In this document: piece by piece, positions 1 to 64,000 of the stretch
How the letters are laid out: the number at the start of each line of letters is the position of its first letter
Numbering within the stretch: position 1 is the first letter of the stretch
Source of the DNA: Glaucostegus cemiculus
Taxonomy: Eukaryota
NCBI GenBank assembly: GCA_976551045.1
Contig: CDPCPM010000103.1
Span: forward strand, 4,588,001 to 4,652,000
Length of the DNA: 64,000 nt
Reading direction: 5' to 3'
The notes under the pieces: model-generated
The model's input: only the letters and a program-made list of their open reading frames with translations
Database searches by the model: none
Told to the model about the DNA's origin: nothing
Translations under genes and position numbers: made by a program

Positions 1-1558
1 AGATCCATAATAAATAGAATTCCATAGTTTGTGGCGACTAAATATTTAAAACGGCGTTTGTAAAACAAGGTTGCAAAGTTAGTAAATGTAGAACAGACTT
101 GAGAATAATCTTGCAACATTGGTAAATGCACCAGACAACCAAAGTATATTGATTTCTGTTATCATTTTAAGTATATCGCGATTTATCATTTTAGTTCTGT
201 CTATTACACAATATTTCTCTGTGCATCTCGGTATTATGTAATTGTATTCTGGCGTGTTACTGTGTAAGGAATGGGATACGAACGTTAGCGGTTTACATTT
301 TCTGCAATTAAGCGGCAAGTCTCCGAAACTTGGCTCCAGCAAAGTTTCCAGTCGTGAATGCACCAAGTTTTGTTATTGCCTTTTGCATTGGCTCGGACAT
401 CTGAAGTGATTTTGACCGGTGTGGCGCTGTTGTGCTTTTATAGATTTTTAAAAATAGACGATGTTGCTCCTGCAATTCCTTCACAACTTCAGAACTATTT
501 CGTTAACACGGGAACATACGGGTGTAAAAGTAAAATCGGAGGCGAGAATTCTTGATATCGGTCAGTGGTAGTTGAATGACTGGCTTTTGTCATCCTTGTC
601 TCTAACATCCTTTACTCCTAACTTTGACTGCGTTTCAATCCATCTGTTATTTCTTTTATTTATTGCTAAGAAGATATCCTGAATTGTTTGTTGGAGAAAC
701 TCTCCTTCAAAGAAAGACAATACATTAGTTGTTCCTAAAAGTTATATAGCTGAGGGTCCTGTTTACAGCCTTCAAAATGTGATAGAATTACGCAGGTTAG
801 GTTAAGAAATGTGCTAGAAGTCTTATTGGGATTCCTTTTGAGTCGAAAATGAATCATTTTATGTGCGGAAATGATTATTACTGTTAATGATGGACCATGT
901 GTAGAATCGGTGCTGAGCAGAATGCGAGAACACCATTTGCACAGGTGGGTATTTCGACACTTGGCTAGAACGAAGCCTCCAAACAGACAAACATTTTCTT
1001 CATTTCCCTATATACCATTTCACTTTTTGACATTTCCTTCTGCAGTCTCTGATCTTTCGCCTCTTGCTCAAATTGCGTTATTTAAGTAACCGATACGTTT
1101 TGCTTTTATTCAAAATTAATACCCTGCCATCGTTCTTCGAATTTGAAATGTTTGCTATTAACATATCTACGATTTTTTTTAAATGTAGGACTATTACAAT
1201 CTTGTTTAGTGCCCGGAAATATGCGGGCCTATTTGCTTTAGTTATTTAATAAATAAGGACTCTACAAATGAGAACCATAAAAAGAAACACGATAATGGGA
1301 TAGCAAAATGAGAAATGGTCAGTCCTACAGTACTTAATCAACTTAAGATTGTTGTTATTGCCCTATTAAGTGGAACTAATTTATTCTTGGCCTAAATTTG
1401 AGGTGTATTTGTTCTCCGTTTGTGCTGGGACTGCTATTCTTTTATCTTTAGTGTTTCTTTCAACTTCAAAGCACGTAAATTGTATCCTAGGGCACAGGTT
1501 ACTGATAAAACTCATTTTAATAGAGTGGTGTTATTCCAATCGGCTTCGTTTTTCTTCT

Positions 1559-1620
1559 TATCTATCTGTCTATCTATCTACGTCTATCTGTCTATCTATC
1601 TATCTGTCTATCTATCTATC
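1559..1620. repeat. (TATC/TGTC)n microsatellite
   Basis: tatctatctgtctatctatcta... seen directly. Confidence 0.95.
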
Positions 1621-2449
1621 CGTGTATATCTGGCTGTGTATCTGTCAATGTATCAGCGTGTCTGTTTGTTTCTTACTTTGCCTAACAACTGATTTACTGC
1701 GATGTAACTTTTTTGAATCGCCATCATTGTATATGTCGGTTAATACTGTTTGTCGCTGGAGTTAGCCCTCTCTTTTGCCGATCTTAAATGCGGTTCTCTT
1801 ACCTTGTGTTGTGTAGTTCCATGTGTATCTATGAATTCTTCATACTCTGGTTCATCACAGGTTGTTCTCTGGCTCTATGACAGTTGTAGCCAGATTTGGT
1901 TTTTTTCTGCGCCAGCTATCCTGAATTATTCTACTTAATGCTTTCTCGCCATGTCATTCCTGCTAATGCAGCTCTGGTTTATTCTTATCGAGATTCCTTG
2001 ATCTTGCTGGTTCAGCTCAGAATCACTAACCTGATTGCTCCCTCTGTTCTCTTGGTTAATGCCTTCACGATTATTCTCTCTCCCTCCTACCCTCCCCTCC
2101 CCTGCTTTATTTCCTCTTTCCATTACACATTCTAAATTGTCCTTGTTTTCCGTCTGTCTTCCTGACTTAACCCCGAAATTTTCTTTAATCTGTCCTGTTT
2201 TAGTTATATTTATTTCAATCCTAGACTATTTACGATGGCTCTGTTATTTGTCATGTTATTCTGGCTGGCTGGCTAATGCGGGTACGTTCAGTGTGCAATC
2301 TTTATTACTTTCTTTCGCTTGGGATTGTCGCTCCCATTGCTTGAATTTTTTTTATGTTCTTGCTTTGGGTTACTTCTCCTTGTTTTCCCTCTTGGAGTAG
2401 GGCTTCTCTCTTCCTGCTGCGTGTTATTTTCTCCCTGGTTCTGCTGAGA

Positions 2450-2660
2450 TGTGTCAATCATTCTCCCTTTGCTATTGGCTGCGGAGTTTGCGTCAAAAAG
2501 TTACCAGAGAGGCGCTTTCTCAGCAAGTCTCAGAGAAAGGAGAGAGAGAGAGACCAGTACAACTCAGCAATCTCAACCATTTTTCACTCTCAAACAACAC
2601 ATACCGACTTTAAACAGGTCCATCTTCTTTAAATCCAAATATTATCTTAGCTGGTATTGA
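2450..2660 (+). promoter_or_regulatory. Candidate distal otx2 promoter / non-coding first exon
   Basis: Inverted CCAAT (ATTGG ~2474) and a (GA)n tract at 2530-2552 after a long pyrimidine-rich stretch. Vertebrate Otx2 is known to use alternative upstream promoters. Confidence 0.35.
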
Positions 2661-4964
2661 ATCAATTTCATGCGAAAATATTTTCTGAATCGATAATCTG
2701 AAGACTTCTAACCTATTTCTTTTATTTTTGCTTTCAGGGACAAAGGCCGTCAGGAACGTGGACGCCTGGATTTTGGGGTGTTTTACATCGAACTGAGCCC
2801 CGTAAAACAGGTGACTTTTTTGACAAATTGCGCTTCCTTGTTGATTCAGAACCGAGGATAATAATTTTCTACCGAAGTGGAGATTTGGTGCCGAGTATTG
2901 CGCAGAACGTTTCATAGAGGGGGAGAAAGCTGCGAGTATACCCAACCTGGAATGAAAACCGTTTGATATTGTTATGCGTGCATGAGAACACTTTTCGCTG
3001 ATTCCAAATCTTGATAAGTCTTCCGTTCCTTTTTTTCATCCAAAATGGTTGTCACTGGTCTGGAATTTTTTAGTGTTTGTTTTCTCTTATGCTTTTAGTT
3101 TTGGGGGTTTTGTGTATGTGTGTGTGTGTGGGGGGGGGTATGTGTTGTTGGCGGCGGTGGTGGGGGCGGCTGACAGAATTCGTAGCTTAACATATTCAAG
3201 TTGGGCAAAGCTTTCGCTGTTTTTCGAGTTGTCTGGAAGCTTGATAGAGCTTCGAAGAAATATGTTGCAATTATCGGTTTCTCCGTTCCTGTGTGAATTG
3301 AGCCAGAACTCTTTCATTTTCGGCTTGCTGTTAAATCCCAGTAAATTTCCCCTTCCCAATGAATGTTCAAACATAGGGATAATTGAGGAGGCGTGGATTT
3401 CTCTAGTTTTCCCTCACCCCACCCCCTTCATTTCGTTGATCAGTCCTTGCAATCACAACCTCATCTGGGGAGCGCTGGGCTGCAGATGTTTAGTGTCAAA
3501 GATTTATCAGTTCAAATAAACTGGGATGAAATCGATCGCTTCCCAATTATTGATCAACAGCTTTTCTAGTAGAGGGACAATTCAATAGTCCGTAGAGTCT
3601 TTGCTAGACAGAAGCTAGACTATTTCCTGCTCCTCTTCCAAACGATTTTTAAAAGAAGTGAGAATATATTCATACAAAACGTGTTCAAACTTAGGATGAT
3701 TAAAAAAAAGCAGGACCTTAACATTAGAATTTCTAACAACATTTCTAGCCAAACAGTAGAGGATTCAGTACATATGCAAAATACAAGAGCTTTCTTGCTC
3801 TCCTTAGTTGTGGAGACACTTGAACGTTGTAGACAAAAAGTTTAGTCGACGCTATCCTTTTTACTGAAAACATGCGTATTTACAACAAAATATTTTAAGT
3901 TAAAGTTTCCCCATTTAAAGAAACTAGGTTTGAATTAGAATGGAATATTTTCTTGGATTAAAATGAAGGTTTTGAAACTAAAAGCGAGCATTAGCTACAA
4001 AGTTTAAACGTCTACTGGATAACTAATCGGCGTGGCTATTTATGTGGTTCGTCTTTTATTTCGGACAACATTTAACAGTCTGAATTTTAAAACAATATAT
4101 ATATTTTAAAATTAACATATGCTCTCAGTCTTAATCTCATTTGAGATTACTTTTGTGTTACGACATTTTAAGCATTTCTCAATAGCTATTTGGCTAGTTG
4201 TTGGTGTTGAAGTTTAAATAGTTGAATCTGTTATATCACATTTTTAGAATAAATACTAAACGACGTAAACGCTGTATTCCAAACCCTTATCACAGAGATC
4301 CTCTAAAAATACGTTTAAAATTATCAAGTGAGAACATGTGTCGGAAGTCTGTAAAATTAGCATCGGCCTCCTGGTATAAATAAAACTGGAGTTGAGCAAG
4401 ACGCAGTTCACCCAATGTATGTGATTTACGAGGTACCTCACACCTCAGTCGCTCGCCCTGGCTGTAAAACTCAAATTCGAAGGAAGTGCAGGTCTCAGAT
4501 GAAGCTCAGAAATTCAGAGGCACGTGCAAGCAAAGGCAGCGCACGTGTGCAGCTCACTTTAAAGAAGAATTTTAAGAACAATTGCCAACAGCAGTAATAA
4601 TATATCGAATATTAACAGTTTCGCTTCGTACATAACAGGCAGCAGTAAGGGAAATTAGGTGTGATATAAGATAAACAACTTACCAGTCATTTTCAAAATA
4701 AACTCCTTTATTTTGTAGTTGAGCAGCAACCTTTGCATGCAGCATATAAAGCCAGCTAGTAAAGTGTATGTCCGTTGTTTGGATAAGTCTCACGAGTCTG
4801 GAAGTTACAAGGCCGAACCCTATACGGGGTTAATGATGTTTCTTTTAATAAACACAGTTCGACTCTATAGCTTTGTTTCATTTCCGTCAAGCATAAAATT
4901 AATCAGAACAAATGCAGCAGGGATGGGGGAGAGAAAGCGTTCTTCGCCATCCCAGTTTTTGCAG

Positions 4965-5320
4965 CGTCCTGTAATTAAGGAACGTGTGCCACCCGGATAA
5001 TCTCGTTAATTTATCAAGAAAACATTTATTATAATTAATTCTCGGCCGCATGCTCGGCGGGTAATTACGATCGACCGAATGCCGAGCAACTGGTAGATAG
5101 GATTCTTGCAAAAAGTGACAGATTGTGCTGGGAAGCCGACAGATTCGGGCAGCTCTCTATAAAACTGGCCGCACTTCCCGATGAGCAGCCAAGAGAACCG
5201 ATTTCCCTTTAGCGCTAGCCTTGCAGGTAGAGTCAGGGCGATCGGCTGGAGAAGGGAGGTGCAACTTGCAATCAATTTCACCCCACTGACTGTTGGAGTG
5301 AAGTTTATTTTAGGTAAGAA
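4965..5320 (+). promoter_or_regulatory. Homeodomain-site cluster plus TATA box: candidate intermediate promoter and 5' exon
   Basis: TAATTA 4972, TAATCT 4998, TAATTAATT 5032, TAATTA 5062, TATAAAA 5158-5164, strong donor AG|GTAAGA at 5313/5314; CpG-rich. Confidence 0.45.
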
Positions 5321-6289
5321 CTTATACTTGAAATTGAAGTGGCTTTCTGCATGTTTATCTTTGTTTAACTGTAGAAAATAGTGAATAGTTCAATATGTGG
5401 TGTTGTCATGGCTCAGGATAGCGGGCAGGAGTGTCGGACTGCGACAAGGATACCTTGCTAAATGCAACGCGGGGACAGCGATGTTCACTCACTGGTTGCG
5501 GCGCCACGTACCTTTTAATGAAGGGCTGGTCCGGTGATTTATTTTAGCTCTTTTCTGCTATATTTAACAAGTCATTTTTTTAAGGTTGACCGTCTTGTGT
5601 TGGCCAAAGTTTGTCATTGTAAACCCTACTTCCGCCATTTTGAAGGTGTGCACATTCCTGTTAAACAGCGCTTTGTAAAGTGAGATGTGAATCACAAATA
5701 TTACACAATCGCTTTGTTTTAAACTTAGTATTAATATTTTCAATATTGTTGCCACGCAGGGGTTTATCTGTTATTCCTTGGGTATGTAATCAGGTGACAA
5801 TATGTGACTTCCGCGGCCAAACAATGTGCAGTGACAATGTGCAAAGTTGTACAATCAACAAGGGAACCTGGCTCTTGTTTGTGTAATCTGCGCTCTAAGC
5901 TCTTTATTAAATAATGTTGGATTTTACATTCAGCTGCGATACAATTAGGCGCAAATGGTTTGCCTTCTCAATGTTTTTTTTCTGATATGCGAATTGATTC
6001 CTTGTTTGCTTTGCCTTATTGGCTCTGGCACACGTAGTTTCAACAGGCACAGAGGTACCATATTCTTTACCCCAAAATATAGATACCCGAGTAACCTATT
6101 CGATAGAAGCTGGCATTGTGTTTCATGAAATGTTGTCCTCCTGCTCAAAAGTGAACGGGTCCATTCTTGTTTATAAACAAAATCAACCCTCATTTGTAAA
6201 ACGTGTAATATAAAACTACAAACTTCATTAGTCTTCGAGCTGTAAATTATGCACAGTATCTTTTTTCGCAGTGTGCCTTTGTTTTTTCT

Positions 6290-6470
6290 CTCTCCATTGT
6301 TGCCAACAGTTTGCCGATTTTACTCTCTCTCTCCCCAGGCCTGCAAACCCATTGTCTTTGCAAATGGTCCCAATCAAGTTTTGTTTGAGCCAATTAGCGT
6401 GATAACAGATTGATGCTAACGAATGGGATCTATGCAAATTGCAATGCTAACAATGTGATGTGTGCATTTG
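6290..6470. promoter_or_regulatory. Sox/POU motif cluster upstream of the first coding exon
   Basis: CATTGTC-TTTGCAAAT 6350-6365, ATGCAAAT 6432-6439, AACAATG 6449-6455, CCAATTAG ~6390. Confidence 0.45.
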
Positions 6471-6475
6471 AATTA

Positions 6476-6477
<2 letters not shown>

Positions 6478-6507
<30 letters not shown>
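6478..6507. repeat. (TG)n microsatellite
   Basis: About 15 TG units, seen directly. Confidence 0.95.
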
Positions 6508-6508
<1 letters not shown>

Positions 6509-6715
6509 AAGGCGTGCTAGAAGAATGGGTGTACCACGTTTTTGGGACATATTTATCCGGTCAGCATCCCTTGGTTCAAGAGGCAGCTGGGGGTCCCCGG
6601 ATGCTTTAAAGGGACAGGCTGGGATCTATAGAGGGATCAGATACTTTGAGTGATCAGAGATACAACAGCTCTTCTGGATCCCTCCTCTTACCACGCTTTT
6701 TCACTCTGTGTGTAG

Positions 6716-6821
6716 ATTTAAACCAAGGCCTTACTGCAAAGTCACCAGAGGATCGCAGCAAACCAGATTCCGCAATTTTTTACTTATTTATCGTAAATTT
6801 GCTATTCGGACCAACTTTAGC
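6716..6821 (+). other. otx2: 5'UTR part of the first coding exon of otx2
   Basis: Pyrimidine tract 6670-6710 ending tgtgtAG at 6714-6715. The context CCAACTTTAGCATGATG resembles the start context of other vertebrate Otx2 genes as recalled. Confidence 0.6.
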
Positions 6822-6918
6822 ATGATGTCGTATCTCAAGCAACCTCCATACACAGTGAATGGGCTGAGCCTCACTACATCGGGTATGGATCTGCTTCACC
6901 CTTCAGTCGGATATCCCT
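6822..6918 (+). CDS. otx2: Otx2 homeobox transcription factor, coding exon 1
   Basis: ATG at 6822 gives [32 protein letters not shown] plus 1 nt (97 bp), then donor GTGAGT at 6919. The N-terminus is diagnostic of Otx2. Confidence 0.97.
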
Positions 6919-7363
6919 GTGAGTATCGTTTTACTTTTAGCTTCAGTCTCTGAAAACAAACTTCAAGACTTGGCAAGACTTCACCTTGCCATAAAACGTC
7001 AAACAAAACTGACGACTCTTTCAGTAAAGTATACCGGCGTGTTGCTTAACTGAGATTTATTGATGCAGTGCTGAGAAGCAAACACGTTCTCACAAGCCAT
7101 TTTCTTGAAAACAATGTTTCGCCACAGCATAAAACTTTGTGCGAGATTGCACTGCCATTGTGAAACTTTCCCGCGTTCTAACTGGCCGGATCCTTCCTTC
7201 AGCCGCAAACATTTAAGCGAGAATGGCGTTAGTTATAGAAAAGAAATGAAGTATAAAGCGTTTTGCCTGCAGAGTGTGGGGGGTGGCGGGGGGGCGGATT
7301 GTCCCCTGAGCTTACTGCTAAGTTCCCAGTACTAGAAGCTTTGGCTTGTTTTTATTTTTGAAG

Positions 7364-7515
7364 CTACTCCGCGGAAGCAGCGGCGAGAGAGAACCACATT
7401 TACACGGGCGCAGCTGGATGTCTTGGAAGCGCTTTTCGCCAAGACTCGCTATCCGGATATCTTCATGAGGGAAGAGGTGGCCCTGAAAATCAACTTGCCC
7501 GAATCCAGAGTGCAG
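7364..7515 (+). CDS. otx2: Otx2 coding exon 2 (homeodomain N-terminal part)
   Basis: T-rich acceptor ...tttttgaag|CT. 152 bp encoding (S)[50 protein letters not shown]. Donor CAG|GTGAGC; phases join correctly. Confidence 0.97.
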
Positions 7516-8152
7516 GTGAGCATCAAGCGACAAATGCACTGCTTCCACCCCCAGAAACACGTCCAGTGCTCCTGTATCGACGTGAATCGGTTTCACTGGG
7601 GAGGCAATTCCAAACGGGATCAGATTGAAGCAGGGTCAGCGGCTGTGCCGGGGACTGGCCGCAGCTCACCGCGAACCGCCTGCTGGCACCTCGCACTGTT
7701 CTTTTCTGAAAGGGATTGATGATGAACGGCCGTAAACTCGGCCAGATAATTTTAAAAGACGAATGTTGTGTTGCGAGATTTCAACCTGTAAATTTAATCA
7801 TTCAGGGTAAAGTTATACAGGAACATTTCCCCCTTTACGTAAGAAAAGGGAATCTGACTAAGAGTTCCAGGGGGAAAAAAAGTGATGTAAGAGATCCAAG
7901 GAAAAAAAAGCCTCATTATAGATTTTCGTTCTGAGGACTATGGTCAACAATATTGACAAGAAATATTGTTTATCGGGAGAACTGGTTCCCGATCCTCAGT
8001 GCAGACACAATCATGGGTATTTTTAATAGAATGTATGTAAAATACTGCAGTCATTTGAAATCTCGTTTATCCTACGTTACTCCATTAACTTTACGTTTGT
8101 TTCAGTAAATAGTTTTTTTTGTTACGGTTGAACATATTTTCTTGTTTTTAAG

Positions 8153-8776
8153 GTGTGGTTCAAAAACCGTCGAGCGAAGTGCCGCCAACAACAGCAACAG
8201 CAGCAGAATGGAGGGCAGCATAAAGTTAGGCCAACGAAGAAGAAGAGCTCTCCTGCCCGGGAGCTGGGCTCGGAGAGCGTGGCCGGCGGCCAATTCACGC
8301 CGCCCTCCAGCACCTCGGTGACGGCCATATCGAGCAGCACCGCCCCAGTGTCAATTTGGAGCCCCGCGTCCATATCTCCGATCGCCCCCGATTGCCTCTC
8401 CACGTCCTCGTCCTGCATGCAGCGTTCCTATCCCATGACCTACACCCAGGCCTCGGGTTACACGCAGGGATATGCCGGATCCACGTCCTACTTTGGGGGA
8501 ATGGACTGCGGCTCGTACCTGTCCCCGATGCACCACCAGCTCCCCGCCCCAGGTACGGCGCTCAGTCCCATGGGCACAAACGCAGTCACTGCAGGCCATC
8601 TCAACCAGTCTCCGGCCTCCCTCTCTGCCCAAGGCTACCCAGCCGGCGGATTAGGTTTTAATTCCACCGATTGCTTGGATTATAAAGACCAGACAGCATC
8701 ATGGAAACTCAACTTCAACGCTGACTGCTTGGATTACAAAGATCAAACGTCCTCGTGGAAGTTCCAAGTTTTGTGA
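8153..8776 (+). CDS. otx2: Otx2 coding exon 3 (K50 recognition helix, polyQ, SIWSPA motif, duplicated OTX tail)
   Basis: Acceptor ...gtttttaag|[21 protein letters not shown]...SIWSPAS...[35 protein letters not shown]. Spliced CDS is 873 nt = 290 aa. Lacks the His-rich insertions of Otx1. Confidence 0.98.
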
Positions 8777-9537
8777 AGTGCTGGGACTCTGTAACTGGAC
8801 AAGTCATTCCAATGTTAGATCTTCGGAATGGAGAGCGCGAAACGTCATCGTTCCAGTTCTTGTAGCCAACTCTGGAGGTTAAACACTTTGGAGTGGACAG
8901 GACAATATTTGTGATCATTCCAGTGTTAGCCGTTTTTTAGGTTGGCGTTTAAAAACATAAAGGACCATCAGGGCTGTGTGAATTGTGCGATTGGTTGTCA
9001 CAGATGCACTACTTTATTTAAAAAAAAATGTTTATTAGGGTTCCATATGTAGTCCTGAGAGACAATCAGTGTGCGTCTTATATCAGTGGTACATCTGTGT
9101 TTTTATTTGTGTTAGACTCAAAACAAGTATGATCTGCTGTACTGTATGCAAGTATGTGAACCGCTTGATGCTGTTGAACAAGAGAGGCGGGCTGGTGTTG
9201 GGGTGGGGGTGATGGTGGTGCTTCTGCTGTTCTAAAATGGAGCCAAATTCTGCTGGAAAAATTACCCGCCATTGTTTGAAACGAGCGCCTTCAAACATAA
9301 ACTGAACTGTGACTTCGTGATTCTGACTACAAACTTCACATGGACGCTAAAGCTCTGTCACACTGATGCCAATATCTTAAAATATGATCAGTTGTATTGA
9401 TCCCATTGAGGATCAGGTATTCAGAAATTAGCTCTATTGTTTGCAGATGTTAATAGAGTAATGTTATATATGCATAAACGTTAACCATACTGGAGTCGAC
9501 AGATTCGTATGGCTACATTAAAGTCATTCTAGCACAA
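8777..9537 (+). other. otx2: otx2 3'UTR
   Basis: Follows the stop codon, contains blocks resembling the mammalian Otx2 3'UTR (recalled, not aligned), and ends ATTAAA...TTCTAGCACAA followed by a T/GT-rich tract. Confidence 0.75.
9517..9522 (+). terminator. Polyadenylation signal ATTAAA (proximal)
   Basis: ATTAAA about 15 nt before CA dinucleotides, with downstream TTTTGATTTGTCTT. Confidence 0.65.
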
Positions 9538-10375
9538 TTTTGATTTGTCTTCCACGGTTCAATCTTAAACAATATCCGATAAAATAGAAATCATGCAGCT
9601 TGATAGCACTTACAATGAGTGTATACAAAACTGCGCGACTTCGAGTCTGCCATTAGGGTCCATTAGTTTACCAAATAATGTCTGTTCAGGTAATCTCACT
9701 CCTTTTTTCCTCTGCACTCTTCCATCCCCCGCAATACCCCACCCCCATATTCCCATCATAAAACATAAGGGTGAGAATGTGCTTTATAGCTTGCAGCCAG
9801 TCTGTTATATTGGAGTGGCGAAAATTTGCACTGTACCAGGTCTTTTTTTTTCATTTTTGTTTTCCATTTTAGAGGCACAGATATAAACTGTCTGTTTATA
9901 AGTTTTAAAACGAGAGGAAAACAAATTCTTGTAGCAAATGATGCACAGAGAATGCCTGAATTAGAGTGTGTATATATATTTGTATATGTTATACATACTC
10001 CAACCTGCAACTTCGGAAGCTAAACAGACGCTAGGCGCTTTACTTGTCTATTTTCCTTGAAAGTTCTGAAATTTTATCGATTTTTTATGTACAGGATACT
10101 TTTGTAATTAGTATTTCTTATTATGTAAAAAGGACGGGCTTTGATCTGGAAACCAGTCTCTACAACATACTTTCCTTTTTATTAGGTATTGTAAGTGTTT
10201 TCAATGTAAATGTAGGTAAGGTAAAATGATTCATAAATTGTGCTTTTTACAAGTGATTTTTTTTGTCCATTTCAGATATTTATTGTCCAACTAATTCATA
10301 TAAATATTCGGTTATGTACAGTGTTTATTTTATGATAGATAAAAAGGTCTTGTGAAATTTCGATCATTTCTTTAT

Positions 10376-10381
10376 AATAAA
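10376..10381 (+). terminator. Candidate distal polyadenylation signal AATAAA
   Basis: Canonical hexamer after ~350 bp of T-rich sequence with several TGTA motifs. Confidence 0.4.
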
Positions 10382-10516
10382 TATCACTTTTGCTGCTAAA
10401 CTGGTTAATAATAACTCCCCATGTCCATTCTCCGAGTAGATCCAGAAACTGTGTCCCAGCCATTATTTTGTTACTCTCCTGATTAAGGAGGGTTTATAGT
10501 GTGACCTCCGTGCGCT

Positions 10517-10580
10517 ATACTTCCTAACATGTAGAGACTTCCTAACATGTATACTTCCTAACAATACAGACTACTAACTT
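10517..10580. repeat. Short tandem repeat of ACTTCCTAACA(TGTA), 3 copies plus 1 degenerate
   Basis: Copies at 10519, 10537 and 10553. Confidence 0.85.
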
Positions 10581-12210
10581 CAGTCTTGACTTACATAATG
10601 GTGACAGCACATATCAAGTGTCTGAATGCAAACAATGTAATGTGACACAAAATCTCGTTCAAACAAAATGATAAACATTGATGTACTTCCTATCATGGAT
10701 CAAAATTATATCCATGCAGTACACTGTCCATACCGTTTTAAAAAGTGTGCATCAAAGCAAATGTCAGTCTTCACATTTCCTGTCCAAGCGCACAGCACTT
10801 CGTTTGGTGCAAGCATTCCCAAAATGGGCAAAGGATTAGCGAGTTTACAGATATATTCAGAAAGTGTTCAGCCGTCAAAGCAATTCTTCTTCTCCGGGAA
10901 TTTCACTTTAGGCTGCTTCAAAATTCATTGTTTGCATCATAGCGTCAGTAATTCTCCAAATAGCCCATTTTAAGGATTTGAAACATGTGGAACACCTTTG
11001 GTGTTCTGAAAAGATAACACTGCACACCGGTCTTTTTTTATTAATTTGCTTTCCAACATACAAAATAACGATTCGGGTATGGAGCTCGGATACGAATAAG
11101 GTCATGACCTTTACTTATTACCACACATTCTACAGCTAGAAGTCAAAGCAAATCAAACTGATTATAATTTTAATTCATTAAAGAACACTTTTTTACAAGT
11201 CTAGGTCTATAAAGTACAACTTCTTCCCTTCCGATTCCTGACCAGTTAACTCAAAACTTTCCTTTTTTGATTTAATCTGTTTCATCGTCAATCTGGGGAA
11301 AAAGACTGGCTGATTAATTCAACATTAACACGAAAGCTGAACACTAGAAATGAAGTATAGAGAGCACTACAACTTTAAACACCTGCACACATACACAGGT
11401 AATGAACATTCCCTCGTCAGTTCGGAACCCTTTCTGAATCAACTCAATTGGTGCATATGGAATCATTGCTCTCTCAGTTGTAGCTTCAGGTTTAAGATGG
11501 CTCTCTCAGTCGTTGGAATTAGAAAAAAAAACCGTTTAATACATAGAAAGTTTCTGATAAATAATTGTCAAGAGCCTGGCATTCGATTAATAGTATTTAC
11601 GATATCAGCAACAGCAATCGCCTCTCTGGGCCAGACATACGAAGCCCACATTGAGTTTACGTTGCTAATTAGTGTTAAACAAACCAGGTTTTTTTTTGTT
11701 GATAGAACGAAATTACATAAATTATAGAATGTACTTTCGCGGGATCAGACTGTTTTCTCATCATCCTTCTGATCTCTCGACCTGCCCCGCTTGCACATTC
11801 CTCTTCTCAAAGGCTTGGCTGATTACTTTTCGGAGCAACATGGATTCTGCGACAGCAAACTCTGAGACAGAGAGTTGGAAATTGTAGCCACCCTTTGTAT
11901 TGACATTTCCCAATCTCCACCCTTCCCGCCCCCTTACCCCAGCATCTGTACATGCTGGTGTCGCCAATCCTGTGATTGGTGGCCAGCCTTTGAAAGAATG
12001 GTGTGGGGCAGGTGAGTTTCTCTGTGTCCCTGCCTGTCTGTCCCTTGCCTGCACCCCCACCCCACCCCGCCGCAAGCACTTGCACTCCAATATATATTTG
12101 TAAAGGTGTTTGTATCTACTGGGGTTTAAGACTTTCTTTTTAACTGTATCGTATCAGCTGTGCCCGACTTCCGGTTCCTTTTTGGCTTGAAACCTACAGC
12201 TCCGAAGTGT

Positions 12211-12272
12211 ACAACAACACCCTGCATTTAGATAGCACCCGTAAAGTAAGAAAGTATTCCCCAAGGCGCTTC
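12211..12272 (-). mobile_element. L2/DeuSINE-type 3' tail fragment
   Basis: acaacaacac..tgcatttagatagcacc...cccaaggcgcttca is the reverse complement of the L2-type tail also seen on + at ~55085-55140 and ~56092-56150. Confidence 0.5.
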
Positions 12273-15200
12273 ATTTGGGCGCTTGAATTTAGAAATCGCA
12301 TTGACCAGAAGCTTTTGCCTGCAGGTTAAAGATTAAGGTTCTGACCTGCTGGATTGGCAACTTAGACATAAAATTTGCAGAAGGAATGATGTAATCCAAA
12401 ATGATATGGTTAAAGTTTATAAATTAGCATTTACCTCAAGCTAAAAACCATTGTTATTATTGGTGTTGGCACAGACAATGAGTCTTTGCAATTTGCAACT
12501 TGCTGCACTCAATAAAGAGGGATCGTGGACATTCAATCTTTGTTCTATTGTATCGAATGAAACAAATACACAAAACATTAAAGAATTTTAAACCATTCTT
12601 ACAACGTTTTGAATATTTTACTAAGTTTGAAAATAATTATTTCAACACCAGTGATAAGCAGATCGTGGACATGGATTCTGTAGCTAGAACTGAACTCATC
12701 ATTGCCATCATTGGATCAGGTGTGAACAACCAGCACTGATGACCACACAAAGTTAATATATGTATCTATGTAGAAACACTGGACACCACAACTTTCCTGC
12801 ATTTCGCACGGATGACTGGTCTCGCGAGGCACAAACATTTTTATATATTCGACGTGGGGCAATGTTCACTTAGTATTTATTTATCTTTATCCGAATCAGA
12901 TTATTTCAATCTATATAGAATTGTCCACTTTTTGGATAAACGTTCGTTATTTATCAGATATCACTTTTACTGAAATCTTTTAAGACATTTAGTGGAATAT
13001 TTCGTAATGAAAAGTTCAGCTTTTTATGCAAACAAACACAACCCCTGAGAAACTCCGGGCTGTATATTTGATGAAGTAAACGCAACAATTTATTCTTATT
13101 TTGGCTGCCTTTACATGAATAATCACATTTTATGTCTTATACAATGTGTGATCAACCTGTGCTAACATTTTGCAGAAGATTCATCGTTGCGAACGACGAC
13201 AGTGAAAGTAATTGGACCAACAGTCGGAGTGCTGTCTTTACATGCATGTGATCTCAGCAATTCCAGCAAACTAACGTTAACTTAGAGCAGCATCCCGTTC
13301 AAGAGAGTTATCCACCTATCAGTCAGCGCAAATAGCCAGCAGGAGAGGCCAGTGACACTATAAGGGAAGATGGAAAGGGCTCCTCAGTCTCTGAAGGAAC
13401 AGAAAAGCAAAATGACAGCCAAGGTAAAAATTAAGTTTTTTTTTAAGAGGATCTAAAAATTAAATCTCCATTTTCTGTCGGTGCATTTGTGGACTAAAAG
13501 GGCCAATTAACAAAGATCTAACTGAGTTCCTGTCCCCATACTACAGAACCCCCAAATCGCCCCAAAAACATGTATCATGGAATCTGGAATCGAAGTATCG
13601 CTTTGCCTCTCCACTTGATCGGCAATAATCCAGCGATTCTCGCATATCCAACTCATTGGAGAAATGGCAGTGTATTCTTGAGTTCAAAGTGCACGATCAG
13701 CGAAACATTTGCAGGTATGTCCCACTGTTGCCTTGCCGTTGTCATTCATAGACTGCATTGAAATGACAGGGAAGTCTAATGTCTGATAGAAACTCAGTGC
13801 ACATCGTACTAAAGGAATTATTTGTGCCATATCTGTTTGGAGTGCAGTACGCTGTTCGATAACCTATTCGGATGTCATTGCTATCCTTCCATCGGAGGTC
13901 AACGCAGCATAGTTAGAAAAAAATCAGATTGTAGCGCAGAATAAGAAATGATATCTAAAAGGTGAGTTCACCCCTCCCAACTATTGAAGTTGTCATTCAG
14001 TGACAAAAGCAGACACTACAAGGAGAAAGACAGACATGAATGGACAGTGCGCGCACATCAGGACCTGACACGTTTGTGGTGGAAACAAAGATCCTCACAA
14101 AATAAAACCATTCGGAGAACGTTGAAGTTCAGTTGCTCTTGTGAAAAACGCAGATAATGAAAATGAACTGCAAAGCAATTTGTATTCTTAAAAAAAAAGA
14201 ATAGCAAATTGTGGTTAAAAGTTCGACTTTAAAAAAAATCAGTTGTGTTTATGATAAAATGGAAGGGTTGCTCAGAATGTATCATCTCATTCACCTTATC
14301 AATCAGCCACTTTGCGAATTAAACATTTCTTAAGTAGACATGTCTGTTAACCCAGACGGCGGCAGAATAACTCATTTAATCTTAGTTTTTCCGAATATTC
14401 GATGTTATCTCTTCAATCACATTAGTACGCAAGTATCCGCTTGACGCGTTGGGATACGTGCACGGTGCTTATATTTAAACTGGCATCTCTTGGCATGTGT
14501 AGGTGCCTTGCCGTACCGCACACAGGAGCGCCTAATGGGAGATCTATTCACGCACATTATGTAAACATGTCATCATCCTCCAAATCTTGTCTAAATTTTA
14601 TGCAAAATTACGCTATTTGTGAATTTTACAATGATACTTGATCAAATTATGAATGTGTATTTAAAGTAAATATATTCCGTTTTTGTGACCCAGCCAAATT
14701 CGACAAATTTGACATTTTGACTCAAAGCACATCAACTGTTTTTGGACATTTTCGCTTAATCGGGAAACGAATGTTTTAACATTTTTATTTGCATGAACGT
14801 GATTAACAATCCCGTTCCTCCTCTTCCTCGGCACAACGAGGAAGGAGACTGCAATGGTCGATGGGTTGTAGCTGAGTGCGCAGGGCATCAGGGCTCATCG
14901 CTAGCCAATTCCCGTCCCAGTCCTCCCATCCCGCCCCAACTCGCAACCCCCACACGAGTTATAAAACTCTAACTCAACTGCCTGATGATCAGCGTTACCA
15001 CCGGAATCAATCTCCGCCACCACAGCTCGAAAGAAACCGACACATCTGGGGAACGACGTGGATAATGTTAACTTGTTGACCTCAGGTCACCGAAATTTCC
15101 CGGACTAAGACCTCATGCAGTAGCGCATGATATCTATCATTTTTATCCAACAATATTTTCCAATTTGTTTACTAAACATGAATATTTCTATACTTACAAA

Positions 15201-17859
15201 GAAGAATCGCTGTTTAAATTTCAACCGCGCCTGTAATGAACGGCTCCTGTCCACCAACAAGTTAACAACATGGACAGGAGGAACTTACTGTATTTCTTCA
15301 CATTTCCATGGCTTTAACAGTTGAGTGCCAGAATGAAACTATTAGGCATTGGAACATTGGTCGTCCCCAATTATAAAACCACACAAGACTAATCGGACAC
15401 CCTTATTCTGAAATGAATTCATTAGTCCAAAATATACCGCCGTCCATATTTAGGGGTAGAAATGCGTTAATTCTAACTAAACAAATATCTTTATTCGTTG
15501 TGGGGCTTTGATTCATTGCTGGTTTGTTCAAATTCTGACACTATTTTTCCATTTATTGATGCAAACTAAATTCGTAGCTGATCGAATAATCGCCACGAGA
15601 AATACCGTAACAAACAAAAAACAATTCGCAGCCTCCTCCGGTACAGATACCGAAGGGGACATTACTTTTGGACTATTCTCTCCGCATTTTTCCAATTGCA
15701 GGACAGACCTTTACCGAAAAGCTATAGGAGAGGACGAGCCCTGCAATGGATTCTCGCCAGATGTGTTGTCTGGGAATTGCCTGATGGCATTTTGATGTAC
15801 CGCAATCTGAATTCAACATTTGAGTATTTGTTGTCCAAGTCACTTAATAGCTAAAGATATGTTACATGTAGATGAATCGGAGAGAATGTGTTTAGGTAAT
15901 AATTCTTTCAAAATACGATCGACTAACCTGAGCAAAAAAAAATATTTCACAATATATTTTATAGTCTTTACATGACCGAGACAAAAAGGAGCTTCTTTCG
16001 TTTTCAAGATCTGAAAATGACGCTTCTCAATCGAGTTTACGAGTTAAATGGGATGGCTTGTTTGAACCTACAGTTTTATCCATATTAATTCTTTTTATGT
16101 CCTCACGGGTCATACCTGATATACAAGTTACTTCATTGCACCTTTTGAATTGGGAATGGTAGGCAAAGTGAACAAGGTGTAACCGGCGTGATTACAACCT
16201 TATTAGTGACTGCGATTTAACTCAACAATTCAATAGAATTTTTACTACAATTCAGCAGAATTTTAGTATTTCCAGTAAATGTATATTTCGATTTCAAATG
16301 AACATCGCGAATTGCAACCCTTTAAGTAATACGGGGATGAGAAGGTTCCCCCCAGCTGCATCATGGGGAGCATTCTGGGCGCAAGTGTCGACACCGGCAG
16401 GATCAGTTGGCCCCGCATAGTGCTGAGCCTTGCAGCATCATATCATTTCCAGTTAAAGTTCGTCCTGCTTTAAATGCATCATTAATCGTGCGTTTCCCCT
16501 AACAAATTTAATTGACCTGTCACTCCAAGTGCATTCTAACGCCTTTAACACTCACAAAGGTGTGGTGTCCCGACCTATAATGCATCTAAAATCAACACTG
16601 ATGCGTTATAAATGAGGAAATAACACCTTTCTTTCTCGACAGCTGAAGTTTATCCCTATAGAAGACGGCGTTTTGCTGAATGTATTGCTTACTTAGAACA
16701 AAAACCCTCTTGGATGATCAAATCTTGGGAAATATAACACGCCCCGAAATTGACACAATACATTTATGTTCTCACTCTATGAGCTTTTACTTAAAACGTA
16801 ACCTTGGATGTAAATCGCTGTAACCTACTTTGATGCGGATTACAAGCTTCTAATGGCGTATGGTAAAATATTCTCTTTAAGCATCCAGAAAGTGGGAGTG
16901 CTTAAAAAAAAACTGCTTTAAAACCCGCTGCTTGATTATCAGCTTATCGCAATTTAAATCTGGTGTTCTTAATCGAGCTTGGCTTTTATTTGTTGTTTGT
17001 GCCAGTGAATGCCCAGGTTCCCAAATAAACCCTGAAACTGGAAAGTAAGTTTTTTTTCCCTAGGAACGTTTGAGATTCAAGCTGTTAAACTTTAGCTATT
17101 AAAATGGGATTCGGTGTTCCATTCATAAGATAGCAAACAACCAGTACACAGAATGCCTGCCGTTAGACAATGTTGTTTGTACCAATGGCAGTGTCCCGCG
17201 CACGAACACAAAAATGGATTCAACAGAAATATATTTTAACCATCTTAATTGAAATATAAAGCAGGAGCCGGATAAACCATGCGGTATAACACATTACTTT
17301 GAAATGTATCATTGCTTGATCTCTATTTAACCCGGCATTCGGCGTAAATCGATATTTTTGTTCTAATTATGCCGTTGATCAATGCTATTTGGTTACCAAA
17401 TATTAAATTAAGAGTCACATTAAATCATGGGTTCCTCTTGTTAAAGTTTGAATAAGAAGGACTCCGGTATTTTCTTGAGTGAACATATAAATTCCTCATA
17501 TGGTCTGCATTTATTATTGCGACATAGTTGACAGATGGAAACATTCGCCCAGTTATACAACCAACAGATATGAAACAAATGAAACAGGTTTAACAGGTAC
17601 TCTAATTCCTATTAATTGGACTGATAATCTTTAGATAATTCAAAAAAAATAGATTCGACCTAAATGACACACTGTAGCCAATGCAAAGTACTCATTACGC
17701 AGTTTGAAGTAATTTAGTAAGCATCAGATTATTTTCCTTATATCGAATTTTAAAAGAAAACCTGCGATATCTGGTGTGAGGTGGTGTAGTCTTTGTGCAT
17801 TTGAAGGATTCGATGTTTCAGAGCAGAAAATCTGTGAGGATTGGGAGGTTTGTTTCTGC

Positions 17860-18110
17860 AGCATATTCCGCAGAGACACTTCATTAACCCAATTAGGCAG
17901 GTGGATGGAGAGGGGCTCCGATCATTTACACCTTGCTAATGAAGTGTGCGACTCCTAATCTCCTTCAAACAAGATACAATCATGAAATGCTGCTCCATAA
18001 AAGAGAAATTAATTAGGTGGAACTATAGGATTAGAGCACAGGCGCTCCCCAAAACCCAGAGTAACCTGCCTTGTTGCTTTTTGCCTTAATTCCATAGGCA
18101 ACATTTGCGG
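17860..18110. promoter_or_regulatory. Candidate conserved enhancer
   Basis: Dense TAAT/ATTA motifs, K50 sites TAATCT 17956 and GGATTA 18028, and an 11-bp inverted pair ACACTTCATTA/TAATGAAGTGT. Confidence 0.5.
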
Positions 18111-20269
18111 AAGAACTTGACGCTTATCTCTTGTATTTATGCTTGAAGTCTTAAAAAAATAACTCGGCTAGGTGTGCATGCCTATAATATGTAACGTGCC
18201 AATATCTCTTGGCCATGTGTGTGAATCTTGTCCAAACAATTGTTAAGTTGTGCATTTAGTATATAGGAATTTCGTTGTACTCATAAATAAAAAAAAACAA
18301 TTTTGCAATTTACATTTGCCTTTCTGCCTACAAAAAGAATACTTCGAATGAAGAACTAGGACGACTGAGTGAAATATCAGGCTATTCTTGAAGGAGATTA
18401 TTACAAATTATTGCGTTGTATTATAAAAATACAGGCGATTACAAATTGACAGGCTCATCGTTTCAAATGTTGCTATACAACGTTTTTATTTCTATTTTAT
18501 CAGTATTGTTTTAACCCACAGGAATAAAATACGGCAGAGGAAATGGGATACATTTCAGAGTAAAAATACCTAAATTGCAAGATTGTACAATGTACGCCAA
18601 TGGTTACCACAGATTTGTGATGGAGATAAATCTGACAAAATTTTCACTTTTCCCATTCTGCATTGAGAAATGTTGCATCAGAGTTCTGTAAAATTATGTT
18701 ACTGGGATGCAATTAATTCTATTATGTATTATTACATTATTGTAATTTTTAAAACACCTGTCAAAATTATGTAATATAATATTTTGTGAGAATGTTTTCA
18801 TAATGTACATTTAAAATCCACATACATTTTTTTCAGCATTCTGGATAGAAATCATCAATTTTGAAGATATTTTATTTCATACAACATAGAAATGGTTTAG
18901 ATATTGCAAAGGATATTCAAGCTCATGGTCACAACAAAAATGAATATAAATATTAATTCAGATATAATTTAGGTGAATTACAGAAATTCCATATGAAGGT
19001 CAAGAAAAGTAAAACCAGAGAGAAAAGAATTACTTATTGCTAAACAACTGCAATCTCTCTTAATCTGTATTATTTCTAATATATGTTCTGTATGCCTCTG
19101 TTGAGTAGGCATTTTGAATAAAATGTTGGTGATGTTAAAGCAACAAATAGCTACCAGAAAGATGGCTATCTCACATAATTAAACGATGACTTCTGTTCAT
19201 TGCAACAATGATTTCTTCTAGCATCTTTTAAATTTGGAGAGAAATCTTTCAATGATTTTCAATCAGTTTGGTACATAAATAAACATTGTGAGGTGTTTGT
19301 ATGTTGTTCTTTCAGTTACTAATTTTATTGAAAAAAATCATGTACCAGTGGCAATTCTTTTAAGCTTTTATTGTTAAATTGAATATTTTAAACATGATAA
19401 TAATAAATTACCTGGAAATTTGAAAACCTTATGCAGTGGGTTTTGAATCCCAACTGAGCATCAAAGAGACAGATGGATAGGAAGCAAAAATATTATTTGT
19501 GAAAAGGTAGATTACTCAGAGAGCAACTCAAACCACACCATTTTCAGAAGATATTAAGGCCACATTTTCAGCTCATCATATTCCACCCAAGTCGAACCCT
19601 ATTAATAATGTTTGGTCCAGTCTGCTTAGAATACTAACCATCCTGTCAAGAACACTACCAGAATGCATGATAGTGATGGCTGCAGGAATCATTTGGAAAA
19701 ATTAGGGGAGAATTAGGATGATATTGATGATTTCATACAAGCAGAATATTAAGAGAAAGAATTCCTTTTCTATTCATAAACATTTTAGGCAGTGGAGAAT
19801 CTAGCACTGCATAATGAACTCTACCACTCTAATCAAAGTTATATAACCACCTCATGCTGCTTAAACCTTCCACAGGGAAGGAGGTGACATATAACATAGC
19901 AAACACATTCTGTATACACAAGAATAGATAATTGATGTAAGTTGTAATACTTCTCCTGGTGAATGGAAATGACACAAAAATTCAAACTGAAACATTGACT
20001 TTTGACGATATCCATTGGTAGTTTCCGTCCTGTGATGAAATTGAATTCCAAGTCTCTTTGGAATATAGAGACAAAAATGTCAGACATGCATGTCAAAGTT
20101 TCCATTGCACTCTCTTGACAAATGGCAGCTCCCTTTTGATGTCATCCCTGCCATTCAGAAACAAGTCTTCAGTCAATTTGCTTCGTGCCACGTGATATCA
20201 ACATTCAGTAGAGTACTGCCAGCAACATCCCAGCTGCTGGGCTGATAATGTGTTCCAGATCCCAAACCA

Positions 20270-21490
20270 CCTTTAGCCAGGCTGATCTGGAACACCAATG
20301 CAATGGGAAGTGCTGTCATCAATAAGGTTATCAAATGCCAATTCCTCACCAATAACCTGCCAGCTAACGATTGATTAAGGTCTTGGCAACACTAATCAGG
20401 ACTATCAGAGCTGTGCTCCTAATGCAAACAAAAGAGCTGAATTCCACAGATGAAGTGAGAACGACTGGCCTTGACATCAAGGCAATACTTGACCAACTGT
20501 GGTACCAAGAAGCCCTGGTAATGGGAATCAAGGGGATAATTCTCCATTGGATGGAGTTATACATCACATGTAGGAAGATGTCTATGGTTATTAAAGTCAA
20601 TCACGTTGGCTTTTGAACATCACTAAAGGTATTCCTCTGGGCAGTGTCTTGGGCCCAATTTCTTCATCGGTGACCTGACCTCCTCTATCCAAAGTGGGCT
20701 TGTTCATTGATGATTGTGCAATGCTCAGGTCCATTTGCAGCTCCTCAGATGGTAAAGCAGTTTGTTCCCGCATATAGCAAGACCAGGATATCATTCAGGG
20801 ACAGGCTGAATAGTAGTAAGCAAGCTATGCCGCACAAACAAACTCTACCGTTAAAATCTGATCACTTTCACTTGAACTTCATCAGCATCATTATTGCTGA
20901 ATTCTTCAATAGCAGTATATTGAATGGAATTTAACTGGACCAGCCTTAAAATTAGAAGCAAGGTTTTCTGTAGTGAGTGATTCACTCTCTGACACCTTAA
21001 ACACCGCCATCTACAAGGCATAAATCTGTTGCATAATAAATATTCTTCATTTTCCTGGGTGAGAAAAGATCCGAGAAGACTAAAGAAGGTCAACAGGATT
21101 CAGGGTAAAGTAGCCTGCTTAATTGGAATCCAACATTGTGCCTTAAATAAACACAGAAATGCTGGAAGAACTCAGCCAGTCAATCAGCATCTATGGAAAG
21201 ATCAACCAGTTAAAGTTCCAAGTCAATAACTCTTTCTCGGAACTGTGTTTCTGTTTTGTTTTGTTTTGATGTTCTTCAAAAACCATTCCTGATTCAAATT
21301 CCAGCATCTGCAGTTTTACTTGTTTCTACTCATCTCTTAAATGACCACCACAATGCACCGCAGATTCATGTGTGCCACCTACAGGATGAACTGAAGCATC
21401 TTGCCAGTGTTTCATTGACTGATCACTACTGTTTGGAAGAAGGGGAGTGGATACATGGGAACACCACCACCTACAATTTTCCTCCACTTC
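20270..21490 (+). mobile_element. Decayed non-LTR retrotransposon (CR1/L2-group RT), interrupted by a Penelope-derived insert
   Basis: ORF 20371 TKELNSTDEVRTTGLDIKAILDQLW matches the RT motif ALDIKAAFDRVW. GIPLGSVLGP-like and FIDD-like motifs at 20628-20715. Confidence 0.75.
21148..21325. mobile_element. Penelope-derived short element nested in a LINE
   Basis: aaatgctggaagaactcagc...cagcatctatgg arm and ttccagcatctgcag tail, shared with the copies at 29600 and 43479. Confidence 0.7.
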
Positions 21491-21710
21491 TTTACTGTCA
21501 ATGGTTAAAGCAAGTTCACCGCATGGATTGCAATTGTTCAGGGAGGTGGCCCACCATCTCCTTCTCAAAGCCAACTGTGGATGGCTTTGACAGTAAGTCC
21601 CAAATATTGCAAAATATTTTACTAAGGGTCTCAAGGCAGATTGGTTAAGGGCACTCTGGTGCAGCCTGACTTATTTGTCAAAACCTCCATTTGTTTCTCT
21701 CCAGCAAAAA

Positions 21711-21795
21711 GATAAGATCTCTTTATTGGTCACATGTACATCGAAACACACGGTGAAATGCATCTTCTGCATTAGGTGTTCTGGGGGCAGCCTGC
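21711..21795 (-). mobile_element. 3' fragment of the V-SINE family
   Basis: Near-identical to 27126-27208 (gataagatct..ttatt.gtcacatgtacatcgaaacacac). Confidence 0.85.
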
Positions 21796-22689
21796 TTTCC
21801 AGTGGGAAGTACATTAAGATGTTTCTGCAGCCATGGAGAACATTGGCAGGACCAACAAATAGGGTCCTGAATTAATCGAATGACAAAGGCAAAAGCAAAT
21901 TCAGGAACTGGCCCAGTTATTTGCTTTCAGCTGAACAGCTCAACTAGCTGAGTGGCAGTGGAACCATGAGTGCTTTCCTACTGAGGACAGACAGCAGGTT
22001 TGTGCTTCACGGAGGCATTGTGACTCCTGCAGGTGAAACCCTCATCAATCTGAGTCATTTGTGGGAGAGTAAACTGTAGCTCTGGCAGAGGTACCCTAAA
22101 GCACCCACTGGCATCCGGATTCATGATGCTCTCACTCTGAGCTCTCATGATATAAGCCTAAGCTTCCATAGCAGCACCTCAATATCATTTAGCCTCTGTA
22201 GGGCTGCACTTTAGCCTGAGGCATTGTCCATTATGGCTGGGTCTGGAAGCAACCTAACCCACTACCTAAAGATTCTGGATTGCTTGTGGAATCTTTGGCA
22301 GGCCCGCCAATGAATCAAGCACTTTGTTGAGTATATACATCAGTTGAGTCATCTGCAGGAGAACTTATGTGGTACTTTGCCCTTTTTGGGAGCTGGTCCC
22401 TGCATGACTCTTTTCCCTGGCCCTGCCCATAGGTAGCTCATGCCCACTGGCTCACCATCTTTAAACTGACCTCTGACTTACATGTTGGTCTGTATCTATG
22501 TGCTGGCTACATGTTAAATTGAGTGACAACATATATTCATCATCACTGTCTGCTGATCTATGACTTCCAAAGAGGTTGCAATTTTTGAATCAAGTAGGGA
22601 AAAAATAAGACTTGCTTCCTTCCACCATTTATTGCTTGCATGTAAATAGAAATGATATGTTGAGAGGGAAGTGGTTATAATAAGAAGAA

Positions 22690-22830
22690 ATAGATGTGAG
22701 GATACCTTCATTTTGGGGACATGGTGATGGGTCAGGAATTGGGCTTGAGGCACCAGATCAGCCACAACCTTATTAAAAGATTGAGAGGTCCTAAGGGATA
22801 TAAGTCCTACTCTTGCCATTTCTGATGCTT
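22690..22830 (+). mobile_element. CR1 3' end fragment
   Basis: gatcagccacaaccttatt...cctactcttgccatttctgatg resembles a CR1 3'UTR. Confidence 0.5.
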
Positions 22831-24809
22831 TGCTAATGTCCTATAGTTTCAGTCCACGGCTGTCTACTATCTCAGTAAAAGCCACTCCAATCATACAAAC
22901 TCTATCTTCTCGATATGATAATGCAGCTGTACCTGTCCCTCACCAGCCAACTGGTGTTATGTTATTGAGTCAATGGCAGTTTGTTATCTGTCAAATATGG
23001 GTGTAACAGTTCTCAATGTTTGGAGCAAATGAGTGTTCGGTGCAAGTCTTGCTACATAGAGATCACTGAGTGATGCATCATTACTGCCATTGGTGGGATA
23101 TGACTTTTGAAGATTATTCACTAACCTTGTGGTACCGCATTCAGACTTTAACAGGTACTAGCCATCCATGATATTGTAACCCTGATGAAACATGCAGGCA
23201 ACAAACAGTACAGTTTGTTCTGTCTGCATGTGGAAATTAGGTAAATGATCCAGCAGCCTGAAATTAGAGGGCATGGGTTTAGTTGCCAGTCACCATCACT
23301 GGGCATGTTTTCAGATTTAGTCTCCTATTTCTTCTGGGTTGATAATTAGTGATGAAAGATTGCTAACATTATATCTAAGACAGGTCAGAAGAAAATTATT
23401 TATACAAAGTTTGTTGGATCATGGAATGCTTTGTTATTCTGAATTGCTGAGTAGAGACCATTGCATTCTTTTTGTATAAATGAGACTAATACTTGAAGAA
23501 GTTTAAGAGGCATTATTAGGTAATTCAGGCAGAGAGGTCAGCTCTGGCTTGTTCTAGCATAGAAATGCTGCACACACAATGGTCTGATCTTTTTCCTATT
23601 TTGTACATAACAAAAATATAGGAATCATGTGCTGCATCGTTTTGGTACTTATGCTTTGGAAACACATTCTGACGATACAAGGGGAGTTTTATATGGCTTA
23701 TGCAGTAAAAAATATACTATCCATAAGCTAATTCATGGCATGATTATTGCTTTATTTATACACTAAAATAGATTAACCATATTACTGGATCATTGAAATA
23801 ACTTGCATTGTACTTAGGAAGACAAATTCTTTTGTGGTAATTTTAAACATCAGTCTTGGATTCTTTCTGCTGTCTCCCCCTCACCTCTAGTTTTATGGTT
23901 ATCTTACAATTTTGTTAAAGCCTTTATTGTTGTATAGACAATTCTACTTATGGATTGATATACTGAGAATACATCATTAATTAGGCTCCTTAATCTGTAC
24001 TGTTGGGAAAGATATCAGCTTTTGTCCTGGTGCAGACATTGTGCCAGGTGACTTATATCATAATTGTGGAAAATTGCCATGCATGTTGCCCAGATCTTAC
24101 AAGGACTAGATCCATATTGGAGAGTAATGAGAACTCTGACATGTTTTATGGCATCAAATGCCCACAAATTGGAGTTGTGGAACCAAAATCTATGAATATA
24201 TTAATGAAATGTAAGTTTTGTGCTTGATGGTGAATTCTTTTTTTTCTGGAAATGTAGCAGAAGTTGATTATACTGAAATTGAGCATAAAACACTGCATCT
24301 TATTGAGCAACAAGGATGGAGAGTAAGTCCCTCAAAGGCAGTGATCACTGAGATCTGCCACCACTGCTTTAGAATCACAGTGCCTGTGGAATTGGAGTGG
24401 CTACACCAGCTATGGAAGTAATGTCACTGGGCTATTAATGTCTTCTGTTCCAGTCCACTCCACATAGGCCACAGCAGACATCAACCAAATCGCCCTGTCT
24501 GTAGTACACCCCTGATCAAGGAAGCTGACAGACGTTCCCTGCATTGGGAAAGAGCAAATTATCTCCTTCTCCTGGGGGACAGAAGAGATAGTATGGCCAT
24601 TCAGCTTTGCCGGCATTGCAGGCTTCCCCATGGTCTAGGGGCTGATTGGTTACATGTGTATGACACAAGGTTACCCATCAATGATCAAGCAGCACTAAAA
24701 CAGATGAGTAAATTGTGTGTGACCACACATTAGAGAAACTTAGTGGCAAATCAATGCACTAAGGAAGCTCAGATGATTTGTACATACTTAGGCAGTCTGT
24801 ATTCCACGT

Positions 24810-24965
24810 AGTTAAAGAAGTTGAATCTGTCTTCTTTGGAGCTTAGAAGAACGAGTGGTGATTTTACTGCAACATATAAGATCCTAAGAGAGCATGACAG
24901 GATAAATGTTGAATTATTTCCACAAGTGCCAAAGTCTCAAACAAAGGCACATGGTTTCAAAATAA
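24810..24965 (+). mobile_element. CR1 ORF2 C-terminal fragment
   Basis: Translates as LNLSSLELRRTSGDFTATYKILR, matching the CR1 motif LFSLERRRLRGDLIETYKI. Confidence 0.75.
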
Positions 24966-25040
24966 CATTAACTGTTTCTCTTTCTGCAGATGCTGCCTGA
25001 CCTGCTGAGTGTTTCCAGCATTTTTTTGTTTTTATTTCAG
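24966..25040 (+). mobile_element. Penelope-derived terminal fragment
   Basis: cagatgctgcctgacctgctgagtgtttccagcatt, shared with 43625, 59945 and 62093. Confidence 0.75.
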
Positions 25041-27120
25041 GGCCATGGGAAATATTGAGTCAAAGGCTGCAATATTTGGATACAGAATTAAATGCTGATC
25101 TTGGTTCCTTTGCTGTCTGAGCTGTGTAGCAACTTCACAGCAGCGACCCGGCCATCAATGAATTTTATCTTACAAATGAGAAAACCAAACAATGGGCCAT
25201 GTCTGTATTAATTCAGGAGACCCAGTGACTTCCAGGCACATTTCTTCCCACAGGATGTCATTCATGGAATTAAACAATACAATTGTCCATATCTTTCTTG
25301 GACACTGTATGTGATGTTTTTGAATTTTAATGCAGAAAGATTAAAGTTAAACACATACAAAAAACTGCAACTAAATGTAATTTATTTACCACTGAATCAT
25401 CATTTGATAAAATTAAGCTTTTCAAATTCATAAGTAATATGCCATTTAGATATTCGTGAATGTCAAAATGATCAGTCAACCTGTCATGTTAGAGAAGACT
25501 CTGACAGAGATTAAGAAATCAAAAACTCCATGGAACACAGCATTCCCTAAAGGACTCTTGGGATACCAAAACAAAGTTGGGGGAAGGGGAATTCAGACTG
25601 TTGCTGAATTAAGTAATTACATGTTGTTCAGGAAGCTGTTAAATGCAAGATTTTTTGTAAGTTAAGTTTTAAAATTATGGTACAGTTTGAGTAACTTTTA
25701 TATTTTGTTTAGGAATTTCTATACATTCATTTTCTTTTAATACTAATTCCAGAGAGTCTGTGGAATAGCCATAGACATTGCAGCTATTATACATAAGTTG
25801 GACTCCTTCCTGCTGGATAAAATATTGAAATAATGTTTTTTACTAAATCTTTTGCATTTTGGCTTCCTCTCCTGATTTTAAATCATATATTATGAACATT
25901 ATTTCCAATAATAGTAAGTAAATATTTTTAAAATCTCATTCCAGATTAGACCAACGCCATGGCTAAACTCACCTGAGTTGCCCACTGCCTAGAATCTAAA
26001 GCTATTGATACTCAGCAACAAAAGATACTTCTGTCATGAATCAAGTTCAGAGATTTCCCATGAAAACAGTAAGCTCTCTTATAATTAAATCTGTCATTAA
26101 ACTGGAAGTTGTGCAAGTCATGTTGAACCTTAGCTTTCTTAACTTTAATTCATTTAATTCAAATGGTGGAATTTTAAACATAAATCATACTTCTTTTTCC
26201 TATTTGAAGATGAGACATTTACCTCAGGGCAAATATTCATACTTGACAACACTAAATGGAGTATTGACACTTTACATTAAATGTGGTATTGTGAGTAATA
26301 ACAATTTAAGTTATGACAGGCATTTTACAAAAATCACTAAATATTAAAACAGGAGGGAAAACAGGGCAAGTAGATTTTAAACATGAAAATTACTAGTTCA
26401 TACTAATCAGTTTCTACATTCTTGTCAACCCTTGACAGTTCTTTTTAAAATATGGTATAAAAGGAAATGACTGTTTGTAGTAAGGAGACAGCTTCTACAT
26501 TTTCAATAACACATATCTTCTCAAACCCTCTGTTGATAACATTCTCTACACAGCATCGATAGTTCTTTGAGGCTTTCCCACATTAGAAGCTGATGATGTG
26601 CACACAGATGATAAACATAAAATATCAATATTTTAAAGCTCTTTAAAGCCTTATTAGTCATTTTACTTTTACAGTATTCCAAGTAAAAGCCAACATATCA
26701 TGGTGTTTTTTAATTCAGCATTTTCTGTCTTTAATGGATAAGGCCTTTACAATTTCTGGCATGTCTCTTTGATTGTTGGTATTCTGGTTTTCATATGGAC
26801 TTAAATGTCAGTTGAATTCTTTTGGTATCAAAGGCATTTTCTTAGAAGTAATAATTAATGGAAAATACTTATCCCTCACATTATTCTGTTGCCACTGTCA
26901 TTATTAATGAAGCAAAAACATAGAGTTGAATCATCTTTGGAAACTTGTTTTATAAGTGACCCTAGTAACAGGATGAGCAAACCAGTGTCAGTGTCCTCTC
27001 CCAGGCCAATATCCCCGGCACTGAGCACGTCACATTAGTCAGCTATGTTAAATAGGCCACATCATTTACATGCCTGACAGTTGACTCTGAAAACAGACAC
27101 TCTATTACAAGCTTTGTCAT

Positions 27121-27416
27121 GATAAGATAAGATCTTTATTAGTCACATGTACATCGAAACACACAGTGAAATACATCTTTTGCGTAGTGATTTTTGGGGG
27201 ACAGCCTGCAAGTGTTGCCACGCTTCCGGCACCAACATAGCATGCCCATAACTTCCTAACCTGTATGTCTTTGGAATGTGGGAGGAAACTGGAGCACCCG
27301 GAGGAAACCCACACAGACATGGAGAGAACGTGCAAACTCCTTACAGACAGTGGCCGGATTTGAACCCGGGTTACTGGCGCTGTAAAGCATTGTGCTAACC
27401 ACTATGCTACCATGCC
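27121..27416 (-). mobile_element. Full-length tRNA-derived V-SINE
   Basis: Minus strand has A box TAGCATAGTGG, B box GGTTCAAATCC, V-domain GTGGGTTTCCTCCGGGTGCTCCAGTTTCCTCCCAC and a (CTTAT)n tail. GTCAT flanks both ends. Confidence 0.9.
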
Positions 27417-27929
27417 GTCATTAGAAGAGGTTACCAGGTAGACAGAGGGAAAGATTCGACAATGTGTTTAAACTTTCTTGAAAAAATGTAACATAGCTAC
27501 TGATTCCTTGGAATCTCTGGCCCATAAGTGCTCACTGTGGAGAAGGAGCATTTGGTTCAGTATTGAGGACCTTGGCTCCATGCTTTGGTAGCACTCAGAG
27601 GGCCTGCATAAGTGGCACAAGGAGTGTACTAAATTTCATCCCATTTCATAATCAGAAACTATGGGAGTAGAGTGTGCAAGGGTTCAGAATTTTATATTGG
27701 TTAAATTCCCAAACCATTGCCCTTCAAGTTATAATTTTAACTGGCAATTTACTTCCATTCAGAAGTGATTGTTAGGGGTGATGTGGTCAGGGGGCTGGAT
27801 AGTTGGTGATTATGATGGGAAAGGTGAATACTAGATGTAGAGAGTAAACTGATAAAGAGAGTGAGTGAGGACAGATAAGCAGGTCTAATAGAAAGGATAT
27901 TCAGGAATTGTTTGTAAACATAAATAATG

Positions 27930-28745
27930 GTAGAAGTGAAAGCGTTGATTCAGGATCAAAAGTGAAATCTTCATATGGAAGCAGAGAGTGTGGCTGAGGT
28001 ACTAAATGAAAACTTTACTTCCAATATCACTAAGGAAGAGGATGCTGCCAGTGTAACACCCAAAGAGAAAATGATTGAGAAACTGGATAGGAGGAAATAG
28101 ATGGAAGATGTTACCCACCACTTCAAAAAAAGGGAGAGCGTCAGATTAACATCATTAGAGACCTTATCCAAGGAGGGAAAAAGTCAGTGGTGGCTTATTA
28201 AACCAAATTGTGTTTGGCTAACTTGATTGAGTCTTTCAATGAAGTTTAAATGGATTTTCAAAATGTGTTTCTTAGCAAAACTGAACTCCTAGAATTAAAT
28301 AGCTAGTGGTCGCATGGTTACACAATTGGCTTGTAATAGGAGGCAATAACTGGTGGACAATGTTTTCAGACTGGAGGGAACATGGGGTGCAGTTCCCCAG
28401 GGCTGGGTGTTGGGATGACATCTCTTTCTGATATATTAGTGAACTGGACTTAAACTTACAGGGCATAATTTCAAAGTCTGTAAATAACAAAAAACTTAAA
28501 AATTAACCAGCAGTGAGATGAATTGTATTGGCCTTCAGAAGAGCATAGACAGATTATAAAATTGTCAATCACATGCTAGGACATTGAGACAATGTAAATT
28601 TATAAATGTGGTGCAGATAGGGGTACATGCACACATGCCTTTGAAGTTAGCAGGACCTTCATAAACTGAAGAAGTTATTAAGATACCACATGGGATCTTT
28701 GCTTTTTTTAGAGAAAAGGGAAGTTATATTGAATAACACCTAAAA
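27930..28745 (+). mobile_element. Heavily decayed CR1 ORF2 fragment
   Basis: MEAESVAEVLNENFTS (consensus-like AEVLNEYFAS), CLANLIESF, and a GVPQG-like motif at ~28390. Confidence 0.7.
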
Positions 28746-29599
28746 CAGGCAATACAATGAGAATATATGATTAATCCAAATCAAGAAATTCCCATTCAAA
28801 AATTCTGCTGCCTGCTCATTACAATTTCAACATGCAGCCATTGCAAACAATGACATTCATTGGCAAGAAGTGTCAGGGTGGTGGGGAGGATACTGGTGGT
28901 AAGAGCGGTGGTTCTGTGCCATCTACAATATAGTGAGTGGAAAGCACCAATTAAAGCTGACCTGCACCTCCTAAAGGAATGCTGCACTTGTGCTGAAGTG
29001 CAGTGTGGCAGATATTCTGGAATCAAAGCTAGCCAGGGGGATGTTCCTACATGGGCTCCATGGCTTCCTTGCGCTGCACTGGCGGTCTTGGTTCAGGAGA
29101 TGTAAAGAACTCTCTTTTTGCAGAGATCTTAGACCCTCCTGCAGAGTTATACTCAAAAGCTGTGGATAGTTGTGGTACTGAGGGCCAGGAAGCAATACTG
29201 CAAGAATTTCAATGACCTCACATGTATGGTCAAGGTCTGTCAATGAATGCATCTTCAAATGCCACACCGACTAACTGTCTTAAACCCTGTTCAAAGTGTA
29301 TTGGTAGAATTGGCCATGAGTTCCATGCTGAAAAGGATTGGCTTCATGATATTAGGCAATGCAGGAACATATATCCATTCTTCATATATTCATTCTGCCT
29401 GGCTGTTGCTGCCTCCAGCTGTCCACCATCAATTTGGTTCACTACTGCCCTTCGAGGAAGGAAATCTATTGACCTTATTTGGTCTGGTCTGTTTGTGTCT
29501 CCAGAGCTACCAATGTGTGTACTCTTTAGCATCCCTTAAATAGCCTAGTAAATTACTCAGTTCAGGAGAAAATAAGTATGGGCAGTAAATAAAAAAAAG

Positions 29600-29826
29600 G
29601 CTGGAGGAACTTAGTGCATCAGGCAGCATCTGTGAAGTGGAATGGACAGTTGACACTTCAGGTCAAGATCCTTCATCCAGACTGATGAAGGTGAAGTCCA
29701 GATGAAGGGTCTTGACCTGAAATGTCGACTGTCTGTTTCCTCCACAGATGCTGCCTAACCTTCTGAGTCCCTCCAGCATTTTGCTTTTTGCTCCAAAATC
29801 TAGCATCTGCAGTCTCCTGTGTCTCC
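29600..29826. mobile_element. Penelope-derived fold-back element with hammerhead-like motifs
   Basis: Inverted arms ~29600-29683 and 29695-29777 plus a ~50-bp tail. Right arm reads AGTC-CAGATGA-AGGGTCTTGACCT-GAAATGTC-GACT. Confidence 0.8.
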
Positions 29827-32259
29827 ATATGACAATAAATGCTGGCCACATCTCACAAATGAACAAAAAACATTCCTTGTCCTGCAAGAGAGAATGAAGT
29901 GTGTCAGTGAAAGTTGTGCAATATACAGGATCATGTGTTTGTCAAGTGTGAATAGCTGGCAGTGTGATAATGTGTGCCTTGCAGCAGTACAAAGTGTGTG
30001 ACAGTGTAGGATAATATTTGAGTGTTAGGTATGAAGCTTGTAAAGCAGAGACTCAATAAAGTAAGTGAATGGAGTGTGGTGAACTCAGCAGTCCCTGAGA
30101 TTGTGCTCCAGTGGTGGGATATGGCATATGAAGAAGAATTCACTGACCTTAACTTTCTGTCTGCGTGGGCATTTAACTTCTTGCACCCATGTGACCAGAT
30201 CTTCTGCATCTCCTTCAATGGCTATGGCCTCCCAGCACCTTCTGAGTATATGTCTTGTGGGTCTTCTGGCCCCTGCAGATCCAGTCCACTCCCTGTGCAC
30301 CAGATATAAACCTCAGAGCCCGCTTTATCCAATGATGCTATTCTTCACTGCATCCCAGATCAGCTTCCCTTGTAAAACGCCTGCAGGCACCTGCTCCAGG
30401 CACAGTGCATCTGCCCTTAAAGAGGTGCAGGCTGGCTTTAGCTGGTTCTAGCCACTCAGGATACTGGCACCCCACTGAATCGTCCAGTGCAGTCAGCGCT
30501 GTCTGGTTCCTGCAATTATTAAAATTAGCAGTCCACACAAAGTTGGCATGCTGCCTGTATTACACCGAGTACGCTTGGGTTAATTGCACATTGCAATCCC
30601 CTCTCTCCTTTTAGGGAATTATTGAGTTTCACTCCTGTAGACTTCTAATATCACTACAAATACTCAATCTAAATCTAACTAGCTTTTTGGTTTTAGTGAA
30701 AGAACACATTTTGTTTAAATACAGTCTACTCATTTGCAGCATTTTGATGTTGTCAATAAATTTCTTACAACCGTTGACAAAATGGCATTGCTCTGATGTA
30801 AAACTTAATCGAAAAACCTTGATATTTCTTGAATGATTATGTATTTATTGTTTAATTATAGTTAGTAATACAGTACATTTGTAATGGTTCAGAGAAAAGG
30901 TCAAATACAAAAAATTAATTAGTTTTTCAAACAATATTTTTTAATTATGAGTGATCTGCAGCCCATGTTTACATGAGAAGCTCCCAGCTGTCAGGTGTTC
31001 ATTGTCTGTCACAGAAACTCTCACTAAGCCATGCTGGGCTAAGATAGGATTAGAAATGATGAACCATCATGTTCTGTAAATCTTCTCACTCATGAGCCTG
31101 TGAGGTGGATCGTGGTACATTTGATTGGCAGCATGCTCCACACGGCCAGTTTGGTCTGCTATTGGCTTATTCAATAGGACTCCGTAGTTGTATTGAATGT
31201 CACCTGCTGTGCCCAGCACGTGCTCAGCCGTCAATTTCCTCACTCGCCCCTTGTTGTGGTGCAGGTGCTCAAGCTGAGAGGGGAGGCAGACCAGTCATCT
31301 GGGTGGCACGTGCAACATTTAGGGCATATGGCACCCTAGTTGTGTGTTGAGAAGGATAACTGACGCCAAGCAGAGTCATCACTAACTTTACAACAGATGG
31401 GAAGAAGCACTTCATTCAATATTCAGACAGATGTCCCCTCATTCCACCTGCCTTATAACTGGGGCAATGTACAGTCAAAAATGTATTCCTGATAATCATC
31501 CAGACAGAAAGCATAATTATAAACTCCAGAGTGGCAGATCTTTAAGATGCATGTAATTGCTATATAAAATGGCTACAATAGCACATTACAAAATATCACT
31601 TTAACATAGATAGAGAAATTCCAGGTAATAATTGCTTGAACTGATCTGCTCTATTGCATAGGGATGTTATTTCTGAAACATATATTTTCATAATCTGATC
31701 ATTTTAATGGAGGAAGTAGGATTTTGTAAATAAATCAACTTAATGTAGAAAGGAATTTTTCTTTATTAAGTATATAAATGAAATTTCTAATAAATGAAGA
31801 TAAACATTGTCATGAAGAAAATGCATAATAGAGGTTAATGCACATAATTTTCCTGCTTAAACAGAAGCACTAATGGTTATTTTAAAGTATATTTGCATAC
31901 TGTACCATAGTAATAAAGTACACATTTTCTTTGGCTATTTTAATATACATTTTAATAGTGGTCTTACTGCGCTAGTTTGCTTACACATTTTTAAAAGTAA
32001 CATTCATATCAATATTAAATTAAGCAATATATTTATTCAAATGAAGAGAAATCATACAAAGCAAACTTTTCTTTAAAATCTAAATTAAGCCATCAAATTT
32101 TTAAAATTAAAGTAACAATAACCATCATTATCCTACTCAAACCATGTAAAAGATACATTTTATACAATCTGGTGATTTAAAGCCTTAGACTGGAAGGTAT
32201 GATTTTATTTTTAAAAAACTTATGAAAATAAAGAAATGAAGAATATTGTTACTCTTACA

Positions 32260-32560
32260 CAAATGTGACAGCTGAAAAAAGACATATGGATGGAATGGGG
32301 GTTACCCCCAGCTCAGCAGCGTAGAGCTCTCAAGGTTAATTACAGATATTAACGCTGCTGTTCTTAACATTCTCACCATCAAGAAGCTTTGAGCTTCCAA
32401 ATGACCTGGCTGCAACAATAAGACCCTCTTTAGCCCATTAACTAATTGATAAAATGTGAGTGTTTGGAATGAGTCTAATTAAATCACAGAGCTTGCAATT
32501 AGTGCCCAATTTGGTAGCTGTTGGTAGATGACAAATCTAGGCTGGGCCGACTATGGATGT
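32260..32560. promoter_or_regulatory. Candidate conserved enhancer
   Basis: Non-repetitive. TGACAG, TTAATTA, CTAATTG, CTAATTAA and CAATTAG within 300 bp. Confidence 0.4.
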
Positions 32561-34544
32561 CACAGGCAGCTTTTATCTTAAAGTAGCATATTTAGAAAAG
32601 TAATAATTAAGAAGTAGTTTCAGCAAAAAGAAGGATGTGAAGACTATATGAATGTTTACTCCAGGGGCTTGTAGGGCAACAAGAGCCAATAACTAAAGCA
32701 TATTCATTCTTGTGTGCCACAGTAGACAAGGATCCCAGATGGATTGTCAGAGCTTAGGCTGGAATGATGATGAGACAGTGGGTAATTATTGAGTTGCAGT
32801 GCCTGAGCTGTGATTAGTGTCTGCAAGCTTTTCACTTCCTTCAGAAGAAGGATTGTTGCTGCCTGTGTTACCCTGCGTCTCTTACCAGTGCAGAACATAT
32901 TTCAATTTGACAGGATTGGTTCTTCCCTTTGATTGCAATCTGTTACCTGTATGTTCCTGCAAATTAATCAGTCATCCTGGTATAGCAGCACTATCATTTT
33001 ATTCTCATAATCAAACAAATAAACACATATATCAGTCCGGCAGTGTACAAAGCATAGGCACTCATTAAATTCTATCGTGCATTTCCCTCATAATAATGAG
33101 GTTAGTCTTTTCAGAACTGGGCTTCATTTGCACAATGCAAAATATAAATCATTCCATCGTTTCAAACCTGAAAATTTATATGAAAAACATATAGTTCAGC
33201 ATTAAATATTTCAAATCTCTGAAGTGTAGTCATTGTAAATAGGTGTTACAAAATTAGATTTTGTTCTTCAACAGGTGTTTATTTCAATATTTCATTCTTT
33301 TTTTAAAGAATCTGCATAATTCTTCACATTTGGTCTTGCATTGTGCACTGGTAGCTACAAATTAGTACAATCACCCTGGAACAGTACAAATGAGCTCCTC
33401 AAAATGAAACAGCTATTTCATAGGGGAATTCTATGAACTCGGTAATGGATTAGCCTAAAGGACTCTACAAGTAAAAAAGTGAAAGACTATATCGGTGTCA
33501 AGGAAGATAAAGCATTTATTCTAGGCAAGGATATAATATTTTATGCAGTTTGGATCCGGTTGGTCACTTTCAGTCACAATATAGAAAAAAATTTAAATAC
33601 AAATTCCCATGCGCACTCATTGAGATTGAAGAAGAGACCAATGTGATTGCGTCACTATTTTTTAGAAGGAAACGATCTCTATAGACTGATTATTTCCAGA
33701 AACAGTAGCATTATGGATTAATAAAACAAGCAGAGCTCACTGGTGTAAATGAGTACTGTGAAAACAAGGCATACATCTTGAAAATCCAACCTTAGCACAC
33801 AAATTTGGTCCTAATTGTCAATTACCATGAGTTGATTGCCTGGAGTGCTAACAGGCACCTACAGGTTTACCATTGAAACAGAAGTCAGGCAAGATTTTCA
33901 TGGAGTGGAATATATGGGTTGCATTCATCCATTTCTAGTGAAGAATGGAGTAAGCTTGCTGGCACACAAAGTTCTTGCAGACACAGTTGGAGGTTCTAGT
34001 GGATGATGTCTAGGGGAGGAGCAAAGGACCATTCATTTCTCCACACCTCATGTTCCTCTCTCTTCCTCAAAGTGTTTTCTTCCTCTTCTTCTAGTGGCCC
34101 CCCGGGGAGCTTCACCTATTGCACAATTGATGGAAATCGTGGATGGTCTCCGATGATCACCAGATTGTCGACCATGGAACAGATCTCCAGTACAGAGGTG
34201 AGTCCACTGCTATGTTTGTCTCAACATACTGACAACACTGCAAGTTGACATACTACTTCATTTGAGAACCATTGCATAATTTTAGACCGTGTCACACCAC
34301 AAAAATCGCTTCCCAGTGGCACCAGATCACACTGACCTAGATCCATCATGCAGCACCATTGTACCACAGGCTTTTTATGGATGAATTTCTGGACTATGTA
34401 AGTACATTTGCACAAATAGATTATCACATGCATCCATTCATCACCAATTATAACACAATCTAAGTGGCATCTCTGATGTAACTAACATGTATCTTATGGA
34501 ACCTGGGTTAAAAAAAGTAAAAGCACATAGGATCCAAAAATGGC

Positions 34545-35635
34545 TCCACAGGTAATGATCAGCAGCTATTTTTGTGACTAAAAACCTCTTTCTGATGGGT
34601 TTCCACAGAGCTTGGTACATGATCCTTTGACTTTTATGATATGCATCAGTGATTTAGAAAAATTTGAGTTTGGTTAGGAGAATTAAAGAACATATAAAAA
34701 TGGGCTGTGTGGTTGATAGTGGGGAAGAAAACAAGAAGCTATAGAAAGTTATCAATAGGCTAGTCAGCAGGGTGTCCAGAAAAGTGGCAAATGGAACTCA
34801 GTTCTATAGATGTATGAGTTAATGCATTTGGTAAGACCAAACAAAGTAACAACATATGCAATTACTGGTGGTGTAGAACAGAGGAACCTGGAAATGCATG
34901 TCCCCAGATCCCTGATACAAGTAGATAAGAAGACATGCAATATACATTCCTTTGTTAGTCAAGGCATAGATTGTAAGAAGAGGGATGTTATGCTAGAACT
35001 GAATAATATACTAGTTAGGCTGCAGCTAATTTTCTACATATAATTCTGATCAATACAATGGAGGAAAGATGCAATAGCATTTGGGAGGATTGAGAGATTT
35101 ACCAGGGATGTTATTGGGACTAGAGAATCCTAGCCAAAAGGCAAGGTTAGATAGGCTGTGGTGCTGTGGTTGTTTTCTTTGTAATTGAGAAGGCTAAGGG
35201 AAGATTTGGATGTGTGCGTGTGTGCGTGTATGCGTGTGTGTGTGTGAAGTGGGAGCCGGGGGGGAGGGGGTGGGTAGGTGGTGATAGTGGTTTACATGGT
35301 GTGGAAAGGAAGAACATAGTTCCCCCAGTGAAGGGAGGGGTGATGAGGAAGAGCAGTGGGGTGCAGAGTAAGTACAGTCAAAAACCGGGATATATAGAGT
35401 TAATGTAAGAGGTAGATAGATTAACAAAAAGATGGAAAGGAATATTTGCCCTCAGAGGATGGTGAGTGATAGAGGTTTAAGTGCTGTTGAATTTAAAACG
35501 TCCTTGGGTATGTTCTTGAAGTGTTCGCTATAAGATTGCAAAGCTACAAGTAGCAAATGAGATTTGGAGAGATAAAAGTCTCCACGGACACAGTGGGTTG
35601 AATGGCCTTCTTCTGGGATTCCATGATTCTATCTT
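34545..35635 (+). mobile_element. Decayed CR1 3' portion with internal (TG)n/G-rich stretch
   Basis: aagtggcaaatggaa (KWQME), ORF 34810 similar to the CR1 C-terminus, and tail gggttgaatggccttcttct...atgattctat. Confidence 0.7.
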
Positions 35636-37824
35636 TCATTTCTTTTTTTCACTTCTCTTTAACATCACATGCAGTGATAACTGATTTCCAAAGCTATGCT
35701 GTCTTACCATACATAGCACCTGTTGTGTGATACCAATGTTCAATCTGGTCTCTTAGTAATGGTGACTGACAGCCACTATGAACACACTAGGAATGAGAAT
35801 TGTAATTGTTATATAAGTAAAGATGTTTATTAGTAAGGATAATTCAGAGCTCAGTCTATGGTCTCTTGCAACTCAAGCTTCTCTTTTTCAGTTTATGTTG
35901 TCATTTGAGTTCCTCAGTTTAATTACAGGTTTGTGGTTCACTCACAGGAAAGTATTATCTTTTATGCTAATCACTTTTCCTGCCTGGCAAGTTTCTACCA
36001 TTTGTTCTTCAGAAAAAAATGTGCAATTTAAAGATCTGAGGGCACCAGGAAATGGGTGAGTAGATTGGGTGCAGGGAAAAATGGGGGCAGAGATAACCCA
36101 TTTACTGGATCCTGGTGATTATGAGAAATTAATGTTAGGTCTTCAGTGCAATGATCTGGGCATACATTCAGTAGTATGTGTGCAGTTCTTTGGCTGGTTG
36201 CCTGTTTGGGAGTGGGAGATTAAATTTCATTGACAGCACTTAAAGGCAGTCAGCACCTATTAACAAAAAAGTGCACTCTTGCTGCAGACAACAGTGAAAC
36301 TTGAAAAAGGACTGAAAGAAGTCCAGACCAAGCTCTCAAGTTGTCTTAATGACTAAGCAGGATGAATGAATCATGAATACTGCCAGGAAACCTGTGATGC
36401 CATCCCATTGGAATTGCTGGAAGACGATGCCACGTATTGATGAGGAGCATCGGGAACATGAATGCAATTCATGGCACCTGGGAAAAGCCTGACATACAGG
36501 CTAAGTATTGTGTTCTTTCTTGTCTTTCTTCATTCTGTAAATAACCAGAGATGCCAGCATTCCTCCTGGCTCAGAAAGCTTCTGTGAACTCTCAAGTTAG
36601 ATGGTGAGTATCAAGCCTTGAGATACCATTTATATCATCTAATACTGTCTGTGGCAATAAAAGTGAATGGCAATGGTGACTTTGACAGCCATACACATTA
36701 CCTTCATGCCTTGCTTTGTATTATGTTTGCACCTTCACTGGCATACTTGGTGGCGAAGAAGTCTGGGTTATTGCACCTCAATAAACTTCAGCTCGGAGGA
36801 GCCTTCCCTGAAGTGGATACAGATTTGAACTTCTATGCATTGCTCTCATCCTCCTTCTCTCAGGCACTTCTGTTCTCTGTTGTGTTTTTGGCTCCTTTTC
36901 CTTATTATCCAGCCCTAAAGGCAGACCTTATAGACCACCCATGACTGCAGTAATACTCTATGAAAGCAGGGAAAAAAATGCAGCAGATTCAAAAACTCTC
37001 CAGAAGTCAGACATCAGCTGCAGTGGTGACAAAATATGTTAAAACCAAGCACACTGAAGTTAACTGACAACTTCAACTGACAAATCAGTAACCAACCCGT
37101 GAGTGGTGGATGAACTGTTTAAAGTACCATGGTAGACTCCTAGCTGTTTGTTCAAGTTATTAAATGCCAAACATGGAGAGTCATCATCTGCGCAGCCCAA
37201 CTTCCCCTACAAAAATTGTCATAATTTTATTTAAATATTTGAAATGTCATGTTGAATAAATCTATTATGCTTCCTGAACACCTACAGATGAGATTGATTT
37301 GAGACAGTGGGTGATGCATGTCTAGCAGAGAATCAATGCATTGACTGAGTGCTTAGGCACCAATGTTATACTGGTTAAATGGAGCAACTTCAACTATGTT
37401 CTCAGTCATTGTCCCTAATGCTTTTGAATTTATTTTCCTGGATTTGCGATTCTCTTCATATCCCAGGGTACTTGCCTACTTTACCACTGATGCTCCCACT
37501 AAGTAAACAAACATTGTGGAGTCACTGTAATGATATGATAAGTTCGATTCTACTGTGTCTTATCCTTTTCATGCTGCAACTGTATGTAGGTAGTGATAAT
37601 AAATTCTAAGAAAAACAAGCAGGGCGTCTTATGAGTAATATAACTCAAATCTCCAATTATTTGGAGACAAAACAGGAAGGATATGAGTGCTGAAGTCAAT
37701 TATTATTATTTATGTGGAAGCTTTGCAATGTAATTATCTAAATTAGGTCAAAATATATCAGATGATACACCACAAAACTCACTCTTTTCAAATAAAGTAT
37801 ATTTTCTGGATATACTTACACGGC

Positions 37825-37945
37825 GGGTTATGTGGGAGGAAAGGGTTAGCTGGATCTTAGAGCAGGATAAAATGTCGGCACAACATTGTGGGCCAAAAGG
37901 CCTGTACTGTGCTGTAATGTTCTATGTCTATAGTGTTCCATGTCT
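37825..37945 (+). mobile_element. CR1 3' end
   Basis: gtcggcacaacattgtgggccaaaaggcctgtactgtgctgtaatgttctatg, a typical CR1 terminus. Confidence 0.8.
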
Positions 37946-38184
37946 ATAACTGTGACAGAAATTATGTACTGAAATAAAGATTCCATACTGTACGTGGAGT
38001 TGTACTTTGGATGAAAGAGATTGGGATAAGTGGCACAGGAATAGTGTTTGAGGTTCCGTTCACTAACAATTGCCCACAGAAACTTCAGGTTTTGAGCAGA
38101 GAGATCTGTCATCAGATGTCAACATCTATCATCTAATCCAGTGCCACTCTCTACGTAACTAGGGTGCATTTGTAAGCATGAAGA

Positions 38185-38257
38185 TATGTGAGTGCTTGTG
38201 TGCATGTGTGAGTGCATGTGAATGTGTTAATGCATGCACGCGTGTGTATGAGAGAGA
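38185..38257. repeat. Degenerate (TG)n/(TGCA) simple repeat
   Basis: Seen directly. Confidence 0.75.
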
Positions 38258-39116
38258 GCAGATAAAGCAACATGATGACTCTTCAATCATTTTGAAAAAT
38301 TTTCATTTTGTATACAGAGGTGAAACTACAAATTAAAGTTAAATCATGTATATCTTCATTAGGTACACAGGGGCAAAATTATTAATTAGATTTAACTCTG
38401 TCCTCTGAAAATCTGGCCAATATGTGCTATTTGAATTGTTCCTTCCTGCGCAAATTCTGAGCAAATTTCTCATAATGTATTCTCAATCAGTAGACCAGAT
38501 ACATCAATTTTATTCTCTAAGTAAGAATGACCAGATGAACACCCTGGTATTGTCGATGAAATATGAAGTCATTATTTTCATTAATGCTAATGAATAATTT
38601 TACCAGTCCTGTACTGGAACGGAAAAACTGAAGAGAATTTAATATTGAAATACTAAACCCTTTTTTCTTTTATAACATCTGCCTGTTTTGCATCATACTC
38701 AACAGAAAGAAAAATTGGCCACAGGATAACACTGGCAACTATCTTGCCACAGTAAAATTTAAAATCCACCTAAATCCCTCAAGTGGTTCTTAGTGCAAAT
38801 TAAACATTAACTAGTCAGTTGGACATTGAGTACACAATAAAGTATAACATGCAATTGGTAAATTAAAGGGAATTGTTTTGGTAACTCAAAATCTTTCTGG
38901 ATTATTTGGATATTATGTGAAAAATACATATTCCCTGGTACCAGTAAAAGTTCTGTCCCTGTTCTTGGCTGTTCCAATGACTGAACTGCATTCTTATTGC
39001 AACAATGTCATGAAATAGCCAGAATGTAAATAATCTGCTACCCAGGATCTTTTCAGAAAATTATAAAGGGGTTTCAACATGAAAAGATATCTTTCAGTTC
39101 TTTAGTTCATTACTTT

Positions 39117-40466
39117 AACTTGGAATTGGAACTGGAACTGGAATTGGTTTATTATTGTCAATTGTACCGAGGTACAGTGAAAAACTTGTCTTGCATATCA
39201 TTCATACAGATCAATTCATTACACAGTGCATTGATGTAGTAAAAGGTAAAGCAATAACAGAATGCAGAATGGAGTGTTACAGTTACAGAGAAGGTATAGT
39301 GCAGGTAGGTAATAAGGTGCAAGGTCATAAGAACGTAGATTGTGAGGGCAAGAGTCCATCTTATCGCACTCAGGAACTGTTCAATAGTCATATAACAGCA
39401 GGATAGCAGCAGTCTTTTCCCTGTGGTTCATGCTTTCAGGCTTTTGTATCTTCTGCCTGATGGGAGGGGGAGAAGAGAGAATGTCCAGGGTGGGTGGGGT
39501 CTTTGATTATGCTGGCTGCCTTACCAAGGCAGTGAGAAGCATAGACAGAGTCCATGGAGGGGAAGCTGGTTTCTGTGATGTGCTGGGCTGTGTCCACTAC
39601 TCTCTGCAATTTCTCGTGGTCCCAGGCAGAGCAGTTGCCATACCGAGCTGTAATGCATCCAGATAGAATGCTTTCTGTGGTGCATTGATAAAAGTTGGTG
39701 AGTGTCAAAGGAGACATGTCAAATTTCTTCAGCCTCCTGAGGAAGCAGAGGCACTGGTGAGCTTTCTTGGCCTTAATGTCTATGTAGCTGGACCACTACA
39801 GGCTATTGGTGATGTTCACTCCTAGGGACTCGGAGCTCTCAACCCTCTCGATCTCAGTACCATTGGTGTAGACAGGTGCATGTCACCAGCCCTTTTGTTT
39901 TGCTGACATTGAAGGAAAGATTGTTGTCATGACACCATGTCACTAAGCTCTCTGTTTCCTTCCTGTACTCTGACTCATTGTTATTTGATATTTGGCCCAC
40001 TATGATGGTATCATCTGCAAACTTATAGGTGGCGTTAGAGCAGAATCTGGCAACACAGTCATGAGTATATAGAGAGTAAAGTAGGGGACTGAGAATAAAG
40101 CCTTGTGGGGCACCAATATTGAGAATAATTATGCTGAAGGTGTTATTGCCTATCCTTACTGATTGCAGTCTGCTGGTCAGGAAGTCAAGGATCCAGTTGC
40201 AAAGGGAGGTGTTGAGTCCCAGGTCTTGGAGTTTGGTGATGAGTTTGCTTGGAATTATAGTATTGAAGTGGAGCTGCAGTCAAGAAACAATCGTCTAAAG
40301 TAGGTGTCTTTACTGTCCAGATGCTCCAGAGATGAGTGCAGGGCCAGGGAGATGGCATCCACTGTAGACCTGTTTTGGCAGTCAGCAAATTACAGTATGT
40401 CAAAGTTTTCTGGGAGGCTGGAGTTAATGTGTGCCATGACCAGCCTCTCGAAGCACCTCATGATGG
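39117..40466 (-). mobile_element. 5'-truncated Rex1/Babar-type LINE
   Basis: Minus-strand LTNFYQCTTESILSGCITARYGNCSA...KLQRVV and [19 protein letters not shown]-type RT segments. 3' end has AATAAA plus a (AATTCC/AGTTCC)n tail. Confidence 0.85.
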
Positions 40467-41029
40467 TAGGAGCAATTGCAGGCACACAATTTCTATATTC
40501 CAATTACAAATCAACACATATAAAATCAACAATTTCATATCTGAATGAGGATTCTACAACTAATGTACATCATTCACAATTGTGCACATAAACTGACAAT
40601 CCTTTATAACAATTTATCTCACACAATGTTTGGATTCATCAACACTTCCACAGGAGCTCTGTAAGATGCACCAATTCTCTCTTAGTCAACATAACACAGA
40701 AAACAAGGAAAATGCAAACACAATGAACATTCTTTACCATGGGGAATGTGATGGACATTTTATCATCTTATTTTTATTTACTGTCCAACTTCTCCGACCT
40801 ACAACGAAAAACATCAGATTTTGCAATTGTATTGATAACCTCACAGAAGTCTCTGAAGCAAAAGAATTATAATTCCACCAAGGCAAAGCAAATATTAGCC
40901 CTGGTATAGCCGCAGATCAAGATTAATGAATAACTCAAAACATGGTAAGTAACATTTGGAACCAAAATTAGTTATTGGATAGAATTTAATTATCTTTTCA
41001 CTTCATCCCCATCTCTGAATCACTGTGGA

Positions 41030-41530
41030 GGTACCTTTGCATTTCAGGAACATGCACAAACATACCCTTCATTAAGTTGGTGTTTATGGAAGCTGTTCAG
41101 ATGTGCAGATTGATTCCGTATCAAGAAAGATGTTGTTGGTGGTAGATCCTAACCATCTAAACTTGGTCACAGCCTCTAAAACATAATTGTTGATGTTGCA
41201 GGTGAGGGTCTCAGCGAAACCTTATTCTTGGTTTTATTCAGAGTCATGGTGAACCATATATCCTGGCATGCATGGGAAACGGATCGATGAGGTGCTGCAG
41301 GTGTTCCTCTCATGTTTTATCTTTGCCACATGATCGGCAAGGAGCATGTTTCTGATGAGGACTGTGCACACTTTTGGTTTTGCCCTGAGCCTGGAGGGGT
41401 TAAATAGTTTTCGATCTGACATTGTGAAGCAGTATACTCTATCTGTACCTGTGCCAAAGGTGTCTTGAGTAAGGGCAAAGACCATCCCAAACAGGGTCGA
41501 AGCAAGGACATAACCTTGCCTTACTGTTCT
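41030..41530 (-). mobile_element. RTE-clade LINE RT fragment
   Basis: VRQGYVLASTLFG...SDRKLFNPSRLRAKPKVCTVLIRNMLLADH, matching RTE GKLFNLARLRAKTKV...LLFADD. Confidence 0.85.
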
Positions 41531-43478
41531 TCATATGTTGCTCCATATTAAATGGTAGGACTTAATCAAGGCAAGGAGCTGTGGAAAAAGGCTAAGTCTT
41601 TTCAGCACTGAACACACTGTGTTTGTACACAAGATTAAGGCTTATGAAGGCAATGCACAACAGTTTTCTCTGTTCTCTGAATTTCTCCTGCAGCTGCTTT
41701 GAGGAACAAATCAAATTGAGGTTCCATTGCTTTCGAACTGCTCCATATTAAGGCAAATGAGCAGGTTAATGAAGAAGGAGCTGCACATTGCATCTGATCC
41801 AAACAGCATTTGATCCAATGACATGAAGTTAACTGAAATAAACAATTTATTAATTCAGAAAATTGCAAAGTTGTCCCAACAGCTCCATTCGTCACCTTGT
41901 CGGGCGACATTTTTCTAACCTATGCTGGAAATAATGCTGGAAGTTCTAGCCCTAGAATCAGGTAAGCTTAGAACCAGGAATAAGAAGATACCATGTGCTA
42001 AAAGAGATGGTAAATCAGAAACCTGACACCAACTTACACTGATTCCTGCATTTTATATAATCTCCTCGAAAAATCCCATTGGGAGAACTGGGCTGGTGAT
42101 TTCAATAAGATAATCACTCATTAAGCGTGATATTAACAAAAGGTTGGGACTTTAACTGAATGTGCACAGGTTTCCCAAGCTTCTTGGGAGTTGTCAGCAA
42201 AACCAAGGCTACAGCGCCAATGATTAGGGATTAAAAGTTCAATAGGCAAATTTGTCAGAAAATTCCACAACCTCACAATTGCTTTCTTGAAAGACTATGA
42301 AAATGTATCACTGGAAGATTATTTAGCAACCTCTAAATGTTTCATTAGAACTTGCTCTAAATTTGTGTACAATTCAGCTCACTTTCCAGACTAGAAATGC
42401 CAACTTGCATTTCATGACTCTCATTCACCATATCAATCTGGGCAATGTTCATGTTGCAATCTTGTAGACTCAAAAGAAGAGAATAATAAACAAGAGCATC
42501 AGAACCAATAGAAGCTGTAGTTCACACAAACTATATGCACCACTCAGGATTTACACACAAAGAGTTTTCTATAACATGTCTAAACATTAATGTCTGAGGT
42601 GGCTCAGAGTGTTGCAGAATACTGGAGCAAAACTTGCCTGCTAGACTTAATGATCCTGCAGACAACTTCAGAATCCATAAAATTTCATGCTTGTAATAAC
42701 CCTATAAATAGAGCAGCTAAAGATAAATTAGGTGAGTCTCCATGATGCTGACTCAGTCAAATTGCTCAAAATTCCTAAAATGGTACATTAATGCCGTGAA
42801 TGTGTTGAAGTAGCCCTGACAAACATACTGTAGAAAATTCTGAATCTACTACCTTATATTGACACTCTCTCCCAAGGAATTATTTAGCAGTTGAAAAATT
42901 CAAGACCTCAAAATTATAACAAATGTGCATAAACCATTTTGTGTTTAGAAGAAAGGCGACTGGATCTAGGAACCCCATCATATATTTAATGCATAAAAGC
43001 AAAATTGCTTTTCATATGTCAAAAACAGGGTCGCTCTGTAATTACAAGAAACATGGTTTGATATCTACTTCATTTAAACAGCTTTAGCCAGACACAGCTG
43101 CATCATGTGTAACATTATAACCTGGCATCATGGTCTCACTACAAAATAGGGCATTAAAAAGTATCTTATATAGCTTCTGCAAAACATTTGCTGGTTTAGT
43201 ACATATGACCTAGTTTGGCTTGTAAATCAAAAATTGTTTGGTAAATGAAAAATTATTTTCCACATTACTTTATCCCTATTACGAGTATAAACCTACATAG
43301 GGGTTTGAACTGAATATCTCAAGAAAGCTTAACCTATATTTAGTTTTACTCTGTGCCATTCCCTATTTTGTGCAATCAATCCAGTTCTAAATCTGCCTGG
43401 TATGCAATGAAAATATGTATATAGGTCAAAATAGATTTAAACAGGGTAATTTTAAATACACATAGTTTCAAAAATAAC

Positions 43479-43709
43479 ACATACAAACTGCTAGAGGAAC
43501 TCAGCAGGTCAGGCAGCATCTACGGAGGGAAATAAACAGTTGACATTTTGGGTCAAGTCCTGATGTCCCTGATGGCCTGATGAAGGCTATCAGCCCGAAA
43601 TGTCGACTGTTTATTTCCCTCCATAGATGCTGTCTGACCTGCTGAGTTCCTCCAGCATTTCGTGTGTGTTGCTCCAGATTCCAGCATCTGTAGAATCTCT
43701 TGTGGCCCC
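43479..43709. mobile_element. Penelope-derived fold-back element with 16-bp TSD
   Basis: TAGTTTCAAAAATAAC at 43463-43478 and 43710-43725. 77-bp inverted arms 43476-43552 and 43594-43670 (8 mismatches by eye). Confidence 0.9.
43572..43609 (+). ncRNA. Minimal type I hammerhead ribozyme motif (degenerate)
   Basis: CTGATGA 43577-43583, extra A, stem II GGCT-atc-AGCC, C-GAAA 43596-43600, TGTC (cleavage triplet GUC), then GACTG. Confidence 0.6.
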
Positions 43710-44979
43710 TAGTTTCAAAAATAACCCTATTTAATCCAAAATAGTTATTTCTGTAAACCTTGCGGTAAACACAGTGAACAGGATACGTTTCAAAGATGGC
43801 GAATCAAGCACTTCTACCTGAAAATGGATATGCATTTGTAACTTGCCATATTAGGGCATCAGTAGTCCCATTACCATTCAGGAAATTGGTGCTTTGAGGC
43901 TGGATTACTGAACTACTTGTTGGTTCAAGGAGGGTAATATTGATTGGATTTGAGGTGATGCATTCAAGATCTAAAACATGTTCCCAATGTCTTAAGTGCA
44001 ATGGGTTGTCACAACTTCTTCAGCTGCTCCTGTGACATTGGATGCAATTGGAGCTTAATTTAATTGAAGCAAAACAAAATTAAATCAATGAGTGGGAACC
44101 AATTGCCATTTAACAATATTCATTATAGAGATTAATGCAATCACTACAAAACTTATTACTGAAATCTTATCTACCTGGCACATGATGTTTCAAATTTCTC
44201 AATATAAGGCTTTTCCTTAAAGATTCTATTGGTGAACAGGTGCACCATTGTAATCAACAGACAAACTCCTATCTCTAAAAGGACATTTTAACTAACCATT
44301 CCCAGCTGGAGTCTGACTATTATATTAAAATATATTAACATTTTGAAGCAATCTTCCTATTTTGTCTCTTAAATACATCCAGAGTAAGAAACAAAAGGCT
44401 ACTCAGGCCATCAAACCTATTCTTAGCAGAGACTAAGAAAGATTTTAGCCAGAAAGTATTCCAATCTCCTTTGCATCTTATATGAGCTTTCCTGTGTGGT
44501 GTGTCTAGATGGTACTGGACAAGATACCAGATTTAGGCTTTCCCTGCCCTTTGGGCCTATATATCTAAAGTTCAAGTTTGCAGATGTCTCTGATTAGGTC
44601 TTGCCTTCTATGGTTGAGTAGCAATCACAAAGCAAAATATGCTCTAATTCCTATGTGTAGGCACCCAAATTTGAAAGGATTTCATCAAATTATTACTGTT
44701 AATTTACTTCCCTGATTCTTGCCAGCTTGCATATCAGCAGAGATTGTCATATTCTTGGAGTGCTCATATAACAGTTTTTAAAGGTAGCTGCCATGATCGA
44801 CAGCCTACACATCAAGTTTGCACATAGAGAGGCTTGGGGCATTATTAGGCCTGCGTGAAATATGGGGAAGTCCAACTGTACCCTTGAAAGTGACTTTGCA
44901 TGGAGCTTAGTATCCCACCCTTTCCTGCATGGAAGTGGTAACCCAACACTTCCAGACCCAATCACGATAACTGTTTGCT

Positions 44980-45370
44980 TCTTAAGGTCTTTTCCTCCAT
45001 TGTAGTTTGGGCATCTCCACCAATACAGACTTGCCAACATAGAGCATTTCCTGCGCTACTACAGGAGATACTACACTTGCCTTTCCACCTCTATTTTTCC
45101 CACCCCCCAGGGGTTCAAACACTCTTTTCAGGCAATGGAATGATTCATTTGCATTTCTTCCTTTTCAGTGTACTGCATGTGCTGCTCACAATATGGCCTC
45201 CTCCACATTGGGAGGGATAGTTCACAGGAATGACACTGAAATTGCCTAATTCCTCATTCCACTCCAATTCTGACCTCTCTGTCTTTGCCCTCCACCATTG
45301 TTCCGATGAAGCTCAATGTGGTTTGGAAAACATGGGCACTTTATTCCACACTGCATTCAGCAATTTCAGG
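44980..45370 (+). mobile_element. Penelope-like element GIY-YIG endonuclease remnant
   Basis: gtgtactgcatgtgctgctcacaatatggcctcctccacattggg = VYCMCCSQYGLLHIG (VYCIRC..CGLLYIG motif), followed by HSNSDLSVFALHHCSDEAQ. Confidence 0.75.
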
Positions 45371-45439
45371 AAAACATTATTTCCAGGTTTTGCATTTAAC
45401 ATTTTGAGCTTTTGCAGCTTTTTACCCTCTGGTAATTTC

Positions 45440-45690
45440 AGATAAAGAAAATTGACCTGATTATCTATATTGATTGGTAGACAATTATTGGACAGGGCAA
45501 CAAAGAGAAATCCTATACTTTTCCTCACATTACATCCACCTGAGGAGACAGGATCCCAGTTCACCATCTCATCAGAAAAGCAGGACCTCTGCTACTGGTG
45601 CTCCTCCTTCCTGGTGCATTGTAGAGTCACCATAGGGATTATATTCAAGTCCCTAGAATAGATCTGAAACTCTAGAGACTGCTGGGAATA
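45440..45690 (-). mobile_element. Decayed Deu-domain SINE (SacSINE1/AmnSINE1-like)
   Basis: ttacatccacctgagg...catctcatcagaaaagcaggacctc matches the reverse complement of the Deu domain (gatgagacgttaaacc...ctcaggtggacgtaa) as recalled. Confidence 0.6.
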
Positions 45691-45979
45691 TTACAAAGCC
45701 TGATATACCATTGCATCTGCTGTGGTTGGAAGCAGTGCCATTAACAAGACCAGACTTTACAACTCTGATCCTCTAGCATGATGAGGTCAAAGAAAATCAT
45801 CAGTAGTATAGTCTCATATCCTTAACAGAGATTGAGAAGTACTCTCTGCCAAGAATTTCACAACAGCTGAGGTTACCAACTTTATACTAAACCTGTACTA
45901 AAACCATCATGAAAACAATGGTTCCAGCCCCAGGTAGCAGCCATGCTGTTGTTGTCATAAAGGTAGCAGATACTGCTCT

Positions 45980-48877
45980 GAATGTACTGTATTTCAGTGT
46001 ATGTAGCATTAGAAATAAAGTGGATGACCCAGTAGCACAGCTACAGATTAAAAAATATGACATTGTAGCAATCACTGAGTCATGACTTTAATGATGGATG
46101 TGATTGGGAGCTGAATGTCTAAGGGTACCCAGTGTATAGGAAAAATAGGTGGGTAGGCAGAAGAGGTGGTGTGGCCCTGATGGTTAGCAATGATATAAAA
46201 TCAATAGAAAGAAGGGCCATAGGGTCAGAAGGAGTAGAATCCTTATGGGTTGAGTTAAGAAATGGCAAGGGTAAAAGAACACTAATAGCAGTTATATATA
46301 GGCCCCTAACAGCAGCCGGGATGTGAACTACAGGTTACAGTTGTAAATAGAAAAAGTGTGTCAGAGAGACAATGTCAGGATAATTATGGGGGATTTCAAC
46401 ATGAAGGTGGATTGGGAAAGCCAGGAAGGTAGTGGATCTCAGGAGAGAGAGTTTGTAGAATGTCTACGGGATGGCTTTTTGGAGCAGCTTGTTGATGAGC
46501 CCACCAGGGGATCAGCTGTTTTGGATTGGGTGCTGTGTAATGAACCTGAGGTGATTAGGAAAATAAAGGTAAAAGAACCATTAGGAAGTAGTGATCATAA
46601 TATGATTGAGTTCAGTTTCAAATCTGAAAAGGAGAAGCAAAAATCAGATGTATCAATATTTCAGTGGAACAAAGGAAATTACAGTGGCATGAGAGAGGAA
46701 CTGGCCCAAAATGATTGGAAATGTAAGCTACTTGGAGGGACAGCAGAGCAGCAATGGATGAAATTTCTACAAGAAATAAGGAAAGTGCGGGACGGATATA
46801 TTTCAAGAAAAAAGGTTATGAATGGAAAAATAGCATGAATGTGGCTAACGAGAGAGGTTAAGGCTAAAATAAAAGCAAAAGGGAGGGCATCCAAGGAAGC
46901 AAAAGTTAGTGGGAAAACAGAAGACTGGGAAACTTTTAAAAACTTACAGAAAAAAACTAAGAAGGTCATTAGGAATGAAAAGATGAATTATGAAAGGAAG
47001 TTGGCAGACAATATACAAAAGGATACTAAGACTTTTTTTTATATATATATATATATATGAAGAGTAAAAGAGAGACACGGGTAGATATAGGACCAATTGA
47101 AAATGATGCGGGAGAGATTATAATGGATAACAAAGAGATGGCAGAAGAACTAAATGTGTATTTTGCATTAGTCTTCACTGTGGAAGACATCAGCAATATA
47201 CCTGATAGTCAGGGGTCTCAGGGGGTAGAACTGAGTTCAATCAAGATTACTAGAGAGAAGGTGCTCAGATAGCTAAATGGACTGAGGACAGACAAGTCTC
47301 ACAGTCCAGATGAAGTGCACCCTCAGGTTCTGAAGGAGGTGGCTTTAGGGATTGTGGAGGCATTGGTGATAATTTTCCAGGCATCAATAGACTCTGGCAT
47401 GGTTCTGGAGGAATGGAAGGTCACAAATGTATTTCCGCTGTATAAGAAAGATGGGAGGCAGCATAAGGGAAATTGCAGACCTAGTAGTCTGATATCAGTG
47501 GTTGGAAAGTTACTGGAGTCGATTCTCAAGGACGTGGTTATGGAATTTCTAGAGGTGCATACAAGATAGGTCCAAGCCAGCATGGTTTCAGGAAGGGAAG
47601 ATACTGCCTGACCAACCTATTGGAGTTTTTTGAGGAAATCTCAAATAGGATGGATAAGGGAGAGGCTATGAATGTAGTGTATTTGGATTTTCAAAAGGCC
47701 TTCGACAAGGTGCCGCACAAGAGACTGCTTAATAAGATGAGAGCCCATGGGATTACAGGAAGGATATTAGAATGGGTGAAGCATTGGCTGATAGGCAGAA
47801 AGCAAAGGGTGGGAATAAAAGGATCCTGTTCTGATTGGCTGCCGGTTGCAGTGGTGCTCCGCAAGGGTCGGTGTTGGGACTGCTTCTTTTTACACTGTAT
47901 ATCTATGATTTAGATTATGGGTAAATGGTTTTGTGGCTAAGTTTGCAGATGACACCAAGATAGGTGGAGGAGTAGGAAGTATTGAAGGAACATGAAGGTT
48001 GCAAAGAGACTTAGACAGTTTAGGAGCATGGGCAAAGAAATGGCAGATGAGATTCAATGTTGAGAAATGTGCGGTTGTACACTTTGAAAGAAGAAATAAA
48101 TGGGCAAATTATTATTTAGATGGGGAGAAAATTCAAAGTACAACAGTGCAAAGGGACTTGGGGGTCCTCGTGCAGGATACCCTCAAGGTTAACCACCAGG
48201 TTGGATCGGTGGTAAGAAAAGTGAATGCTATGTTAGCATTCATTTCAAGAGGTATAATGTATAAAAGTAAGGATGTGTTGATGAGGCTCTATGGGGCACT
48301 GGTGAGACCTAATTTGGAATACTATGTGTAGTTTTGGGCCCCTTATCTTAGGAAGGAATGTACTGATGGTGGAGTGGGTTCAGAGAAGATTTACAAGGAT
48401 GATTCCTGGAATGAAAGGGCTTACATACGATGAGTGATTGTCGGCTCTTGGACTGTGTTCATTGGAGTACAGAAGAATGAGAAGGGACCTCATAGAAACA
48501 TTTTGAATGTTGAAATGACTGAACAGAGTAGATGTGGCTAAGCTGTTTCCCTTGGTGGGTGAGTTCAGGACTAGAGGGTACAGACTTAGAATTAGAGGGT
48601 ACCCATTTAGAACAGAAAAGAGAAGAAATTTCTTTAGCCAAGAGGTCGTGGATTTATGGAATTCATTGCCCCATACAGCTGTAGAGGCCCAATCATTGGG
48701 GGTGTTTAAGGAGGAGATTGATAGGTATCTGATTAGTCAAGGTATCAAGGGATATGGGGAAAAGGCTGGAATTGGGGCTAGATGGGAATAGTTTAGCTCA
48801 TGGTGAGGTAGTGGAGTAGATTCGATGGGTCGAATGGCCTATTTCTGCTCCTTTGTCTTGTGTGATCTTGTGATCTT
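45980..48877 (+). mobile_element. CR1 LINE with near-complete but disrupted ORF2 (APE + RT) and 3' tail
   Basis: GGGVAL, MGDFN and GSSDHN endonuclease motifs; YLDFQKAFDKVPH and FADDTK (~47942). Multiple stops and frameshifts, (TA)n at 47040, (GTGATCTT)n tail. Confidence 0.95.
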
Positions 48878-51800
48878 TTGAATTATGGAACAATTATAGG
48901 ATTCCACAAATTTCATACAGGGGAAATTTGAGACAATGATAAAATGGGCCCCTATCCTGGATTCTTTGTGCACTACTAGCAGCTGTTCAATTGTGTACCT
49001 TAGCCTGGATTTTGCGTAGGAACAATATCAGGCCCACCATTGTTCTGGAGTAAATCTGAATATCATCCACAAACTGCACATGCACAATGAAACAGAAAAA
49101 AACATGAATTGCTGTTCAAGTTCCCTTATTTCTCCACAAACCTCACTGCACCACTACCTGACCTTGAGGCACAACATTCAAATGCATGACAGATGCAAAG
49201 TTGTTCTATTTACCCACTGGATACCCATTAATACTTAGAGCTTGTTCATTCAAAGGCAATGGATTCTTAATAGCGTGATGGGTCAGAATAACTGCCAAAC
49301 AACCTGCCCGGAAATGAAAATTCATTTTTTTTGGTGACTCATTCTTCATTGTTGTTGGACATGTAGAAAAAAATAGAATTAAGTGTATTTTTTAACCTTG
49401 TTGATGGTAATGTTAAAAACATTTTGCTTCAGTTGCTCGGTTAACTAAAGAATCCAATAGTGTGTATGAATATCAATTATAAGTACACCATTTATCTTGA
49501 ACATTCTCAGACACAAAACCGTTCATCTGCCAGAGCTGGGCTGAGGGAGGATTTTCTCCTTAATCCATCTGATCCACCTTCATCAGTTCAAAACATTGAT
49601 GATAAAGTTTTTTTTAATTAAAAGCTGTGTTTTGTGATTCTTCAAAATCCCATTCTAAAGAGTAGATTAAAATCAACATATCATTTGGCATGTGTACATT
49701 TTAACCTGCATGCCACTAACAAGACCAAAGAAACCATCTGATTTACTGGTACATTTAAAGGTAATCATTTTGATGATTACTAACAACTTGCTATCATAAT
49801 AGACGGGGGTACTTTTATTATTCTGAAATCCTTATCTTGCTGATTCTTCAGAAGAATGTTTTGTCTTTGAACCAGTCTCAGCAAAATACAGTTACTTCCA
49901 TCCTTCCTCATACTTAAATGAAATTAGCACTCTATATGAGAATAATTTTAGTGCCGAGAGAAAAATAAGGCTCTGGTGCTGAAGAGCAGGAAGTCATAAT
50001 CTGCAGTGTTTTTGTGTAAATTCTAAGTACAATATTTTGATGGTAAGTCACTAAGGAAGGCAATTTAATTGATTAGCTTGATTTTCTAGGGCTAATACTC
50101 TGTTGACAACTTATAGTTTCGGTAGCTAAAATGTCAGAACAAGTGAACTGTAGAACTAACTGTGGAATAAGGATTCTCTGATTTAATATTCAATTGTCTG
50201 TTACCATCAAACAACTGAGAAAAAAATTATTTAGAGAAAATTACAACGCTTTGTGCAGCTTACTTGAACAATGTTGAGAGTGGCTGAATAATTTATCTTT
50301 TATCTTTACATTTTTTTCTAAAAGTTCTTCAGTTTGTTGTTGCTCCTTCTTTCAGTTGTTAAATTGAAATTGTGCAGATCATCGTCACTGTAAAACTTCC
50401 AGTTACAGTACAATCTAACCCTCCCTTTAATTCATTTTTTAATGTTCCATTAATAGCTATGTTGAGTGGCATTCACTATAATGTACACTTCATTACAAAA
50501 TGCTAAGTGCCTGGTTCCCAAGAACCATGTTATAATGGAGGTTTGTTCCTATTCTGCCTTCTTCAGAAAATGATGTGAAACTTTGAGGTTGTTTGGCACA
50601 GAAATGAGAAAATCTGCCTAGAGCTACTCAAGGACTAATTATTAAAACTAACATAAATGTCTTTCTATTACCCTGATCACTCCATTGTTTAGGATTTTGA
50701 CAGATATCACAAATGCAAGTTGCAAGACATTCACTTCTCAAAATTGTTAATCGGCACTTTTTCATTTCAGTGAGTCTGGCAGTGGCAAAATGTTCGCTTT
50801 GGGTATTTTTTCTTATTACCATTCACTGCTGTTGGGACTGGTTTACTTTGAACATTCTATGTTATTGTGAATGTAATTGCACGTTAGCAAATCAAGAATT
50901 CATGGCCTTCCCCTTTCCAATTACCCTAAGTTCAAACCATTTCAGATGCACTTTCTTTCAACTGTTGTATAGAGTGCATTGGCCTTCCTGTTATTGCAGA
51001 AGGAGCATTTCCTCTTGATCCTTCTCGACCCCTTTTCCTCTCCAGCAGGTTTCCATTTTATGTACTGCTGCCCGTTGACAGGCATACTATCCTTGGCTTA
51101 ATGTCACAACTATTTTTCTGCAGCTATAGGTGCAAATGCTACCAGAATAAAAGAGTTGTAACGCGGAGAATGCCAGTAATTCAAAGTGAGAATTACTCTG
51201 TCAGAACTTGAGATGAGAACAAATAGAAACAACAAAGAGCAAATAAAGGGTTAAAGAGAATATTAAAATAAGTAATTTATACTGTTATTTAAATGCAATT
51301 TAAGAAGCATGTTAGAAATTCTGATGACAAATTTCCCCTATTTATTATCTTATATGAGGAAGCTTGATAATATCATGTATTTAAAGAATCTAGAAATTAT
51401 ACTTAAGCCACAAAATATTTGCACCAGAATTAAAACATAATTTTCCCTCAAAGATAAAAATGGTAAAATTTCAAAGTAATTTCACTTGAAAGGTTCTAGT
51501 AATTATGCAGCACTGATAGGACCAGAATTTAATCCACAAATATGCCAATAAACAAAGTAATTATTACACTGAAATTATATGTTTCTTGAATGTCATATTA
51601 CTTAATATTTAGACTAATTTCTGTTGATATGAATTTTCATTCTTTACCTTTTGAAGATGAATACATTATGTTAAAGAACTTCACCCCCATGGCTTCCTAC
51701 GTTAAGTATTCAAGCTGCGTATTCATAGAAAAGTATGAGATTGTGACTTATTCTGAAATTGCTTCAATTTATAGTGTATTCTTCTCAGATAAGGAGGAAT

Positions 51801-54024
51801 GTGCTTCACAGATGTCTGACACAAAGTGACTTGATTGTTATATGCCTAATGTTACAATGTATCTACTTAAATGTAGTGATCACTTAATGTTAAAAAAAAA
51901 TCAGCTATTGATAAAATGACTGACTAATAAAATGCAAGGAGGTAAAGGCATATAGTTCTCAGTTAGTGTTTTTATATAGATCATTGTAAATTGGTTGGTC
52001 TAATAGTCAGTTATTCAGCAAAATAAACAACTTTTCCTGCTTAAATTATTGGCATGAAATGGAGCCTGAATGTTTTATGTTTTAAATCCAGTTTCCTAAG
52101 CTATTATTTAGATGATTAAAGAATATCTTTAAAGTTGCTACAGGTTCAAGAAATAGTGATTTCATATTGATTTTTGATATGTTTTTCAAGATAAAGTGCA
52201 AGTGAAATATTTTAAATTTATTTATGGGATTTATTTTTCCCACAATTGCATTTTAATTCTTTTTTTAATTAATCAAAGCTGTACACTGCAATGGATTTGC
52301 TTTCTTACATCTGGAGAGAGAATTTTTTTAAGTCCCTTCCAGTTTGCACAATAAATTATATATGCTTATTATTACTTTGCTACATAAATAATCCATTGAT
52401 ACAAAACACATTCCACAATCTTTTGAGCCAAACACACCATGTATTTGCTGTATTCAGAAGGAATCTAGAATTCCGTATCTATAAATCCTTTTGCACACCA
52501 CAAGAAGCAGAAGTTAAAATGGAAAATGACCCAACATTGTATCAAGGTGATGCCATTCAAAATCTAGAAACAATTCTTTTGTGTCAAACAAAATGGTACT
52601 CCTTTTGAAATCTTCTTTAGATAGGAGATTAATGAAATCATTAGTTGTCCTCGTGGACATCAGCCTTCTGTTGTGGCAAAGGTAACTGGCTGGAGCAGAC
52701 CAAGGTTGGAGGTTTCCTTATCAAAGCCGTGCTGCTGGATCCCAGCCTATTCCTAGCTTTATTTCCATCTAACCCCTGACACTTGATGGTGCAAAAGGCT
52801 TTTTGACTAATACCATCTTTTTACAGATTTTAATGCAATAAAATTGCCTCACAAAATGGTAAAGTTTACCAAAGGTATCATTTTCCACCCACTCTCTGAA
52901 TACACTGGATAAGAATGTAGCAATTTCAGCAAAAATCCAAGCCACTCAGATCTAATCACTGTTTAAGCCGGAGCTTTGTTCAACTGTATCTCCAGTATGG
53001 CTTGAGATGTAAATGAAATGCAAAGAAGAACAAATCTTTAAATTCTATCATAGCAGTCCCTTAGCCATTTGATGCTGTAGCCTTATCAGTCAATTATATG
53101 CATACTAAACTTTAGTGGCAGCATCAGTTGAACAGTACAGTCTAATGGTGGCTGCAATCCCACGCATTAACCAAACAAAAACTGCTTTCATAGAGTTACA
53201 GCAGACTTAATATGAGACCAAGTAAGGTCAAATCCAGCCGGCTTTACTGACTAAATCCTGAAGATCCATTCTCATTTCTACAGAAGGATCTCCTAAGCAG
53301 TTTTGGATGCTCTTTATGATACATTGATCCAAACAGACTTCCATTAAAACTTTGATGCTTTTATTTTTAAACTCAATAGCTTCCAAGCACTGCATTACTC
53401 CTCAAAGTGGTGATTCAGCTTTCAAGCATTAAGTGGCTTGTGTGTGATGGCTTTTGTTTTCTTTCATCTGCACGTGTTCTACTGGTGCTACTTCTGAAAA
53501 GTAGGAGGAACGTGGTTTCCGCATTAAACATCACTTCTTTGGTGAAATCAGCAGAATCCAACTTGTTATTTTGTTCTGAAGTTATGTTGTCTGTGTAATG
53601 AGCTTTGAAACAGATATTTACAGAATCAGGCCAGACTCTATTAACTGTTTACATTTTGGGAAGCTGCCGTTACCCTATTCTCATAACTGATTGGGGATGT
53701 GTGATATGCAGGCCTTTACCTCGAATTATTGAAGAGTATAAATAGTACTCCTGGATGTGGCAGTAAATTAGATAAATATATAACATCACTGCATGCTGAG
53801 ATCAGAATGAAATTTCACATTTCTCCATTTCTTCAGACAAATGAAAATAATAGTTGAGAAAATGATATGTAAACGGTTCAGTAGAAAGAGTTTGCTGTGT
53901 GACATAAATGGTCCTTTTGTATTCTATAATTGTATAACTTCTGACTGTTCAAAACCTGAATCTGTTGATGTCCTCTTCATTACCAAGTACCTTTATTTTT
54001 CTGCATTTGCCTCTGCCAATCAGG

Positions 54025-54200
54025 AGCTGAAACCTTCACTTGTTGTCTCCAGACTCAACTACTCTGAGGCTGGGTCAGTACCCTATCCTCCAGCCTCCAT
54101 TAATCCAAACTTCTGATGCCTGTATCCTAACAAATCCTGCTCCCCCATCATAACTGTACTCGCTGACCTATAGTGATTTTCACCCGCCAGTTTAAGATTA
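54025..54200 (+). mobile_element. L2 ORF2 C-terminal fragment
   Basis: VVSRLNYS (FVTSRLDY motif) and tcccccatcataactgtactcgctgaccta (SPITPVLADL motif). Confidence 0.65.
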
Positions 54201-54764
54201 ACAGGACAGTGATCCAGTATGAAGTAAACAGATAATGGTGCTTTCTAATTGGAGCAGCAATATCAGAAGGTAATGGATGTGCTGGATGTTCAGACAAGTC
54301 AAAAGATACAAATGGATTCAGACATTGGTCCTGAATATAGAACGAATGGAAATGTTTTTGAGAATGAATGATATCATCAAGATCTTGGGGAGGACACAGA
54401 ACTGAGTAAAGCTGCTATAAGTGAGAAGAAGACTATAATATTGCTGTTTTTAGGGCGGGAGACATCTGAGACCTTGGTGAGTCTATTAATGCCATAAGCC
54501 ATCAATAAAATTTCATGTGAGAACATAATGAAAACTTCAAAGAGATATTTTAACCAAGTGAAGCCTAAGGCTTTTAAGATCAACAACTTCGATGTGTTGG
54601 TAGGGACCCAAGGAAATGGTGCATATGTGATCAAGCTAGAAATCAGCAATAAGATTCAATATCCCAATCTTTTTAGATCATGCTTTGCAGAATTGCTTAG
54701 CGCATGGACAGGCAAATGAGAGAATTTCAGGCAAAAGTCTATCTCCAACCTTCTCTAACAACCT

Positions 54765-55145
54765 CCAAAGCAGGAAGTAGTGTGATCAAGTCCTGTCCTG
54801 GAGTACAAAAATTTAAGCTGCAGCTGCAGTGGAGAACTGATGGAGTCCTTCACCATCAGGTAGTCTTTTGAAAGAGATATTTAAATTAACTATCCTCTCA
54901 GCTAGACAAGCTAGATTTCATGGCACTCTCTAGGAAAAGTGCAGGGCTATTAGCAGTGGTGTCTGCTTGAGACTTATTCCTCATGCAACATCACAAAAAT
55001 AGATTAACTAATAATTATCACATTGCCATTTGTGCAAGTTGGCTGTTCTCTTTTTTGACTATATTTCAAAAGGATTCATTAGCTGTAAAAAACTTTGCAA
55101 CAAACTGAGAATATAAAAGGCACTACATAACTGCAACCAATTTTT
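54765..55145 (+). mobile_element. Decayed Deu-domain SINE
   Basis: cctctcagctagac...atttcatggcact...ttattcctcatgcaacatcacaaaaatagatta...attatcacattgccatttgtg...aaaggcactacataactgcaa is colinear with the DeuSINE body and tail as recalled. Confidence 0.65.
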
Positions 55146-55559
55146 TTTCTTATGTGTTCAGATATCAATAAACTCAACAAGCTTACACTAGCACAGCCCC
55201 CAGGTTTGGCCGACCATTGGTTGTTGAGCTAAAGAATCTAGCAATGTTAATTTTTGTCTGAGGTGTCTTAAGATTTTTTTTGTACATTAGTGGTTCCTTT
55301 TATTGGCTTGGATTTTGCAGTCAGCATTGTGCAGTGTTAACTTGTGCTGTATTCCACAATAAATCTAGATCTACCCAGCATAATTCTCTCAGTGGAAACT
55401 TTCAGAAGCATAGGGAAGAATCCTTGGCGGTAGAAAATTGGATCATGGGAGAGCATCCTTGCTTATGATCGTGAACCATTTGTAAACAGTACCTGAGGAT
55501 GAGTGTAGAAGTAGAGTGGTAGGAATGATGGATAACCTGTGAGTTAATGTTCACTTCCT

Positions 55560-55810
55560 ACCATTTATGCTGGGCTTCCGTGTGCTCTCAACTCAATGCT
55601 CCTTTTCCATCTTGAGCTGCCATGGGCTGGTGTTTCCCAGAAGTCAGTGGGGATGGTGCATTTTTTTCAAGGAGACCTTGTGCACATCCTTGAATCTTTT
55701 ACTCTAACCACCCAGTAATCTTACCTCACAGCAGAGCCCGAGAGCATTTGTTTCAATGGTCTGGTGTCAGACATGTGAGTGATGTGTCTTGCATAATGTA
55801 GCTGACTAAG
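55560..55810 (-). mobile_element. RTE LINE C-terminal fragment
   Basis: Minus strand reads HITHMSDTRPLKQ...KRFKDVHKVSLKKMHHP-like, similar to RTE C-termini. Confidence 0.6.
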
Positions 55811-56862
55811 CACAGGACACTGATATTGGTTTGCTTACCCTTCCGATGACAAGAAGATAAGGAATGGACCAATTTGGAATTCTTGGAAATCCTCTGACCC
55901 ATCAAGGTTATCAAAACAACTCCAGATCAGTATCTCCCTGACTTCCCATGAGCAACGACTTTTGCCCCAGTTCTAACCATGGTGATGGGAATGGCAGCAT
56001 GGTTAAAACCATCTGGAGCAATGAGTTTGAATCCAGCTGAGGCAGATGATGAATTTAATTCAAATTGACCATAATACATCTGTAATTTGCCTCTGAAGCA
56101 CTTTAGACATCACTGAGATCATGAAAAATGCTATATAAATGAAAGTCTATCATTTTTTTTTGCTCTTTACGTATTTTAACAGGTGACTTGCTGGTTTCAA
56201 CAGTGGCAACTTGCATTCTGCTTCAGTGTACTGAGCTACTCTGGTGATATAATCAGACTTGTAACACCTTTCATCTTTGCTTCCCACTGAAAAAATATAA
56301 TGTCCTTTTTATATTGGCACCTGCTGCAGCTTGTCAATAAATTTCATGCAGCAAGCAGCAGTAGGTGTCACAAGGAGTTCCAATGTGAAAAGGTAAGGAT
56401 TATCAGTTTTAGCCCCTAATGAGGTCTCCGTTTTATATTACTAGCAGCATAATGATAGTGATAAGAGTTGAAAACAAAATGGAACAAAATCTTTGTCCTT
56501 GTGGTCAAATTCCACAGGATTTCTGCCTTTCCTTGTGAAATGATGATGTAAAATTTGGCTGTGTATTGCTTGTTCTGTGGATGTAATGAGTACCAAAATG
56601 CATCCAACGTGAAGTTCAATGTGTTTACACACATTTGTCGTATGAGTCTCAGCTCTCACCTGCCCACCGTATCAAAAAGAGCACTATCACATGTGATGCC
56701 CACACACAGCAGGAGTGTACAGAGCAGGTAGGTCCAGATGTCAATCAATGTAAATTGCTGGCCTGCTAAATTGGACGTTATGCCATGTGTTAAACATGCA
56801 GGGAGAATCAAGAGATTAGCAGCAGGAAAGACTGTCCACCTGTGCTACTTAGAGCAATCATT

Positions 56863-57500
56863 AATCATAGAATCATCGAGTCACTATGGCTCAGAGGAAG
56901 ACAATTCTGCCCATTGAGTTTGTGCTGGTTCCTTGCAGAGCACTCCCATCATTCCCATTCCCCACTCTTCCTCCACAGCCCCGCAAATTATCCTTTGATT
57001 GCCTTTTGAAAACCCTCTGTTGCCACACTTACAGATAATGAGTTCCAGGTTGTTATTATTCTCTGCATAAAAAAAGATATCCCTTTGCATATTTTGCCCC
57101 ATGGTCCTCAAAATTTCTGCTAACAAGAATGGTTTCTTTCTATTTACTCTATCATGATTTTGTACTCCTCTGTAATATTTCTTCCTTATCTTGTTTGCAC
57201 AAAGGAGAACAGCCACAACTTCTCCAGTCTAACATTATGGATGAAATCCCTCAACCCTGGAAACATTCTAGTAAATCTTATCTACACCCTCTCTGCATTC
57301 TCTGTATCCTTCCTAAAGAGAGGTGACCAGAATAGTAAACAAAACTTAGATAGCCTATCTGGTGTTTGATAAAGATTCAACATGAGCATTCCTTTTTTTT
57401 TACTTTGTGAATCCCAGTGTCCCATATGTTTTATGAAGCACTTTCTCAATATGTCTACCACTTTCAATGACTTAAGCACATACTGTATACAACCAGATTC
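56863..57500 (-). mobile_element. CR1 3' portion
   Basis: atcatagaatcat tail, and ORFs 56884 and 57282 similar to the CR1 C-terminus (FCLLFWSPLFRKD). Confidence 0.7.
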
Positions 57501-57566
57501 CTCTAGTCCTATACTCACGGTTTACTTGTTGATTACAATACTCAAGAATTGTATCAAGAATACATA

Positions 57567-58080
57567 AGAAGCTGCAGAGAATTGTGGACTCAGCCCAATA
57601 CATCATGGGCACATCCCTCACCACCGTCAGTAATATCTACATGAGGTGCTACCTCAAGAAGGCAACATTCATCATCAAGGTTCCCTACCATCTTGGTCAT
57701 GCCATTTTCTCATAGCTACCATCAGGCAGGAGGTATAGAAGCTTGACGTCTCACACCACCAGGTTCAAGAACAGCTACTTCCCTTCAGCCATTTGGTTCT
57801 TGAACCAACCAGCACAACACTAATCACTACCTCAGTACAGCAACATTATGACCACTTTGATTACTTTGCACTACAATGGACTTTGATTTTGTTTTATTCT
57901 AATTGTATTCTTTCTTGTAAAAATTGTGTATAATTTATGTGCAATTTATGCTTTTCTTGTGAATGCTGCATATATGAAGCTGTGTGCCTGTGATGCTGCT
58001 GCATTTAAGTTTTACATTGCACCTGTGCATACATGTACTTGTGCATATGACAATAAACTCAACTTTGACTTTGAATTTGA
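57567..58080 (+). mobile_element. Rex1/Babar-type LINE 3' end
   Basis: KLQRIVDSAQYIMGTSL...FIIKVPYHLGHAIFS.LPSGRRYRSL, with AATAAA plus a (CTTTGA)n tail. Confidence 0.85.
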
Positions 58081-58398
58081 GGTGGATCTCAGCCTGTGAA
58101 TATGCACATTCACAGGCATCATCCACGTACTGCAGCTAAATGAGTGAAGTTGTAATGACCTTGGTTCTGGAGATGAGGTACTGTAGGTTGAACAGTTTCC
58201 ACCTAGATTAGTTACTCTTCAGTAGGAAAGTTGTTGGTGATGATAAAGCTGGGGAGCGGTATTGGGAGTGATGATGTGATCTTCCATGACACCAGTCTGC
58301 CCTGGGATTGGTGAGTTTGCTGTGAAGAATTTGGCTAAGATTAGTGCTTGCTTGCCATCATAAAGCAAATGTAAGATGGAGACAAATTTCTATGGGCT

Positions 58399-58496
58399 TT
58401 AATTTAATTTTATTTACAGCATGGTAACAGGCCCTTTTGGCCCAACGAGTCCACGCCACCCATTTTAAACCCCAAATTAACCTACCCGTACGTCTT
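58399..58496 (-). mobile_element. SINE 3' fragment
   Basis: ggtaacaggcccttttggcccaacgagtcc...taacctacccgtacgtctt: CR1-type tail running into the V-domain boundary. Confidence 0.65.
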
Positions 58497-58559
58497 ATTT
58501 TAGAAGGTGATTTACAGTCGTTCTCAACAAATGAAGGTAGAGGCTTTTGTGAGGTCATA

Positions 58560-59215
58560 AGAAGTCCTTGTATAGTGGTTAATGTTGTTGCATGGTGATG
58601 ATTATGTTCATTGTGCTTCTAGATGGAGAGGATTCACCCTTTGGCCATTGGAAGGAGTTAGTTGTGGAGCTCTGGTGATGATTATGGCAGACAGCAGGAA
58701 GACACCTGTGCAGTTAATACAGGTAGATTGATCTCCTTCTTGAAGATGGTGGCAGTTATGGCACTCATTGGCATGTCTTCCTCTTTGTAAGCAATGTGAT
58801 GATGTTCTGAACTTGTGACTTAAGTGCCTCTCCACTCAGCTTTCCCACCTAAGAACTCCTTGCATTTGCAACTAATTAGCCCCTGGAGCTTCTAGTCATC
58901 AAACCAGCCCTGGTAGAGATGCCAAGTTTTACGATGTCTGCTTCTGAGATCTTGCTGATTTCAGCCGGCATATGGCCTTTTCACATTCTTGTCAATCAGG
59001 AAGGATGGGAAGGCTGGACAGAATAGTTTGCTGCAAAATGGGGTCAATCACATATTCACGGTTGAGAAGTACTTGAGTGTTTCTTCTAGCAGGCCCTGGC
59101 TGCCTCTCTGTCCTTGATGAGTTCACCTCCATCATCTCTCAGTGAGGTAGGGCCCTTGGTTTTTTGGGCTGTAGATGCCATCGACAGTGTTGAAGAATAT
59201 CTGCATGTCATAGGT
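58560..59215 (-). mobile_element. Decayed RTE LINE fragment
   Basis: ORF 58608 EGDQSTCINCTGVFLLSA matches the RT-proximal motif KGDKSDCGNYRGISLLS. Confidence 0.65.
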
Positions 59216-59392
59216 CCTGGCCCTCATGCACTCATGCACTAAAGTGTATCTTCAATTGGGTAACACTGAGGTAAATAAGGTCAAGCAATGGAATTCCTCG
59301 ACTATTATTTCAAATTAGCTGCATAGTCCTTCTGAGATTTTCAAGTGCTCCTCCACATCAAAATCTCCAATAGTCTGCCTTTTAAGTAAATA

Positions 59393-59705
59393 AGTCATAC
59401 AACACAGAAACAGGCTTTTTGACCCACTACATCTGCATCAACCAGTAAGCACTCATTCATACCAATCCCATTTTTCCTCTCACATCCCCATTAACTAGCC
59501 CCCTTCCCATACTCCTGCACACCCATCTACACAAGGGACCATTTACAGTTGTCAGTTAACATATCATCCTGTATGTGAGCACACGAGTGGAAACTAGATA
59601 CCTGGGGGAACGTGCAAACTCCACACATACAGCATCTAAGGTCAGGGTTTAACCCAGGTTTTTGAAGCTATAAGCAACAGCACTGACTGCTGCACCACTG
59701 CACCA
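59393..59705 (-). mobile_element. Decayed tRNA-derived V-SINE (HE1-like)
   Basis: ggggaacgtgcaaactccacac...tttaacccagg...ctgctgcaccactgcacc, with CR1-like tail acacagaaacaggc. Confidence 0.7.
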
Positions 59706-59710
59706 CTTCT

Positions 59711-59770
59711 GCACTGTGTGTTTCGATGTATGTGTGACTAATAAAGATATCTTACCCTTATCATATCTTA
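59711..59770 (+). mobile_element. V-SINE 3' tail fragment
   Basis: cactgtgtgtttcgatgtatgtgtgactaataaagat is the reverse complement of 27130-27167. Confidence 0.8.
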
Positions 59771-59890
59771 ATGTCAGTAAAGGACATCCTGGATCTTGAC
59801 TAGTGATGATGCCAAACATAAATCTCAGCCAAAACTTGTATCTGCTTGGAAATTCCCCAGGGATGCTATAACAACAAACTGTCCTACAGA

Positions 59891-60022
59891 ATCCAGATGA
59901 AGGGTCTCGACCAAAAACATCAAATGTCCTTTTCCCTCCATAGCTGCTGCCTGACCTGCTGAGTTCCCCCAGCACTTTGTGCATTGCTCCAGATTCCAGC
60001 ATCTACGGTGTCTTGTGTCTCC
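59891..60022 (+). mobile_element. Single-arm Penelope-derived element with decayed hammerhead-like motif
   Basis: ccagatgaagggtctcgaccaaaaacatc...gctgcctgacctgctgagttcccccagca...ccagattccagcatct. Confidence 0.8.
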
Positions 60023-60304
60023 ATTTTGCAGCATCTTCTCGGGATGGTTTGTGCACATGACTCTGCCTTCAGCTGGCTCTTACACTCTATCATCACAGAC
60101 TCTTAAAGAGCTGCTCACCACTCTGGGCATTTTTGTCACTAAAACCTCTAGCATTGTTGTGAAGGTTCCTCATTATGGTAATGCTCTCTCAAACTTTTGA
60201 TCGATGTTATATTAGTCCCCATAATATTCAATCATCCTGTATTCTGAGAAATTAATTGGAATTTTCCTAATTTCTTGATAATCCGTGCACACTTGTTTCA
60301 ATTG

Positions 60305-60490
60305 AAAACATTTGCACTTACATTGTATTTTCAATGTAACAAAATATTGCAGGCAATGACAGTGGCCCACAAGGAGCTACTTGGGCAGATGACAGAAAGC
60401 TTGATCTTTAAGGGTTGTTCAGTGGTGGGAGAGAGAGGCAGGGAGATTCAAAGAGGGAATTCTGGAGCTTAGAACCTTGGCAGCTCCATC
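60305..60490 (-). mobile_element. L2 3' fragment
   Basis: gatgacagaaagcttg...gagggaattctggagcttagaaccttggcagct resembles the reverse complement of an L2 3' end. Confidence 0.5.
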
Positions 60491-60639
60491 AGATATACTG
60501 TATTTATTTAATGGCCGTAGAGCTTTGGGAAAACTGTGGTGGGCTTTCAGTGGAAGCTCCAGGCCTTTTATTCCATGGCCCCACACAGCCAGAGGGAGAA
60601 CTCCAGCACACTCACAGATTGACCCAAAACAAAACTCCC

Positions 60640-61360
60640 ACATTCCACAACGGATTTAACTTACTGACCGCACAAACAAACACAAACTCGCAGGGCAGGA
60701 GAACGAATAAAGAGCGCCCGATGGTGACAATCATTACAGCCAGAAGTCCCTGTGCCACTGCGGACCATCAGTTGGCAGCGCGGGGTTGTTCGTGAGGGGA
60801 AGAGCCGGCGCCCCCCCCCCTTCCCCCACCGTCGCAAACCTACATATAAAGCTACCCCTGGATACCCAGCAAATGCTGGCTTCAAAAATCGCAATGGAAA
60901 GGTAACAGACCGGCCATCAATGGCCTCACAGTGCTATTAGTGTGAAGGTAAGTCATGTAAGCAACTCTTTCTGCTTCCCTCCCAATTAATTTCCTTTGAT
61001 GCTCTCTAATGATCTTCGGTTACACGGCTTGGAAAAAGGCAGCGGTCACCCGATCGCCACAGATCTCCTTGACTGCCCGTCTCACAACAGTGTTTTGTTC
61101 TTTATCGCCGTTCCACACACCTCAGATGGTCTCACAGTAAATCCTGTCAGATAACCACCTCACAGAAAGTGCTGTGATGTCAGATGTAAAGAATGCCACC
61201 TAGGGTTTTGTACAGGGGGTAGTGGAGGGGGGAAAGGACAGGAGCCGGGTAAACAATGACCGTCTTGTCTGCTAATGCCCGCTCCGCAGCTGAGTGGAAA
61301 TGCTACTTCCAGCGCTAATCTACAAACAGAATTAAACTTGTTGAAAGACGCCAGATAAAC
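60640..61360. promoter_or_regulatory. Isolated CpG-retaining island, candidate distal enhancer/insulator
   Basis: Many CpGs in an otherwise CpG-depleted region. TCF site CCTTTGATG 60993, CAATTAATT 60983, imperfect CTCF-like CCATCAGTTGGCAGC 60765. Confidence 0.55.
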
Positions 61361-61869
61361 AGAATTGCCGTTTTCCATATTAAATAAAATGAAAACGTGC
61401 TTTGTAGCTGGTCATCTATTTGAATAAAATTGTTTTCCAATAGCTCTGGTTGATTTTTTTGAATAGGATTAAAATCGACCAAAAAACACAGCACCTTGTG
61501 AGCGCACTGCTGCAGAAGCAGTCTTTTAGCTTAATGAGAAGCCACCTTGAAATAAGCAGATTTGAGAAATCAACCAGATCCACTCCAGCATTGATTTCCA
61601 CTGGTAAAAAAAGGAAATGAATGTTTTTGTTTCTAAATGCACACTGATTTTTGGCCCTGGACTATGTTAAAATTCAAATAATCCAACATCAGCAACTTTG
61701 AAAAATCTTGCCTTCGACAAATGGTGTTATACTTCCACATAGGCTACATAAGAATTATACAACTTTAAATACAGCCTCAAATTGTGAATGGGTAAGAATT
61801 TTCTCCGATTTAACACCAGAATGATTGAAACCACTTTATTCAATTATAAATCAGCAATGGCCTCTCATA

Positions 61870-62175
61870 TTCTTCCACCTTTATTTTCTCAGGCTGAGCC
61901 CAGCACTGCATAGTCGTACCACTCAGCGTTGAGTTCAATGTTTCATGATATGTAAAATCAAAACCGTCTATTTCCACCCATTCAAAGCCATCTGTCCCTT
62001 CTTCCATTTCTCCCTAAAACTCTTGCCACACCCAGTTTTGGCATTTCAGCTCTATTGAAAGGTCAGAAATGTTAGCTCTGTTTCTCTCTTCACAGATGCT
62101 GCCTGACCTGCTGAGTAGTCTCAACATTTTTTGTTTTTATTTCAGATTTCCAGCAGCTGCAGTTCTTTGCTTTTC
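61870..62175 (+). mobile_element. Penelope-like element 3' remnant
   Basis: actcagcgttgagttcaatg (GLNIEF-like ORF end), followed by the shared terminal cagatgctgcctgacctgctgagt...ttcagatttccagca. Confidence 0.6.
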
Positions 62176-62194
62176 AGGTTGGCATGTTCTATGC

Positions 62195-62545
62195 TGTTAC
62201 CACCAGCTCACTAAATCTGCAATTGAACAAAAACCATATTGCTGTCACCTTGTTCTGTAGTGAGCCCCATTCTCCTACAACTCCCTCCTTGCTAGTCTCT
62301 ATTGACTCTCCATCCTCCAGCATCTTTAGTTTAAGATATTTGTCCAGGGCCTTAGCTCCAGCTCTATGACCTCCACCAGCCTTTAAATCAACATACATCC
62401 TCAACCCCTCAGACACTGGAATGCTTTGCAAATCCCTTCCTCACTGCTTTACCATTAATGAAAGGCAATTCAGTTGCCTTTGTCCCATTCTCTAGAACTC
62501 TCAATTTTGTGATGCCTCTCTACTCCTACAGAAGTTTCCTCAAAA
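62195..62545 (+). mobile_element. L2 3' fragment
   Basis: LQLNKNHIAVTL...HSPTTPSL resembles L2 LQLIQNSAARIL...SPITPVL. Confidence 0.55.
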
Positions 62546-62689
62546 GTTCCCTTTATTCCTGCATGGAGTTCTATTCCTGGAAACTTCATATAGCCAGAAA
62601 CAATTTGGGCAATGGGACCAAACTGTGGCTTATGCTCATGTAGCATTCTCCCACTCTTCTGCAGATAGCTGAATTTTTTATATCATTCC

Positions 62690-63500
62690 ATTCCTCTTCC
62701 ATGTTTTTCGATCCAGCTTTCTGGACAACTTAACTAATGTGTGTGACAGTGAGAACCAAATTCTAACCATTCCATGCGTAAAGAAGTACCCCTTCAACTC
62801 TCTACTAGTTTATCAGTGACTTACGTTTGTGGTCTCTCATTCTAATTGCCTCAATAGTGGAACCACTTCTACATCCACCATATCAAACATATTAATGTAT
62901 CAAATTCTTATCAGAACACCCATCAGTCTTCTCTTCTTTAGAGTGCAGAACCAAGTTTTCTATGTTTCCTGTGAGATATATTCTCTCAGTAAGTTCCAGT
63001 AAATCCTTTCGGGTTGCCTTTTTATGATATGGAGACCAGAATTGTCTAGAATCAATAATCCAAATGGAGTCTAATCAAGTTTCTACACAAAAACATAATT
63101 TCTCTGCTTTTCAATTATTTTCCTTTAGGAATTACCTGGAGTATTTTGTTTGTTTGTTTGTGACTTTAATAACATGTGACATTACTTGGTGTGATTTTTG
63201 TTTACCTGTATCCAGACATCCCTCCTTGCCCTCACCTCATTTAGAATCATGTGCTTCCTTCTGGAATGTATCAGCTGACAGAATAGCCTATCATATCCAA
63301 AGCTTTGTGGCAGTTTTCCTCTGTTAACATCTCCCCAAATGAACATCATCCACAAATTTTGAAATCATACTTCAGTTCTAGAGTCCAAACATTTATGTAA
63401 ATGGTGAACCACAGTGGTTAGGGCACCAGTCCTGCAGAGCACGGCAACTCAGCATTTTCCTGAGATCCCCACCACTGCAGAAGCCAGTCTCCAGCCAATC
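62690..63500 (-). mobile_element. Old CR1 fragment
   Basis: atatggagaccagaattg (QFWSP on minus), catcatccacaaattt (KFVDD) and gggcaccagtcctgcagagcac (VPQG region). Confidence 0.6.
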
Positions 63501-63504
63501 TAAT

Positions 63505-63920
63505 TCATGGAGTCATAGAGTCATAAAACACAGAAACAGGCCTTTCGGTCCACCATGTTCATGTCAACCATCAAGTACCTTGTTCATGCCAACATTAAGT
63601 ACCCATCTGTCCTAATCCCATTTGTCCATAGCCTTCTATGCCTTGGCAATTCAAGTGCTTGTCCATATACTTTTAAGATGTTCTGAGAGTACCTGCCTCC
63701 ACCACTTTCTCAGCTAGTGCATTCCAGATTCCAACAAACCTCTGGGTGAAAACCTTTTCCTCAGATCTCCTCTACCCTTCTTATTCCTCACCTTAAACCC
63801 ACACCCTCTGATTTTAGACATCTCTATAATGCAGAAAAGTTTCTCACTCTCCAACCTTTCTATGCATCTCATATTTTACATACCTCTTATCAGGTCCCCC
63901 ATCAGCCTCCTCCACTCCAC
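63505..63920 (-). mobile_element. CR1 3' end
   Basis: (catagagt)n tail, acacagaaacaggcctttcgg, gcattccagattccaacaaacctctgggtgaaaa. Confidence 0.8.
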
Positions 63921-64000
63921 TCCATGTTATCATGAAATAACTGAGAGTACTGGATACAGCAAGGCTTTAGAACCAGAAGACGTTCCAGCCGTAACACTGA

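What the first reader, a model, noticed from the sequence alone, without database searches (positions are those of the whole stretch)
43463..43725. 231-bp fold-back retroelement with a hammerhead-ribozyme core and perfect 16-bp TSD
Seen: an exact direct repeat TAGTTTCAAAAATAAC flanks the insert. The insert has 77-bp inverted arms (~90% identical), an asymmetric 39-bp tail, and CTGATGA-A-stem II-CGAAA-TGTC-GACTG on the + strand. Established: Penelope-like elements carry minimal type I hammerheads with a palindromic helix III thought to act as dimers, and can leave inverted termini. Inference: this is either a non-autonomous ribozyme-bearing unit mobilised whole, or the minimal product of an abortive Penelope insertion. 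This copy is degenerate (helix I 5' strand TGGC instead of AGTC; GAAAT instead of GAAAC).
Basis: partly seen in the sequence, partly recalled or inferred. Interest (0 to 1): 0.7.

Follow-up and report, generated by a model that had tools for sequence, protein, structure and literature searches.

The report
Twin-primed Penelope stump, dead hammerhead
This 231-base hairpin is two short end-pieces of a very common jumping gene (a Penelope-like element) joined back to back in an already described layout, with a broken ribozyme motif, and the ends of its many relatives suggest that it was likely made by copying RNA from both sides of one chromosome cut.

Summary
Observation confirmed: 231-bp insert, perfect 16-bp TSD, 77-nt arms 90% complementary, 39-nt tail, hammerhead remnant. 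It is two 5'-truncated pseudo-LTR (pLTR) ends of an endonuclease-positive, Neptune-type Penelope-like element (PLE), joined head to head. The 3.3-kb parent (RT plus GIY-YIG) is in the genome, decayed. It is not a unit mobilised whole: its centre is unique in 2.85 Gb, and relatives range from 140 bp to 2.4 kb. The family consensus is a textbook minimal hammerhead; this copy's is broken and locked in the hairpin. The layout is in print. Added here, from 88 loci picked blind to architecture: 3' ends fall at two sites (about +100 and +137); 24 of 28 pairs join one of each, none joins two tails; in 9 pairs each arm holds sequence the other lacks; pairs keep TSDs more often than solos (19/28 vs 13/50); 44 of 109 arms stop at the hammerhead's 5' edge. 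Best reading: both target nicks prime reverse transcription, one at each start site (inferred, 0.62). The scan has noted this family and similar readings on other DNA (188 notes, at least 26 genomes). No empty site was found.

The parts
43463..43478 (+). Left target-site duplication, 16 bp; last 3 nt also fit the arm
43479..43557 (-). Inverted pLTR piece without tail: family positions about +17 to +96/+99 (0 = first C of the helix I strand CAGTC)
43556..43582 (+). Junction: 2-nt overlap (AG) between the arms, then three tandem copies of an 8-9-nt unit from the hammerhead's 5' edge; unique in the genome
   Evidence: sequence
43577..43609 (+). Degenerate minimal type I hammerhead: core words intact, helix I 5' strand displaced, helix II broken, position 15.2 C>T; predicted cut site after 43604
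   Evidence: layout from PMC4209133
43577..43670 (+). Direct pLTR piece, family positions +5 to +98; the ATG at 43627 is the likely start codon of the parent ORF
43671..43709 (+). 39-nt tail (family +99 to +137), the stretch between the two 3'-end sites; in tandem-junction copies it reads on into the ORF
43710..43725 (+). Right target-site duplication, 16 bp

Best explanation
The insert is two short, dead end-pieces of a Neptune-type Penelope-like retrotransposon joined head to head, likely made in one insertion event in which both cut ends of the chromosome primed reverse transcription. Shown: parentage, layout, two 3'-end sites, variable centres, a stop hotspot. Inferred steps: (1) the RT-endonuclease cuts both strands about 14 nt apart, leaving two 3' overhangs that become the TSD; (2) one overhang primes cDNA at +137 of the sense RNA (arm with tail), the other at about +100 (arm without tail), without needing homology; (3) both cDNAs run towards the hammerhead and often stop at its 5' edge, giving the common 100 + 137 nt product; (4) the two free cDNA ends are joined through 1-3 nt overlaps or short templated inserts, here a triplicated 8-9-mer. 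Why RT stops at +0 is open: RNA start at an initiator-like CCAGTCC (about 0.45), release of RT at the helix I edge next to a pyrimidine run (0.3), or the splice-acceptor-like pyrimidine tract plus CAG (0.2). The hammerhead is carried along and is predicted to be inactive in this copy.
For: Parent: the same pLTR ends long copies with a C-x4-C-x2-C linker and a GIY-YIG-like domain and near-full copies with RT motifs. Two 3'-end sites: 34 of 88 anchors end at +90..+108, 51 at +130..+138, 3 between. Pairing rule: 24 of 28 clean pairs are tail+/tail-, 2 tail-/tail-, 2 unclassed, 0 tail+/tail+; P about 3e-6 under independent choice at the solo frequency 30/52. In 21 further long or complex loci, outer ends linked by a TSD score >= 8 were tail+/tail- in 11 and tail-/tail- in 2; the 3 tail+/tail+ candidates had no TSD. 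Neither arm is a copy of the other: in 9 of 24 pairs the tail-less arm reaches 10 nt or more further upstream, in 7 the tailed arm does, 8 are within 9 nt; long pairs differ by up to 1.3 kb. TSD found in 19 of 28 pairs vs 13 of 50 solos, Fisher P = 0.0006, and in 4 of 300 shuffled flank pairs, as expected if both overhangs are kept when both prime. TSD median 14 nt in 39 of 54 pairs; overlap with element ends centres on 0. Arms of one copy share rare variants at 0.75% of sites vs 0.28% for shuffled partners, 0 of 1000 shuffles as high. 44 of 109 arms start at -3..+8, against 13 in -100..-4. In vitro, an Anolis PLE cuts and extends both strands and starts RT at two sites that bound the tail (PMC11167929).
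Against: All mechanism is read from old insertions (arms about 5.5% from consensus outside CpG sites; about 10% from each other). A symmetric snap-back palindrome trimmed later by one-sided central deletion could give unequal arms. In vitro, both strands used the same start sites (PMC11167929), so the one-of-each rule is not yet explained. Solo 5' boundaries are harder to call, which lowers their TSD rate (6 of 16 even at the hotspot), and at least one 'solo' (L132) is a pair with a 326-nt central insert. For a pure RNA-start reading: 6 tandem-junction copies run upstream past +0 while 2 stop at 0 to +2. No empty site was seen. Pfam gave no hit on three decayed protein pieces.
Confidence: 0.62

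Rival explanations
1. Snap-back: one cDNA primed at +137 folds on itself near the hammerhead, copies itself back and joins the other target end at about +100; unequal centres arise later by deletion.
For: 8 of 24 pairs are near-symmetric, several with a CAG-GA-CTG turn. Arms share rare variants. Palindrome centres are deletion-prone (recalled).
Against: 9 of 24 short pairs and 7 long pairs have a tail-less arm reaching further upstream than the tailed arm. 22 solos end at the same +100 site without any partner, so that end is a priming site and not a join point.
Confidence: 0.2
2. Self-priming on an antisense template, as proposed for Adineta Penelopes (PMC3846280).
For: It explains head-to-head orientation and palindromes at junctions in that paper. 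Both strands of the family are transcribed in a related species.
Against: It does not predict two fixed sense-RNA 3' ends, the one-of-each rule or the TSD excess in pairs. Sense RNA is the working template in vitro (PMC11167929).
Confidence: 0.08
3. A fixed 231-bp non-autonomous, ribozyme-bearing unit (SINE-, MITE- or retrozyme-like) mobilised whole.
For: The top 40 hits mostly cover the whole query with similar outer ends.
Against: That set was chosen for likeness. The centre is unique; 28 blind pairs show nearly all different junctions; sizes form a continuum to 2.4 kb; no tandem array; hammerhead helices have zero probability in the fold-back. No one-strand A-to-G scar in 58 pairs, at most 4 changes per copy.
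Confidence: 0.04
4. An exapted structured RNA (ribozyme, microRNA-like hairpin or editing substrate) at a site 35 kb downstream of an Otx gene.
For: The insertion is shared with two related organisms; fold-back junctions of the family occur in RNA reads.
Against: The arms have drifted apart like other copies; core helices are broken; Rfam hits are below threshold; family RNA depth is lower than DNA depth and lies on both strands.
Confidence: 0.03

Closest known systems
Insertion units of endonuclease-positive Penelope-like elements with inverted 5'-truncated copy, one-sided tail and TSD (PMC8557442 Fig. 2 legend; Pen2a_Av in PMC3846280)
   Same: Head-to-head pLTRs, 30-40-nt tail at one end only, TSD, pLTR holding the first codons of the ORF, partial tandems, heavy 5' truncation.
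   Different: Here the ORF-free minimal form is the commonest pair; TSDs are longer (median 14 vs 8-10 bp); 40% of arms stop at the hammerhead's 5' edge; tens of thousands of pairs.
PAc, Poseidon element of Anolis (PMC11167929)
   Same: Two RT start sites bounding the tail, early in the ORF; both strands cut and extended; priming without homology; uncleaved hammerhead is copied.
   Different: Poseidon clade, no linker zinc finger; the paper does not describe head-to-head products or a one-of-each use of start sites in the parts read.
Minimal type I hammerheads of metazoan PLE pLTRs (PMC4209133)
   Same: Consensus has both core boxes, the extra base after position 9, G10.1-C11.1, palindromic 15.2-16.2, 5-bp helix I; oppositely oriented pairs of motifs were noted there.
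   Different: This copy is broken and sequestered; 14 of 334 spanning copies pass a descriptor.
L1 twin priming (recalled, no call)
   Same: Both target nicks prime cDNA on RNA, giving an inversion bounded by a TSD.
   Different: In L1 the two segments do not overlap; here both start within 40 nt and overlap, giving an inverted repeat.
Non-LTR retrozymes (bioRxiv 10.64898/2026.07.22.740005)
   Same: Short, non-coding, hammerhead-bearing, derived from PLE pLTRs.
   Different: Retrozymes are direct tandem arrays with intact ribozymes; this is an inverted pair with a variable centre.

Membership tests
EN+ Penelope-like elements | Single ORF with RT and C-terminal GIY-YIG endonuclease in the parent | tested here: met
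   RT motifs and EN motifs in decayed 3.3-kb copies; Atlas neighbours GIY-YIG at 0.96 (55% of that cluster) and DUF8422/RVT_1. Pfam scans blank; no intact ORF found.
EN+ Penelope-like elements | pLTR that overlaps the ORF start; partial tandems | tested here: met
   The tail reads on into ORF sequence in L187, L222 and most of 30 loci.
EN+ Penelope-like elements | Inverted 5'-truncated copy and 30-40-bp tail at one end | tested here: met
   24 of 28 pairs.
Neptune/Nematis clades | CX2-5CxxC linker between RT and EN | tested here: met
   C-x4-C-x2-C upstream of the GIY-YIG motif; definition in PMC8557442.
Neptune clade | Placement in an RT phylogeny | not tested
   No reference RT set on hand.
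Minimal type I hammerhead (family consensus) | Core boxes, helices I and II, palindromic helix III | tested here: met
   Majority sequence of 221 copies.
Minimal type I hammerhead (family consensus) | Covariation in helices | tested here: inconclusive
   30 decayed copies: 78.9% of cells paired, not above shuffles (467 of 500 reach the score). One compensatory C-G to U-A change in helix I between subfamily majorities.
Minimal type I hammerhead (this copy) | Able to form helices I and II | tested here: not met
   Fails the descriptor; helix II probability 0.00; helix I 3' strand paired to the left arm at 1.0.
Minimal type I hammerhead | Self-cleavage as monomer or dimer | not testable with these tools
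   Bench assay needed.
Non-LTR retrozyme | Direct tandem repeats, each with an intact hammerhead | tested here: not met
   Inverted single unit.
Non-autonomous fixed unit (SINE/MITE-like) | Copies share one internal sequence and length | tested here: not met

The most novel reading that the evidence does not exclude
Penelope-like elements integrate by two-ended target-primed reverse transcription with a built-in asymmetry: a dimer cuts 14 nt apart, one subunit always starts at the tail end and the other 37 nt upstream, and both run to a stop at the hammerhead's 5' edge that marks the RNA start. This would explain the inverted copy, the one-sided tail and the TSD in one step, with no antisense template, and this genome holds tens of thousands of fossil records of it.
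Probability: 0.5. Interest if true: 0.6.

Novelty: new member of a known kind. Interest (0 to 1): 0.35.

Why it matters
The insert itself is debris of a known class. Its value is as a sample of a large natural data set: how PLEs make inverted copies and one-sided tails is still open in the papers read (PMC8557442, PMC3846280, PMC11167929). The end statistics give sharp predictions (one arm per start site, unequal inner ends, TSD equal to the nick stagger, a stop at +0) that the existing in vitro PLE assay can test directly. An estimated 50,000-70,000 short hairpins (7 pairs in 400 kb scattered; 16 in 664 kb) are also a large potential source of double-stranded RNA.

Tried and rejected
Rfam: no hammerhead model matched; microRNA hits are generic hairpin matches. 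Pfam on decayed parent pieces: blank; no solved-structure search was completed. Empty site: contigs of organisms A and C run from both flanks into the insert; D and F give no bridging contig. No RNA holder of the locus was listed. Family RNA reads from organism A (3 runs, 18-24% read) showed no pile of starts or ends at +0 or at the cut site and no listed GT..AG joint into the acceptor-like CAG; fragmented reads from many copies make this weak. More A>G places in RNA (44-62) than DNA (35) is uncontrolled, as the DNA run is another species. Second stop hotspot at the cut site (lead from e1-9820663): 4 of 19 ends in +9..+50 lie at +31..+37, P = 0.39; not supported here. ADAR scar (lead from e1-9141068): none in 58 pairs. 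Arm homogenisation: arms differ at 9.9% vs 11.2% for shuffled partners, so no strong conversion. Snap-back through helix I itself: no such junction among the 28 blind pairs. Rows dropped from the 90 blind loci: L114 (same locus as L113) and L159 (fetched without upstream DNA); 7 complex loci and 3 long solos were left out of TSD counts. My notebook's 33 of 78 TSDs is corrected to 32 of 78. Literature: searches listed no paper that proposes twin priming for PLE inverted pairs; the library lacks most subscription papers, and supplements (such as Figs S1-S2 of PMC11167929) were not read and may bear on this.

Full report
Observation. The fold-back is far beyond chance (z = -17). Rfam offers only sub-threshold microRNA hairpin matches. 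Family positions below count from the first C of the helix I strand CAGTC (0); the tail ends at +137.

A very common family. A genome search gave 3838 candidates, 40 scored. One exact 35-mer occurs 3068 times. A profile found 102 pieces in 664 kb, 60 of them in 400 kb of scattered stretches, which scales to roughly 400,000 pieces; 16 close pairs were all head to head. Five other loci lie in the window, one also a fold-back. The host is likely a shark or ray; that rests on recalled resemblance and earlier notes, not on a call.

The parent. Walking upstream from longer copies gave a pyrimidine-rich 3' region, a C-terminal domain with GIY-YIG-type motifs preceded by C-x4-C-x2-C, and RT motifs, about 3.3 kb in all, every copy decayed. 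The Atlas places the C-terminal piece next to a GIY-YIG cluster (0.96; 55% of members carry the family) and the RT piece next to DUF8422/RVT_1 clusters; Pfam was blank. The linker defines Neptune/Nematis in PMC8557442. In tandem-junction copies the tail reads on into the ORF's 5' part, so the pLTR is leader plus first codons, as in Adineta and Anolis elements.

Not a fixed unit. The 30 best hits share outer ends but not centres. I then took 88 loci by the exact 35-mer, blind to layout, in contig order: 53 solos, 28 clean pairs, 7 complex. Junctions of the 28 pairs are nearly all different, with short overlaps or locally templated inserts. The same layout, with TSDs, reaches 2.4 kb. This copy's centre occurs once in the genome.

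End statistics. 3' ends are bimodal: 34 at +90..+108, 51 at +130..+138, 3 between. Pairs join one of each in 24 of 28, two tail-less ends in 2, two tails in none (P about 3e-6). In 21 long or complex loci the TSD-linked ends were one of each in 11 and tail-less on both sides in 2; three two-tail candidates had no TSD. In 9 of 24 pairs the tail-less arm reaches further upstream than the tailed arm, so each arm holds sequence the other lacks. TSDs were found in 19 of 28 pairs, 13 of 50 solos and 4 of 300 shuffled controls; median 14 nt; no required homology at either end. Arms of one copy share rare variants 2.7 times as often as shuffled partners, yet differ at about 10% of sites: one source, then independent decay. 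44 of 109 arms start at -3..+8, against 13 in the 97 nt upstream. Anchors had to contain +51..+85, and pairs had two chances to be picked.

Mechanism. A TSD implies two staggered nicks with 3' overhangs. If each primes cDNA on sense RNA, the product is head to head with both RNA 3' ends outward, as seen. PMC11167929 shows in vitro that a PLE protein cuts and extends both strands, starts at two sites that bound the tail, needs no homology, and copies uncleaved hammerhead RNA. My reading joins these: one nick uses +137, the other +100, and the free cDNA ends are joined. It explains the one-of-each rule, unequal inner ends and the TSD excess in pairs. It is inference; snap-back with later one-sided deletion is not excluded, and why the two nicks differ is unexplained. 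The stop at +0 may mark the RNA start, RT release at the helix I edge, or the acceptor-like CAG (the Drosophila virilis intron ends at helix I, PMC4209133). Six tandem-junction copies pass +0 and two stop there; five internally deleted copies jump from +0 to ORF 5' sequence. RNA reads did not decide it.

The hammerhead. The majority of 221 copies has every feature of the minimal motif of PMC4209133. Covariation among decayed copies is not above shuffles; one compensatory change separates subfamilies. 14 of 334 spanning copies pass a descriptor, none in the 664-kb sample. This copy fails, and in the fold-back its helices have zero probability, as in the one intact paired copy tested.

Age and context. 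Contigs of two related organisms enter the insert from both flanks, so it predates their split; no empty site was seen. It lies 35 kb downstream of an Otx last exon, with no sign of function.

Comparison and novelty. The layout (inverted truncated copy, one-sided tail, TSD) is described in PMC8557442 and PMC3846280, the latter proposing self-priming on an antisense template. Four searches listed no paper proposing twin priming for it. I stated this reading before opening the scan's notes; those notes hold the same reading on other DNA and are not independent support. Two leads from them failed here. Papers seen: PMC11167929 and PMC4209133, parts 1-2 of 4 (main text into Methods); PMC8557442, PMC3846280, PMC6155905, passages; bioRxiv 10.64898/2026.07.22.740005, part 1 of 5 and passages; L1 twin priming recalled. 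No supplements were read.

Verdict. Real, a new member of a known kind, inert as a ribozyme; moderately useful as a record that makes the PLE integration question testable. Interest 0.35.

Noticed in passing
window 8132-8776 (+): Last coding exon of an Otx-family homeobox gene (Pfam TF_Otx, E 2.8e-29); the insert lies about 35 kb downstream.
   Followed up: partly
window 29592-29824: Second fold-back of a sister subfamily whose core reads CAGATGA instead of CTGATGA; another subfamily has CTGATGC. Shared core changes at subfamily level.
   Followed up: partly
window 59889-60020, 62048-62162, 24964-25026 (+); 21151-21245 (-): Further solo pieces of the family; the one at 59889 starts at the hammerhead's 5' edge.
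   Followed up: partly
L230, L233, L243, L246, L255 (around 1370-1800 in the orientation): Internally deleted minis: pLTR end plus 130-170 nt of ORF 5' sequence joined to a second pLTR at +0..+2, likely template jumps; many such joins leave the ORF 5' part at about +260..+340.
   Followed up: partly
L132:1487-2042: Two arms starting at +2 and +5, separated by 326 nt of unrelated sequence, the whole bounded by a 16-nt TSD.
   Followed up: no
L091, L092, L101, L102, L103, L106, L204, L220: In 7 of these 8 long pairs the longer arm is the tail-less one; small, selected sample.
   Followed up: no
L094:2254 (run X20): 3313 RNA reads share one unrelated upstream sequence joined at the hammerhead's 5' edge: one highly expressed transcript in a relative carries such a copy, or splices into it.
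   Followed up: no
L242 and L252: Two CpG-rich, closely similar tandem-junction copies with the same upstream start (-642); possibly a duplication or a younger source.
   Followed up: no
window 39854-40279 (-), 46347-47913 (+): Decayed LINE fragments with RT and endonuclease matches.
   Followed up: no
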